Notes under the pieces: model-generated | Seen by the model: the letters and a program-made list of their open reading frames with translations, nothing else | What the model was told of the DNA's origin: nothing | Database searches by the model: none | DNA from: Octopus vulgaris | Taxonomy: Eukaryota | Length of the DNA stretch: 64,000 nt | NCBI GenBank assembly: GCA_951406725.2 | Contig: OX597825.1 | Location: forward strand, 52,080,001-52,144,000 | Direction: 5' to 3' | Translations under genes and position numbers: made by a program | Part shown: one piece after another, positions 1-64,000 of the stretch | How the letters are laid out: each line of letters starts with the position of its first letter | Position numbering within the stretch: position 1 is the stretch's first letter

Positions 1-1220
1 TCTTGGAGCTGGTGATGTTTAGGCTACCTTTACTAGGTCTTTCCTTGATTATAGAGTAGGCAGTCAATAATAAATCTCTGAACGAGATGTAAACAGTTCA
101 GAGATTTATTATTGCTTGCAGACAGTTTTTCGAAATCAGAGTAGGCAGTGCTATCCTAAAAAGAATTTTCAAATTACATTGGATGTTGCCAGACATCCGA
201 TGTAACTTGGATGCCTGGCAAAATTCAATGATGACTGAGCAAAGACCAGTTGTTAATCCAAGCCCCACTCCTATACTGAGTTTATAAATGCAACTTTGTT
301 GTCACTTGTTATTGTTAGTTCATGATTCATCCTTCATTGAAGGAGCTGTGAGAGAAAAGAAAATTGAAGACATTCCTCTCAAATGTTTTACGTGTGTATT
401 ATGATGAGGGAAGTCATAGCTGAGGGGAATAGTTCCAACCTCTTCACCTTTAATATTAATGTACATTGATATGAAAACCTTTATAAATAGTTGTCTCGCT
501 GGCTGCAGGAGATAGCAAACAAAAGATTAATAAAATTCACCACATTGACTTCTTAGGACTCTGGCACTGGGTATAAATTAGGGTTTACCCTCTTAACTCT
601 TCTGAATGGTGAGTAAAACTGCAGGGCCATGGAAGTTTGCAATACGAGTTTTACTTCTTTTAGGTGAACTGTTAGCCAAAACTAATGACACCCATTTACC
701 CAAAGTCTCCGGTTTTAATATGCCAATGGCTAGCCTTCAGCTTAGTTCATGTAACAGGAGACAGATCCTTCATGCACAGGTTAGGATTGGACTACAGTTA
801 TGAGAGGCTGAGTCACAAATCATTGAAAGCATTTTATAGAGATGATAATGAAATCCTATCCTTAATAGCACTGGCAGATTTGACACCTACACATACATAC
901 TCACATCCACACACACACAAATATATATACACATTTATATTCTTTAATTCCAAACATTTTCAAAACACATTGGTACATTTCCAAAATTGTCTAAATTTAG
1001 AAATCATCAGTCAATGATTCCTTCACTAGAGAGAGGGAGGAGAGAGGGAGAGACAAAAGAGGAGGATGAGAGTGAGATAGGGAGGAGTGAAGAGGGTATG
1101 TGAATAAAGTCAGGGGAAGAAGGAAAAATGGCAGGAAGAGAAAACTGGGAATAACAAGATCTGAAAAAGATAAACATCAATAGAAGAACATGTAACAGAA
1201 GTTAAATTATAACGATAGTA

Positions 1221-1306
<86 letters not shown>

Positions 1307-1439
1307 CGTGAGGAAAGAGAAAGAAAGAAATAAGTAATAAAGAAAAGGTTAGGGGATAGGGAGCAAAAGGTGATTGCTGAAGAGTGGTTAAGCAGAAACA
1401 CTAAATACTTCTGTGAATGATGAATAATGATACATGCGT

Positions 1440-1474
<35 letters not shown>

Positions 1475-1589
1475 CACGCACAAACAACAACAACAACAAA
1501 TTCCATCTGACCCATGGAAGCATAGAAATGTGGATATTAAATGATAATTATACATATATATATATTTATATATATATATATATATAAGC

Positions 1590-2180
1590 AAAGTAGCTAG
1601 TCATAAAATCTCAAGAAGAGATAGAATAAGTAACGTATACTAAACAGTAAATAGAGATGCCACATCAGAGTGGCAGGTGAATGGTACTACTAGTTTAACC
1701 CCAGGCAGATTCTCCGCCAGGTGGTTTTCTGTGTGAGCTCTGCACCCTTTATATACAATATATCGCTAGCAGGGTGAGTGAACCCTTACTACCCTCCAGC
1801 AGCTGACAGGATCCCAGGACCAGCCAGTTTTGAGCTATTTGGCTCACATCAGCCACGTGCACCTGCACAGTGGAGTGATAGCTAAGATCCACTTCTGCCA
1901 GTGATATACTGTAAACAAAGTGACCATCGGTCATTGATTTGCAAGAAACAAAATAGCTAGTTATAAAATCTCAGGGAAGAGATACAGTAGTAATGCATAC
2001 TAAACAGTCCTGCAATCCTGTCAGCTGCTGGAAGGTAGTAGAGGTTTGCTCCCTCTACTAGTGATATATTGTATATAAAGGGTGCAAAGCTTGCACCGAA
2101 AACCAGCTGGTGGAGAATCCGCTTGGGGTTAAACTAATAGTAGCATTCATCTGCCACTTTGATGTGGCTACTCACTTTAC
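1590..2180. mobile_element. Penelope-pLTR/retrozyme-like non-autonomous element: minus-strand ~360-nt monomer plus partial repeat, followed by an inverted copy
   Basis: Direct repeat at a 360-bp period (TAGCTAG at 1594 and 1954). Arm ~1657-1820 is inverted against ~2007-2175. Hammerhead motif on the minus strand. Starts right after a (TA)n tract. Confidence 0.75.
1815..1855 (-). ncRNA. Degenerate type-I hammerhead ribozyme
   Basis: Minus strand reads UGG CUGAUGU GAGC-caaaua-GCUC AAAA CUGGCUGG UC CUG. Most departures from consensus (CGAAA>CAAAA, ACCGGCCGGT>ACTGGCTGGT) fit CpG decay. Confidence 0.65.
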
Positions 2181-2980
2181 TTTATATGTGCGTGTGTGTT
2201 CGCTTGTCAATTGCAACCTATCAGGACATTAAAGATTTGTTTTCAGTAGTGAAGGTTTGTGTAGGATCAACCACAATATTTGGAAATGCCGATAGCAAAA
2301 AGTTAGTGCAAATGTTTTCCCCAAACACAATGACCATCAGACTGTAGGATTTTTCTATTACAGTTCTCCATCTTCTGTCTTTCTTACCTTTACCATGACT
2401 TAGAGTCTAACCTACTCTGGCTGGTCAAATCTGCACCTGGGTAGCAAACCAGAAATTTCTAAGTCCTCACAAAATACACACAACCTCCATCCCCAACCAC
2501 CACCACATAATTTGCTGTTCTGTTAAGGTGAGATCAACAAAATGGTATTCCATCCATTGAGAGATGAATATCATTTAATGTTCAGAGTATTAAAACAAGA
2601 GCTATCAATAGTTTCTTGCCATTAAGACACTTGTTAGGCAGGCTGTTTTCTCATAGTTTCTCATGTACCAGTATCCTAATTTTCAAATAGATCAAAACAT
2701 GTGTTCAGAGCCCAAAGAATGTTTGGAGACAAGGCACATTATGAAAACCTGTTCAACCACATGTTTTAATGACAAGAAATGATTAGTAGTGCTCATTTTA
2801 ATACTTCGTACATTAAATGATACATACATACATATACATATAAATATATATAAGAGATAATGGTGTCATTGAGACCCAAAGGTGTCAGGTAATACTGAAT
2901 AAATGCTATAGACAAACCATAGTTAAGTTCCAGATTCGGTAATATTGTGAATAAAGGGCTCAACATTGGTTCTATGTCAA

Positions 2981-3292
2981 CGTAATGAGATAAAAAGCCA
3001 AGGCTGTATAGATATTAGAGCATTTATAGATAGAGGAAGGTCTTACAACTGTTTCCCAGGATATTGATTAATAATATCCCTTCATCGGAGATGGTGTGAG
3101 AGGAAAAATTAAGTCATAGTTTGTTACATCTATTTTCTTTCCTCCACCTTACTCTCTATTTCTATCACATCAAAACTAAACACCATCTTTGATGAAGGGA
3201 TATTATTAATTAATATCCTAGAAACAGCTGTAAGACTGTCTATCTATAAATGCTTTAATATCTATACAGCCTTGGTTTTTTATCTCATTACG
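2981..3292. mobile_element. Inverted pair of hammerhead-bearing pLTR-like fragments
   Basis: Arm 2981-3097 is the reverse complement of arm 3180-3292. Both arms contain a hammerhead core. Confidence 0.75.
3186..3235 (+). ncRNA. Type-I hammerhead ribozyme (mutated core); mirror copy at 3041-3091 on the minus strand
   Basis: UCU UUGAUGA AG GGAUAUUA-uuaau-UAAUAUCC UA GAAA CAGCUG UA AGA. The mirror copy has CCGAUGA, so the two together imply an ancestral CUGAUGA. Confidence 0.7.
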
Positions 3293-3306
3293 CAAAAATT
3301 CATATA

Positions 3307-3586
3307 CTCTTTTACTTGTTTCAGTCATTTGACTGCGGCCATGCTGGAGCATCGCCTTTAGTTGAGAAAATCGACCCCAGGACTTATTCTTTGTAAACCT
3401 AGTACTTATTCTATCGGTCTCTTTTGCTGAACCACTAAGTTATGGGGACGTAAGCACACCAGCATCGGTTGTCAAGCGATGTTGGGGGACAAACACAGAC
3501 ACACAAACATATACACATATATATACATATATACAACGGGCTTCTTTCAGTTTCCGTCTACCAAATCTACTCACAAGGCTTTGGTC
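3307..3586 (-). mobile_element. SINE family A (tRNA-headed, ...TGACTGAAACAAGTAAAAGAG tail), partial
   Basis: Shares the TTTTACTTGTTTCAGTCATTTGACTGCGGCCATGCTGGAGCA tail with many other copies in the window. Confidence 0.85.
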
Positions 3587-4689
3587 AATATATATGTATA
3601 TATATATATATATATCAATTGCAGGATGTTTGTGTATAATGACTAACACATAGATTTCCACAATTCTCAACCGATTTTCGCCAAACTTTACACAGACATT
3701 ACTTATGTTCCAGCAATCATTATGCACTATAACATTTTACCCAGAGCTCCCACGTAAATATTTTTTTGTATGTAGGGTTTTCCATATTTTAAAATATTTT
3801 TTGTCTATGTATTTTCGTTGTCCACTTAAAACGGTGATTCAATTGACTAGGAACACTGTATGCGATGAACATCCAATACCAAACTATCTTAATCTACATA
3901 TTTAAACTGCATTAAACTTTGGCAAGCTTACCTTTATCTACTCTGAGTTACTTGAAAGGTGATGTTCTCTTCACTGTCTTCTATTTGCTTATATCTTTGT
4001 TTACCTTTGATACCATTGTTTCATTTTAAGGATGCTTATTTACTCATCCATTATATTGTGACTGTTGTTCGTTGTTTCAAATACATTATAATATTGTTGT
4101 TCTAGCCCTTTTTAAACAATCACATGATTTGTCCCAAAGAATCAACCTTTACATAAGAGTTTTGCTTCCACAAGCAAAAGCTATTCATATCTTTTAGAAA
4201 GCTCCACATCAATTTAATGCTATGTGGCATTTGCTGTTAGTTTATACACAGGCTAAGTGGAAAGACAATAAAGGGGCTTTTGTTAGCTTATCTCTCCGAA
4301 AAAATAGCTCCCTTTGCTGTTGTATAAAATAAACTTGCAGAGGAGAAGTTTCAACAGCTTTCTTCAATTTCCTTACACCATTTATGCAACTGTTTCTGTC
4401 AAGAAATTTCACTTTCATGTAAAACAACTATATTTTGTAGCCATTATCCATAATCTACTCCCAAAACACTTCAGTAGCTCTACTTTGCATCACTTGCAAA
4501 CTTATATGCTCTATGATCATTGAAGTGCAATGACCTCCACAATAACCAGTTTTCAATTTCATTTTCTGTTCCTAGTTTAATCAGAAGCATAGATTGCTGT
4601 ATTACTCATAAACCTTCTCAGTAGTACAGTTATTTGGTAAAAAAAATACTACCAAAACAACTTAAATTGTCCAAAGGATGGATGCGTTT

Positions 4690-4743
<54 letters not shown>

Positions 4744-5056
4744 GTATATATGAATGTATGTATGTATGTATATATCATGTAACAGGATGGCTGCTGACTC
4801 TTCATTTTGAAGGGTGTTTAAAAACCACCCTACACTCACCAAGCAGGCTTGGTAGTGATTAAATTTCTCCTTAGTATATGGCTGGTCATTTAAAAATCCA
4901 TCATTAAAGAAAAACAGATGATCTCTCTCTGTAAACTCTATATCTCTTTAAGAATGAAAATACATATATATAGGTATTTGAAGGTGTGTGTGTGTGTGCA
5001 ACTGAATAGTGTTCAATGCAAATAAAAACATATATATATATATATATATACATATT

Positions 5057-5306
5057 GTTTTATTTGTTTCAGTCATTTGACTGCAGCCATGCTGGAGCAC
5101 CGACTTTAGTTGAACAAATTGACTCCATGATTTATTCTTTGTAAGCTTAGTACTTATTGTAGCAGTCTCCTATGCCAAAGCGCTAAGTCACGGGCATGTA
5201 AACACACCAACGTCGGCTGTCAAGCGATGGTGGGGAGACAAACACAGACACACAAACATATATATATATTTATATATATATATGTATATATAAATATATG
5301 TGTGTA

Positions 5307-5339
<33 letters not shown>

Positions 5340-5932
5340 GGCGCAGGAGTGGCTGTGTTATGTAGCTTGCTTACCAGCCACATGGTTCTGGATTCATTCA
5401 CACTGTGTGGCACCTTGAACAAGTGTCTTCTACTATAGCTTCAGGCCAAACAAAGTCTTGCAAGTGGATTTGGTTGACGGAAACTGAAAGAAGCCCATCG
5501 TATATATGTGTATATATATATATGTATGTTTGTGTGTCTGTGTTTGTCCCTCCAACATCACTTGACAACTAATGGTGGAGTATTTACGTCCCCATAACTT
5601 AGCTGTTCAGCAAAAGAGACTGATAGAATAAGTACTAGGCTTACAAAGAATAAGTCTTGAAGTCGATTAGCTTGACCAAAAGTGGTGCTCCAGCTTGGCC
5701 GTAGTCAAATGACTGAAACAAGTAAAAGAGTGTATATATATGTGTGTGTGTGTGTGTGTACATATGCAACGAATTTCTTTCATTTTCCATCTACCTAATC
5801 TGCTCACAAGGCTTTGGTCAGCTTGAGGCTATAGTAGAGGACACTTGCCCAAGGTGCCATGCAGTGAGACTGAACATGGAACCACGTGAGTGGGAAGAAA
5901 GCTTCTTACCACACACTGCTATGCCTGCACCT
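5057..5932. mobile_element. Nested SINE family A copies: full plus-strand copy 5340-5730 inside a minus-strand copy (5057-5260 and 5770-5932)
   Basis: The head GGCGCAGGAGTGGCTGTG...GGTTCTGGATTCA has A/B-box-like motifs and the shared tail. The two flanking halves belong to one minus-strand copy split at its internal microsatellite. Confidence 0.8.
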
Positions 5933-6001
5933 GATGCATTCTGTTGCATTCAATAAATTAATACATAATTACTATTAGTTTCATATTTAAATTAAAATAT
6001 T

Positions 6002-6387
6002 AGGTGCAGGCATGGCTGTATGGTAACTTTACTTCCCAGCCACATAGCTCCGGGTTCTGTCCCACTGCATGGCACCTTGAGCAAGTGTCTTCTTTATAGC
6101 CTCAGGCCATGTGGGTGGATTTAGTTGACAAAAGCTGAAAGAAGCCTGTCGTATATATATATTGTGCCAGTGTCACGTAAAAAGCACCCACTACACTCTC
6201 AGAGTGGTTGGCATTAGGAAGGGCATCCAGCTCTAGAAAGCTTGCCAGATCAGACTGGAGCCCGGTACAACTTCTGGCTTGCCAGTCCTCAGTCACACCA
6301 TCCAACCCATGCCAGCATGGATAGTAAATGTTAAATGACAATGATGATGATGATGATGATGATATGTATGTATATATCTATATATAT

Positions 6388-6427
<40 letters not shown>

Positions 6428-6655
6428 TGTCTGTGTGCGTCTTTATGACTGTGTTTGTCACCCAACATTGCATGACAACCCGTGTTGGTATGCTTATGTC
6501 CCCAGCAACTTAGTGGATCAACAAAACAGACTGATAGAATAAGTACCAAGCTTAAAAAAATATGTACTGGGGTCCATTTTTGTTCATCTAAAATTCTTCA
6601 AGGTGGTGCCCCAGCATGGCCACAGTCTAATGACTGAAACAAGTAAAAGATAAAA
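6002..6655 (+). mobile_element. SINE family A interrupted by a family B (GAT-tailed) insertion at ~6165-6362
   Basis: A head 6002-6155, then a B segment AAAAGCACCCACTACACTC...(GAT)n, then the A tail ~6430-6655. Confidence 0.8.
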
Positions 6656-7019
6656 GCTAGAAATAAGTAAGTTATAACATCAGCAAGCTTCCATAAAGGT
6701 TTACTTTACGACCTTCAACAAAGTTATGACCTTATGGTGTATATCATTTGCCTCTAACAAAGTATATTATCTATTTTTACAGTATACTTGTACTCTATGT
6801 ATGTTCTTTTATTTAGTTGCAATGTACTTAGCTTAAATTTAAAGAGTATATTTGTTTATTGTATGCAGCTTGTACATCTTGTGTTATTTAACTTAAATGA
6901 GTGTAAATAGTTAATGTGATATAACATATAGTAATTCCATATAACATAAAGTCGTATTTGATAAATTAATCTCATTGATAGATGTTTTATGATATAAAAC
7001 TGATCTGTAATGTCTGGTA

Positions 7020-7625
7020 CTGTAATGCAATCTAATGTAATGCACAATATAGTAGTGAAGTGTTTTATAGTGATGTATAATGTAATATAGTGCAGGGTAC
7101 TATTGTGTTGTATAAAGCAATGAAATGTAATGTAGCTAAAAGTACTCTAATATAGTACAGTTGTGAAGGTGCATGGTTGTGAGTTTGATTCTTAGACGGG
7201 GCTGTGTTTCGCGTTCTTGAGCAAAACACTTTATTTTTCTTGCTGCCCCAGTTCACTTAGCTGTGAAAATGACTTGTAACACCACTAGTGTGAAAATGTA
7301 TCAGCCTTTGCTTTTCCCTTGGACAACATCGGTAACAAATAAACAGACTTTCCCCCTCTAGGTGCAATCTCATGGTCATCCATGACCAAAGATGGTGGCG
7401 GTGGGTCGTTACATTTTTTTTCATAGTGCAGTGTTTATGAAGTATGAAGCAATATAGTGTACAATATTCTAGTGAAATATATTGTTATGCATGTGTGGTT
7501 TTGTGTAGTATAGTGAGTGTAATATGTGATGTATTGTCGTGTAAGGCAGTGTAGACTTCTGTAGTGTACTTTAGTGTAATATAGTGTACTGTAATGCAGT
7601 GTATAGGTTATTTTTGTATTGTAAT
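7020..7625. repeat. Degenerate pentamer satellite (GTAAT/TAGTG-like) with an old SINE fragment at ~7165-7330
   Basis: Recurring 5-mers. The TTGAGCAAAACACTT block is shared with the copy at 50878-51130. Confidence 0.55.
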
Positions 7626-7865
7626 CATATTTGATAATTCGATGCTTTTAAACAACTTGATTGATAACTTCATATCCAATTAGAAATATTGAACAATTGC
7701 GTTAACAACACCCTCGTAGCATAGAACAGGCTGATGAGGGAGAATATATATCTGTGGTAAATACAGTCTTGGCTGTGGGCCAACTATTTGGGCACTTTGC
7801 CAATAAGCTGGTTATATAAAGAACTTTAAGATATATATATATATGCACATTCTCATATATGTGTA

Positions 7866-7907
<42 letters not shown>

Positions 7908-7948
7908 CAACCAAGTACACACACATATATATATATATCAATATATTG

Positions 7949-7953
<5 letters not shown>

Positions 7954-8001
<48 letters not shown>

Positions 8002-8077
8002 TAATAATAATAATAATAATAACAATATTAATAACAATAACAACAACAACAACAGCAACAACAACAACAACAACAAT
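7954..8077. repeat. (AAT)n/(AAC)n microsatellite
   Basis: Seen directly in the sequence. Confidence 0.95.
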
Positions 8078-8299
8078 AGTTTCTGCTGTATTAACCACAA
8101 GGGCTTAAAGAGATAGAGAAAAGACAAAGAAGCGTTAAATAGGGTCATAGAAAGGTATATGGGGAGGGACAGACGTGTTATTCAGAGATGAGGGGTGAGG
8201 TGATAGACATTATCCAATATATAATGGGACAAATTAAAAATTTGTAGAAAAACAAATATTTATATGGAATAAATAAAAAAGACAATCATAATGAAATGT

Positions 8300-9525
8300 A
8301 ATAATTAAAACAAGTCATCTATGTAAAATTTAAATGTTCACTTGCATTGATGAGAGAAACCCTCCTGACTAAGTATTCCCTCAATTTTTCTTGTATTGTT
8401 CTTAGATGGATATTTCAGAATCTTCCATACAGAGTTGATAGACAGGTAAGGGTCTTTATCATCTGGATCATTTACTTGTGATGTCTATCCTAAATTTATT
8501 CTATTGTTCTAGTAAATGTCATTTTTATGCTGTTTAAAGCACGATCTCATGCTCTTCTCAGCCTGAAAAATTCCTTGGGTACAAGAGCTGTAATTGGGTT
8601 TTGTTTGTGCAGTGAGGTGCTGTGAATTTCATTTCATATAAGGATGCTGGTTCTTCAGTATAAGGTGAGTTCTTCTTCAGCAGAGATTGTCTTGTCTTCA
8701 CAAGTGTGTGTACCCCTCTTGCTTCTTTACTGCATTGTATATTTTAAAATCTTTATCATTGGGTCTTTTTCCTGGCCTTTTCTCTTCACTTCAACCATTG
8801 TCATGTCTCTATCCTCATAAACAAATGGGATGGTATTGCTATGAGGTATGCTTCCTAGTCCTTAGTTCTTGTTGTTACTTTAGGTGACAGCCTTTTTCTT
8901 CCGCTGTTGGAAAATATGGTTCTCATGGTTTGCTCGTGGCACTGAGAATAGAGCAATTTTATTATCTTATTTACTGACTCACAGTTGAATCTGGGGTTAC
9001 GTTAAAACTAGCAACTTTCATGATCTTCTTGATGTTGTTTCTGCTCTTTCAGGATTTCTCTGAAGAAAACCTTTAAATGACCTTTAAAGCCACATGTATA
9101 GTGACTGGGTTGTTTACTTTGCATGATTGGTATTAAGTCCTTCTCCTCGGCACCCAATAGAGGACTCAGTTTTGGTATTATTTTCTGGTCTTGCTGGGTC
9201 ATGAGAACTTGTATGTTCATGGTGTCCCATTCCTGAAATCAAGTTGCCTAAAATTATGTCTGTGCTGACCCCGTGCCCATTATGTATCATGAAAAGGACA
9301 ACTAGTCATGGGTCTACAGAGTCAACAATGTTTGTGATAGTAATCTTTGAGTTCTTCCTTCCCAAATACTGTGGAACCAGTTTTCAGGCAGATATATAAT
9401 GTACAATTCGACTGAGGTGAGTCATTCTAAAGATGACTCATATGGTGCAGTAAGCCCTCCCTTTCCAAATAAAATAAATTTCACATAAAATATCTACTAG
9501 GGTTATTTCCAAGTCTTCCATAAAT
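8300..9525 (-). pseudogene. Heavily decayed Penelope-like RT/GIY-YIG coding remnant (tentative)
   Basis: Minus-strand translated fragments ILCEIYFIWKGRAY, QPSHYTCGFKGHLK and ASEHL occur in the order expected for PLE motifs (NYF.F.G..Y, HP....KGF.K, SEH). Many stops and frameshifts. Confidence 0.35.
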
Positions 9526-9564
9526 GGTAAGAAGAAGTAACTTCATTATTAATGTCTTCTATGA

Positions 9565-9782
9565 AGGCAACAAGCTGGGAGAATCATTAGCATGCTGGGC
9601 GAAATGATTAGCATTACTTCGTCTGCCGCTACGTTCTGAGTTCAAATTCCACCAAAGTCGACTTTGCCTTTCATCCTTTCAGGGTCGATCAAATAAGTCC
9701 CAGTTATGCACTGGGGTCGATATAATGACTAACCCCCTTCCCCCAAAATTTTCAAGGTCTTGTGCCTAGAATAGAAATAATT
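9565..9782 (+). mobile_element. SINE family C (tRNA-like head; central CCTTTCATCCTTTC.GGGTCGAT domain resembling MetaSINE/Sauria-type cores)
   Basis: B-box-like GAGTTCAAATTCC. Near-duplicate at 9928-10140, fragment at 14465-14560. Confidence 0.75.
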
Positions 9783-9927
9783 AATGCCTTCTATTGTTCT
9801 CATCAAAACTCTGTATTTTAAGTGTCTCCTGTATTTCAATCCTAGTTTCTTCTCACTAATCAATACTTTTCTGCAAACAATTGTGTACTACAAAAGTATG
9901 ATCCTGGTTCAATTAAGGACATTAAAG

Positions 9928-10140
9928 TGGCGAGCTGGCAGAAACGTTAGCATGCTGGGCAAAATGTTTAGCAGTATTTTGTCAGTCTTTACGTTCTGAG
10001 TTCAAATTCCACCAAGGTCAACTTTGCCTTTCATCCTTTTGGGGTCAATAAATTAAAAAGCAGTTGTGTGCTGGAATCGATCTAATCGACTGGTCCCTGC
10101 CCCCAAAATGTTCAGGCCTTGTGCCAAGAGTAGAAAAGAA
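9928..10140 (+). mobile_element. SINE family C, second copy
   Basis: GGCGAGCTGGCAGAAACGTTAGCATGCTGGGC...GAGTTCAAATTCC...; aligns with 9565-9782. Confidence 0.8.
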
Positions 10141-10749
10141 TATTTGAAAGACATTATAAAAAAACATCATCAAGCTCTTTATCAGCCATCATTGCTGTTC
10201 TGAGAAGGAACATAATTATTATCATTCTGAGAAAGAGCATAGTAATTGGCCTCTTATTTTATGAGGCTTCTTTCTTCTTTTACTTTGGCAGTTCTTCTAA
10301 CAGTTTAACAACTCTTTCTTGCAATTGCCACCCTTTCCTTAATTGTATGTTGAGCTACTGTTGCTGCTCATTTATGTTATGAAAATTGGGGATTGCTTCT
10401 GTTGTTTATAGTTGTGGGCCATCTTTACCTCACTGTCACTGCAGATCATGGACTTGGGAGCAGATCATTTGGCACCTTAGCTGGCTCAAGGGCCTATGTT
10501 TGTTTCTGTGTATATAAGTGTGTGCATGTGTATATGTGCATATAGATATGCATATACATATGTATGTTTATGTATGTGTGTATGCATGTATGTACATGAA
10601 TATCTGTATGCATGTATGTGTGTGTATGCATGCATGTGTGTGTATGCATATATATGTACATGAATGTCTGTATATGAATATGTGCGTCTGTGTGTATGTT
10701 AGATATTACAGTCCATCAAGACTACCAATTTTGTAGCATAAAATAAACA

Positions 10750-11030
10750 GGCGAAGGAGTGGCTGTGTGATAAGTAGCTTGCTTACCAACCACATGGTTC
10801 TAGGTTCAGTCCCACTGCATGGCACCTTGGGCAAGTATCTTCTACTATAGCCTAAGGCCGACAACTGCTGCTGGTGTGTTTATGTCCCCGTAACTTAGTG
10901 GTTCAGCAAAAGAGACCGATAGAATAAGTACTAAGCTTACAAAGATTAAGTCCTGGGGTCAATTTAGTCGACTAAAGACGGTGCTCCAGCATGGCCACAG
11001 TCAAATGATTGAAACCAGTAAAAGAGAGAG
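10750..11030 (+). mobile_element. SINE family A with an internal deletion
   Basis: Head and tail are present; the middle microsatellite block is missing. Confidence 0.85.
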
Positions 11031-11226
11031 TACCTGTTTCATATTTTAGTGAAGACTCGTTAGAGACTGTTTAGTTCACCTTTCAGTTGATGGAATTTAG
11101 AAGCAAACAGCTTTTTGTCATATAAAATAGCTACGTCAGTTATAATGTTGACAGTTTTAATATTTAAATACATATCAACATAATATGGCCTATGAACATA
11201 TATATATGTATGTATGTATATATATA

Positions 11227-11328
11227 ACGGGAAGCTTTATGAAAATAAACAAAAGACGAAGGCAGGTGGAAAACAAACGAACAATTGTATTAGTATGGCG
11301 CTCAGGAAATATAAATAAAACAAGTCTT

Positions 11329-11330
<2 letters not shown>
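11227..11330 (-). mobile_element. Short pLTR-like fragment embedded in (TA)n, similar to 32865-33060
   Basis: GTATTAGTATGGCGCTCAGGAAA resembles GTATTATTGGACACTCAGGAAA at ~32924-32945. It is truncated before the hammerhead. Confidence 0.5.
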
Positions 11331-11382
<52 letters not shown>

Positions 11383-11800
11383 TATATATATATATATATC
11401 TATATATATATATGTGCGAATGTATACCTATTGTTGTGTTTCAGGATGGTCGTTTTATCTTTTTTTGGGGGCCAAATAATCACACACACACACACACACA
11501 AGGACACAAATGCATGCACACATAAGGATACACATCTTATAAGAACAGAATGGAGTAAGTGGAGTAAGAACACACATGGAAGCAAAAAGTGTTGCTGAAG
11601 GGGTCACAGATGTGTGACAAAAGATTTCCGGACAATGGACATAAAACAAATAAGAACAGTAATAAACACATGAAGACAAAAAAATATATACATAGTGCAT
11701 GTGTTTATTTGGCCAAAAAAAAAAATAAAATAAAATATCTGTTTCAACACACGATTTCACATTAGGAATCTTGCAGAATGAATGTATACTTAGTTATATG

Positions 11801-11854
<54 letters not shown>

Positions 11855-12026
11855 AGTGTATGTATACATTAGTATATGCATGAATATGTTTATTTCTATG
11901 TACTGAAAATTGACCTCGGAATATTGCATCTCATGGAAGAGATGACAAACAACAGAGATGAATGGCAATTTGCTGTGCTTGGGAAGATGTGTCCACCTAA
12001 GTAAAAATGAAGCCTGAAAGCATATA

Positions 12027-12705
12027 TCAGATCATTAAGAACGAAATGTCCAATTTTCTTATGCACCAAGTTTGACAGTTGTTAAATCTAATGTTTTGTC
12101 TTGACAATTCTTTGTTTTACAACATTAAAGAGTTACATCATCACTTTTCAAAATGCAATTCATGGTGTCTAATTATATTGTGAGTTTTCTCTTGTAAATC
12201 ATCCTCTCCAGCTTCATGAGACCTGGTAAATAAATTATAGCAGGTGTATACATCAACCAGTTCAATGAAATGATGAGAAAACTTGCAATTAAACGACCAA
12301 GATTGGTCAATAGAGACAGACTAATTATCTTACAAGACAATGTTTGACCAGATGTTGCACAAAGAATGCTATTCTAGTTACAAGAACCTAACTTAGAAGT
12401 AGTCTGTCATCTGTCTTATTCACCAGACCTTGCACTAACTGACTATCATGTTTCCCAGGCATCAGACTAATTTTTGCAAGATAAAATCTTCAAATCTGAA
12501 GAAGATGCAAAAACAGCCTTTCATGATTTCATCACTTCTTGCTCTCCAGAATTCTTCACTGCTATCATAAATAAGCTAGCGATAAAATGGCAAAATTGTG
12601 TTGATAATTTAGATGCCTAATTTGATTAACTGGATTGCTTTTTGTTGAAATAAATTAAAATAAATTTTCAGTTCAAAATTGGACATTTTATTCTTAATGA
12701 CCTAA
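12027..12705 (+). mobile_element. Internally deleted mariner (Mos1-like DD34D) element
   Basis: TIRs TCAGATCATTAAGAACGAAATGTCCAATTTT / AAAATTGGACATTTTATTCTTAATGACCTAA flanked by TA. Translation gives LQDNV*P..., YSPDLALTDYH, FLQDKIFKSEED and KWQNCVD. Confidence 0.9.
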
Positions 12706-14675
12706 TAGTTTTGACTATGCTTCTGCATTCACAGTATCACCACAAACCATCCTGTCTACACTCATCCCTCCATCATTCTTCTAACTGCAGCACTGTCTTA
12801 ACTGTTGTAATTATATGTTAACAGAGATGCACATATTTCAACCCCTATCATTCCAATGCTACCAGTTTTTCCTTTGAGCCACTTCCCATTTCAAATCTAT
12901 TCCCAATATTATCCCATACCATTTGTGAACACCATCTCAAATTGGCTGTTGAGCCTCCGCTACCTTTCCATGTACCCCCTTGCCCATCACTCTCTATATT
13001 CTATCCTACATACTGCTGATCTCATTCCTTGTCACTGAGTACTCCTCCCTCTACCACACTTCACATCATCTCATTTCTTGTCTATACAATTTTATAATGC
13101 TACTCTCAAATGCCCATTTTTCTACTGCTATTTACCCCTGACTCACTCCTATTTCCTTCATCTTCTCACCAAAAGAAACTGATGTTCACCATTAACCATG
13201 TCCTTCCCTCCACTGTGTTTGCCACTCACACCATTAGCTGAACCTCTAACGATCAATTGCTCACCTCACACTCGCCTGAACTTACTGGCTCCACTGTCCA
13301 CATTCTTCTCACCTGTTCTTCTCCCTGTCCCTTAAAATTCCTCCTGTTGTAACTTGATGGTACATCCTAGTACCTTATTACCATCATCTTCTCTCATTTT
13401 CCAGCAGGGATAGCCATGCATCTTGGCTACAGCTAGACACCTGTACCTATCCTATAATACTCTTGCTTCTAAACACCTAGCATAAAGCTACCTGCTTCAA
13501 TGCTACATCTCCTCCCAGTTAAAAAGTCTTGTATTGCAAGACATGGTGACATTACTAGTATTAGTGACAGGAAAAAGCACCCAGTTACACACTTTACAGT
13601 ATTATGAAGGGCATCCAGCTGCAGAAACCTAACCAAAACAGACATTAGGGTTGGCTGCAGTCTTCTGACCTATCTCATCCAGACAAGCTGTTTAAACTGT
13701 GCTAGCATAGAATTCAGCTGTTGAATAATGATAACAATATATGACTAAATAAATACATGAATACATATATGTTTTGTAATATATAATTAATCCAATGAAC
13801 TTCTGAATATAACTGGAGTCTGTTTTAACAAATCTAAAGATATGCTGAACGAAGTAGCATCAGTGGAATGTGAACTGAGAATGAAAAATATATAAGTAAA
13901 CAATGAAATATTTCATCACCACACTCTATTCTTTTGCCGCTCTACCACACTATATATAGGAAACCATATTGTCAATACAATTTATTCCTAATTTAATACC
14001 ATTTCCAGAATCAAGGATTTCTTGATTTCTTCAATCGTTGACCATTTACTTAAATGTGCTTCAATATAATTCCTCTAATAAATATCATTTATGAACTTTT
14101 GGCAAAGTTACAGAGACTTCTCTTCAGAATGGCCATGCCTGATAGTTAATTCTATGTATTTACCATATTCACATAATTTACGGCCAATATATACAGAAAT
14201 AGAAATATACATACGTTTGCCTGTATACAGAAATTTATAGGTAATCTCATATGTGTGGCTATGAGTGTGCATCTTCACTGACATATATGCGTGAGGGAAA
14301 TATAATGTGTGTGTATGTATGTATAGATATAAATGCACATTCATACAAAAAAATATGTGTTAATATATGTGTGAGCAGATACACACACGTACGGAAACAT
14401 GTGTGTGTTCTTGTGAGTGAGCATATGCACTCACATTCTCTCTCTCATGCATATGTGTGTATGTTGGTTGACAAAATAAGTACCAGTTGAGTTCTGGGAT
14501 TGATGTAACTGACTTACCCCCTCCTGCTAAATTGTTGGCCTTGTGCCAAAATTTGAAATCGTTGTTGTTGTTGAAAACAGTTTATTTCAGCCCTGTGAGA
14601 ATCAAACTGATTTACGTAATTCATATAACTCTTACTGAATGATTTAAATACCTCTTTCTTTTGTTTATCCACTCA

Positions 14676-14705
<30 letters not shown>

Positions 14706-14706
<1 letters not shown>

Positions 14707-15265
14707 CATCATCATCATCATCTTCGTCGTCATCATTTAACGTCTGCTTTCCATGCTGGCATGGGTTGGACAGTTTGACTGAGGACGGGTGAACCAGATG
14801 GCTGCACCAGGCTCCAATCTGATTTGGCTGAGTTTCTACAGCTGGATACCCTTCTTAACACCAACCACTCCGAGAGTGTAGTGGGTGCTTTTACATGCCA
14901 CTGGCATGAAGGCCAGTCAGGCGGTACTGGCAATGGCCACGCTCAAATGGTATTTTTTATATGCCACCTACACAGGAGCCAGTCCAGCAGTACTGGCAAC
15001 AACCTTACTTGAATGTTGTTTTTCATGTGCCACCAGCACAAGTGCCAGTAAAGCGATGCTGGTAACGATCATGCTCGAATGGTACTCTTTTCATTCCACC
15101 GGCATGGGAGCCAGTCAGCAGCCCTGGCAACAATCATGCTTGGATGGTGCTCTTAGCGCTCCACTAGCACGGATGCCAGTCATGCGGTGTGTTCATTGAA
15201 TTTGATTTTGATTTCACCTGCCTCAACAGGCCTTCACAAGCAGAGTTTAGTTTCCATCTGATGGG
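14706..15265 (-). mobile_element. Family B element (RTE 3' UTR-derived, (GAT)n tail), long form
   Basis: (CAT)n, then TTTAACGTCTGCTTTCCATGCTGGCATGGGTTGGAC..., then internal ~60-bp subrepeats. Confidence 0.85.
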
Positions 15266-15267
15266 AA

Positions 15268-15319
<52 letters not shown>

Positions 15320-15321
<2 letters not shown>

Positions 15322-15482
15322 TCATCGTCACCGTCATCATCAGTGTTTAACATCTGCCTTCCGTGCTGGCACAGGTTGGATGGTTTGACAAGAGCTGGCC
15401 AGGCAGAAAACTACATCAGACTTTTTGTGTCTGCTTTTCATGATTTTTATGGCTGGATGACCTTCCATACACCAACCACCCC
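15320..15482 (-). mobile_element. Family B short copy
   Basis: Diverged copy of the same 3' end. Confidence 0.7.
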
Positions 15483-17692
15483 GCATGTGCATATATACGC
15501 TATATCTACTATGTGAATCTACGTGTATATGTTTATGTATGTGTGTTTAGCACCAAAAGGCTATGAAATTGTGCATCCTCAAGAAAAATGAATTTGATTT
15601 TTGAAATCTGCATCCCTAAGAGAATGTTGTCTGTAAATAATATAAAAATATCATTTGCTACAAAAAAATAACTAAACTTTTAGATTGACAAATCTCCCAT
15701 TCTCTGTTGCCATCAATATATTCATCACACACTTTATCACTCTCTCTTCCTCTCTATCTCTCTCTGTATATGTATTGACTCTTACACATTTCTTCCATTT
15801 TGTTTAAAACCTTGTCCTCTAATGTTCACTTTCATTTTATGATACACAGCTATCATGTACAAATCCTGCATTCTGATTGGGAAAAAGTGATCAAACTTTC
15901 AACCTCTGTAACATTTTTCTAAAGCTTTTCTACAATAAATGAACTGATATTCCTAATTTGAAAATTTTCACTTAATTTTAAAATTTCCAAATCATTGACA
16001 GTAACAGAAAAGATTTCTTTCTATATATTTATCTGCCTCTTTCATTTTCTTTTTTCTCATAGTAAACTTTCTTCCTCTCTATATATTTACCACATTCTCT
16101 CTCACTCTGTATAAAAGTATATGGTTTATGCTCACTCAGGATGTATTTGTCAGTGTATGTACATGCAGATGCGTAATGAATTTCATTAGGGCAACAAAGC
16201 GATTTCAAAAGGTATGTAAAATATAATTTGTTTTAGCACAATTTCCTGTTAGTAAATATGTTTTCCTTACGTGCACATACACACATACACACAGTCTCAC
16301 TTGGTGCAGTGTGGAAGTTAAAAATCTAAATTGAAAAATCTTTTATTGTTACTTAAATCCCAGCAATGGACCACCACATCATCATTCCATAAAATGTGCA
16401 TATGGGGAGAAAAATATTGAAAAGTTGCAATATATGTCTGAGTGACAAAGAACCGAGGAAGGTACCTGGTGGTCATAGGATGTACTAGAAACAATAGGTA
16501 AATCTCCTTTAACTCATACACCTTTTTGTCTGAAAATTACTTAGAAACTTTAAACAGAAACAAATTACAGATTTAATCTATCCCTATTTTAAAAATATGA
16601 TTTTGTAAAAATGCTGAAATTTTAGGATTTAGTGGGGTGGGAGTTAATTTTTTTTTTTTTATTTCACAATTGTTTTTAAATTACTTTTCATTTTCTGTTT
16701 GAAATCGGGAATTGTAATGGTGAACACCAATTACCAAAAATTATTTTTTAAACTTCAAGGCTTCTCCCATAGATTTTAAATGCATAGTGCAAAAAAAGCT
16801 TGGCGAAAATCAGTATTTACAAAGGTGGCTTTCAAACAAATTCATAAATTCTCAAAAGTCATTTTCTTTTTTTTACCAAAAAGGCATATTCCATTGATTT
16901 TAAGTGCAAAGTGCAAAACAAACAAATATGTACAAGATCGGTTCAGAAGAGGGGGAGAAGGTAATCATAACTTTTCAAAAATGTCTTTTTATTAGAGACC
17001 TCCACATCATTTGCAAGGGTGTGATGAAAAACTATTTTGGGGCCCTGTGAAAATTCAAGGATGCTGGACTTTTACTTTTAAAGTGAGAACACAGCAGATA
17101 ATTATAGACACTTTCTTGCTGTAGAGTCCTCTTTGTATCAGCTTCCTGGACCCTAGAGTCCTCCTTGTACCAACTATACCTAAACCTATCTTGTTGACCC
17201 AGAGGAAAGATGATGTTTAGACCAAAGCAGCTATAGAATTATTAAACTGGTGGAACACACTATAGAATTATCAGTGAATTTTTATATTACTATTCAGGAA
17301 AAAAATATGTGGTTCAGGTGTGTAACAGAACTGGGTATTAGTGATTCAGTTTTCTAGTGAAGGAACTACACATGAAATTCTTAACAGGCTGTGTGCAAAC
17401 TGACACCTTAGCAACAATTACAGTGTAGAATTTTTTTGTGCAGATGTGTGTTTACCAGTATTCAGTTCTAAGATCTTTGTTGGTTAATAGAAATTTAAGA
17501 CTGGACATTTTTGGGGAACTCCAGTTGTGTAGACTTAATCTTTCTAACTGGTTCTGTGAAAGAATGACAAATTCCAAACATAAGCGCAAAGCTTAAATTT
17601 AGCAAAATTATACAGAAAACCTAGAAAAGATAAAAGGTTTAGTTAGCAAGAAAGAAAACAAATCTTTACTGCTCTCTAGGAGCTGGCCATGC

Positions 17693-17731
<39 letters not shown>

Positions 17732-18183
17732 ATGCACTGTTAAAGGTTTTCCTTTTAAACTACATACCGTCTAAAACAGGACTTCAATTTTCTTTACTCT
17801 TTTTCTTTTTATTAATCTCTGATATTTACCTTGGTCTATTCATATTTGCATATCTTTTCAGTCTTATCTTCTGAATGAGCTGGTTAATTGGGATATTACC
17901 ATTTTATAATAGGCTAGAACCATGGGATCTATATACTATCTGTCTCTGATAGTTTTTATCACCAGATTTGAAATTTGGAGCAATTAACAGATGATAAAGG
18001 TTTGATAAGGAGTTATGGCAAAAACCCTTAATAAAATACAAAAACTCAAGTAAAAATTATGTTGTCCTTTAACACAAACATTAATACATATACATATGCA
18101 TATATACATAAATACATGCACAGCCATACACACACGTGCATATATGCCCCCCCACACACATACATATATATATGCACACATCT

Positions 18184-18229
<46 letters not shown>

Positions 18230-18844
18230 GCACACACATACACATGTTTGTGTGATTATGTGTGTATCTGTGTGTGCCTATGTATTTTTTTGTATAAGAT
18301 ATATAACTTTTTTTTATGTCAGATTGTCTAATAATTAAATTCTAATTATGCAGAAGTCTTATTTGAGTGCCATCTCTTTAGAAACATATTAAAAAGAGTA
18401 ACAATAGATAAAATCTAAATATAAAAGTTTGAGATTAAAAAAAGAAACAGTAACACGATTTGATTGCACTTTCTGTAAGAGGATTGGATGAAATTAACAA
18501 AAGTTCAGAGTACTTGGTGACAGAACAGTGACTAAGCAGGTTTAATCAGTAAAATTAAATGTAGAATCAACATATTATGTGTGTGTGTGTGAGAGAGAGA
18601 GAGTGTGTGTAAGTGTGTAATAAAAAGCAGAACACACAAATTGAACAGTTAATTTAAATCATGATCTATCTGTGAACTTTAAGCTTTTCTGCTTTTTATT
18701 CTGAACATATTTTGCTTTGCATAAAGAAGAGCCAATCTCTAAATGTGGAGAAACCTGTGGAAGAGATAGACCTATGCAGATGTGGAATGAAGAGGTGAAA
18801 TATGATATTTGGTTGTTGAGTCTTAGGGAGACGTTGCCAAGTGA

Positions 18845-19135
18845 CTGAGACTTCAAGTGATTTGCTGTGCTTGAGAAGACATATCAATCCAAGTGAAATT
18901 GTGGATGTGACCTGTGCCAGTGACACATAAAAGGCACCCATGCTGGTGAAATGTAAAAGACACCCAGCACACTCTGTAACCACGTTGGTATTTGGAAGGC
19001 ATTCAGCCATAAAAACTAAACCAAAACAAACAACTGGAGCCTAGTGCAGCCCTCTAGCTTACCAGCTCCAGTGAAACTGTCTAATTCATGCCAGTATGGA
19101 AAAACGGATGTTAAATGATGACGATGATGGTGATG
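18845..19135 (+). mobile_element. Family B copy
   Basis: ...GGAAGGCATTCAGCC...CATGCCAGTATGGAAAAACGGATGTTAAATGATGACGATG. Confidence 0.75.
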
Positions 19136-19339
19136 CTTTTAAGGGTTGTTTTAGCCAATTAACTAAGCATATTCCACCGAGATTTACTGCAATACTATAA
19201 CCTGTTGAAGTTTAATAACCTTTAATTACTTGAACTCTTAATTACTGTAGATATATATTTTTTTGATGTATCATATATCATCTCTTTGTATATGTATATA
19301 TATCTTCATGAAACATTGAAAATATTGTAAAAAAATTAT

Positions 19340-20430
19340 TATATATAACATAAAAGATTAGTAATACTGTTTGCAGTTTCAAGAGTTAGATTCAACATGT
19401 TGTTTATCAGTATTCCTGCACAGCTCAAATTGTCGTTAATCTCATTTTGAAACCCACCCTAGAACATTTAAAGTATTATAATCTGCAGATTTTGGAATAC
19501 TTTTATATAAATGGTCCATATTCATAATCTTTGTTTAATAGAATTGTAATTTTGTAAAAGCTGAAGCAAAGAAATCCAAAGGAGTTAGAACTGGTGATCT
19601 AACTAAAGAAAAGCTACTACCATTCCTGCAGGGAATCCTGAACAACAGTGATGTAATGACAAGGGCTACCATCTTACTGAAAGACAGTGGCACTAATTAT
19701 CATGTTTACAACTAATTGAGGCCTAAGGAATTGCCCCAGCATGTCAAGGTAAATCGCTTCTATGCCTGTTTTTAATTTTAGCGCATGAAAGAGAAAAATG
19801 AATTCACCATTCTTGCATGCTGCACTCCACTTCTTAACACCAACAGAATTGTGGCTGATGCTCCACTTCATCTTCAGTACATGATGGTAGCAGTGAAGAC
19901 AATGTATGTAGGATTGTGTGTGTATCGTTCTATTGGGTTGCAGTTATGGAAAGAAAGGATCAGCTAAGATATTGACTCTTGGTCAGGCTATGGTCTCTAA
20001 TAATTTTGGTCAAACTTCCATTGAATGTTGCTAGCTTTATTTTTTTATTCCACATTAAACTAATTCTACATATGAAAACTAAAAATAAACCAAAATTCGT
20101 GAAACCATCTTCAAATTCTTCTAGGAGATAATCAAAGACAACAGAAGAAATATAGAACTCATTGTTCATATTTCAGACTGTCACCAAAATATATATTAAC
20201 ATTCCATTTTCAATTTCACAAAAGTTTCAATCTCCGAAAAGATTATTTTGTGACTTTTCACCCAAAAAGTTCAACTTGTGACCAAACAGGTCATCTAATG
20301 TCAACTGATTTAATTAACAATTGGGCTTTTTGCTTGAAATGAAAATCATGACGAAGCACTGATTTTCACCAATTACCATTATAATTAGTTATTCTAAATG
20401 GTTTCTAATGTTTCATTTCATGTCTTTGGA
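19340..20430 (-). mobile_element. Decayed Tc1/mariner-superfamily transposase relic
   Basis: Minus strand gives YLDMLGQFLRPQL...VFQ*DGSPCH and RSPVLTPLDFF, matching the QQDGAPxH and RSPDLTPLDFF motifs. Boundaries are approximate. Confidence 0.7.
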
Positions 20431-21018
20431 GTGTATGAAGATTATGGATGGGATACTATTAATAGCTTCTTCTGAATTATTTATCGTCACTTATATTGAT
20501 TGTTTGAATAATTAATGAGCTGATGTCTATTATGATGAGAGAGAGATGTCAAATCCCATTCACCAAGCTACTTCTCACTCAAAACAAACAAATGCCATCA
20601 ACATTTCATTATTGTCTTTAAATTCTATTTTGTTACACAAAAATTATTTTTGGATTATCTATTTTTTACCTTTTATTTCATTTATAAATTATCCCATGAT
20701 AGATTACAACTTTAAATTAAATTTCATTACATTAGTCTGCGGTAGAGTATGGTTACAATATTATTATAATTCTTGAGTATGTGAGCTGTCACGAAGGGTT
20801 TAATCAATGAAAAGAGCAGGGGAGTGAGATTATTTGTAGGAAGGTTAAAGTTCAGTCTCCAGTACAACATGGTATATGACAATCAGACAATTTACTTCTC
20901 CCAGATTCAGTTCACCATATAGTTCACTCTAACTCTGTATATATATGTGTGTGTTTCTTTTTGCTTGTCTGCTTGTCCCTCCATCCCTCCCCCCTCTCTC
21001 TCTCTATCTCTCTCTCTC

Positions 21019-21052
<34 letters not shown>

Positions 21053-21629
21053 TACATACACACAAAGTATGGCAGTTTAGTTCACAGGTGATCTAAACGA
21101 TTAGGTACACTAGGTAAGTGCTGTAATAGATTACTGTGGCTCTAAGGTTATAGCTGAGATGGTAGTTATGGAGCCGTTGTAGATTTCCAATGCAGCAAAT
21201 ATATAATTGTTAAAATAAATACACAAATACACATTACTTTATCATATAGCCAATCCTTAACCCCCCCACCCCACTCTATCCACCCCTCTTTCTATTTCTT
21301 TTCTTTTCTTTACTTTTACCAATTAACAGCCACCTCTGCTACTATTTTGTTATTGGATGTTGATATGTTCGCGTCTACTACATCAGGACTTTAACCCATA
21401 TGGATATATACAGGATTGCACCTAATGACTTACACTCATGGATCTATGCAGGATTACACCTAAGAACTCATGCTTTGGTTTCTATAACTTCAGAAAGGTT
21501 GAACTATGAACTTTTATGCCTCGTTTTTCTTCTTTCTTTCCATCTCCTTATTCTTTTACTCCCTTACTCTATGTTATCATCTTATTGATATATACCATTC
21601 TCATTTTACATACTTTTCCCCAAAATTTG

Positions 21630-21683
21630 TCTCTGATGACTGCATATCCCGTACTCAAAGATATCCTACAAACAGCTGTAAGA
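21630..21683 (+). ncRNA. Degenerate hammerhead motif (same stem I/III as 3186-3235)
   Basis: UCU CUGAUGA ... AUAUC-loop-GAUAU ... CAAA CAGCUG UA AGA; G12 is mutated. Confidence 0.55.
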
Positions 21684-21781
21684 TTTTGAATTTCTTCCTG
21701 TAATAATATTGTATACGACTTGAGATGTTTGCCTTGCTTTAATGTTTGAAGTCCTATTTAACAGTTATATATATGTATATA

Positions 21782-21852
<71 letters not shown>

Positions 21853-21902
21853 TATATATGTAGGAAATATATATATATATATATATATACTATATATGTA
21901 GG

Positions 21903-21940
<38 letters not shown>

Positions 21941-21942
<2 letters not shown>

Positions 21943-22986
21943 TATATATGTAGGAAATTCTGTGCAGGTGGCACGTAAAAAGCACCCACTACACTCACGG
22001 AGTGGTTGGCATTAAGAAGGGCATCCAGCTGTAGAAACACTGCCAGATCAGACTGGAGCCTGGTGCAGCCTTCTGGCTTCCCAGATCCCCGGTCGAACCG
22101 TCCAATCCATGCTAGCATGGAGAACGGACGTTAAACGATGATGATGATGATGATGATGTAGGAAATTCTGTCTGTGAGTGTGTTTGTGGAGTTGTTAGCT
22201 AACTCCTCCTACATCGTTTTATCGATTTTGATGAAACTTGACACATGAGTAGAACTCATGTCTGGGAACCTCGTGGCCTACTCAAATTGTGCCCCAGCAT
22301 GGCCACAGCTCGTGAGCTGAAACTAGATAAAATAAATAAATAAATAGGACCCCTGGAAGGGATCCTTATATATATAGCCAAGGGAAATAACCCATTCAGT
22401 TTCCTAAATCATTTGGAAAAAAGAAACTGAGTATGCTTGTTTCTTAGTATTTGAACTGTTAGAGTTATTTTCATAATTTATCCAGTACAACCCTTAAACA
22501 AGTAAATAGTATTTTCCTAAACAATAGATCTACTTAATTCAGTTAGTGATTTATTCATGAATATACACCAGCACTAGCACTGCTGAGGGTAATATTCTCT
22601 GGGAATGCACAAAAGTCCTTTTCAGAGTTATTTACTTTGAGTTGTTATTATCTCATATCTGATTGGCCTGTTATTACATAACATGCTTCATGATTTTAGT
22701 ATACATACCTTAGTAGCATTTCCTCCCATGTTCTATATACTCTGGGAATGCATTAAAGCCCTTTTTGGCACTACTTTATTTGAATTCTTACTATCAGGTA
22801 ACTAATTTCATGTTATTACTTAACTAACTTCACAATTTGAGTATTCATAACTTATTGGGAATTCCGAAAACTGTTTTATGGGCTACATACTTTGTATTGG
22901 TGTTATTAGATTAGCAAAACAATTATGAGAACTGTACCAAGGGATAAGCCCTGCTTTCACAGGAATTACCAGGTATGTCAGCTAGT
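21941..22986 (+). mobile_element. Non-autonomous Helitron/Helentron-like element (interrupted by the family B copy)
   Basis: 5' ACTATATATG.., then TCTGTCTGT, then the AACTCCTCCTA...CGATTTTGATGAAACTTG core typical of DINE/HINE-like elements. Internal ~143-bp repeat and a 3' end in ...CAGCTAGT. Confidence 0.5.
21964..22155 (+). mobile_element. Family B copy with a 16-bp target-site duplication
   Basis: ATGTAGGAAATTCTGT at 21948-21963 and 22156-22171 flanks the element and its (GAT)n tail. Confidence 0.9.
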
Positions 22987-22995
22987 ATGTGTGTG

Positions 22996-23027
<32 letters not shown>

Positions 23028-23028
<1 letters not shown>

Positions 23029-24436
23029 CATCATCATCATTTAACGTTCGTTCTCCATGCTAGCATGGGTTGGACGGTTCAACTGGGGTCTGGGTAGCCC
23101 GAAGGCTGCACCAGGCCAGTCAGATCTGGCAGTGTTTCTACAGCTGGATGCCCTTCCTAACGCCAACCACTCCGAGAGTGTAGTGGGTGATTTTATGTGC
23201 CACCGACACAGGTGCCAGACGAGGCTGGCGAACGGCCACGCTCGGATGGTGTTTTTTATATGCCACCGACACAGGTGCCAGACGAGGCTGGCAGACAGCC
23301 ACGCTCGGATGGTGTTTTTATGTGCCACCGACACAGGTGCCAGATGAGGTTGGCGAATGGCCACGATCGGATGGTGTTTGTTACGTGCCTGCAGCACGGA
23401 AGCCAGTCGATGCGGTACTGGCTATGGCCACGTTCGGATGGTTTTCTTGTGTGCCACCGGCACTGGTACCACAAAGATACAAATCCCATTGATGTTCATC
23501 TATTTTGATTTGTTTTTTGATTTACACTTGCCTCAACAGGTCTTCACAAGTGTCATGTGCCACCGACACAGGTGCCAGATGAGGCTGGCGAAACGGCCAC
23601 GAACGGATGGTGTTTGTTAATTGCCCACAGCAAGAAGGCCAGTCGATGCGGTACTGGCTACCGCCACGTTTGGATAGTTTTCTTGTGTGCCACCGGCACT
23701 GGTACCACAAAGATACAAATTCCATTGATGTTCATCTATTTTGATTTGTTTTGATTTGATTTTCACTTGCCTCAACAGGTCTTCACAGTGTCACAAGAAG
23801 GAAGGAAGGTATGCACAGGTGGACTGACTACGTCCCAGGTAGGGGCCACGGGTTATGGCCTGACTAGTCTTGCCGGGTCTTCGGATGGTGTTTTTATGTG
23901 CCACCGACACAGGTGCCAGATGAGGCTGGCGAACGGCCACGATCGGATGGTGTTTGTTATGTGCCCACAGCACAGAGGCCAGTCGATGCGGCATTGGCTA
24001 CGGCCACGTTCGGATGGTTTTCTCGTGTGCCACCGTACTGGTATCACAAAGATACAAATTCCATTGATGTTCATCTATTTTGATTTGTTTTGATTTGATT
24101 TTCACTTGCCTCAAAAGGTCTTCACAAGTGTCACAAGAGGGAAGGTATGCACAGGTGGACTGAATACGTCCCAGGTAGGGGCCACGGGTTATGGCCTGAC
24201 TAGTCTTGCCGGGTCTTTGGATGGTGTTTTTATGTGCCACCGACACAGGTGCCAGATGAGGCTGGCAAACGGCCACGATCGGATGGTGTTTGTTACTTGC
24301 CCACAGCACGGAGGCCAGTCGATGCGGTACTGGCTACGGCCACGTTTGGATGGTTTTCTTGTGTGCCACCGGCACTGGTACCACAAAGATACAAATTCCA
24401 TTGATGTTCATCTATTTTGATTTGTTTTTTGATTTG
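23028..24436 (-). mobile_element. Family B element with expanded, hierarchical internal tandem repeats
   Basis: (CAT)n end, followed by repeated TGTGCCACCGACACAGGTGCCAGA.GAGGCTGGCGAACGGCCAC units and larger repeated blocks. Confidence 0.85.
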
Positions 24437-24438
24437 AT

Positions 24439-24494
<56 letters not shown>

Positions 24495-24495
<1 letters not shown>

Positions 24496-25051
24496 ACTAA
24501 AAATAAGGGTGTCTGAGAGACACTACCATGCCGAAATAGCAGTCAAAACCCTGACTCTAAGAACCACGTTAAATGTTCATATCGCATCATGAGATAAGAC
24601 AGAAGGACAAAATAGACTACCAAAAAATATTACTGAATAATTCAAGATCCTGGATTTCTTATGGGGTATTTTGCCGGGCAATTTAACTGGCCTTGTACAT
24701 ACGTGCATATATATGTATGCATAGACGTTCGTATATGTAAGTATAACGTTTGTTCTGCATATATTTATTTGTATTTATGTGCCTATCTGATTTATTCAAA
24801 GCAAAGCTAGGAATCCAGGATCTTGAATTATACAGTAATATTTTTTGCTAGCCTATTTTGTCCCTCTGTCTTATCTCATGATGCGATATGAACATTTAAC
24901 GTGGTTCTTAGAGTCAGAGTTTTTACTTCTATTTCAGTATGGTGGTGTCTCTCAGACACCCTTATTTTTAGTTGTAAAAAAATTATTACCTTTGTATGGT
25001 ATTTTTCCCATGCTGGCCACTTGATAATATCGATATTATCCTTATTTATTA

Positions 25052-25108
<57 letters not shown>

Positions 25109-25310
25109 TAGATAGATAGATAGATAGATAGATTGATATTATTTAAAATTATAATTTAGGGTATCTAAGATATACCACCACATGTGGTGGTATCTCTTAT
25201 ATACCCTAAATTATAATTTTAATAATAATTATTACCTTTGAAGGTTTTTATTCCTATGCTGGCCACTTGATAAGTTCGATATTTGAATAACGATCTTATC
25301 CTTATTTATA
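24495..25310. mobile_element. Inverted/duplicated pLTR-like element, same family as 43407-43680
   Basis: Arms 24495-24658 and 24810-24973 are inverted. Palindrome at 25137-25226 centred on ACCACCACATGTGGTGGT. Direct repeat ATTATTACCTTTG...GCTGGCCACTTGATAA. Retains the hammerhead stem III remnant AATCCAGGATC. Confidence 0.7.
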
Positions 25311-25395
25311 TAGATATATAGATAGATAGATAGATAGACACATAGTTAAGCAGGCAGGCAGGCATGCACGCATGCACTACAATCTATGTTGAGCT

Positions 25396-25827
25396 TGTAG
25401 TGATGCTGCTGTGTAAGGTTCAGCGCGCATGCGCAGAATGGGCCTACTTCTGGGTGGCCACCGGAAGTCTTCCCCATGCACATGTGCGGGAAACTGACCC
25501 CTAAAACACCGTCCACTCACTCAGTCTCTCTGGCCCCTACAGCACTCGTGAACAGACGTGCATTAGCAGTCTCTGAGAACTACGCACTGACTTAGCAGCG
25601 GACCATATCGAACCACTTCGACCAGCCTACAAGAAGCAGTACAACAGATTTGGCTGTCGGTCCCCCTCAGAAATACGCACACCAGATCAACACCATCACT
25701 AGTAATAAACAACAATTTGCTGTCTTTCCCAGATAACCTGACTTCGTCTGTTATATTTAACTAAATTGAATGTGACGGGATCGGATCGGACACCCCTTCA
25801 GTGATACCGATTCCAGATCCTGTTACA
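25396..25827 (+). mobile_element. Solo LTR (probably Gypsy-type)
   Basis: 432 bp with TGTA...TACA termini, 4-bp TSD AGCT at 25392-25395 and 25828-25831, AATAAA near 25704, and higher GC/CpG than the flanks. Confidence 0.8.
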
Positions 25828-26949
25828 AGCTTGATAATATGAGCAGGTTATCCAATCCATTTCTCTCAGCCATATACCACTTAAATAATAGTTAATGGGA
25901 ACATTGTGTCTAAATTCATAAGCAAGTGTTTTGTATACTCAAAACAGAATTCTAAAGAATTTCTATGAAATTAAAGATATATTTAAGAACTTTGTCTCCT
26001 GAATCCCACTGAAATCAGCTGTTTTTCGTTGACATAGAACAGAGACAAATATAAGAAATGATTTTATTGCTGAAAACAGAAGCATTGAAAGCTAGACAAT
26101 ACTTTAAGACTTATTTAACTTACTGAACATTTGTTTTTGAACATGAAAATAATGCAGATTATAAAAATAATTTTACATACAAAATAAAATACTATTGAAT
26201 TGTTGGGATATGAAATTTATCCCTGGATAGAAAACCGATCTACTGCAGGTTTAGTTAGTTGTTGTTGCTTGGCCTGTGTGATCAATAGCATCCAATGGTA
26301 ATCTTCAGACACTTTGTCCACTGTATCTTTCTTTAACTAAGATAGTATTCTGTCATTTAAAAAAAGATTTGACTTAATTTTAGCAGATGAAGTAACCAAA
26401 TAAAGGCCCTCTCAAATGCTCATTCTGTTCAAGTTCTTTTCACAAGAAAATCTTTCATTCCAGCAATGCAACTAATAACGTTTTTACCCATATACAATAT
26501 CTTTACTGTTTAGGGAAATTACATGCACTTTAACAAGGTACTGATTCACAGGTTGATGTAATGGGCCATTTAAGTGTTCTGATGTCTATCTGGCTGCAAT
26601 TTCTTGATTTTCTAATGCAATATTCTACCAAATAACTTTAATATACAAAGAAACAGTGAAAAAAACTTATACTATAAAATATTACAGCTTAACTGCTAGA
26701 ATTACAAATAAAATGTTGCAGCTTCACATAGCATTCCAAAGTCTATAGTGAATGGATAGAAGAAATGGTAAAGTAGAATACAAGAATTTTTATAAGTATT
26801 TAGTCATATCTTTTTCTGTTCTCAGTTGATATTCCACCAAGATTTAACCATAGCTCACACTCACTCACATATACACACAAAGAAACATTCACTCACTCAT
26901 TCCCTTATTCACTCACTCTCTCTGTAAATATCTAGTAATATCAAGGGAC

Positions 26950-27300
26950 AAGCATGTGGTAAGAAGTTTGCTTCTCAACCACATGGATCTGGGTTCAGTT
27001 CCACTGTATAGCACCTTAGGCAAGTGTCTTCAGGTGAATGGATCTGGTAGACGAAAACTGAAAGAAGCCCATTATATATATGTATATATATTTATGTGTG
27101 TGTCTTTGTGTCTGGTATCGCTTGACAGCTGACGTTGGTGTGAATATGTCCCTGTAACTTAGTGGCTTGGCAAAAGAGACTGATAGAATAAGTAGTGAGC
27201 TTACAAAGAATAAGTCCTGGGGTTGATTTCTTTGACTAGAAACAATTTAAGGTGCTACTTCAGCATGGTTGCAATTAAATAACTGAAACATGTAAGAGAG
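26950..27300 (+). mobile_element. SINE family A
   Basis: Head and tail motifs as in the other copies. Confidence 0.8.
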
Positions 27301-27363
27301 TAATCAGATAAGGTAATGATGAATTTATATATGTATATATGTATATATATATATGTGTATGTG

Positions 27364-27417
<54 letters not shown>

Positions 27418-27418
27418 C

Positions 27419-27531
<113 letters not shown>

Positions 27532-27532
27532 T

Positions 27533-27573
<41 letters not shown>

Positions 27574-27759
27574 TTTTATTTGCGTATTAAGGTTATCATT
27601 GGTTTTATGTTAAGAAAAATGTCTTTATAAATTTTCATGCTAATCACATGGAGATGAATGGCATTCTTCCATGTTGTCAGCTTGAGAAATTGTCAGGATA
27701 TTAAGATATTTTTTGTAACATGAAACCAAAGGTAGCCTTAATACACAAACATATCACAG

Positions 27760-28152
27760 TATCAACCAGACCATCAGATGCTGTTGTACATCACTGGTTA
27801 CAATGCACTTCCAGTTCTCTCTTGATTGCACCATTCCTTTCTATCTTGACTTAGATTGCTCAACTAAATCCTCTTCCCATCATCGTGAAGGCCTTCATAG
27901 TAGTCTTTTCTGGTCTCTTAGATGCCACTTGGCAATTGTATAGGTTCACTTGTTGTCTGTGACCCGTGTGACATGTCCAAACCAGAGGAACTTGTGTGTT
28001 CAGTACTCTGCAATCACACTGTTCATTCTGCCTTGTTCTCAGTTTATCACATTTCAAATGTGCTCTCTTCATGCTATACCTAGCATGGATCTTACCATGA
28101 CCCATTCTGTTGTAGCCAATTGATGTTCTACCATCTTCATAGCAGCCCATGT
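27760..28152 (-). mobile_element. RTE-clade LINE 3' coding fragment (decayed)
   Basis: Minus strand gives MVRSMLGIA*REHI*N...KFLWFGHVTRVTDNK*...WHLRDQKR; same family as 45600-45925. Confidence 0.75.
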
Positions 28153-28259
28153 TTTAATTGCATATATATATATAAGCATGGAATGTGGACGTTAAACGAT
28201 GATGATGATATAGCAATGCAGATAAACATGATGCGGCTTGAGATATAAAATATACATAC

Positions 28260-28292
<33 letters not shown>

Positions 28293-28610
28293 TATAGATA
28301 TAAATGGAGAGAAACAAAAACAGACAACATTAAGAAGATGCACACTCATGAAGATATTTATGTAGTTACAAAATAAATTTACTTGGAATTAAAAAATACA
28401 GAAAACGAAGTGGAGAATGAATGGTATTTTAGGTCCAGCAGCTGTTTCTGGGAGCACAGAATTACATAATAGTTGTAATATTCGTAATTATCAGATGGCA
28501 TGTGCAAAAGTCAAGGATATGCAACCAGTAGGTAGATGCACATAAACATTATTGTAATAACAACTTTCCTTGTTATCATACATTCACTCATGTATGTGTG
28601 TGTTTGTGAA

Positions 28611-28644
<34 letters not shown>

Positions 28645-28780
28645 AGCCGAAATTGCGAAGATGATCCGGTTCTTGACTGATGACTGAGAGCTTTGAAAGT
28701 CCCATCCGTGTTTTTTGTGTCGTCTTCTAAATGTTTCACGTTCTTGTCCCAGTTTATGTATTTTTTTATTTTTTTACTTT

Positions 28781-28890
<110 letters not shown>

Positions 28891-28924
28891 AAAAAAGGAG
28901 ATGTCGAACACGAGTGGTGATATA

Positions 28925-29190
28925 TCATCATCATCGTTTAGCGTCCGTTTTCCATGCTAGCATGGGTTGGACGGTTCTACTGGGGTCTGTGAAGCCAGAA
29001 GGCTTCATCAGGCCCAGTCAAATCTGGCAGTGTTTCTACGGCTGGATGCCCTTCCTAATGCCAACCACTCCGTGAGTGTAGTGGGTGCTTTTTACGTGCC
29101 ACCCGCACAGGTGCCAGACAGAGCTGGCAAATGGCCACGAACGGATGGTGCTTTTTATGTGCCACGGCACGAGGGCCAGGCGAAGCTGGC
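28925..29190 (-). mobile_element. Family B copy
   Basis: (CAT)n plus the conserved 3' end. Confidence 0.85.
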
Positions 29191-29191
29191 A

Positions 29192-29222
<31 letters not shown>

Positions 29223-30929
29223 GTAAGAGGAGGGATATGATATTCAGGCAGATATCGAATTTCTGTATGTAAAATGGCAAGGCTGGTTCCTTCAGATGGT
29301 GCACTTTATTGTAAACTTCCTTTAACCCCCATCCAAAATTACCTTATTTCTTGGCTACTTAGAGTGTAAAGTAGAGTATTGATAATAAGGAGAATTAAGA
29401 ATTTGAACATTCAAACTTTGTTTATTTCCAATTAACTTATTCATAATAATTGTCTGACACATGTTTCAATTATACTAATTGCATCTTGTTGCATATTTAT
29501 ATACAGTTACTTATGCATTATTAGTAGAATCTCTTTAGGGTATATAAACATGACATTGCTTAAACAGGAATTTTCCTCCATTATTAGTTTGAATTAGGCT
29601 TGGTGGTAGTAAACCCTGACTTTTCATCGATGAGCTGTTTTTATATGTATACAGATAGAAAGAATGTACCATAAAATGCACCACACTCAACCATTTACTT
29701 TAGCCAGCAAGTATGCTTCTAAAACACCAAATCCCAAAACCTCCTTAGTGGTAGCACACTACAAGTATGTAAACCTGAGAAGAAATTACAAAGAAGCAAT
29801 GTAATCTGTAAATTGTCTGTAAAAGAGGAATTTAACCAATATATAAGAAGTAACACAAATGCCAAGTACATTCAGTTATGAAAATTCTTAAATAAAATAG
29901 ATAAGACACAGTTGTGTGTTTAATATAACATTATCCCTATCATTTACATCTATATTATTTGCTGATATGGGTTGGATGGATTGACAAGATCCATATGATC
30001 CAAGGTGTGCCTGAAACACTTAAAAAGAACTTACTGCTGGATAATTAGCTTAGAAATCTGATATTGAGCAGAGGATTTTCACAATAATTTATTCATTTAT
30101 TGATCATGGCATGAATATAAAGAGGTCATGCTGACCTAATTCTATTGCTCATTAGTGATTAAGTGGAATAGTGGATGGATATATTTAACCTAATAAATAT
30201 TTATCTGGTTGGTCATAGGAGAAAATTAAGTGGGAAACATATTAGGAGAGTTCATATTTAAATTAGTTATCTTAAATGTAATCACATTAATTACATGAAT
30301 AATGAGACTAACTTAGAATTCCATCACATATTCAAATTTTACTGTTAATGTGTTCACATATACAATTGCTGAAAATTAAATGGATTGTTTTAAGGAATAA
30401 CAACTATAATACAGTATATATAATTTTTTCATACTAATAAAAGTAGACTTCTTCCTAACTTGGTGGTATAATAATGCAATAATACTTACAAAGTGTACGG
30501 ATTTGAAGTAAAGTAAAATTCAGACAAGCTGTAAAAGATCAATTTGCCCTTATTTTGAGTATTGCTATGAGAAATCATTCCAACACAGTATTTCCTACAA
30601 AATCTTTTTTATGCTTCATTAATAAAATAAGTAACAATCACCTTGAGTCCAAAATATACAAGAGAAATATACTCACCAACTCACATTAACTTGCACATGC
30701 ATAAACATTCATGCATTGATGCACACACATACACACATATATATATTTTTGTCCATTTTACTGTGTTGCATTGGGGCAAGTGTCGTCTACAATAACCAAG
30801 GGCTGAATAAAGTCTTGTGAGTTAAACATATATATCTAAATATGTATGGATACATACATGTGTATACAGTATGTATATATATGTATTAACACACATATAT
30901 ATGGGTGGAAAAGAACAATATGCTTTTAA

Positions 30930-31745
30930 ATGAAGATAAGTTTAATTTGATCCACTTTGGAAAAGAGGACATTCTGGAACTACCACAACCCCTTCCCTCA
31001 GGTGACTCCCTAGTGTCATCCAACAATACCAGAGACCTTAGAGTAATTGTTGATAACAATCTAAGCGCTGAGCAAGGTTGACTTGGCCCACATGATATGC
31101 TCCTGGATTCTGAGAACTTTCCGGTCTCAAGATGCCCACACCATCATCCTCCTCTATTCAACTGTTGCCTGACCGCCACCTTGAATACTGTTATCCACTG
31201 TGGTCTCTCTACATGAAGCAATTCATTATGAAAGTGGAAGCATTCCAGAGGTCAATGACAAGAAAGATAGATGGCATGACAGACATTGACTATTGGGTCG
31301 CATAAAAAAACTCAATTGTTACTTTCTTCAATACTGCTGGGAGTGCTACATCATTTGTGTGATGCGGAAAATATTCCATCCGTACTGCACAAATGATGTT
31401 GGCATCAGTTTTAAAATCCACCTAAGACTTGGCTCCTGTGCTTTCCTCCCACTACAAAAATTGAACTCACGACACATTCCAACGCAACTACTCTGCCTAA
31501 ATAGGTCCAGCTTTCTTTAAGAATATACCAAAATACATCAAAATGAAAATGGATCCCATAAAATTCAAAAGTTCTCTGGAAAAATTTCTCCAAAATATCA
31601 TGGACCAACCTCCCACACCTGGATGTGCCTCCAACAATAATAAATCTTTGCTTGAGTGGGCCATGGTGCCCCATATATGACTAAAATACTTCACTAGGTG
31701 GTACTATTTAGATATGGCCTGGGCTTATACTGGCTGAAACCTATC
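30930..31745 (+). mobile_element. CR1/L2-group LINE 3' fragment (decayed ORF2)
   Basis: Translation includes RDLRVIVDNNLS, WILRTFRS and PHLEYCYPLWS...KVEAFQR, matching the RDLGV.VD and P.LEYC..VWSP motifs. Confidence 0.8.
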
Positions 31746-31912
31746 AAAGTTATATATATATATGTGTATATATATATTCATTCATACACACACACACATA
31801 TATGTATGCATGTATACAGACACACATGCACACATCGTATATTATTATTTTTTTTTGAGAAAACCATATAAACAGAGAAGAAGCACACTCTAAGAAGTAG
31901 AGTGTCTATATT

Positions 31913-32195
31913 TATTACTGGTGAAGTCCTGTTTATAGGCTTACCCTGGGTTTCTCACCACAAAGAGTATCTTTATGGTATATCATCAGACCCTAAGACA
32001 TGTTGGCCTATGGCCTCTTTAAAGTATTGAGCAGGAAATGAAGTGGATATAAACAATGGGTGCTATCTCTTCATTGTTTATATCCACTTTCATTTCTCCC
32101 TCAATACTTTAAAGAGGCCATAGGCCAACATGTCTTAGGGTCTGATGATATACCATAAAGATACTCTTTGTGGCGAAAAACCTAGTGCAACCAGT

Positions 32196-32197
<2 letters not shown>
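31913..32197. mobile_element. Hairpin element with a hammerhead in each arm
   Basis: Arms ~31951-32058 and 32072-32182 are near-perfectly inverted around a 13-nt loop, next to (TA)n. Confidence 0.8.
31936..31995 (-). ncRNA. Type-I hammerhead ribozyme, core essentially intact
   Basis: UAGGGU CUGAUGA ua UACCAUAAAGA-uac-UCUUUGUGGUG a GAAA CCC-A-GGG UA AGCCUA. Confidence 0.7.
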
Positions 32198-32250
<53 letters not shown>

Positions 32251-32393
32251 GTTTCAATGTGTACAAATAACATGGAAAAATATAAATAGTTACCTGGGTA
32301 GCAAAAATTCACATAAGTGCCAAGGATGTTACAGCTTACTTATAAAGGTAGAAGTTCCAGGGTTTAATGAAATGTTTTTATATAACATAGAGG

Positions 32394-32800
32394 AATTAAG
32401 AAATGGAGTTAAACGCAGGTGTTATTCAAATCTTTATACTTCCAACATATGTTTTGAAGAAAACATTGGTATTATTCCTGAGGGAATAAAATGATGTAAA
32501 ACAATGTAAACATCTCGTCAGGGAGAGAAAGAGAAGCAAAACACACTAATAAGGTGTTTTAACCGAATGTGATTACCGAGTATATGATGAAGGGAACACT
32601 GGTATTCCCTTCATCATATACTTTGTAATCACATTCAGTTAAAACACCTTATTAGTGTGTTTTGCTTCTCTTTCATTCCCTGACGAAATGTTTACATTGT
32701 TTTACATCATTTTATTCCCTCAGGAATAATACCAATGTCTTTTTCAAAACATATGTTGGAAGTATAAAGATTTGAATAACACCTGGGTTAACTCCATTTC

Positions 32801-32806
<6 letters not shown>
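32394..32806. mobile_element. ~200-bp-arm hairpin element with hammerhead remnants
   Basis: Arms 32394-32596 and 32605-32806 are inverted around the 8-nt loop CACTGGTA. UUCC CUGACGA...AAAA CAUAUG UU GGAA at 32676-32761. Confidence 0.8.
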
Positions 32807-32861
<55 letters not shown>

Positions 32862-32953
32862 TAATCCAAACAAGAAAACAAAAACAAAAGAAAACAACAA
32901 CGCAAGAACGTGGAACAAATAAAGTATTATTGGACACTCAGGAAAGAAGGCGG

Positions 32954-32988
32954 GTTTGACTTTTCGAGCGGAGCTCTTCGTCAGAAAC
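32954..32988 (-). ncRNA. Minimal type-I hammerhead ribozyme within a pLTR-like fragment (~32865-33060)
   Basis: GUUU CUGACGA A GAGC-ucc-GCUC GAAA A GUC AAAC; one change from the GAAACGUC minimal PLE form. Confidence 0.75.
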
Positions 32989-33124
32989 ATAGGAGAAGGA
33001 AAGATCCTGAGAAGGGAAGACAGGGGAAAAAAAATCGCTAGTGATACAGACGAGGTCACATATATATATATACCCACACTACCAGAGATACCAGGCATTG
33101 TTTGGGATTAAAATGGCATCGTTT

Positions 33125-33320
33125 TTATTGTTTTACTTGTTTCAGTCATGTGACTGCGGCCATGCTGGAGCAGTGCCTCTAGTCGAAAAGATCAACCCCA
33201 GGATTTACTCATTGTAAGTCTAGTACTTATTCTATCAGTTTGCCAAATGGCTAAGTATGGATACATAAACACAGCGACATCAGTTCTGAAGCAATGATCA
33301 GGGTACAAACACAAACACAC
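33125..33320 (-). mobile_element. SINE family A, 3' part
   Basis: Shared tail. Confidence 0.8.
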
Positions 33321-33399
33321 ATACACACACACATATATATATACATATATATTATTTATATGTGTGTATATATATCTAAACATACACACACACAAACGC

Positions 33400-33454
<55 letters not shown>

Positions 33455-33551
33455 ACATATATATATATGTGAGAGAGATAAATAATCTATTCTCAAACGA
33501 ATGATAAACTACAGGATAAACTATACATATATTGCAGAAAAATTCTTTACC

Positions 33552-33624
33552 AGTCAGCTATGAGACTCGAACTCACATCCCTGTGATTACATGTCAAGTG
33601 CTTTACCTTTCAGCTAAACTGTCC
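33552..33624 (-). pseudogene. tRNA-derived sequence (UGU in the anticodon-like loop, Thr-like) inside a repeat element
   Basis: Minus strand GGACAGTTTAGCTGAAAGGTAAAGCACTTGACATGTAATCACAGGGATGTGAGTTCGAGTCTCAT... has an A box, a B box (GTTCGAGTC) and a downstream T5. The cloverleaf is imperfect. Confidence 0.6.
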
Positions 33625-33905
33625 AGTAACGAGTTGTTCTGCAATTTTTAGATTTATAAATCTAACTCTATAAGATGCTAATGTTAAATTCAGCTTACAA
33701 TGAATGTAAACAAAGTTTGCTTTAGAAACATTGAGATGTATTGAAAGATACAGAAATAATTTATTCTCGAGCGCATGATAATGCTAATACAATAATTTAT
33801 GCTATTGTATTAGCATTAGCATGTGTTTGAGAATAAATTATTTCTGTATCTTTCAATATATCTCAATGCTTCTAAAGTAAAATTTGTTTGTTTACTTTCA
33901 TCAGA

Positions 33906-33935
<30 letters not shown>

Positions 33936-33937
<2 letters not shown>

Positions 33938-34497
33938 ATAGTTATCGCCATACTAATATGGCATTCTTATAAAAATAAGAATAAAGCTGTCCGCTTATTA
34001 GCTCCATGAGGCCATCGCCTTAAGTTAGCTATTTGATACACAAACTGTATCCATATAACCTTCGAACAAGGGAGGTCTGTCGCTCCACACTACTTGACCG
34101 GCAGCTACAGACGCGTTTCGGGGTATTGCCCCTTTTCAATGCAGCGTAGCCAGACCAGTAGGTGTCGCTTCCGACAATCTCTGTTCGAAGGTTTTATTTA
34201 CCTAGCTTCGGTGGAATACATCCACTTGTTTTCAATAATAGAAATATTAAAATTACTAAGTCTGTAGCTGCCGGTCAAGTAGTGTGGAGCGACTGACCTC
34301 CCTTGTTCGAAGGTTATATGGATACAGTTTGTGTATCAAATAGCTAACTTAAGGTGATGGCCTCATGGAGCTAATAAGCGGACAGCTTTATTTTTATTTT
34401 TATAAGAATGCCATATTAGTATGGCGATAACTATTATTTTCCGGGAACGCTGCCGTTGTTCTCTTTTAGAGAGACTTAGTAATTTTAATATTTCTAT

Positions 34498-34500
<3 letters not shown>
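33936..34500. mobile_element. Young retrozyme/pLTR-like element in (TA)n: ~363-nt monomer present as two inverted, circularly permuted pieces
   Basis: 33936-34112 is inverted against 34260-34438, and 34235-34262 is inverted against 34473-34500. Hammerhead at 34104-34145. Confidence 0.85.
34104..34145 (-). ncRNA. Type-I hammerhead ribozyme (variant core UUGAAAA)
   Basis: GCUGCA UUGAAAA GGGG-caaua-CCCC GAAA CGCG UC UGUAGC. Stems I and II and the palindromic stem III are intact. Confidence 0.7.
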
Positions 34501-34536
<36 letters not shown>

Positions 34537-34587
34537 GTATATATATATATGTATATATATATGTATGTATGTATGTATATATGTGTG

Positions 34588-34618
<31 letters not shown>

Positions 34619-34681
34619 GTATGCATGTATGTATATATATATATATGTATGTATGTATGTATGTGTATATATATATGTATG

Positions 34682-34721
<40 letters not shown>

Positions 34722-34736
34722 TATATTATATTTTTG

Positions 34737-34767
<31 letters not shown>

Positions 34768-35145
34768 GTATGTATATATATATATATATGTATATATATA
34801 TGTATGTATGTATGTATGTATATATATATGTATGCATGTATGTGTATATATATATGTAGTGACAACCTGGCCACTGGTGGTGGTGTAACACACCATACTA
34901 ATCATATCTGTCAGGCATGTGGAAGAGAGTGTAATTTGGCAGGAGTATTTGCGACATGCAAAGGTAAATGAGGCCCAGTTACAACTACAGCCGGCTATTA
35001 CAGGTATAGGTTTTGATTTCCAATCCTGCATAAGACATTGTAGATCTTTAGCTGGGATAAAAGTCACATTCGATTACAGCACCAGTAACAATTAAGCTTC
35101 ATGCAATGGCCATACTCGATAATGAGGGGGCAGCCATAATGTATG

Positions 35146-35201
<56 letters not shown>

Positions 35202-35234
35202 TATACTTACTGTGGTTAATTATATAACCCGGGA

Positions 35235-35286
<52 letters not shown>

Positions 35287-35436
35287 ATATATATATATAT
35301 ATATATATGTAGTATATATATATGTATATATATGTATACATACATATATATATATGTATGTATGTATGTATATATATGTATATATATGTATACATATATA
35401 TATATATATGTATCTATATTTTTATATGTATGTATG

Positions 35437-35484
<48 letters not shown>

Positions 35485-35495
35485 CATATATATAT
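34500..35495. repeat. Long (TA)/(TATG) microsatellite field containing an unclassified repeat at 34856-35140
   Basis: The 35080-35140 block recurs at ~38423-38500. Confidence 0.8.
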
Positions 35496-35514
35496 TCTTG
35501 TATTCTATTATATG

Positions 35515-36050
35515 TTCCAGCCTTGAGGCTATGGTCACGCTTGGGCACCGCCATTGTAATCACCTTTTCATTGGCCAATTCTATGGGTTTGTCTTCTGTT
35601 GAAAGAGGGAGTTCGATATCGCTGCCCTCTTTTGAGTTTCCTTCCTTGATATTGGCTCATCTGGGATCTTGGGTAGTAAGAGGTCAAGTTGTTTCTTAAA
35701 ACATCTACTCCCACTCGATGGATGTCCCTCAGATGTTTTGGCAAGAAGTTAAATAGCTGTGGGCCTTTGAATTCCAAGCTATTGCAGTACATGGTCCTCA
35801 TCCTAGATGAGACAACTGGGACATTTGTAATAGTGCAGTGACATCCTTTTTGAGGTCTGGTATAACTCTCAATTCCAAAGTTTGGTGCCAGCCCCTCCAA
35901 TATCTTACATACATATATCATTGTGTACCTTTCCCATCTTCAGTCCAGAGGAAGAATCCTAGCTCTTTCGGTCTCTCCCAGTAGCTCAGCTTTTCTACTG
36001 ATGCAATATTTTTGTATAGTATCTCTGACCTTCCTCAAGTTCTGCTATTC
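35515..36050 (-). mobile_element. CR1/L2/Jockey-group LINE 3' fragment
   Basis: YVCKILEGLAPNFGIESY...NSLEFKGPQLFNFLPKHLRDI, typical of the C-terminus of these ORF2 proteins. Confidence 0.75.
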
Positions 36051-36054
36051 ATCC

Positions 36055-37347
36055 TAGAGCGTCTGCTTAGATGAGATGCAGTTTAGTTTTGTTCTGGATA
36101 GAAGCACCATTGATGCCATATTCCTGATTTGACACCTGCAGGAGAAATACCTAGGTAAAGATAAACCCCTCTACTTAGCTTTCGTGTGCAGCAGATGCAC
36201 AGGGGCAATAGACACAGATACTCAGAAAACAGATTCCATCACACTCCAAGGGGAGAAACTAGAAGTAGTTGATAGTTTCTGCTACCTAGGTGACCAAGTT
36301 AGTAGTGGAGGTGGATGCTCAGAGAGTGTCACCACTAGAATACAAATAGCCTGGGCAAAGTTTAGAAAGCTCCTACCCCTACTGGTGACAAAAATTCTCT
36401 CGCTCAGAGTGAAAGATAGGTTGTACAATGCATGTTTGTGAACTCCCATGCTTCACAGTAGTGAAAGATGGGCTGTGACTTCAGAGGACATGCGTAGGCT
36501 TGAAAGAAATGAAGCTAGCATGATCCGCTGGATGTGTAATGTCAGTGTACAAACACGACAGAGTGTAAGTGTCCTGAGAGAAATGCTGGATATAAGAAGC
36601 ATCGGATGTGATGTGCAAGTGAGACATTTGTGCTGGTATGGTCATGTACTATGGATGGATGAGGAGAGATGTGTGAAGAAGTGCCAGTCCCAAACAGTTG
36701 AAGGAATCCGGGGTAGAGATAGACCCAGGAAGACATGGGATGAGGTGGTCAGGCATGATCTTTGAACGGTGGGTTTCACAGAGGCAATAACAAAAGACTG
36801 AGATCTCTGGAGATATGCTGTGACTGCGAAGACCCGACAAATAATGTGAGTTCATGGCTATTCCCTGCACCAGCTTCACACAGCAGCCCCAGGCCATCCA
36901 AAGTACCTTGGATCGCAGGACAGCCTGCTGTGCTTACCTTGGATTGTAGGCGACCTGCTGTGCTTGAGGAAACCTATTGAATCAAGTACATCAACATCAA
37001 AATGAAAGTCAAATTGAAATTGTAATCGTGATACCTGTGCCAGTGGCACATAAAAAGCATCATCCAAACATGGCCGATGCCAGCACCACCTTGATTGGCT
37101 TCTGTGCCGGTGACATGTAAAAAGTTCCAACCGATCATGGCTGCTGCAAGCCTCCCCTGGCTCCTATGCTGGTGGCACATACAAAGCACCCACTACATTC
37201 AATGAGTGGTTGGTGTTAGGAAGGGCATCCAGCTGTAGAGACACTGCCAGATCAGACTGGAGCCTGGTGCAGCCTCCTGGCTTCCCAGACACCGGCTGAA
37301 CCGTCCAACCCATGCTAGCATTGAAAACAGATGTTAAACGATGATGA

Positions 37348-37350
<3 letters not shown>
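36055..37350 (+). mobile_element. RTE-clade LINE, 5'-truncated and internally deleted, with 3' UTR ending in (GAT)n
   Basis: QFSFV..RSTIDAIF..LQEKY..KPLYLAF jumps to LEVVDSFCYLG, then RIQIAWAKF, RLERNEASMIRWMC, WYGHV and GRDRPRKTWDEVV. The 3' UTR 36960-37350 matches family B. Confidence 0.9.
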
Positions 37351-37386
<36 letters not shown>

Positions 37387-37441
37387 TGTATATATACATA
37401 TATATAAATGTACATATAAATATATAGACATATATATACAT

Positions 37442-37826
37442 AGGTGCAGGAGTAGCTGTGAGGTAAATAGCTTGCTTGCCAACCACATGGTTCCGGCTTC
37501 AGTCCCACTGCGTGGCACATTGGGCAAGTGTCTTCTACTATAGCCTAACGCAGACCAATGCCTTGTGAGTGGATATGGTAGATGGAAATTGAAAGAAGCC
37601 CGTCGTATTTATGTATATATGTATGTGTTTGTGTGTCTGTGTTTGTCCCTCTAATATCGCTTGACAACCGATGCTGGTGTTTATGTCCCCATCATTTAGC
37701 AGTTTGGCAACAGATACCAATAGAATAAGTACTAGGCTTACAAAGAATAAGTCCTAGGGTTGATTTGCTCGACTAAAGGCGATGCTCCAGTATGAATGCA
37801 GTCAAATGACTGAAACAAGTAAAAGA
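37442..37826 (+). mobile_element. SINE family A, full length
   Basis: Complete head, internal microsatellite and tail. Confidence 0.9.
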
Positions 37827-37865
37827 TGCAAGATGTATGTATACACACACACATATATATATGTC

Positions 37866-38350
37866 AGGTCACTTTCGAGTGCTACTGGTAACATGTAACC
37901 CAGTACAACCTGTTGCATGGTCGGGCCGTTGGCGTCTAAACTGGCAACCCCACCAAGCTTGCTTGTTGAGGAAGGTGTTTATTGGACACCCTGCGGGATG
38001 AAAAACAAAACCCGTCAAAGGGCGGAGGAACTCTTGAGAGTCAACGGCCATCCAATAAATTTCTTAATGCTGTATCATGCGCCGGGACATAGAAATAATC
38101 GGACTGAATACCCGATCACGCAGTTAAACCATTGGGAGTGAAGGTCTCCTAGCCTTTGTTAGGGCATCCTTCTAGGAGAACGTAACTCAGGTAACTGGGA
38201 TAACTCCGACATAAAACCTGCGGCTCAGTGGTTACCGATGATGTTGACTTGTTCTTCTTTTCGGATTATGGCTGCTGTTGCTTAGTGAGTGGGATTGACT
38301 CAGTGCACAACCTTTCCTCACTTTAAAAAAATCTTCTTGCACAGGCATTG
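37866..38350 (+). mobile_element. GC-richer non-coding block resembling an RTE-type LINE 5' UTR
   Basis: GGGCATCCTTCTAGGAGAA...AACTCCGACATAAAACC resembles a motif I recall from RTE 5' UTRs. No ORF follows. Confidence 0.4.
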
Positions 38351-38494
38351 CACGATAACAACATTGTTCATGATTGTTGATGGTGCTGTGAGTCTCAACT
38401 AAATAGCCTTAAAAAGCAAATAAAAGTCACATTTGATCACAGCACAAATAACAGTTAAGCTTCATGCAATGGCCATTATCCATAACGAGGGGCA

Positions 38495-38539
<45 letters not shown>

Positions 38540-39342
38540 CATGTTTATATGTGTGTATATATATGTATGCATGTGTATATATAGATGTATATGTGCATAT
38601 ATATATATACACACATATAAACATGCATACATATATATAGATGTAGACATATATATATATAAATGTACATAAGCATATATAGATGTAATATAAGTATATA
38701 TATATATATATATAGACATATATATATATTTATACATATATATATACACACACACACATATATATATATACATATATTTATTCATATAAATCTATATATG
38801 TACATTGATACATATACATCTATACATACATATATATGTGTACATATACATATATCTATACATATACATGTATACATATACATCTATATATATACATATA
38901 TAGATACACACATATGTGCAGATTAGTTTCACTCTGTATATATTATATACATATTGAATGTATTATACGTAAAAGTATTATCTTACATTACAATAGAGAT
39001 GTTATTGTTTCACTTTTGACACATGATTCTGAAATAGTGTAAAACATAAGAAATTGCTCCTGGTTCACATTAGGCAAGATGTTGAACATGTGTTTGTCCC
39101 ATGACACTACATGGACCATAAGTAAAGCATATCTAAAATATGAATGAAATTGGTTGGGTAATTCTTGAGTTTTAGTGATGCACACATACAGACAGACACA
39201 TTTTCAGTTTTATATATATATATAGATATGTATATATTTATGTATGTATATAAGTATGTATCTATGCATGTATATATATGTAAGTATGCATGTATCTATA
39301 TGTATGTATGCATGTTTTTATGTATGTATGTCTTCATGTATG

Positions 39343-39375
<33 letters not shown>

Positions 39376-39499
39376 TTGTGTGTGTGTGTATGTATGTATA
39401 TATGTGTTATATGTATGCAGAGTATTAATAATTGTCCATAGAATCTATAAGCATTTTAATGCATTGCTACACTCGGTTCCACAAACCACAAGTGTCTTA

Positions 39500-40173
39500 C
39501 AATCATAGTTTTTGGTTTTCTTGAACGTTTCTTAAGCCAGGATGAGTGTTGAGTTGATCACTTTGAGGTAGAATCAAAGAGAAAATCCATGCTGTAGAAT
39601 CACTTCCCTTCACCTGCTCCAAAGAAGGCCAATGTCGTTTCATCAGTAGGGAAGGTGATAGCCTCAGGTTTTGAGATTTAAAATGCATTGTGCTTATTAA
39701 TGATCTTCAACAGGACCACACCATCAATGGGCAGTACTATGCCAACTTCATGGGGCAGGGCAATTATGAAAGGTAGTAATAGATTTAAAAGACCCAGAAA
39801 GACTGATGAATGGGATCTTATTTCATCTGGACAATCTTCCAGCACACAAGTTCTTGGTTTCAATGGCTGATACGAGCGACTCACCCACCCTGTTCTCCAG
39901 GTTTGGCCCCATCTAACTATCAACTTCACCCCAACATTAAAAAACATTTGACTGATAACCTGTATCACACTGATGATAATGCTGTATCTGCCTTTGGTGA
40001 TTTTTTTTAGCAACCGGATGAAAGCTTCTTGACCAATAGGCTCCAAGAACTGCAACACTGGTGGAAGAATTGTGAGAACTGAAAGGGGATCTATGTTGAA
40101 AAATAAACCTCTTTTGGTCACATTCCATGAGAGTATCTTGGTCAGCCTACGGACATTTCAGCTGACCCTTGTA
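39500..40173 (+). mobile_element. Mariner (DD34D) 3' half, decayed
   Basis: HPPCSPGLAPSNY matches HPPYSPDLAPSDY; LQHWWKNCEN*KGIYVEK; TIR-like end ...TTTCAGCTGACCCTTGTA. Confidence 0.85.
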
Positions 40174-40409
40174 CATGTAATTTACAAACATATAAACATA
40201 CAAACTGTCATATATACACATATACTCAGTGAGTACAAATGCACACACACATGAAAAGATATACAAATACTCACATATGTACATACATATGAACATACAT
40301 GCATATACCTATATATGCACAATATATACCCTAATGCATAGTGTAACATATTTAAATAGAAACATAGAAGTTTATAAATGATAACAAATCAATCTTATTC
40401 TCTGTAAAG

Positions 40410-40454
40410 ATAATAATAATAACAACAACAGCAATAATAGTAATAATAATGATG

Positions 40455-40511
<57 letters not shown>

Positions 40512-40530
40512 TTAATAATAATAATAATAA
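40410..40530. repeat. (AAT)n microsatellite
   Basis: Seen directly in the sequence. Confidence 0.95.
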
Positions 40531-42841
40531 ATGTTGAAAAAATGGCAAAAGTTTGAAACAAAAACATAAGCTGTAATACTGGGAGAAAAATCAACAAATT
40601 ATTAACAATTAAGCTGCGAAAGCTGGCCACAATACATAGAATGGTGAAACAAATTCCAATCAATGTCTTTGCAATAACAATGAAAGAATCGGTGACCAAG
40701 CCAAAAATGTGGGGCACTGTGCCAAATTTTCGGAATTGTTACACCATTATCTCTGAGAATAGCATTCTACCTCTGTCATCATCTTCCTTGATGGATTGAT
40801 TGGCACAGTAGCTGGGTTCTTTAATAAGAATTCATATCACCCTTAATTCCTCTTCATACAAAAAGCAGTCAAAATCTAATCAAAGATAAAGATTATCAGA
40901 CCAATAACATCTTCCTTTGCAACAGGAAATCGCTGAAGGAAAGTTCATGGTTTCAAAGAATTCAATAAACTAAATCTAAGAAAACAAATTTGAGGTAATT
41001 TTCTTCTTATTTTATTTTATGTTCTCTTGATGTTTTAGTCATTTGCTGATGTTTTTAAACTGTATTTTCTGATATTTTCGATTCTTTATTACATGAAGAA
41101 TTTTATCTATGGAAACAAATGTCCAAGAGTGTGGATTGGTAAATACATTAACATGTGACTGTGTGCATACACATCTGAGAGTCACTACTTGAGAAGTGTG
41201 TACCAGTACATACATATATAAATCTATAAAGCTTGCACACACTGACGTTATCATACATATAATAACATATATACACATTTTTATCATTCCTATTTGCTGC
41301 TGATGACATAAAACAGGTGCAAGCCATCCAGAACTAGTAGAATGAGGTGGTACCTTCAATTGTCAAGCACTTTTCTAACCATTGTAGCAGTTTCAAGGAG
41401 TGGGTTAATTGCTAAGATCTACCAAAGTGAAGATACAATGCTGTATACTTTGATTATAGTACATGTAGACACACACATTCAAAGTTATATCAACAGTAAA
41501 CCTATCTGAATATATACATAGAAAATTAATATATTGTGTTTGTGTATACACACATAATGAGTGTGAGAGAGGGAGAGACACAGACATTAAGTGGGGGAAA
41601 CTGAGATGATAAAGAATGTTGACATTGCTCCTTTTTCTTAACCATTCTTTAGTTATAATTGTTATATGCTTTGGTCATACTGGAGTACGGTATGTTGTTA
41701 TAAATAAAAATTGTCGTTCTAGGTTTTCAGCAATTTGTACAGGTGATCAGTAAATGAATTAGTTGCTGAAAGCTGCCCTGAGTTGCATATATGATAATTA
41801 TTTGTGCTTGTGTGTGTTTCTTGAATGTATACACATGCACACACACACACGCGCACACACATGCATACACATGAACCACAAATAGACAGGAGGCATGGGA
41901 GGTAAATATTTTTTTCATTTAATATCCATATCCATACGATTACAATCAGTTTGTAGTCTTTTTCATGTAATAATAATTTCAGTGAATAATATATTATTTT
42001 ACATGCTTGCACAAATATGCATGTTATGCATTGTATAATACAGTTTTACATTTACAAATCAATGCAAATGTAAAAGGCTAGCTCTTCAGATCACCAGAAC
42101 ATCATGGTTACACCAAAGCTTCAACTCTGCATATACATACAAAATTGTCCTTCATACATACAATGTATGGAAGATGCATACCTAATAAGAATTACATCTG
42201 TATGGTCATTAAAGAATAAATATAAATAATAAATATATTTTGTATGATGTCAATTAAGATGCTGGATCTAAGTTTAGAGAATTGACCATCCTTAATGCCA
42301 ACAAAAGAACAAAAGTCAAGAAAGGATAGGAGAGAATGTAAAGTAGTTAAATTAGATAAAAGATTACTTTGAAAGTATTCAAAGATACATATAAAAGTAT
42401 AAATGAAATATATTATACATGAATTCAACAGGGTAAAGACAGCTGGAGATATAAAGATTAAACTAAAGAGTTTTGAACAACAGTTATTTTTAAATAGGGT
42501 TAAAAGGTCAAAAGGCCTCCAAACGAATTCTGACTGAAAAAAAAGTATTGAAACCAACACATCTAGCTAGAGGCAGATACATATAAGCATTAAGATACTA
42601 AAAACAATACCCAACCACACATGCGCAACTGTCTATTCATAAAACTATTAATATACATATATGCCACACAGACAAACATTGGAACACACACAAACATGAA
42701 TGTATGCATAATTATAAACAGAGAATATATTGCTAAATACATACAAAACACATACTGTACATACACATATGTGTACCTATAGAGAATTATACATATCTAT
42801 ATACAGCTAAATGCATAATATATAAATTCATAAAACACACA

Positions 42842-42927
<86 letters not shown>

Positions 42928-43406
42928 CATACACATCTATATAATATATATTGCACAGTCTAATTGTACAGCCGTAAGGCATATTCTATTGCGTACAACA
43001 TTATTTTGTCCTGTACTCACACATTTGTCAGCTTTTTTCTGTAGCTCTATGCTATGGCACGTCCATTAGACGACAGTGACCTTGGCTTGAATAGCATGAA
43101 ACCACTGATGAGAAAGTCAACTGCGAATGTTCCTTGTATTGCGTTTCTGTCTCCCTTTTCTGTCTGTTATGCTTTTGCCCAGGCTTATATATGTGTGTGT
43201 GTATGTATATGTATGTAGTATACACACACACTCACTCAAATATGTATAGAATTATATATATATCGCACATGGAATTATGAAGCGGACATTTTAAACTGGT
43301 CAGGTTGCATACATGCATATATATGTATGTATATGTTTGTATATGTAAGTATTCATATGTTGTATGTATATATATATATATGTATTTATATTTCTCTCTG
43401 TGTATA

Positions 43407-43463
43407 TTCTACTGATGAGGCAAAGTGTTTCTAAATGCAAAGCCAGAAATCCAGGATCTGGAA
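43407..43463 (+). ncRNA. Type-I hammerhead ribozyme heading a pLTR-like fragment (to ~43680)
   Basis: UUCUA CUGAUGA GGC...GCC A GAAA UCC-A-GGA UC UGGAA. The downstream sequence is homologous to 24810-25310. Confidence 0.7.
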
Positions 43464-43795
43464 TTATCCAGTAATTTTTCTACTTGTTTTATTTTGTCTT
43501 TTTGTCTTCTCTCCTTGTGCTATATGAACACTTAAGGTGGTTTTAGAGTCAGATCCTGGCTGCTATTTTCAGCATGGTGGTATCTCGTAGATACCCTAAT
43601 TTATTACCTTTGAAGGTTTTTATTTCCATGCTGGCCACTTGATAAGATCATTATTTAATTTAAATTATCCTTTTTATATACACACAGCGGTGCATCAGCA
43701 TGGCCGCAGCTCTGAACTGAAACTAGAGAGAAAAAAAAAATATATATATTATTAATTGACTGTAGGAGATGGTTTTTGTATTAGACTTTTATTAG

Positions 43796-43837
43796 GTACA
43801 ACATATGTTTCGACCCAGTCTATGTCTCTTCAGGTAC
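43796..43837 (-). ncRNA. Type-I hammerhead ribozyme, canonical core
   Basis: GUAC CUGAAGA GAC-auagacugg-GUC GAAA CAUAUG UU GUAC. Confidence 0.8.
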
Positions 43838-45599
43838 AATAATAGATAATTTTTGTATCATATGGCTTGTTGTTATATGCCCATCCAGTTTGAGAATGAA
43901 TAAAAGTGAAAAATATTGTAGAAATGCAAAAAATTCAAATATGAATGTGGAAAATATTCGTTCCAGTTTAGATAAATGATGTAATCAGCTTTTGCTGTCA
44001 TAACTGCTTCGAGGAAAAAGAAAGTAGAAAGTGAAAAGAAGATTAATATTCAGACAAGTATTATCGTGTTCGTGCATATATGCATATGCATATATTTACA
44101 TACATATGTAAATACATACACTTATATATACACTTACATATACACACACACACACACATATATGTATACACACACATGTATACATACATATGTATACACT
44201 GACGTATATAAATATGTGTATAGACATGTTCATAGAACCATATACACACATACATATACTCATATACACATACATATATAGATACATATATGTATATATA
44301 TATATATATATATACACACACATCTAGATTGTAAAGTTACATGTCTAAGTACATGTTATTCTGATACTGTTCTTTTTAACTCAGGTGCTTTACTCAACAT
44401 CTAAACACACTAATCTAATTATACATATTTGTCTAAATTTTCTTTTACACACACACATATATATATATATATACGTTTATACATGTCAGAATAAAAGTAC
44501 ATGTATACACATTTTCATATACTCAGTTAGAAATATATAGTTATGTTAACACAAGTACATATAGATATGTTAACACAACAAATATGTACACAGGTTCATA
44601 ATAGGTGCATAGATATAAATGCTATAAAGTAAACACTTCCATTATATTGAAACTGGTAAGCTGGATTATAAGAGCAGATTTAAGGATTTATGTATTCTAA
44701 TAAAAAAAAAGTGAGATTTGAAGGTGTAGAATTACATAAATATGAAAAAAATGGTTCAGACATTAAATATGATAGACTGGAAAGCTATAACAGCATGTAA
44801 GGAGTATTTTACAAATAACAAAATATCTAAATATGGTATCATGTGTCTATTTCTAAGGTGAAATCAAATCACAGTTAACCAAATTAGGGAATAATACACT
44901 TGTATTGATCATGGTTAAACTTCATTAGTGTAGGCTCAATAATTAAGTGTAAAATTAGATATGGTTATCATATAGGAACTACTTAAATTCAAGGTGCTAA
45001 CAGCAATGAGAAATAGGTATTTTTGCTGATAGAATTTTTGAATATAATCTAATACCTTATCTAACACTCATACTAATTTCCATACATTGTATATATAAAA
45101 GAAAATTTTGTACACATGCAGACTCGAACCGTTGGTGTAACCATAATGTTCTGATGATCTGAAGAGTGAGCCTTCTATATCTGCATTGATTTGCAAATGT
45201 TCCATGTGTACAATATTGGTGCAGACATATAAAATAATTTATTATTCCCTAAAATTATTATTACATGATAAAGGCTGTGAAGCAGCCATAATCCTACAGA
45301 TATCAAGTGGTTAAATAAATATAGTCACCTATTGTGCCTTCCGTCTTTTATGGTTTATGTACTTCTCATGAAATAATCTCTTGGCTCTCCTGAATTTCAG
45401 CTGCATAAGACTCTGTACAATACTCCTCCATGATTACTATAGGATATGATAGCCAGATCCACTAGAGGAGCTTTCTGTGATACCCACAGGATTCTATGAA
45501 TCTGTATATTATTACATGACAACTATGTGTGAGTGTGTGTGTGTTCATGCATGCATTGGAAATTCTTATCACAGTATTGACTGTGCTATCAGAAGTTAT

Positions 45600-45925
45600 T
45601 ATACACCACTGGTCACAATGTGCTTCCAAGTTTGCCTTGATCGCACCATTCTTTTTCATCTTCAACCAAATTGCTCAATTAAATCATCCCTCGATCATTG
45701 TGAGGCCTTTCAAGTGGCCTTTTCTGATCTCTTGGATGTCACTCAGTAACTGCATAACTCCACCGGTTGTCTGTGAACCTTGTGCCATGTCTGGTTCAGT
45801 GGAACTTTTTCATTTGGTACTCCGCAATGACATCATTCATGCCAATCTGTTCTCAAATTATTTCATTTCAAAAGTACACTCTTAGTAATGTTCCTAGTAT
45901 GGATCTTTCCATAGCCATTTGGTTC
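45600..45925 (-). mobile_element. RTE-clade LINE 3' coding fragment (decayed)
   Basis: AMERSILG...NEII*EQIGMNDVI...FTDNRWSYAVTE*HPRDQKRPLERP. Confidence 0.8.
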
Positions 45926-46399
45926 TTATAGTAATTTTAACAATCTTTGCTGATTTAGAGTGAATGTTTCCATTCTTTCTTTCTGTCTCACTCCCTCTCT
46001 CATTATATGTGTGTGTGTGTGAGAGAGAGAGAGGGGGGAGATGATCCTTATACATATAGTAATTCTAATAATCTTTGCTGTTTCAGAGCGAATGTTTCCA
46101 TCCTGTCTTCCGGTTTTCTTACACCCTCTCCCATTTTGTATGTATGTATGTATGTATATGTACACGTGTGTGTATAACAAAATGTGTTAAATACTGGAAC
46201 TGACTTCTTTTATTCTGTATTTTTCTTTTCTTCATCTTCTTTGTTCCTCGTCTATCACATCTATTAACAAGAATTATTAAAGATTCTTCATTTTTAAAAG
46301 AACTCTCCTTCCGATCTTCAACTACTTTGAAAAACTCTCCAACACTTATTGTCATCAATCATACAGCAGTCTGCTTGTATAAGAGAGAGAAATTAATGC

Positions 46400-46432
<33 letters not shown>

Positions 46433-47329
46433 TTTCAAGTGAAAAGTATTCAACAACCTTAAATATTCAGCAGGAAAGAAAATTTACAGAACAAAAATAA
46501 AACAATTTGTCATGTAAATTTGATTTCATTGTCTTTCCATTGGCATGTGTGTGTGTGTGTGCTTGTGTGTGTGTAGGTTTGTCTATGTATGTGTTTGTGA
46601 GTGTGTATCTGTAGGTGTGCTCATGTGTATGTTTTTGTGTATATACGTTTGGGTGAATGTGTGTAAGTCTTTGGGGTTTTTTTCTTGTGAGTATTTGTGT
46701 ATGCACATGTAGACAAGTGCATTTCTGTATGAGTTTGTGTGAGGTGCACGTATCTTGCATAAGTGCATGTGCTTGTGTGTAATTATGTATGAATGTAGGT
46801 ATGTGTGCATGTATGTGTGTATCCATTCATGTCTGTGTTTTTGTATACATGGTTATGTATGCATGCATGTTTCTGTGTGTGTGTGTGTGTTATAGTTTGG
46901 ATTCCAGTTCCTCAGTTTATTGGTTTTTCTCCATTTTCTCCAAGAGACAACAATGATAAATACAGTGGCACTTTGCCATTGTTCAATCATCACATTATGA
47001 AGTGTTTAAATGAACAAACAATAGCAACAACAATAACAATAACAACAAACATTAATACAGCAACTACAACATCTACCACAACTATAACAGTAACAACTCT
47101 TGCAACAACGATACCAAAAAACAAAAATATTTGCAATAACAACATCAGGAACAACAAAGTTAACAGCAACAAAAATAATATATAAAATGTAAAAAGATAT
47201 AAAAAAACAAAGGCATTTCGGAAAGAATGAGAGAAATACTGAAATATTTTAGATGTATATATATGTAAATGTGAAAAAATAATTATGAATGTGTGTAAGG
47301 TGTAAGTGAAATATATGTATATATATATT

Positions 47330-47644
47330 GGGTGCTTTCACGTGCCACTGGTACGGGGGCTGGTTGGGAGGTTCTGGCAACAATCATGCTCAAAAGGTAA
47401 CATGTAAAAATAACTTTTGAGTGTGGTCATTGCCAGAGCCAACTGGCTGGCCCTTGTACTGGTGGCACGAAAAAGCACCCACTACACTCTCAGAGTGGTT
47501 GACGTTAGGAAGGGCATCCAGCTGTAGAAACTTTGCCAGATCAGATTGAGACTGGTGCAGCCTTTGGCTCACCAGTCCTCAGTCAAACCGTCCAACCCAT
47601 GCCAGCATGGAAAACGGACGTTAAACGATGATGATGATGATGAT
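47330..47644 (+). mobile_element. Family B copy
   Basis: Conserved 3' end with (GAT)n. Confidence 0.85.
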
Positions 47645-47659
47645 ATATATATATATACA

Positions 47660-48872
47660 CAGGGTGTGATGGGTAAATTGCCGCCATTTTATATTTTTTA
47701 TTTTGAAATGGCACATTGTCCGTTTTTAATTTTGTTGACTACAAGTAAAACTGCACCATGACACAATTCACATTGCTGGAAATTTTGAAATGACATGCTG
47801 TACTACTTAACATTCGTACTAGAAGTTCCAATATGAACATTTCAGAGTGTTTGGGTGTCAATCTGATGACAGTGCAGAGGATTCAAAAAGTGTTGGATCA
47901 GTCTAATGGTGATTACAAAGGTATGGCAGCTTGGAAAGCTCACTCTTATCGTTCTGATAAGAAAAGAACTCCTGAATTTGTAGGTGAGATCCAGGCCATG
48001 ATTGACAACAATCCTTCCAAGTCAATCAGGTCCATCGCCAGGGACATGAGAGTGTCTGAGTTTCTTATCAAGCAGGTAGTGCATGAAGACATTTGGTATT
48101 CCTCATACAAGGTGAGAAAGGGGCAATTTTTATCCCAAGCCATCAAGGACAACAGGAAAGACCATGCTACAAAGCTTTTGAACAAACTCAAGCATCTCCT
48201 CCAACTGAACATGCTTCGCTTTTTCTCAGACGAGAAAAATTTCTGCCAGGATAAGATGGGGAACATACAGAACAATTGTTGGATTGCTGTGTCCCCAAAA
48301 CATGTACTGAGAGTGATAGAAATCAAACATCCACTCCAGTCAACAATTGACGTTATGCCTCCATTCATCTTCCCACAGTCTCACAAGAAGGTCTACATCA
48401 AGTCCCTGGAGGAGGTAGTGCTGCCCTGTATCAAGAGGGTGGCTACTGAAAAACCCTATGTCTAGAAACAGGACTCTGCACCATGCCACACAAGCATGAG
48501 AGTTATGGCTTTCAGACAATTTCTGTGGCCACATCAGCCCTAACATCTGGCCACCTAACTCCACAGAATGCAACCCTGTTGATTATTATGAGTGGGGTAC
48601 AGGTGAGTTAGAGACCCACAAAACTCTTTGTAACACCAAAGATAAACTGAAGGCAAGGATTATGGCAGCATTCACAAATTTAAACAAGGCATCTGTCCAG
48701 AAGAGTTGCAAGAGTTTCTGAAGTTGTCTGGAGGCTGTTATTGAATAAATTTGCTCTTTAGGATTTCGAGATATTTTTTATGTAATTTTGGTAAATATAT
48801 CTGTTAAAATGAGATGTCAGTGTTATTTTCATTTTTGTGTAATTTAGGTAACAATTTATTCACTGCACTCTG
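47660..48872 (+). mobile_element. Tc1/mariner-superfamily DNA transposon (maT/DD37D-like), near full length, defective
   Basis: Imperfect TIRs CAGGGTGTGATGGGTAAATTG / CAATTTATTCACTGCACTCTG. Motifs FFSDEKNF, QDSAPCH and WPPNSTECNPVDY. Confidence 0.9.
47833..48465 (+). pseudogene. Transposase ORF remnant (HTH plus first catalytic D), truncated by a stop before QDSAPCH
   Basis: 210-aa ORF with SIRSIARDMRVSE (HTH) and FSDEKNF. Confidence 0.85.
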
Positions 48873-48974
48873 TATATATGTATGTATGCATGCATGCATA
48901 TATCTATATATATATGTATATATGTATGCTTACACATGCTCACACATGCGCACACACACACACACATATACATC

Positions 48975-49240
48975 CTCATGATCATTGACTGCCTGTTTTC
49001 CATGCTAGCATGGGTTAGACAGTTTGACCAGAGCTAGCAAGCTGGAGAGCTATACCTGGTTCCAGCCTGTTTTGGCTTGGTTTCTATGGCTAGATGCCTT
49101 TCCTAACACCAGCCACTTTACAGAGTGTACTCAGTGCTTTTTACGTGGCATCAGCATGAGTAGGTTAAACATACACTAGCATGGGTCATTTTTAGGTAGA
49201 CTGTCATGGGTGCTTTTTATGAGGACTGGCATGATGGCTC
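48975..49240 (-). mobile_element. Family B copy, diverged
   Basis: TTTTCCATGCTAGCATGGGTTAGACAG... Confidence 0.7.
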
Positions 49241-49369
49241 TTGCAAGGGATCTTCAGTTGGAAGAGAAGCATTAACAATTCTGCTGTAGTGGATGGTACA
49301 CTGTATGAAGTTCCTACATATTCCTTACCTACTAATTGAACTGGGCCATTTACTTCAAATGGGTAAAGT

Positions 49370-49725
49370 CCTGTCTATTTTCTTACTTACTAAAACTTAG
49401 ACTTTGCTAAGTTAACCTTAAAGTCCTTCATATCCAGGCTTTGCTTCTACATCAGGAATTTTTTTCTAGTTCTATCACAGAATCAGTTATGAGAGCAAGA
49501 TCATCAGCATATAGCAGTTCCCAGAGGTATTTGGTCTTGAATTCCTGTTATGGCCTGGAGAACAATGATAAAAAGGTGGGGACTGAGAGCCGGGCCCTGA
49601 TGGATACCTACATGTACACCAAATTTATCACTGTATTCATGGTTAATTCTCGCCTTACTAACAGAACCTTTGAACATGGCATGCACATCTTTCACAAGCC
49701 ACTCATCTACCCATAGCTTCCTTAT
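49370..49725 (-). mobile_element. RTE LINE reverse-transcriptase fragment
   Basis: VGIHQGPALSPHLFIIVL followed, after a frameshift, by LLYADDLAL and KVNLAKSKVLV. Confidence 0.85.
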
Positions 49726-50659
49726 ATCACACAGTGATATTATATATATGTGTGTGAGCATACACACAAAATTATTTTGTATATAAAAAAACAACTGATC
49801 ATTGCATAAAGGAATTAATACAAGTGAAGGGTCTAACTAATATTTATTGCAGTTTAATTGACAGTGACTTCAAAGTTTGGCTGCATAAGTGGCTGATTTA
49901 AATTCTGAGTTTCTCTCTATCACATTTAAAACCACACTGGTTAGGATGAATTCAGTTTTGTTTTAAGAAGTGTTACTCACAGCAGTGATTCAGTTATTTC
50001 TAAAAGATGGTATCTATTAACAGCTATGTGAACTAGACTATTATGGAGTTAAAATGATAGTCCAATCCAAAGACATAATGCGGTACCATTAAGTGATTAG
50101 TAGCCATTTATATCCTAGGCAACTGTCTGCTTAAAATCATATCAGTATAAGCACCTATACTCTCCAACATCAATTTTCTTGATGCCAAGTATAAATATCG
50201 TTATTATTGTATCTACCACTTTTCTTCATATTAAACTATTTTCTACAGTATACTAGATTTGAGAAAATATATTTTTCCATCTTCTAGGCTTTGTGTTAAT
50301 CACATCCTCTATTATATCCACACCTCAGAGCCTTAACACCTGGAATTCACAATTTTCAGTTGACAATCAGATGTCAAATTAGAGATGTTTAATACTAAAC
50401 CTCAATTGTATTAATGTTACCAATATGGAAGTGGTCATTCAGAAAGCTTGGATACTATTGTCTTTTCCTTACTAATACATACATTTACACTAAATCAACT
50501 CTGTTTTTAATGTCATCTTTCCTAGGACTCCTATTAATCTATCTACTTCCTTTTGACCTATGACATAATATCAATACATGTTTATTTATTCTCAGACGTT
50601 ACTAACCCTAAATAGAAACAGAAATGAGTAACAAGCAAGCTTATGACCTATCTATTACT

Positions 50660-50830
50660 TTGCCCCTTATCAACAATGATTTTCTTGTCGTTTCCTTTCC
50701 AGTTGGCTTTGTGTCATCTGTATCATCTTCAGTTCCCCTTCTATCAGTCTCCACATGGTGACCCTCACCACAGGTTTCTTAGTTTCCTTTACTTTCTGGG
50801 TCCCAGTACAAGTTTTACCTTTGAAAGATA
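50660..50830 (-). mobile_element. RTE-like LINE C-terminal fragment
   Basis: VTMWRLIEGELK...QLERK resembles RTE C-termini. Confidence 0.45.
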
Positions 50831-50877
50831 ACCCTGTGTTTGCTTTTCTTTTTTTTTTTTCTTTCAACACAGCAATT

Positions 50878-51130
50878 GTGGAGGTATGTGGCCTAGTGGC
50901 TAGGGTGTTGCACTCACTATCATAAGATTATTGTTTTGATTCCCAGATTGGGTGGTTTGTTGTGCTCTTGAGCAAAACACTTCATTTCATGATGCTCCAG
51001 TCCACTCAGCTGTAAATGAATTCAAGCAATAGGTGAGCATTTAACCCCAAAATGGACCAGCATCCCATTCAGTGGGAAGTATTGTAATCACATTCACTTA
51101 TACCCATAGAAATCAAATTAAACTCTGGCC
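50878..51130 (+). mobile_element. Old tRNA-headed SINE (family D)
   Basis: GTGGCCTAGTGGCTAGGG (A box), TTGATTCCC (B-box-like), then TTGAGCAAAACACTT. Confidence 0.65.
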
Positions 51131-51973
51131 TTCTTCTGGGTCTTAGTGTGCATGACTGACCGAGGCCAATAGGGACTACACATCTCCACATGTAAGTCAC
51201 CATATATTGAAACCGTACTGTCTCAAATAGGTAAGTATAATAAGCAATGGTCTTTCTAACCCCAGCAGTTGATTCATTAACATCTATTCAGCCATTTGGG
51301 CCCAATCAAGATTTGAACAGCCTTCCTCTGAAATTGCAGTCTTACAACTACTTCTAATACTTATAAGCCATTGATGACTGCAAGATTTTCTCTTCTTACT
51401 TATACAAACATCTGTAACTTGTCAACTGTCTCATTTCTGATAAAAATACAAATCACACACAGACACATACACACACACACCTACATACATACCCACACAC
51501 AAAACACATGGCTATCAGTATATTTTTATATATACTAAATTTTATTAAGATGACAACAAAATTATACACCCGCCATGTTATCGTCTTGTCATATATCCAT
51601 ATTGTAGAATAAGAGATTCAGTTTCACTTGAATATTTTACAAACAATATTATATATTATATCACAAATATTTACTCAGCTTTTTTTCTCTCCAGATACAT
51701 TCTTATCTCGTCCTTTCCTCTGATATTCACTTTTCTTGTGTGCTGATGATGTTGTTGTCATTGTTGATGATGTTAGTGTTGCTGTAGTTGTTTGCTGTAA
51801 TCTTTTGTTTCACTTCTCACTTTTAAATACAATTTCTAAATTATACGCAAAAGTTTTATTTCTTATAACAAAAAGCAGCAATAATCTCTAAAGCTGTCAG
51901 TGTTCTGTATTTATGCATACATATACATGTACACACACACGTATATATATATATACAAGTATATATTATACAT

Positions 51974-52029
<56 letters not shown>

Positions 52030-52600
52030 GTGTGTGTGTGTGTGTACATATTTATATACACACACATATCCACATTCATACACTCACACATACCCACACA
52101 TATCTGCTATGATAGAAACAACTATCATGTGGCTGTCTATTGCACTCTTTCAGTTTCATTTATTACACTGTCTTCTAATAATCTTTCTTCTGTTACTCCT
52201 CACTAAGATGATAGTGAAGAAATGAACAGAGATATCACAGGGTTAACAGAACACATGTTTGTCTTTCAGTGAATAAGGCAATTTCTCTGGTAGCATTGAT
52301 GGAACAGTGGCAATGCTGGAGGTGAAGGCTCTTTAGACTAGAGTGCAATGTTTCTAGTACTCGATTCATGATAATATACAAATTCTGGTTTTGATAAAGA
52401 AGAGATTCATCTGTAATGGTCCCTGATACATCTAGGAGGGTGGTAACTCCAGTAACAAACTGACTCAAACTGTTATGATTTGCTTAATCAACAGCAGTAG
52501 GAAAAAGGATCAGTGAAATGATAATGATGACACTGATATATACATACATCGATATACTCAGTGCCATTTGCAAGCTGAATTTTACCAATAGACTAACAGA

Positions 52601-52641
<41 letters not shown>

Positions 52642-52643
52642 CG

Positions 52644-52682
<39 letters not shown>

Positions 52683-53582
52683 GTTGCCACCAGAGAAACC
52701 TGGGATAGAGTGTGAAAGAAGGAGTCCAGTAACATGATATTTAGACCCTTAGGAAAGATATTCTGGTGCTTGCCAAGATATACATTCTACAAATGAAAAT
52801 GATTTTGATAACTCCAAAATCTAACTTGCATAGTGTTTAGTATATCCTTGCTGCCTGGATACATGTCACTGGTTTCTTTGAGCTATTTCTCTTTGTACAT
52901 TTTTCTTCTAATTACATACCTACATACATTCTTGATTATTGTGTCAACGTATTACAAGAAATCCTATAACAATACACCATATTAATGGATTATCAATGCA
53001 TCTGAATTAGGCAAATTTCCAGAACAAGTAATAGCTGTTATTTATTATCTCAATAAAACTTGATACAGCATTTTATTTTGCAGAATGAATAACAAATACA
53101 ACAAATCTGACATGATATATTATTGAAAAGGCATCCTTCAAGGTATTAGCTTGTCAGTACTGCTATTTGTTCCTTCATTAAGGCTATTGTCATAAGTAAT
53201 TTAAAAATATAATGGTTATAGAAAAGGATACCTTGAATGGTAAAACATCTCTTTGTAGATGACAAGTAGCTGTATGGGCCAAGTATTAGCCACATCAATA
53301 AAGAACTGGATCTTATAACTGAATAACCACAGATATTCAAAAGAAATTTGGTAAGTCTAAATGTGTTGAAGAAGTCTTGTTCCCCTCTGCAAAAACTGAG
53401 TGGCTTAGCTGTACAGATGAGAACTATTCATTCAGATGAGAACTATTGTTTAGAGTGTTAGGTATGATGACTCCGATAATGAGGAAAGGGGGAGAAATTA
53501 ATACCTCAAGAGAGTAAAGGAGATATGACAATTAAATCTCTAAGCCTACAACAAACATATCTCTCACAACACTTTTGTAATA

Positions 53583-55590
53583 CAGTAGATCCCACTTGAT
53601 AAATCCACCTACTTAATGTATCCAAAATGGGTTGGAATGGAATATTTACATAAAATCTCTCTTTTAATGAAGCCAAACAATTGCCTGATAAATTTAATTG
53701 TTGCTGTTTCTCCCTAAAGTGACAACAAGTGGCAGCAAATGAATGAAGTGTTTTTTTTTTGTTTTTTTTTAAATTTTTAAATACCAGTGGGTAGGTGAAA
53801 AAACATGTCATTCTTCATTCATACAGAGAGACAGACACACACACAAGTTGTTCCAAATGTTCAAAATGAAAAGAGAGAGGCAGGACAAATCCATGGCAGA
53901 AAAGATTCAATTATTAGAACATTACAAAGTTCTTGGGGAAAACAACTCAGCAGGAAGCAGCATAGAGTTTGGGAATTTCAAGAGGTCTGGTCCGAATTTG
54001 CTAAATGATGAGATGACCTTTATGCCAAAGGGAAAGCTGTTCATCAAACTCTCTATGATTGGTTTGAATTTATTCACACAAGAAACGTCCCCATCAATGG
54101 CCTAATCCTAATGCACAAAACCAACACCATTGCTCAACCTCCTGGACACAATTTTAAGGCATCTGGAGGTTGGTTTTACCATTGACAAAAAAGACATAGA
54201 ATCTCTTTTAAGGTTCTAAAAGGTAAGCCTAATAGTTCACTAGCTTACATTTTTCTCTTTAGAGAACACAAACTAAGCATTTAATATTTTGCCAGTGATG
54301 CAGCTGAAGCTGATGTGGATGGAGCCCATCAATATCATGAGACAACCATGCAGCTTCTGTTGAAATCGTATCAGCACAGGACATCTACAACACCATTGAA
54401 ACTGGGATCTACTTATGTGCATTACCAGGAAATACATATGTTAGTGTGAGTTGCAAGAAAACTGTGGGGGACTTAAAGATGGCAAAGGGCCATGTGAATT
54501 TGATGGTGGCCTGCAACATGAATAGAGACAAAGATCTGCTCTTAATTGGAAAGGCTGGTTCACCAAAATGTTTCAAAAAATGCTTCTGATTCAGTACGAC
54601 TTTTCAACCAATGACAGAAAAAAACCTATGGAAGATGGCTCAGATCTTGGGATCATTGCTTGCTGGAATCTAGAAGGCAAGTGGTGGTCCTTCTTAATAA
54701 TTGCTTTTCTCTTGTAGTTATCGATGATCTCAAGAATGTCACTTTAAAATTTCTTCCTCCCAAAACAACGTCAGTGCTGCAGCCCTGTGACATGGGGATA
54801 ACCAATGCCATGAAAGACTACTTCAGACATAAAATGTGTGAGATCACCAATGTTATGGAAGACACTGAACGTGACATTTTTGCCCATGAAGTTGCAAAGC
54901 AGATCACCATTTTGGATGCCATATACATGTTGAGCATAACTTGAAAGAAGGGCTCTAGCCAGACAATCAAATATTGTTGGACCAAAGCTAGTTTTGTTTC
55001 GGCCAAAGAATCAAATGAAACCATAGATGTCAACAGAGATTTGATCCTGCCTTCGCTGCCAACTGAATTGACCAAAAGGCAATTCAAGAACTGGTTGTCC
55101 ATAGATGATGGTGCTGTTGTTGCTCCAGAGATCATCACTGAAGAAGAAAAATTGGACGAGATCATTTGTGACATTCAGCAATCTGAGAAGAAAATGAGAG
55201 GAGATGAAGATGGCAACTCTGACGTTGATGTTGATGAAAGAATTCTGAAGCCTTCAACACCAGCTGAAATGAGACACTCTCTCACTCGATTAGGAAATGG
55301 TCTTGAAAGTTTTGATTTCAATGATATGAATCCTTTTATAACTATTAAGGAAAAAAAATCAATGCAGAGTTGCAAACAAAGCATCCAGCAAAGCAAACAA
55401 CACTTGACAAATTTTTCATTCAGCGACATCGTTTATAATGTTTTTATTAGTGTATTCGCACATGTATGTATTCTAATAAATACATATGTTTAATCAATCG
55501 GTACATTTTGTTCCCTTGGTTTATAAATCCCTCGTTTAATAAATCCAAATTAGGTGATCCCAAGATGGATTTATAAAGTGGGGTCTACTA
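53583..55590 (+). mobile_element. pogo/Tigger-family DNA transposon, near full length, defective
   Basis: TIRs CAGTAGATCCCACTTGATAAATCC / GGATTTATAAAGTGGGGTCTACTA with TA flanks. FKASGGWF (CENP-B HTH), DIYNTIETG, FLPPKTTSVLQPCDMGI (DDE_1) and an acidic C-terminus. Confidence 0.9.
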
Positions 55591-56220
55591 TAGTACAAAC
55601 CCAGGCATATAGATTTGGTCTTCAGTCAGCTACAGATACATGCAGCATCTATACAGTCAGCTACAGATGCATTGCTCTCACATATACATGTATGTGAGTG
55701 CCTATATAGGTTTGTGAATAACTGTACATGGAGTAAGTATGAAGAATGATGACAAAAATAATGTTTATATGATCAAGATTCTTTACCTTCAAAGGGTTTC
55801 CGAGAATTATCTTTGAGTTCTTTCCTCTTCATATGTAGGAAGAATTTTCAAGAAAAATTATTGTTCTTTGAAATAATTTCAATAAAGATGTTAATATAAT
55901 GTTTTTCAATATTTGAAGGACACCAAATATACAAAATATAAGTGCTATGCTTCTGTGTGTGTGTGTTTGTCTGTGTTTGTCTGTTTGCAAATAAACAGTA
56001 AAATATAGATTGATGAGCAGTCAAAAAGACGTATTTATAGAAACATAGGAAGATAGACACACACACATACATATAGGTATATACATACATGCATAAATAT
56101 ACCTACACATATATGCTCTATAAGCTAGATAAGTTGCAATAATATGGGACATACATGAAGCCTAGTTTTATGGATGGGTTTTGTTGTGCATATTTCATTG
56201 ATTTTGGTGTGACTGATTAC

Positions 56221-56256
<36 letters not shown>

Positions 56257-56479
56257 ATGTTTGTTAGCATCTTTCTCTCTGTTTCTCTGTGTGTAGATGT
56301 AAATGTGGAAAGGTGTATGCATATGTGTATATATAAGTGTGTGTGTGTGTGTGTATGAGTTTATGTGAGATGATGTGACATATATATATATATATATATA
56401 TATGTTAGCAGTAGTGTAAACTGAAACGGACTTCATAATTAGCTGAAAATATGTCTCCGTTGGTCTTCAGAACAGTGAA

Positions 56480-56849
56480 ATAGTAACATCAACAACAGCA
56501 GCAACATCAACAATATCAACAACCACTAAAACTATAACAACTACAGAAGCAATTATTGCAAAATCAACAACACTGACACACCCTCCACCACCACCACCAC
56601 CACCACTAACAACAACACCCCTACAACCACTACTAAAACAATAGTCAACAACAAAGATGGTGAAGATGCCGACGACCGCTTTGTTCAAAGCCTCCCTTGA
56701 CCTCAAGTGGCCTGAACTCTTTACATGAACACCACCCTGTACTTAACTCCATGTCCCCCTACATGGCCTTGCTATTTGCTTTTGAGCCAAATTAACTAAC
56801 TAACTAACTAACTAACAATTACAACAAAATCAACAACACAACCCACAAA

Positions 56850-56890
<41 letters not shown>

Positions 56891-57060
56891 ACAACAGCAA
56901 AATGAACAGTAATGCCAACAATACCAAAACCAGAGAAACCATCACCAATAACAATTTTAACAGCAACAATAAACAACCAGGTTATCAACAGCAAGAACAA
57001 TACTAATATCATGATGGAAAACAAAAGAATAGTAAAGGGAATAATAATAAAAATATGAAA
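56480..57060. repeat. Low-complexity (CAA/CCA/CAT)n field
   Basis: Seen directly in the sequence. Confidence 0.8.
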
Positions 57061-57259
57061 ACAAATATAAGATTAAAAGCAAATGAAAAAAGGAAGGCTA
57101 GCCCTCTTTTTCTGCTTTCAAGAAATATTTAAACATCGCAAACAGAAGAAAACAATGATGGATATTTTAAAACTGCAGCAAATATTCATAGTTTTTAAAC
57201 ATGAATTATATGTGATATGTATTTGTGTGTGTGAGCATGCAGCTCACCGCGTAGGTAAG

Positions 57260-57348
<89 letters not shown>

Positions 57349-57451
57349 GCATGTATGTATATCTGTATGTATACTATATCTGTATGTGTGTGTATATATA
57401 TATATATATAAACATATATATATGTATGTATGTATATTTTATGTACACACA

Positions 57452-57485
<34 letters not shown>

Positions 57486-58477
57486 ATGTATACATGTATG
57501 TATATGTATACATGTATGTATATATAATGTGTATATATATATAAATATAAATATATATATATTTGTATATTTGTGAGTGTATATGTGATAACATGTTCTA
57601 TTTTGCATAAATATTATCCTTTATATCTTTTAAAAAAATATTTACATAAAAATTTAATATCTCTAAATTTTTTCATTGTTTCCATTTTCTTCTTCTTCTC
57701 CTTGTTGTTCTTCTTTTTCTCTTTCTTCTCCTTCTTCTGCCTCTTCTCATTATTATTATTATTATTAATCTTCAATATTGACATTATTTCTTTATCATAT
57801 GTTTTGAACAATACATACACACTTATAAAAACACACACACACAAATATATTAATATCTATGAACCATAGAAAAGCAGGCTCCCATACCCCCTCCAAAGCT
57901 TTATTCTTAGAATCTAACATCAAAGAAAAGAAAACGGAAGTTGAATATAGGAATAAAAGATGATATTTTAAATAAATTCCAACACATATTCTTCCATTTA
58001 CCAAAGGAACAGCTTTTCTGTTAAATCGGTAAATGGTAAGATTCCTTGAAGATGGAATGTTATCAATTGAAATGTAATGTGTCACAGAATCTTCCTTACT
58101 CTCTGCTGATGCTGTAAAACAATGACATACATAATACAACAAAAACAACAAATTATAGATTTGTAATGAGAGTATGTGATAAATATAGGGAACAGCAAAT
58201 GTACATTATAATTGTTTGTGTGTATATGTGTGCATGTGTGTATTTATATAAATATATGTGCTTGAGTATGTGTATTTATATAAATATATGTGCTTGAGTG
58301 TGTGTATGTATAAGTATTTACACACACACACACACACACATACATATAAAAATACCATATTTATATGCACACAGAAATATATGCATGAAGTCATACATAT
58401 TCATAAATACATATATATATATGCATACATAATATATGTGTATGTATCTATGTGCATGTATATATAAGCATGTATAT

Positions 58478-58890
58478 GAAGCTTGTATCTTAGCCACATG
58501 GTTCCAGGCTCAGTCCCACTGTGTGGCACTTTGGGCAAGTGTCTTCAACTATAACCTCAAGCTAATCAAAGCTTTGAGTGGATTGGATAGACAGCAACTG
58601 AAAGAAAGCCATTGTATACTTGTGTGTGTGAATACGCATGTGTGATGTGTGTATGCATGCACATCCTTGTGTCTGTGTTCTCTCCCACCAATTGCACGAC
58701 AACTGGTGTTGGTGTGTTTACATCCCTATAACTTAGTGTTTCAGCAAAAGAGACCAATCAAAGAAGTACCCAGTTTAAAAAAGCGAGAAATAAAAAATAA
58801 GCATCAGGGTTGATTCATTCTACTGAAGATTGTTCAAGGTGGTGCTCTGGCTTGGCTGCAGTCTAATGACTGAAATAAGTAAAAGATAAA
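58478..58890 (+). mobile_element. SINE family A, diverged
   Basis: Head and tail motifs. Confidence 0.8.
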
Positions 58891-58995
58891 AGGTAAGATA
58901 TATGTATTCATATGCATCTATAACTATGTATTTATATCTATGTATTTCTATGTATATATATGTATGCATATGTGTATGTATATCTTTGTTTTTAT

Positions 58996-59868
58996 AACTG
59001 CTAAGATAATCTGGTACTCAACTGAGGATAGGAAGCTCTGAATGATTTGTCCTTGTTTTGTATCCGCTAACTGTCCATATGTTTTGTTGTTGCCTGTTAT
59101 GTTCTTGTTCGATTTTTTGTTTTGTTATTTATATATACATATAGCAGCATTTGTACATTTTTGGTCTCCTGTATGTAAGTACATATATACATATCTAAAT
59201 TCAGTATGACTCTCTTACTCTTTCTATTAGCCCGCTTCACACTTTCTTCCTTCTTTCCACTTTTCTTTTTCTCGCTTCCCCTCTCTCACATATCTTGGCC
59301 TTCCCTTCATTCTCACTTTCCCTCCTCTTTTACTTCACCCTGTCCCTTTTCTTTCTTTTTCTCTCTTTCCCTAATTCTTCAATCTCTCTGCCTCTACCTC
59401 TCTCCTCTCTTTCCATGTGACTGGTGTTCTGCCAAACCTGACCTTTCTTTCTTGGTTCGACTACCGGCTGTGTAGCATCTCTTACATTCCTTCCCATGAC
59501 TTTCATTTCTTATGTCCCTGCTGTAAGGTTTCTCTTCCACACATGCCAGCTTAATTTAATTCGTCCTTAGTTGAAAGACACTGTTGTTAATGTCCTGTTA
59601 TTTGTAATTGTGTACCATTTCTCTGTTTTTTCGTCCTTGTTTTTGTATATATTCACTTGCTTTCTTCCAAGGAATCTAGTGCTCTTAGCTTAGATTTTCT
59701 TGCAGCTAGCCAGATTGGAGCAGTCTCGAGTGTAATTGTTCAAAACTGCTAGCATAATCTGGTACTTGACTGAGGATAGGAAGCTCTGAATGACCTGTCC
59801 TTTTTTTGTATCATCTAACTCCAGAAGTTTTATTGTTGCCTGTTACGTTCTTGTTCCATTTTTTGTCT

Positions 59869-59870
<2 letters not shown>
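58996..59870 (+). mobile_element. Element with ~125-bp terminal direct repeats (748-bp period), pLTR-like; related fragment at 28643-28780
   Basis: AACTGCTA...ATAATCTGGTACT..ACTGAGGATAGGAAGCTCTGAATGA at 58996 and 59744, with a pyrimidine-rich interior. Confidence 0.55.
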
Positions 59871-59914
<44 letters not shown>

Positions 59915-59959
59915 ATGTGTGTGTGTGTGTGTGTGTGTATGTATAAAGTACCATTCAAG

Positions 59960-60178
59960 CATGGTTGATGCAAGTGCCACCTGACTTGCTCCCATACTGA
60001 TAGCACGTAAAAAGCACTCACTACACTCTCAGAGATTTTGGCATTTGGAAGGGCATCTAGCTGTAGAAACCTTGCCCAATCAGAGTATAGCCTGGTTCAG
60101 CCTACTGGCTTGCCAGTCCTCAGTCAAACCGTCCAAGCCTTGCCAGCATGGAAAGCGGACATTTAAATGATGATGATA
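59960..60178 (+). mobile_element. Family B copy
   Basis: Conserved 3' end with (GAT)n. Confidence 0.8.
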
Positions 60179-60737
60179 TGTATATATGTATATAAGCATA
60201 CTTGTATATATATGTATATAGTATGTACATCAATGAAATATATTCAGGTCAGCTCTCAAATCAAGTCGTATCAACAAGGTTAAATATGTAGAGATAGTCA
60301 ATAAAGATCTCACTAGCTTTGCAACAATACTGCTAAGCAGAATAAAATTCAAATTATGAAATCGAATCAGTAGCAGTTTAAAATCTTTATCAAGATGACA
60401 TACTCAACATATATATATATCATTAGAATGTCAGAAACTGTGATGGTCAGGTGGAAGAAGTCCTCTTATAGACATACTATGTTAAAAAAAAAAGAAAAAA
60501 CGATATAATTCAGAAGAAGGCACAGTAAGGTGCAAAAATAGTAAAAAGTGCATCGGTCGCTCTCATAGTTACTTTGAGAGAGATTTTATCTTGCTTGCTC
60601 TCCAGTATATTATGTTTATTAACACAAAGCATCTATAACGGTATTCCCCCACCACATGACCATTGCAGCTTTTAGGTTTTCACACACACACACACACACA
60701 TATACAACGAATATGCATGCATACTAATATTCTTTTA

Positions 60738-60940
60738 TTCTTTTACTTGTTTCAGTCATCTGAATGCGGCCATGCTGGAGCACCACCTTGAAAGACTTTA
60801 AGTTGAACAAGTCGAACCAAGGACTTACATCTTATGCCTAGTACTTATTTCATTGGTCTCCTTTGCCAAACCACTAATTTACAGGGACATAAATACAGCA
60901 GCACCAGTTGTCAATTGGTAATGGGGGCACAGACATACAC
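60738..60940 (-). mobile_element. SINE family A, 3' part
   Basis: Shared tail. Confidence 0.75.
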
Positions 60941-61369
60941 ACGGTGACTTGTACACACACACACACACACACATATATGTATGCATATATATATATTATT
61001 TTGGACTAATGGGTATATGTCAATTAGTGTACTGAAGTGTTTAGTAGATCACTGGCACATTATGGACTACCTGGTGTCATCTGAAGTTGGGGAATATTTC
61101 CGTCGGATCTACTTCAGAAGCTCCGCAGTGTTATTTGAGATAATAATAATAATTTCTTAAGTAACCAGAACATGGATTTGGTATTGATCTTTATTTTGTA
61201 CTATGGTCGTTTTGACCCATCCTGCTAGTGTCCATTAAGGGTGGGACTCCATTTAAAGCATTGCAAACATTTGTAAATATAGACAACTGTTGATATAAGT
61301 TAAAAGAAATTATGAGAAGTGAATGGATGGACAGGGATGGATAGTGTTATAATGGGTTTAAGACAAAGG

Positions 61370-61890
61370 ACAGGGGTGTAACCAGTCCACTTATGCATAC
61401 CTTTCCTTCATTGGACACTAAACTCTGCTTGCGAAGACCTGTTGAGGCATGGGAAATCGAAATTGAAATAAAATTCAATGGCTTGCATCCGTGCTAGTGG
61501 AGCGCTATGAATACCATACAAGCAAGATCGTTGCCAGAGCAACAAGCTGGCCTCCATGCCGATGGCATTTGTGCTGATGGCATATGAAAAAACATTCGAG
61601 CGATGTCATTGCCTGTGCTGCTGGACTGGCTCCTGTGCAGGTGGCACATAAAAAGCACCATTTGAGCGTAACCATTGCCAGTACCACCTGACTGGCCTTC
61701 ATGCCGGTGGCACGTAAAAGCACCCACTACACTCTCAGAGTGGTTGGCGTTAGGAAGGGCATCCAGCTGTAAAAACTCTGCCAGATCAGATTGGAGTCTG
61801 GTACAGCTATCTGGTTCACCAGACCTCAGTCAAATCATCCAACCCATGCTTGCATGGAAAGCGGATGTTAAACGATGATGATGATGATGA
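61370..61890 (+). mobile_element. Family B element, long form
   Basis: Inverse-orientation homologue of 14706-15265 with a (GAT)n tail. Confidence 0.85.
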
Positions 61891-62302
61891 ATGGTACTAG
61901 AAAAAGGAAGGGAAAAATATATGCAGGCTAGAATGTCTAGAAGCCAAAAGGTTGTTTTTGCTAGCTAGCTTAGGTATGAATGCATATACATACATTCACA
62001 CACACATGCTCATACATACTCTCACACAAGGGACATTGGCCCACCTACCCATATGGTCAATTTCAGCCATAGTTCATATAATTTATGGCTGGAAGATAAT
62101 CTCACCGTAAGCCTGTGGTCACAATCACCTCCAGACCAGGCCAGCTCACCGACAGTCTGACTCACTCCACATTTATATTATCGATGGGGTGATCATACAC
62201 CCTTACACCTGTATAAACATACCCATGTGCATACATAGACTCTCACATACATATACATACATATACCCACCTAGTTTATACATACATATATATTCTTTTA
62301 TA

Positions 62303-62690
62303 TTTTTACTTGTTTCAGTCATTTGACTACGCCCATGCAGGAGTACCACCTTGAAGGGTTGCAGTTAAACCAATTGACACCAAGTCTTATTTTTTAAGTT
62401 CAGTACTTATTCTATTAACTTCTTTTGCTGAGCCACTAAGTTACTGCAAAATAAACACACTGACACCGGTTATCAAACAGTGATAAGGGGACAAACACAA
62501 AGTCATATGCATAGATATACACATATATATACATACATACGACAGGCTTCTTTCAGTTTCCATCTACCAAATCCACTCAACGTTTTGTTAGTTTGTAGCT
62601 ATAGCATAAGACACAAAATGTTACATCGTGGGACTGAACCCAGAACCATGTGGTTGGGAAGCAAGCTTCTTACCACACAGCCATGCCCAC
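62303..62690 (-). mobile_element. SINE family A, full length, diverged
   Basis: Tail at 62303, head at ~62690. Confidence 0.8.
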
Positions 62691-62693
62691 ACC

Positions 62694-62759
<66 letters not shown>

Positions 62760-62872
62760 TAGGGAGGAAGGAATAGTTACTATGAAGCATTGTGTAGAAT
62801 ATATTGTATAAAGGATTGTGGGTAAGGCCAGAACAATGAAGTAAAAGTAAGGCAGATCACAAGAAAACAAAT

Positions 62873-63031
62873 ATATGAATTATTGTAGACTTACCTTGCA
62901 TTTAGTATTTCAGAGTAATGACCCCATCTTCAAGAAATTAACAAACATCTCCAACATTAGTTAATTTCTTGAGGATAGGGTCATAACCCTGAAATAGTGA
63001 ATACAAGAGGTAAGTCTGCATTGATTCATAT
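62873..63031. mobile_element. Old hairpin element with a hammerhead-like motif in each arm
   Basis: Arms 62873-62942 and 62960-63031 are inverted. The plus arm reads UUGAGGA U AGGGU-caua-ACCCU GAAA; the minus arm reads UUGAAGA U GGGGU-cauu-ACUCU GAAA. Confidence 0.6.
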
Positions 63032-63305
63032 ATTAGTTTACTTGTGTTTTGCCTAGGTTTTACTTTGCATAGTTCTGGCTTTACCCACGATCCTTTACAC
63101 ATGCACGTGCACACACAGACACAAAACACTTTTCTGTTTCTAGAATTTCTTTCCTTTCAATTTATCCATGAACTGCAGGGCTCAGGCTAAAACCTTGGAT
63201 TTTTCGCTTCTCACACCAAGTTCCTTGTACTCTTTGTATTGATGTTATTAAATAGTACAAATTTTGTAGATGCCAACCAATACCAGTCTTCTTGGAGTCT
63301 ATTTG

Positions 63306-63349
<44 letters not shown>

Positions 63350-63599
63350 TGTGTGTGTGTGTGTGAATGTACATGCATACATTTATATATATGTCAGTGC
63401 CCTTGTATTTACATGTAATACATTTTGAGTATACTGTATGTATAGTAGTCATGATGAGTGTGTAATAGGAGAAAATAAAAGTTGTGTTGATACTGTGGAT
63501 TGATGAGGTATAATAAATGTTTGATAGAAAAATAAATTTAATTTGATAATTGCTTTCTGTCGTTTGATGAGATGCTGACTAATGTAGCTATATATAGAG

Positions 63600-64000
63600 T
63601 TTTGTAGTGGTAATAATGGTATGTGGAGTGGTGAGGTGGTGTACTGGTGGTGATGATATTAGTGGTGGTGGTGCTTGTAATAGTGCTGGTGGTAATGATG
63701 ATCTAGGTGGTGGTAGTTAAGATCAGGGCGGTAGTAGTTGTTGTTCTGGTATTCTTTGTGGTAGCAGTGGTAGGTATTGGTCTTGGTAGCAGTTGTAGTA
63801 AAAGTAGTGATTAGGGTGGTGGTGGTGGCGGTGGTGGCGGTGGTGGTGGTGAAGCTTGTAGTAGTTATGATAGTGGTAATGACTGTGATGGAGACGGGTT
63901 TGGTGTTGGTTGTGGTCATTGTGGCACTTTTGTTGCTGAGGAAGTAATGAAGTAGTTCTTGCGATGGTGGTGGTGGTGTGTCATAGTTGTGGTGATGTGT
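63600..64000. repeat. Low-complexity (GGT/GTA/GTT)n field
   Basis: Seen directly in the sequence. Confidence 0.85.

Follow-up and report, generated by a model that had tools for sequence, protein, structure and literature searches.

Near the start of the window (the whole 64-kb stretch of DNA that was analysed) lies an element, A, which is very probably a retrozyme-like element that was moved by the machinery of Penelope-like elements (PLEs). We also consider it likely that a PLE inserted A at a (TA)n site, and that A represents an aged, decayed member of a multi-copy family of 360-nt repeats that carry a type I hammerhead motif. The class of element is already known (a retrozyme with the known anatomy of PLEs), and the interesting part is the breakpoint. 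The idea that inverted copies begin at the cut site of the ribozyme survives as a testable hotspot, and it hints at a possible role of the ribozyme in setting the point at which copying ends.

The window consists of AT-rich animal DNA with many microsatellites and is packed with short repeats, which look similar to cephalopod repeats. We see directly the anatomy of A, its repeat family, the head-to-tail continuation of the unit, the joint between the arms, and the letters by which the family restores most of the ribozyme. The features are listed in Table 1. We number unit positions (u) from the first base past the predicted cut, which is u1 (1817 on the minus strand, or 2010 in the inverted arm). 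In this numbering, the direct arm of A runs from u170 through the ribozyme to u232. The two 3' ends are at u172 and u232, the tail is one-sided, and both flanks are AT-rich or microsatellite sequence.

Table 1. Features of element A, its flanks, and the comparator element B, in window positions.
Feature	Position	Strand	Basis or remarks
Left flank, (TA)n microsatellite, likely target site	1550-1585	.	Sequence; a target-site duplication is undiscernible
Element A, whole	1586-2181	- arm, + inverted arm	Window self-comparison
Direct arm of A, 423 nt	1586-2008	-	One 360-nt unit plus 63 nt (1.17 units)
Monomer of A, 360 nt	1586-1945	-	45% GC; predicted to fold strongly as a circle
Tail of A, ~60 nt	1586-1645	-	3' end of the direct arm; missing from the inverted arm
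63-nt overlap, copy 1	1586-1648	+	Self-alignment
63-nt overlap, copy 2	1946-2008	+	Self-alignment; contains the 5'-truncated start of the direct arm
Decayed type I hammerhead, extended stem I	1803-1870	-	Rfam, pairing, family letters
Internal inverted repeat, arm 1	1747-1772	.	21 of 26 positions pair with 1895-1920
Internal inverted repeat, arm 2	1895-1920	.	Partner of 1747-1772
Head-to-head junction, GUC triplet	2007-2009	+	GT fits both arms, C the inverted arm only
Inverted arm of A, 175 nt	2007-2181	+	u-2 to u172; 84.6% identity with the direct arm
Right flank, TA/TG microsatellite-like	2182-2198	.	Sequence
Comparator element B, unit of 363 nt	33935-34500	.	Self-comparison; arms 98.3% identical
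Direct arm of B	34259->33935	-
Inverted arm of B, with tail	34260-34500
Hammerhead of B, U3-A8 core	34145-34104	-

A reading of the sequence alone (the sequence-only reading) had proposed that A has a direct-repeat period of 360 bp (1594/1954) and contains an inverted copy. The period of 360 stands (84% identity over 64 columns between 1586-1648 and 1946-2008; E = 1.6e-12), but its basis is just the 63-nt overlap. A contains one monomer plus these 63 nt, so we rejected the description of A as two monomers. The inverted copy is clear: 2007-2181 is the reverse complement of 1820-1646 (E = 1e-51), with 27 mismatches over the 175 nt (18 transitions; 8 in CpG-like context). Both repeated parts of A are equally diverged (~84% identity), as expected from one insertion event. 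A contig from run X6 (record 32, organism B) spans 1915-2117 with 4 differences and 1 gap; it bridges the joint, which rules out an assembly artefact at the junction.

No open reading frame of at least 100 amino acids is in or touches A, and this includes any frame for a reverse transcriptase (RT) or a GIY-YIG endonuclease. When the 64-kb window was compared to itself, no further copy of family A appeared. Folded as a circle, the monomer of A has a z-score of -6.2, versus -3.7 to +1.9 for 25 control stretches. Pairing between the two arms of the internal inverted repeat closes a long stem that bears the ribozyme.

The decayed hammerhead that the sequence-only reading had noticed on the minus strand (1815-1855) is indeed present. 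It has the core CUGAUGU (1852-1846), a stem II of 4 bp (GAGC/GCUC) with the loop CAAAUA (1845-1832), AAAA where GAAA is expected (1831-1828), a helix III that is a short near-palindrome (1828-1819), and the triplet GUC (1820-1818), with the predicted cut between 1818 and 1817. Rfam's Hammerhead_HH9 matches 1870->1795 with 20 bits (E = 0.029), which is below its gathering score of 52. Nineteen of the 20 listed pairs in stems I-III are possible in the window copy, five of them as G-U. The minimum free energy structure of the isolated motif differs from the hammerhead fold (z = -0.33). As in Rfam's Hammerhead_1 (RF00163) and Hammerhead_HH9 (RF02275), stem I is followed by CUGANG, a 4-bp stem II with a CAAAUA loop, GAAAC, a short palindromic helix III, and GUC, and stem I has a bulged extension; in contrast to these models, positions 9 and 12 of the window copy are U and A. 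Because of these two core changes, the ribozyme of the window copy is, judging from its sequence, probably dead.

Across the whole window, the best 150 of 239 Rfam matches were all microsatellite-driven microRNA noise, apart from one tRNA-like match. The tRNA-like match (33552-33623, minus strand) has 40 bits, which exceeds the Rfam threshold, and is probably a tRNA-derived repeat.

To describe the family of A, we used the assembled contigs of 4 of 24 runs (X1, X6, X10, and X11, from the organisms labelled A, B, D, and E). Contigs were counted if they matched the stretch of A, with a reference beginning at 1586, at 80% identity or above. There were 792, 1192, 607, and 1163 such contigs in X1, X6, X10, and X11, which are counts of contigs and give no genomic copy number. 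The family is multi-copy and dispersed, with heterogeneous loose ends in the contigs from the four organisms.

The sequence-only reading had suggested checking if a consensus restores CUGAUGA, CGAAA, and the palindrome of helix III. CGAAA is restored: G12 (1831) is present in 85%, 78%, 67%, and 75% of the depth in X1, X6, X10, and X11 (the order used below). The palindrome is restored in part. The family letter at 1822 in helix III has 69%, 64%, 77%, and 75% of the depth, but no change at 1826 is among the 40 of 333 substitutions listed. (In one contig, helix III has another palindrome, which is interrupted and 11 nt long.) As for CUGAUGA, A9 appears only as an inserted A, in 6%, 4%, 19%, and 10% of the depth (3, 2, 4, and 5 contigs), and the 40 of 333 substitutions listed contain none at 1846. 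Stem I also changes, at 1855 (72%, 59%, 46%, and 73% of the depth), 1816 (45%, 44%, 49%, and 68%), and 1814 (61%, 58%, 56%, and 79%). These three changes convert two G-U pairs and one G-G mismatch to G-C, which gives a stem of 5 bp G-C.

Some contigs continue from one unit into the next. The head-to-tail joint 1973->1659 is in 3+1+1 contigs, whose shorter sides reach up to 62 nt; there are other head-to-tail joints at 1977->1628 and 1977->1634. These joints extend past the overlap in the window copy itself. The head-to-tail joints of the family imply periods of 359 and 362, and two imply 343 and 326. Also, 17, 24, and 17 contigs in three runs depart from the reference past 2181 into AT-rich sequence (agreement of 0.49-0.54), which suggests that the family has a preferred short 3' end at about u172-177. 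Other contigs skip or replace the ribozyme hairpin (1726-1912, 1729-1849, 1760-1863, or 1774-1904), and these are possibly ribozyme-less subfamilies.

A 28-letter pattern for family A had no matches in metagenome and viral contigs. A 19-letter pattern for stem II matched 10 loci, none of which are members of the family: three are intact hammerheads of an unrelated element and seven are the motif only. The three intact type I hammerheads (L002 988-1032, L008 988-1032, and L009 54-98) have the same stem II and loop as A and match Rfam's Hammerhead_1 with 43-49 bits (gathering score 34). Their host is a ~1.4-kb element from an unrelated organism, flanked by palindrome-rich AT repeats. Family A is probably an undescribed family of retrozyme-like elements.

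Two other accounts of what A is deserve mention. It is very improbable that there is no ribozyme at all, with the motif having arisen by chance in a SINE or MITE rich in hairpins. The score of only 20 bits, the two core mismatches, and the presence of A9 in just 4-19% of the depth would fit with this, but in the family G12 is restored and three positions of stem I and one of helix III become G-C, and the layout and the loop match Hammerhead_1. A truncated pseudo-LTR remnant of a full-length, protein-coding PLE, with no free-standing retrozyme, is also improbable, if less so. The anatomy of the insertion is that of PLEs, and passages of PMC4209133 describe most PLE hammerheads as single motifs from truncated elements. 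On the other hand, the unit closes on itself after ~360 nt, both in the window copy and in other copies; there is no long frame; and a 4-bp stem II with a CAAAUA loop is the canonical layout of retrozymes, as opposed to the minimal type with a long stem II. We prefer the reading of A as a retrozyme-like element that was inserted by a PLE.

The sequence-only reading had also compared A to the element at 34 kb (B) and had argued for a common mechanism from the shared unit length, polarity, and breakpoint. It had seen no primary similarity between the two, and this is correct: local alignments of A to B have scores of 21-25, which is the level of shuffled sequences (means of 22-24; 40-81% of shuffles do equally well). 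B is much younger than A because the arms of B are nearly identical (98.3%). The hammerhead of B reads UUGAAAA, with a 6-bp stem I, and from these letters it looks intact; it has no Rfam match. Its core variant, U3-A8, is known from Schistosoma PLEs, according to passages of PMC4209133. The 3' ends are at u172 (short) and u232 (long) in A and at u171 and u238 in B, and the homology of the inverted arm begins at u-2 in both. The shared ends and the u-2 register support a common mechanism, but this mechanism is already known (Penelope-type insertion of a unit of retrozyme size that bears a hammerhead). The similar lengths of the units (360 and 363 nt) are weak evidence, and we rejected them as a strong argument: the units of mussel retrozymes are 350-390 bp (passages of PMC7229834), and two SINE-like copies in the window (9573-9777 and 9933-10136; 81% identical and unrelated to A) are exactly 360 apart, which shows that such spacing can arise by other routes.

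Several other parts of the window have hammerhead-like or repeated sequences. A near-perfect fold-back at about 31930-32190 has, in each of its arms and about 70 nt off centre, a hammerhead-like motif with CUGAUGA and a long stem II, and no Rfam hammerhead match. Single motifs of the minimal hammerhead-like type are at 32984-32958 and 43833-43800 on the minus strand and at 43412-43458 and 28677-28706 on the plus strand. The motif at 43833-43800 has a palindromic helix III; the pair of motifs at 43 kb has no Rfam support. A complex tandem duplication at 23186-24438, with periods of about 63, 235, 341, and 576, lies inside a common repeat. Broken frames at 36133-36765, 47794-48465, and 54615-55493 resemble what we take to be fragments of LINE reverse transcriptases and DNA transposases.

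Where exactly is the head-to-head joint? The inverted copy in A had been said to start just after GTC, with GT microhomology. GT at 2007-2008 does fit both arms, but the similarity to the unit already starts with the G of GUC, at 2007. The C of that triplet (2009) agrees with the inverted arm alone, and we rejected "just after GTC" as an exact description of the start. Given the match at C2009, the joint of A is located 1-3 nt before the scissile bond, if we do not assume one untemplated or mutated base. In B, the overlap GTCT (u-2 to u1) fits both arms, and its joint may be at the cut. A cDNA with a clean end at u1 would require three matches by chance in each element (probability ~0.014 for A and ~0.010 for B); given these low values, A and B are more consistent with a stop at the GUC triplet than with one past it.

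The sequence-only reading had also suggested mapping the breakpoints of other copies. Among the listed joints (15 of 221) and listed rows of letters between the arms (12 of 69), there were nine distinct joints from a direct to an inverted arm on the plus strand. Two of these (1813->2091 and 1973->2026) were excluded, as their between-arm letters are absent, which leaves seven resolved joints. Two of the seven are at or near the cut (chance p ~0.03; one of seven would give p ~0.25). The joint 1890->GCG->2015, from X1 and X6, has a 4-nt overlap that starts exactly at u1 when it is read with the family letters, and its direct arm ends at about u288. The joint 1813->20 letters->2013, from X6, has one arm that ends at u2-u5. 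The other five are elsewhere (1624/1651->2094/2098, 1614->2094, 1705->2139, 1757->2153, and 1729->2151). Four joints of the "opposite strand" type (1971->2178, 1973->2181, 1739->2098, and 1825->2017) were rejected as inversions, as we read them as switches between equivalent arms. The ambiguous joints 2094->2138 and 1904->2093 were not counted; neither is at the cut. In the fold-back at 31930-32190, the joint is ~70 nt upstream of both hammerhead-like motifs.

On balance, we lean towards the ribozyme site being a real stopping hotspot, without a fixed rule. We infer the enzyme, the form of the RNA, and the reason for the stop as follows. The template of A would have been a head-to-tail transcript or a circle. 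The endonuclease of a PLE would nick both strands of the (TA)n site, and each 3' end would prime a cDNA. Two fixed starts about 60 nt apart (a long one at u232 and a short one at about u172) would yield the one-sided tail. The first cDNA would read past the ribozyme into the preceding unit and stop at u170; the second would end at the GUC triplet, owing to either a cut in the RNA at this point or a stall of the enzyme at the ribozyme. The ends of the cDNAs would then anneal over 2-4 nt to form the head-to-head joint.

Two parts of this model are more tentative. That the second cDNA stopped at a 5' end left by clean cleavage, and not at a stall, is plausible, although we lean slightly against it. 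We lean a little more against L1-like twin priming, in which the same RNA molecule would have been the template for both cDNAs, although this too is a fair possibility. The far end of the inverted arm and the start of the direct arm are at u172 and u170 in A and at u238 and u214 in B, and this proximity is the geometry expected of two cDNAs on one RNA, from two cases (joint chance ~0.002, post hoc).

How else could the joint have come to lie at the ribozyme? Perhaps structure in the DNA or cDNA put it there, without RNA cleavage, through the GC-rich palindrome of helix III, stem I, a fold-back, self-priming, or later repair. We consider this unlikely, but several points favor it. In A as in B, the homology begins with the G of GUC, which is the edge of the palindrome and 3 nt before the cut. 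Passages of PMC3846280 propose palindromes at the inverted junctions of rotifer Penelopes, and self-priming, and cleavage was dispensable in vitro: in passages of PMC11167929, a PLE with a dead ribozyme inserted equally well, and zero RNA reads ended at the cut. Against a structure-only origin, the arms are very unequal at the joint of A (u-2 versus u170 of the preceding unit), unlike in a fold-back, and the joint 1890->2015 begins exactly at u1. Later repair is also at odds with the equal divergence of both repeated parts, which points to one event.

We give still less weight to coincidence, or random truncation of the inverted arms, with A and B having been noticed because they hit the ribozyme. 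The list of joints is small and filtered, five of the seven further resolved joints are elsewhere, one match fewer would raise p to ~0.25, and the third hammerhead-like fold-back (31930-32190) departs from the pattern. But the u-2 register is found in two unrelated families of different ages (~4e-4 if random, post hoc), and two of the seven further joints, as given above, are at or near the cut.

The role of the hammerhead in endonuclease-bearing PLEs is stated to be unclear in passages of bioRxiv 10.1101/2021.04.23.441226. If inverted joints cluster at the cleavage triplet in unrelated families, then this role could be tested by counting joints in one genome. The boldest reading of these joints, which we consider rather unlikely, would, if true, supply hammerhead function in the transposition of endonuclease-bearing Penelope elements with its first footprint in a genome. 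In that case, twin priming would also explain the inverted repeats of PLEs, and the spread of retrozymes would be tied directly to PLE enzymes. We found no literature that places the inverted joints of PLEs or retrozymes at the cleavage site, within a scope that left aside older PLE papers, the Terminon paper, repeat-database entries, and supplements. The passages of PMC8557442, PMC3846280, and PMC11167929 do not mention such a joint. In the literature that we searched, "twin priming" was not applied to Penelope inversions, and we found nothing useful about A9U variants of the hammerhead.

Compared to known systems, A combines features of retrozymes and PLEs. Retrozymes have canonical type I hammerheads in short tandem units, and PLEs have been proposed as their movers (passages of PMC7229834). 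Like the animal non-LTR retrozymes in passages of PMC7229834 and bioRxiv 10.64898/2026.07.22.740005, A has a non-coding unit within their range of 170-400 nt, a decayed type I hammerhead motif, head-to-tail units, a monomer predicted to be strongly self-paired as a circle, and ~45% GC, and dispersed monomers are known from that group. Unlike their "active" class, with at least two complete units and intact ribozymes, A has 1.17 units and one decayed ribozyme, and its locus is a monomer-type derivative of a retrozyme. A also differs from these retrozymes in having an inverted arm and a tail; the word "inverted" occurs 0 times in PMC7229834 and once in bioRxiv 10.64898/2026.07.22.740005, outside the body passages considered here.

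These additional features are those of PLEs, which have an inverted truncated copy, a one-sided tail of 30-40 bp, and a bias for (TA)n (passages of PMC8557442 and PMC3846280). In passages of PMC11167929, two starts of reverse transcription account for the tail, and both strands are cut. PLE hammerheads have a palindromic helix III, and pairs of motifs lie on opposite strands 100-700 bp apart (passages of PMC4209133). Like the endonuclease-bearing PLEs in passages of PMC8557442, PMC3846280, and PMC11167929, A has a partial tandem, a head-to-head inverted 5'-truncated copy, a tail at one end, a (TA)n or AT-rich target, microhomology at the 5' joint, and a palindromic helix III. In contrast to these PLEs, A has no RT or GIY-YIG frame, its tail is ~60 nt instead of 30-40 bp, and its hammerhead is canonical while theirs is minimal. 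As in L1 twin priming (passages of PMC9148063), the far end of the inverted 5' part is near the start of the direct part in both A and B; unlike L1 insertions, A has neither a poly(A) nor the L1 target motif, and its priming points look fixed within the family. A unit of retrozyme size that carries the inverted arm and tail of a PLE supports the proposal, from passages of PMC7229834, that PLE enzymes move retrozymes.

Follow-up and report, generated by a model that had tools for sequence, protein, structure and literature searches.

Animal non-LTR retrozymes, as described in two sources (PMC7229834; bioRxiv 10.64898/2026.07.22.740005), are dispersed non-coding repeats with monomers of the 170-400-nt class that form partial tandems, and they have been proposed to be mobilised by Penelope-like elements (PLEs). 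PLE insertions are marked by partial tandems, by a 5'-truncated copy in inverted orientation, by a tail on one of the ends and by a bias towards (TA)n (PMC8557442), and their target site duplications (TSDs) measure 8-10 bp (PMC3846280). For an Anolis PLE, PMC11167929 describes two internal start sites of reverse transcription, one on either side of the tail, with cutting and extension of both DNA strands. The role of the hammerhead in PLEs is stated as unclear in PMC8557442. Here, we describe a repeat in a window of 64,000 nucleotides of Octopus vulgaris DNA. On the one hand, it resembles the retrozymes in its dispersed non-coding monomers, its partial tandems and its proposed mobilisation by PLEs. 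On the other hand, it has no hammerhead core on either strand and carries a tRNA cloverleaf at its apex, its copies run to at most about two monomers in our sample, and it is known here from genomic copies. Because it has no hammerhead, the element is not a retrozyme by definition; it is not a standard SINE either, and behaves like a non-autonomous PLE.

Compared with the PLEs Neptune, Naiad, Hydra and Poseidon, the tRNA family is alike in its partial tandems, its inverted 5'-truncated copy and its one-end tail (PMC8557442, PMC11167929, PMC3846280), and also in its variable TSDs and (TA)n bias (PMC8557442, PMC3846280). Naiads likewise have no canonical hammerheads. The family differs from PLEs in having no ORF, in a tail of about 60 nt compared with the 30-40 nt reported for PLEs, and in having no sequence link to any PLE examined. 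The TRIMp3 elements Cassandra, Helenus and Ajax are also non-autonomous and carry an internal module derived from a small RNA (a tRNA in Helenus), but they have LTRs, a PBS and a PPT and depend on LTR elements (PMC10886601), whereas the tRNA family has PLE-type ends. A two-LTR layout was not found in it: its monomers follow one another head-to-tail in permuted form, and no internal part is set apart. Like it, Sm-alpha and Sj-alpha of Schistosoma consist of non-coding units in tandem that carry a Pol III promoter, which is predicted for the tRNA family, but they are described as having a hammerhead (PMC6765202), which the tRNA family lacks. In comparison with tRNA-derived SINEs, the family is similarly short, non-coding and dispersed, with a tRNA-derived module bearing A and B boxes; it differs in that the tRNA is internal with a terminator directly behind it, and in its permuted tandem and inverted copies with fixed internal 3' ends.

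In the window, a long arm on the minus strand (33472-33794) is joined head-to-head to a short arm on the plus strand (33796-33913). The monomer was numbered in the tRNA sense, with u1 at 33794. On this scale, the long arm comprises u1-290 and u1-49 of the next monomer with a 16-bp deletion and stops at the 'short' 3' site (~u49), and the inverted, 5'-truncated arm comprises u284-290 and u1-110 and ends at the 'long' 3' site (~u110). Alignment of this copy to the family consensus gives 294/339 with 16 gap positions. The preliminary description had reported a direct repeat with a 274-bp period, a fold-back, a minus-strand tRNA-like sequence with A and B boxes and a T5 terminator, and (TA)n on both sides, and all of these are present. 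The direct repeat (33472-33507 and 33746-33781; 36 nt, 81% identical) is spaced by 274 bp because this copy carries the 16-bp deletion relative to the family monomer; the period therefore holds for this copy but not for the family, which has a period of 290 bp. The fold-back arms (33708-33794 and 33803-33889) are 87 nt long and 91% complementary, with the right arm extending to about 33913. The (TA)n tracts flank the copy at 33403-33468 and 33913-33937. Considering the microsatellite flank statistics of the family, the left tract is the likely insertion target, and the right tract is common to this copy and a younger hammerhead-like neighbour.

Within the long arm, on the minus strand, the 'tail' (33685-33744, u51-110) is the stretch bounded by both preferred 3' ends of the family. 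The tRNA-like module (33552-33623, u172-243), identified by an Rfam match and covariation, contains the A and B boxes and lies between the two strands of a long stem. These are the 5' leader strand (33624-33645, u150-171), supported by the fold and covariation, and the 3' trailer strand (33531-33550, u245-264), which contains the T5 at 33538-33542. A hairpin region after the long stem (33511-33530, u265-284) appears in the consensus fold and the five-family alignment. The bracketing of the module by ATTGCAGAA/TTCTGCAAT that had been pointed out earlier is real, but the two sequences form only the outer 9 bp of a leader-trailer stem of about 23 bp.

The copy belongs to a dispersed non-coding family with a monomer of 290 bp, a length that fits the tandem non-coding units of 170-400 nt of the non-LTR retrozymes. 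In the 2.8-Gb genome there were 1638 candidate matches, the best 40 of which were scored, and an exact 22-mer of the family occurred 92 times (control, 0). We collected 186 loci representing 133 distinct insertions with a mean identity of 91% to the consensus, in a sample biased to well-conserved copies and to copies containing the query anchors. Subfamily B is set apart by linked variants. Family C (312 bp, 1564 candidates) was reached via RNA read ends, and families E1 and E2 (289 bp, 58 candidates) via a profile scan. The five consensus families show pairwise identities of 62-96% and monomers of 289-312 bp. Family C shares the two end sites, with 27 of 44 outer ends at c118-127 and 7 at c50-61, the query having favoured long copies, and the E families show head-to-head arms. 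As a side observation, one motif derived from reads had no exact genomic match, and a second such motif led to family C.

The outer (3') ends of the insertions are concentrated at two places. Among the 192 such ends in the 133 insertions, 153 lie at preferred positions about 60 nt apart (81 at u41-61 and 72 at u94-116). Both orientations are present in 59 insertions, all of them head-to-head and none tail-to-tail, and the remaining 74 have a single orientation. The inverted insertions mostly combine one short and one long end (38 of 59); one is short-short, one is long-long, and in 19 one of the ends lies elsewhere. The longest runs in a single orientation measure 585 and 546 nt, which is about two monomers. 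Microsatellites flank 61 of 133 insertions, compared with 48 of 394 background pairs. When the microsatellite-flanked insertions were dropped, 8 of the 30 inverted insertions left had duplications of at least 8 nt around them (mean of the shuffles 0.24, maximum 2); such duplications surround 5 of 37 single-orientation insertions, some duplications being simple repeats. Some insertions are flanked by duplications of 8-13 bp. The collected copies thus show the features of non-autonomous PLEs: they form partial tandems that are truncated to varying extents at the 5' end, their inverted 5'-truncated copies lie head-to-head, the tail extension is found on only one of the ends, and variable-length TSDs occur together with a microsatellite bias. 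The circular permutation, the partial tandems and the fold-backs (head-to-head in 59 of 59 inverted insertions) that had been described from one copy proved to be family-wide in the collected copies, as did the microsatellite bias and the two-site tail.

Since this insertion architecture matches both the published PLE features and the hammerhead-like neighbour, we consider it highly probable that the repeat is mobilised by PLE machinery. The two arms of each inverted insertion would then be two cDNAs, and the tail (u51-110) may be the region in which reverse transcription starts, a reading based on the family end counts and on analogy to the Anolis PLE (PMC11167929).

An ordinary LINE-dependent tRNA SINE, or a passive independent insertion of a tRNA in a repeat, would explain why the head derives from a tRNA and bears A and B boxes, and one of the 30 tRNA-anchored loci, L046 (1492-1582), holds the tRNA part u165-257 alone. 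This locus is probably an interrupted copy and not a solo tRNA insertion; its 3' flank resembles another common repeat. Against such an origin, the inner (5') ends (n=192) are scattered, with 4 at the tRNA start (u167-177) and 10 at u240-248, which agrees with the earlier view that the repeat is unlike a standard SINE. Moreover, there are two fixed internal 3' ends, the consensus has no A-rich or simple-repeat tail, and the module is kept with compensated pairing in families that are 62-67% identical. In the tRNA-anchored set, which contains the copy in the window as well as loci already collected before, 25 of 30 loci reach upstream beyond u145, 28 extend past u285, and 24 run both ways beyond the stem. 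The passage of 28 anchored loci beyond u285 and the presence of the module in all five related families indicate that the tRNA is not an independent insertion. These observations already contradict the SINE or independent-insertion reading, for which we see hardly any chance.

The hammerhead-like neighbour (33938 to about 34500) adjoins the tRNA element, is inserted in the same (TA)n and was used as a control family. It represents a young 363-bp tandem and inverted family with 1373 candidates, and its copies are 96-99% identical. Its putative, non-canonical hammerhead-like motif stands on a long stem and has two extra core bases and a palindromic stem III; Rfam did not call this motif, nor any ribozyme elsewhere in the window. 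At 29 loci, the 50 outer ends fall mainly at n5-9 (23) and n65-77 (26), the tail measures 63 nt, and 19 of 21 inverted insertions are short plus long, which is the same layout as in the tRNA family. Both families place a functional module on a long closing stem. Because homology to the neighbour is undetectable, the proposal that a tRNA stands 'instead of a ribozyme' amounts to a similarity of layout and not to a swap that was traced. A profile search found no match between the two families, and the alignment scores do not demonstrate homology (global z 1.7, reached by 21 of 500 shuffles; local z 2.1, reached by 13 of 500). No hammerhead core (CTGANGA or a relaxed match) was found on either strand of the five consensus monomers, and a degenerate hammerhead on the antisense strand of the tail was ruled out, as there is no core there. 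A variant of the neighbour family with 80% identity was observed at L265:1-292.

For the tRNA-like module (33552-33623, minus strand), the Rfam model RF00005 scores 40.1 bits (cut-off 29; E 5.4e-5), and ARAGORN at its default threshold called no tRNA. The module differs from a canonical tRNA in that position 33 is G or C, U33 being lost, and G2/G71 are unpaired in the classic register. The canonical cloverleaf, U33 and fully paired acceptor stem of a functional tRNA gene are therefore not found together in it. A source tRNA was unassignable, as the best of 30 genomic tRNA matches reached 50/73 (Arg-TCG), followed by 49 (Lys-TTT, Thr-TGT). The CGT and GGA 'anticodons' of the module carry no meaning. 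A run of at least five T is present in 68 of 72 scored copies. The A and B boxes are kept in all five family consensuses, with predicted promoter activity, as is the T5; the T arm is invariant, and position 33 is never U.

With RNAalifold, the five family consensuses form a full cloverleaf atop the long stem. This fold has 43 pairs, 11 of which are changed on both sides, and 197 of 210 cells are paired, compared with 1-3 double changes and 82-105 paired cells in slid controls; the five related families represent few independent events. The leader-trailer stem has a z of -3.4 against 200 shuffles. In 15 natural copies, 86% of the cells pair and double changes occur in 15 pairs, among them 4 of the 6 pairs of the anticodon stem; these values were reached by 0-1 of 500 shuffles, a control inflated by relatedness. 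The single-sequence minimum-energy fold of family A has no anticodon or T arm, another hairpin being preferred over them, and alifold on the 15 natural copies missed the anticodon arm and the extension. Because the cloverleaf and the stem of about 23 bp are kept through 11 double changes, the tRNA fold looks selected at the RNA level, beyond the needs of a promoter. It is quite probable that the module works as a folded RNA and not solely as a DNA promoter.

A Pol III promoter requires the A and B boxes only, and these boxes do not demand compensated acceptor, anticodon and leader-trailer stems. Nevertheless, the retention of both boxes and of the T5 in all five families would be expected if the family were PLE-mobilised and its module, like those of Cassandra, Helenus and the schistosome Sm-alpha, served mainly as an internal Pol III promoter. 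Pol III would start at one tRNA, leak through the first T5 and terminate at the following one, so that the RNA would be redundant at its ends. The unit yielded no other promoter, and there are precedents in TRIMp3 (PMC10886601) and in the tandem SINE-like Pol III repeats of Schistosoma (PMC6765202). However, the T5 sits about 9 nt after the tRNA, ahead of the insertion-templating tail, so Pol III would stop before reaching the tail. Furthermore, of 84 anchor-unbiased arms, 24 continue beyond u171, and there is no step at the tRNA start. Accordingly, we consider a mainly promoter role unlikely.

The inner ends show a step within the module. The base A58 of the T loop corresponds to u228 (33567), and when families A, B and C are pooled, 31 of 123 arms stop in the 11 nt 3' of A58 compared with 5 of 92 in the 11 nt ending there (p 8e-5). 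Among the loci not found by the tRNA query, the values are 17/80 and 3/63 (p 0.004, uncorrected). The modified base m1A58 is a stop for reverse transcriptase. A block at m1A58 or a folded elbow would explain the step and would imply a folded, sense-strand template. This is what is expected if the family is PLE-mobilised and the tRNA mimic stays intact in the template as an uncut structural handle for stability, export, tRNA-binding proteins or kissing-loop dimerisation, the last of which would bring two templates to two nicked strands. The absence of processing pile-ups is consistent with such a handle, as are the loop bases 32-35, which are palindromic in every family (CGCG in A, B and C; CCGG in E1 and E2). 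However, the switch from CGCG to CCGG is a single event, and the A58 step is post hoc, u228 being the strongest of 179 boundaries, and gives 5/15 versus 1/10 in family C alone (p 0.34). An uncut handle is therefore rather improbable in our view. As a side observation, the ACGCGT hexamer of families A-C is also the palindrome in stem III of the neighbour's hammerhead-like motif.

The reading that we prefer, with a probability of roughly 0.55, is that this 290-bp family is copied in trans by PLE RT/GIY-YIG proteins and that its tRNA mimic is cut by the host in an RNase P-type manner, as a substitute for a hammerhead. Under this reading, multimeric RNA in the tRNA sense would be made from tandem source copies, and RNase P would cut at -1/+1 in successive monomers. 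The leader-trailer stem could keep the ends together in a circle, nicked or ligated, around which the reverse transcriptase can run. The PLE protein would nick both strands of an AT-rich target and start cDNA at the tail positions u~50 and u~110, resulting in two 5'-truncated arms placed head-to-head. The RNase P cut and the stem-held nicked or ligated circle as template are a tentative part of this model, to which we give less than an even chance.

The closest precedent for such processing is the mascRNA element of MALAT1, also a tRNA mimic in which leader-trailer pairing extends the acceptor stem. In MALAT1, RNase P cleavage is promoted when the leader pairs with the trailer and a single base bulges out ahead of +1, and a continuous stem lowers processing (PMC8457004). 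A bulge at -1 is possible in the tRNA family. In the register that leaves -1 and 71 as bulges, 45 of 45 cells are paired across the five families compared with 42 of 50 in the classic register, but that register is 4.4-6.5 kcal/mol worse in four of the five. MALAT1 is a single-copy vertebrate lncRNA with a 7-bp extension, a bulged A and demonstrated cleavage (PMC8457004), whereas the tRNA family has an extension of about 23 bp, a predicted -1 bulge of G or C, and hypothetical cleavage.

The insertion ends show no 5'-end pile-up at either processing site, with 4 of 53 at-risk arms stopping no more than 3 nt from the RNase P site and 6 of 131 arms no more than 2 nt from the RNase Z site. In the hammerhead-like neighbour, 1 of 23 arms stops at the presumed hammerhead cut. 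Because the neighbour also fails there, this test is weak either way. RNase P leaves 5'-P/3'-OH ends. Since the hammerhead-generated ends are those ligated by RtcB (PMC7229834), and ends of the RNase P type differ from them, this point was counted against the RNase P step. In addition, hammerhead cleavage is described as dispensable for a PLE in vitro (PMC11167929), and processing may therefore be unnecessary.

RNA-seq data came from two unstranded raw runs of one study (about 6% of each read), in which the mate directions were equal. Of the matching reads, 94-96% continue into unlike flanks, and the copies seen are mostly embedded in host sequence. In these two runs, no place gathers starts or ends, and the tRNA is covered at low depth. 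RNAs that are short and structured are lost from libraries of this type, and the data neither show nor exclude a monomer RNA. The deepest signal, about 2000-fold at L305:1743-1830 (runs X23 and X24), shares one flank and looks like a single family C copy inside an abundant host transcript.

PLEs with both RT and GIY-YIG domains are abundant in the same genome, as are GIY-YIG matches, of which the best 150 of 6136 candidates were scored. Comparison of the unit by blastn and nhmmer with 30 loci carrying GIY-YIG and with 20 longer stretches that overlap them in part revealed no autonomous PLE sharing sequence with it. The earlier idea of a PLE-mobilised unit is thus favoured by the insertion architecture but lacks an autonomous partner among these 50 loci. 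At L277:1930-7172, an ORF of 781 aa with RT plus GIY-YIG at the C terminus lies between 456-bp direct repeats that are 99% identical. By its CxxxxCxxC linker this PLE looks Neptune-like, the clade features for the comparison being taken from PMC8557442, and many 781-aa copies among the matches listed suggest that PLEs of this type were probably active recently. The locus also has an upstream open frame of 359 aa, and the PLE is apparently intact. A PLE fragment at L282:2821-5983 has a 100%-identical 766-bp inverted copy, representing a recent head-to-head insertion.

Overall, the element is real and dispersed, and is likely a PLE-mobilised, tRNA-derived analogue of retrozymes. In the literature consulted, we found no tRNA-bearing, hammerhead-free PLE-type repeat; Repbase, Dfam and older octopus SINE papers lay outside its scope and may hold these consensuses. 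Eight short motifs were compared with the PMC8557442 supplement, where line breaks in the FASTA can hide matches; seven were absent and one gave a 12-mer match. Four motifs were absent from the 5,371 characters of text and tables available from the PMC13282606 supplement. That source lists many unclassified SINE and Penelope families without sequences. Repeats of this kind are probably mislabelled as SINEs or tRNA pseudogenes by automated annotation.

The five PLE-type families with a tRNA fold and their hammerhead-like neighbour offer a natural comparison, and the 290-nt unit is a minimal substrate on which template recognition, initiation at two sites and the way in which head-to-head arms arise could be tested. 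The family extends tRNA-derived parasites to a third retrotransposon class. More speculatively, and with the odds clearly against it, these families may form a superfamily of ribozyme-free 'retrozymes' that depend on PLEs, carry an RNase P-cut tRNA mimic and use stem-clamped nicked circles as templates, with the palindromic anticodon loop possibly pairing two templates. If true, they would be the PLE counterpart of SINEs, which depend on LINEs, and of TRIMp3, which depend on LTR elements, and they would represent a mobile element using the MALAT1-type processing trick.

Pieces of the families were also observed in contigs of the sequencing runs X1 and X9, which bear two other organism labels, and 20 sequencing runs under six organism labels match with small shares; no RNA run was among those listed, which is no evidence either way. 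In the X9 contigs, which bear organism label E, the summed depth is very high over the region after the long stem (L305:1472-1527 and 1752-1807), hinting at further, larger related families, and several intermediate subfamilies are among the loose ends. Elsewhere in the window, a GC-richer repeat forms nested tandem arrays with periods of 63, 236 and 336 bp at 23191-24438, and it is also found near 14925-15182.

Follow-up and report, generated by a model that had tools for sequence, protein, structure and literature searches.

A two-armed insertion in the Octopus vulgaris genome belongs to a young hammerhead repeat family, probably a non-LTR retrozyme mobilized by a Penelope-like protein

Introduction

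In a 64,000-nucleotide (nt) stretch of the Octopus vulgaris genome (contig OX597825.1; the whole stretch is called the window below), two copies of a hammerhead-bearing sequence meet head to head inside a TA microsatellite. How did this arrangement arise, and does the point at which the copies meet record a ribozyme cut? A preliminary description proposed that a reverse transcriptase (RT) copied a self-cleaved RNA up to its cut 5' end and then switched template, so that the inversion would start at the cleavage site. Two published systems are relevant. Animal retrozymes yield circular RNAs, and their rolling reverse transcription by Penelope-like elements has been proposed (Cervera and de la Pena 2020, PMC7229834); co-occurrence of the two kinds of element and a repeat phylogeny were added by Li et al. 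(2026, 10.64898/2026.07.22.740005). Penelope-like elements themselves leave inverted truncated copies with a tail at one end (Craig et al. 2021, 10.1101/2021.04.23.441226; Arkhipova et al. 2013, PMC3846280).

Results

Anatomy of the locus

Unit coordinates were taken from a natural dimer (L030:1501-1863), in which the predicted cut follows position 153. The features of the locus, read from the sequence and by sequence mapping, are as follows.

33913..33934, left (TA)n target tract
33935..34263, minus strand, arm A, 329 nt, unit position 363 followed by 1-328
34104..34145, minus strand, type I hammerhead motif, predicted cut between 34110 and 34109
34260..34263, GTCT, 4-nt microhomology common to both arms at the head-to-head joint
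34260..34502, plus strand, arm B, 243 nt, unit 151-393
34438..34502, plus strand, tail of 65 nt from end A to end B, on one side only
34503..34857, right (TA)n / (TATG)n microsatellite

The outer end of arm A, ...GATAACTATTAT, adjoins the left (TA)n tract. That of arm B, ...TTTCTATTAT, lies 65 nt beyond end A and adjoins the right tract. Much of the preliminary description held at this level: the hammerhead coordinates and the predicted cut were right, the segment 34473-34500 does match 34235-34262 in inverted orientation, and TA microsatellites flank the insertion on both sides. Its claim that the plus copy starts at the cut through a GTC microhomology needs correction. The shared bases are GTCT, and because the arms overlap by these 4 nt, the plus arm may start anywhere within unit 151-155. 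Similarly, the locus is young, as had been claimed, but the arms are not quite as uniform as described: mismatches stand at 3 of the 178 positions common to both, one of them a CpG transition, and one of six CpGs has decayed.

Several other features stand near the insertion or elsewhere in the window. Just left of a (TA)n tract is a palindrome with 188-bp arms, 95% complementary and 2 nt apart (32412-32789), possibly another fold-back or two-armed insertion. A repeat of about 200 nt between TA tracts (32858-33058) starts with GTTAATCCAAACAAG and recurs in the flanks of L138 and L167. On the minus strand at 33552-33623, a tRNA-like match scored 40.1 bits, above the Rfam gathering score, and probably represents a SINE head; further on, at 33757-33840, lies a short palindrome. 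Two open frames at 47794-48465 (223 amino acids [aa]) and 54945-55493 (182 aa) resemble transposase fragments.

The locus is one copy of a young, abundant, noncoding repeat family

In a DNA search of the 2.8-Gb genome (40 of 1,371 candidates scored), copies of the unit were 96-100% identical, several of them in tandem with a period of 363. The exact ribozyme 27-mer across the predicted cut occurred 934 times in the genome, often with a period of 362. Exact junctions of the right end with (AT)n numbered 1,243 and those of the other outer end 327, and reversed-pattern controls for the 27-mer and for the end junctions gave 0 matches. The repeat and the ribozyme motif thus exceed chance. The right outer end is also conserved in older subfamilies that are 79-90% identical.

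The closed, ORF-less unit of about 363 nt, which had been pieced together from the two arms in the preliminary description, stands elsewhere in the genome as true head-to-tail arrays with a period of 362-363, including arrays of 4-6 units. Its GC content is 0.413 (41%). The longest stop-free stretch of the natural dimer is 54 aa in sense and 65 aa in antisense orientation; stops occur in all frames, and rolling-circle translation was therefore rejected. No LTR layout was seen in the mapped loci. Target-site duplications of non-LTR retrozymes, when present, exceed 4 bp. Here a few single-arm loci (L006, L017) hint at long duplications and most give no such hint, but the targets are microsatellites, in which duplications could not be read. 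The window locus is thus one copy, ordinary within its family, of a young, abundant, noncoding 362-363-nt repeat.

Contigs with the unit were found in 14 runs presumed to be RNA, 4 of which were inspected; such contigs cannot reveal cuts, strand or circles. Among runs with other organism codes, run X18 contained a 392-letter contig at depth 13 that covered the whole unit and wrapped to its start; a repeat of such high copy number might have been carried over at a low level. In runs with several organism codes, 57-86% of the unit's words were present.

The hammerhead motif is conserved across subfamilies

Read by hand, the motif has a 6-bp stem I (GCUGCA/UGUAGC), a 4-bp stem II (GGGG/CCCC), the core UUGAAAA plus GAAA and a palindromic helix III (ACGCGU), with cleavage predicted after GUC. 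The core has U3-A8 in place of C3-G8, as has been reported for Penelope-associated hammerheads (Cervera and de la Pena 2014, PMC4209133). A palindromic helix III as small as this suggests that the motif acts as a dimer, as predicted for such motifs in the same paper.

We aligned 18 of 50 hammerhead variants, collected with a motif expression that presupposes parts of the fold. In this alignment 98% of cells were paired. The helix III palindrome changes from ACGCGU to ACAUGU in 5 of the 18 variants, the pair at the base of stem II is A-U instead of G-C in 3, and a stem I pair occurs as G-U, A-U or G-C; since the sequences are related, these counts do not amount to a probability. Subfamilies that differ by about 15-20% retain both the stems and the palindrome. 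The hammerhead region alone gave a fold z of -1.3 to -2.4. Folded as a circle, the whole unit reached -122.0 kcal/mol versus -83.1 +/- 6.1 kcal/mol for shuffled sequences, 0 of 100 of which folded as well. Rfam scans returned no hammerhead match.

Any cleavage may be inefficient. Hammerheads with U3-A8 and a minimal helix III are sometimes weak, and in vitro no cleavage was obtained for 8 of 9 Xenopus retrozyme dimers (Li et al. 2026, 10.64898/2026.07.22.740005). Further hammerhead-like motifs with the UUGAAAA core and an ACCGGU palindrome, seen as two hits of one sequence in the end-B sample described below (locus L212) and once at L181:7008, are likely to represent further families.

Joints do not mark the predicted cut

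Three samples of loci were used. The first comprised 60 loci found by similarity or by the ribozyme pattern, the second 90 of the first 100 listed end-A junctions, and the third 40 of the first 100 listed end-B junctions, picked from those unmatched to the end-A list. After removal of 21 redundant loci and the window, 168 loci with 125 head-to-head pairs remained.

If reverse transcription had run to a cut 5' end before switching template, joints should fall at the cut. The window copy agrees with this, its joint interval 151-155 including the first base after the cut, as happens by chance in about 1.9% of insertions. The family does not. The joint interval included unit 154 in 2 of the 125 other pairs (2.3 expected by chance), and arms starting at unit 150-157 numbered 6 in the 168 loci versus 4.7 expected from coverage. 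In the end-A sample, which is unbiased by the ribozyme region, cut-site joints were found in 3 of 146 versus 2.7-3.2 expected. Joints pile up elsewhere instead, at unit 160-172 (19 versus 8.0 expected) and 188-200 (29 versus 9.2), intervals that were chosen post hoc; the clustering nevertheless held up in a scan-corrected test on the end-A sample (0 of 500). These clusters lie on the 3' side of long predicted stems, at which the RT might stall. Moreover, arm A of the window itself reads intact through the predicted cut site. Recombinant haplotypes were few, insufficient for mapping a break at the cut site. The breakpoint comparison that the preliminary description had itself named as its test thus goes against it, the breakpoints of other copies being unrelated to the GUC site. 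The position of this copy's joint at the cut is best put down to chance, joints at the cut being no commoner than chance among other copies, and the cut-end explanation of the inversion is highly improbable.

Insertions pair two fixed outer ends

Unlike the scattered joints, the outer ends of the arms were fixed. They lie at unit 328 (A) or 393 (B), and both read ...CTATTAT followed by (AT)n. Among the 125 head-to-head pairs, 107 were A+B, 1 was A+A and 1 was B+B, and 16 had a broken or clipped end. When only loci not picked by an end were counted, the window included, 30 of 34 pairs were A+B, with no A+A and no B+B. Microhomology of at least 3 nt was present at 34 of 73 joints, versus 5.5% for random pairs, and extra bases separated the arms at 11 of 73. 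Arms longer than one unit, reading intact through the cut site, made up 52 of 146, and in 15 of 92 pairs both arms exceeded one unit. The family thus has the Penelope-type layout of tandem and inverted 5'-truncated arms, a tail at one end and an AT-rich or microsatellite target, and its assignment in the preliminary description to the retrozyme/Penelope kind is borne out.

A single cDNA that folds back at a microhomology and copies itself, the self-priming route proposed in PMC3846280, could also give inverted arms. The joints do carry microhomology and cluster at self-complementary parts of the unit, and in 50 of 92 A+B pairs one arm is nested in the other, in one direction or the other. A fold-back copy must, however, lie within its template arm, so the remaining 42 pairs, nested in neither direction and including that of the window, are not makeable in this way; shuffled arm lengths gave 36.0 +/- 4.0 such pairs. 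Fold-back is therefore very unlikely as the origin of the layout. Given a fixed outer end for each arm and the same 42 non-nested pairs, a single RT with a template switch also fits poorly.

A close parallel is the Penelope-like protein of the anole, which nicks both strands of AT-rich DNA and in vitro begins reverse transcription from two internal sites, the distance between them being the length of the genomic tail (Frangieh et al. 2024, PMC11167929). That study saw no difference between the strands in the RT start site.

Each insertion carries one haplotype

In the young family, six sites define two main haplotypes (37 and 32 loci). The arms of the same insertion differed in 2 of 240 diagnostic comparisons (86 loci) versus 48.6% between loci; such likeness could also come from gene conversion or assembly polishing. 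With 8 older or compound loci left out, locus-private variants numbered 12 common to all copies at a locus, 118 in one copy and 5 in some copies; the preponderance of single-copy variants counts against a common template. Rare whole haplotypes were repeated in every unit and in both arms. The 12 all-copy variants and the repeated rare haplotypes indicate a one-unit bottleneck somewhere in the ancestry of an insertion.

These haplotype data fit a circle and a homogeneous linear multimer alike. A Penelope protein dimer might roll round a single ribozyme-made 363-nt RNA circle for up to several laps, the two nicked target strands priming at obligatory, different sites 65 nt apart, both RTs copying that circle and the products then annealing; we consider this quite possible, though somewhat short of an even chance. 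The same two priming events could instead take place on the uncut linear transcript of a homogeneous array, with no circle and with the ribozyme not involved. Uncut RNA is the main template of the anole element, for which ribozyme cleavage is unneeded for insertion (PMC11167929), and the arrays of 4-6 units could be the sources. Five sites in 4 of 56 multi-copy insertions were common to both arms and absent from some units, as expected from unlike units, and 3 of the five occupied matching registers in the two arms; such sites would not arise from a pure monomer circle. The linear template must, however, accommodate the one-unit bottleneck, as well as the upkeep of hammerhead stems and palindrome between diverged subfamilies. 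We regard it as possible, but well below an even chance.

An intact Penelope-like family is a candidate partner

A search for GIY-YIG sequences (150 of 6,136 candidates scored) revealed many open frames of 781 aa. They belong to a young intact Penelope-like family, exemplified by L175:244-5490 (G000:C6:133343000-133351000) and also present in L171-L188, with many copies 97-99.7% alike. The element of 4.7 kb contains a 479-aa ORF1, overlapped by a 781-aa ORF that encodes RT and C-terminal GIY-YIG domains, the RT match lying just below the Pfam cut-off. The motif C-x4-C-x2-C precedes the nuclease, which fits the Neptune/Nematis type (Craig et al. 2021, 10.1101/2021.04.23.441226). The terminal repeat (pLTR) of this coding family bears a hammerhead with UUGAUAA and GAAACAUGU, the same as in an older retrozyme subfamily. 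It has two ends 40 nt apart that run into (TA)n, one of them, which reads CCTATTAT, in CTATTAT, and all 3 inverted copies seen (L177, L179, L188) pair the two kinds of end. Other Penelope-like families exist in the genome.

The unit could then be simply a solo pLTR of such a coding element. Its hammerhead type and insertion layout are those of pLTRs, which retrozymes also resemble in Xenopus (10.64898/2026.07.22.740005), and the scored share of the GIY-YIG candidates leaves this explanation some room. Against it, the unit returns to itself past end B and does not run into an ORF. It also failed to align with the pLTR of the intact family (282 and 208 of 300 shuffles scored equally well), and among the mapped loci none was flanked by an RT plus GIY-YIG ORF. 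In three deep runs, the share of contigs continuing into unlike sequence was 0, as judged by the best-supported loose ends. The absence of an alignment, of a flanking ORF and of a shared run-on in the loci and runs covered makes the unit its own element and the coding family a partner candidate only, in keeping with the preliminary view that the unit is not merely the terminal repeat of a coding Penelope. We regard the solo-pLTR explanation as very improbable.

Some apparent connections between the unit and other elements were rejected. Penelope fragments near L006, L101, L127, L169, L212 and L228 are not joined to the unit in the pLTR position, and a loose end in contigs of two runs, considered as a partner element, was one genomic locus. 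The chimera at L173 (retrozyme arm, 155-nt spacer and truncated coding element) was rejected as a single insertion: the spacer belongs to a third and older repeat, being its natural 3' end (89-94% identical to its kin), so nested insertions explain the locus. This third repeat (L173:2441-2600; L193-L201; 1,334 candidates, 88-94% alike) is of high copy number and likewise ends in (TA)n. It shows inverted arms and seems to have two ends, separated by about 85-90 nt. A hammerhead motif scan of nine of its loci found none.

Discussion

We conclude, with a probability of roughly 0.8, that the locus is one insertion of a young hammerhead family, which is likely to be a non-LTR retrozyme and to be mobilized in trans by a Penelope-like RT-GIY-YIG protein. 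Mobilization would begin with transcription of an array of at least two units. Paired by way of the palindromic helix III, the hammerheads might release a monomer, and this would probably be ligated to a circle. The Penelope-like protein would nick both strands of a (TA)n tract and start one cDNA from each of the sites A (328) and B (393), both on one template lineage. The cDNAs would extend back over varying lengths, many of them beyond a single unit, and the two cDNA ends would anneal at 2-7 complementary bases and be repaired into the head-to-head inversion. The ends, joints and haplotypes are observed, whereas the roles of the partner enzyme, of cleavage and of the circle in this life cycle are those we infer. 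The window copy contains a single hammerhead and, in the absence of a cut in trans, should be a dead end.

By class, the unit is probably a new family of animal non-LTR retrozyme, a known kind of element. Literature searches found nothing on the family and no account of two fixed paired ends in a retrozyme; Repbase, Dfam, supplements and subscription journals lay outside their scope, so the family may already be catalogued. As in the metazoan non-LTR retrozymes of PMC7229834 and 10.64898/2026.07.22.740005, a noncoding tandem repeat in the range of 150-450 bp, which bears a type I hammerhead and has a GC content below 50% and a stable predicted circle, reaches thousand-fold copy number and co-occurs with Penelope-like elements. 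Its length of 362-363 nt is close to the 350-390 bp of mussel retrozyme units. Unlike these elements, the unit is a new sequence family with a U3-A8 core, and its cleavage and circles are predicted. Most of its copies are also short, dispersed insertions that have an inverted arm and two fixed ends, a layout not described for retrozymes in the sections consulted.

Endonuclease-positive Penelope insertions (10.1101/2021.04.23.441226; PMC3846280; PMC11167929) have the following features in common with the family: partial tandems, an inverted 5'-truncated copy, a one-end tail, microsatellite targets, two RT start sites and a hammerhead near the end. The unit differs from them in having no ORF and a tail of 65 nt, not 30-40 nt, and in that the whole repeat unit is the element. 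With the minimal Penelope hammerheads (PMC4209133) it shares the U3-A8 covariation, the small palindromic helix III and the predicted dimeric activity. The minimal form, however, has a long helix II and a short helix I, whereas the helices of the unit are of canonical size, 6 bp (helix I) and 4 bp (helix II), and are accompanied by a long closing stem.

The movement of animal retrozymes is attributed to Penelope-like elements, and the published support, as far as the cited accounts present it, consists of shared hammerheads, co-occurrence and repeat phylogeny. The family described here adds a mechanical footprint, with two fixed start sites, strict one-of-each pairing and one haplotype per insertion, and the same genome contains an intact candidate enzyme with the same footprint. 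Trans-mobilization and the rolling-circle steps thereby become testable with one small RNA and a 781-aa protein. If the circle-rolling reading is true, the insertions would prove at the sequence level a retrozyme life cycle that has so far been proposed, and the pairing of one end of each kind would be a strand asymmetry not seen in the anole system in vitro.
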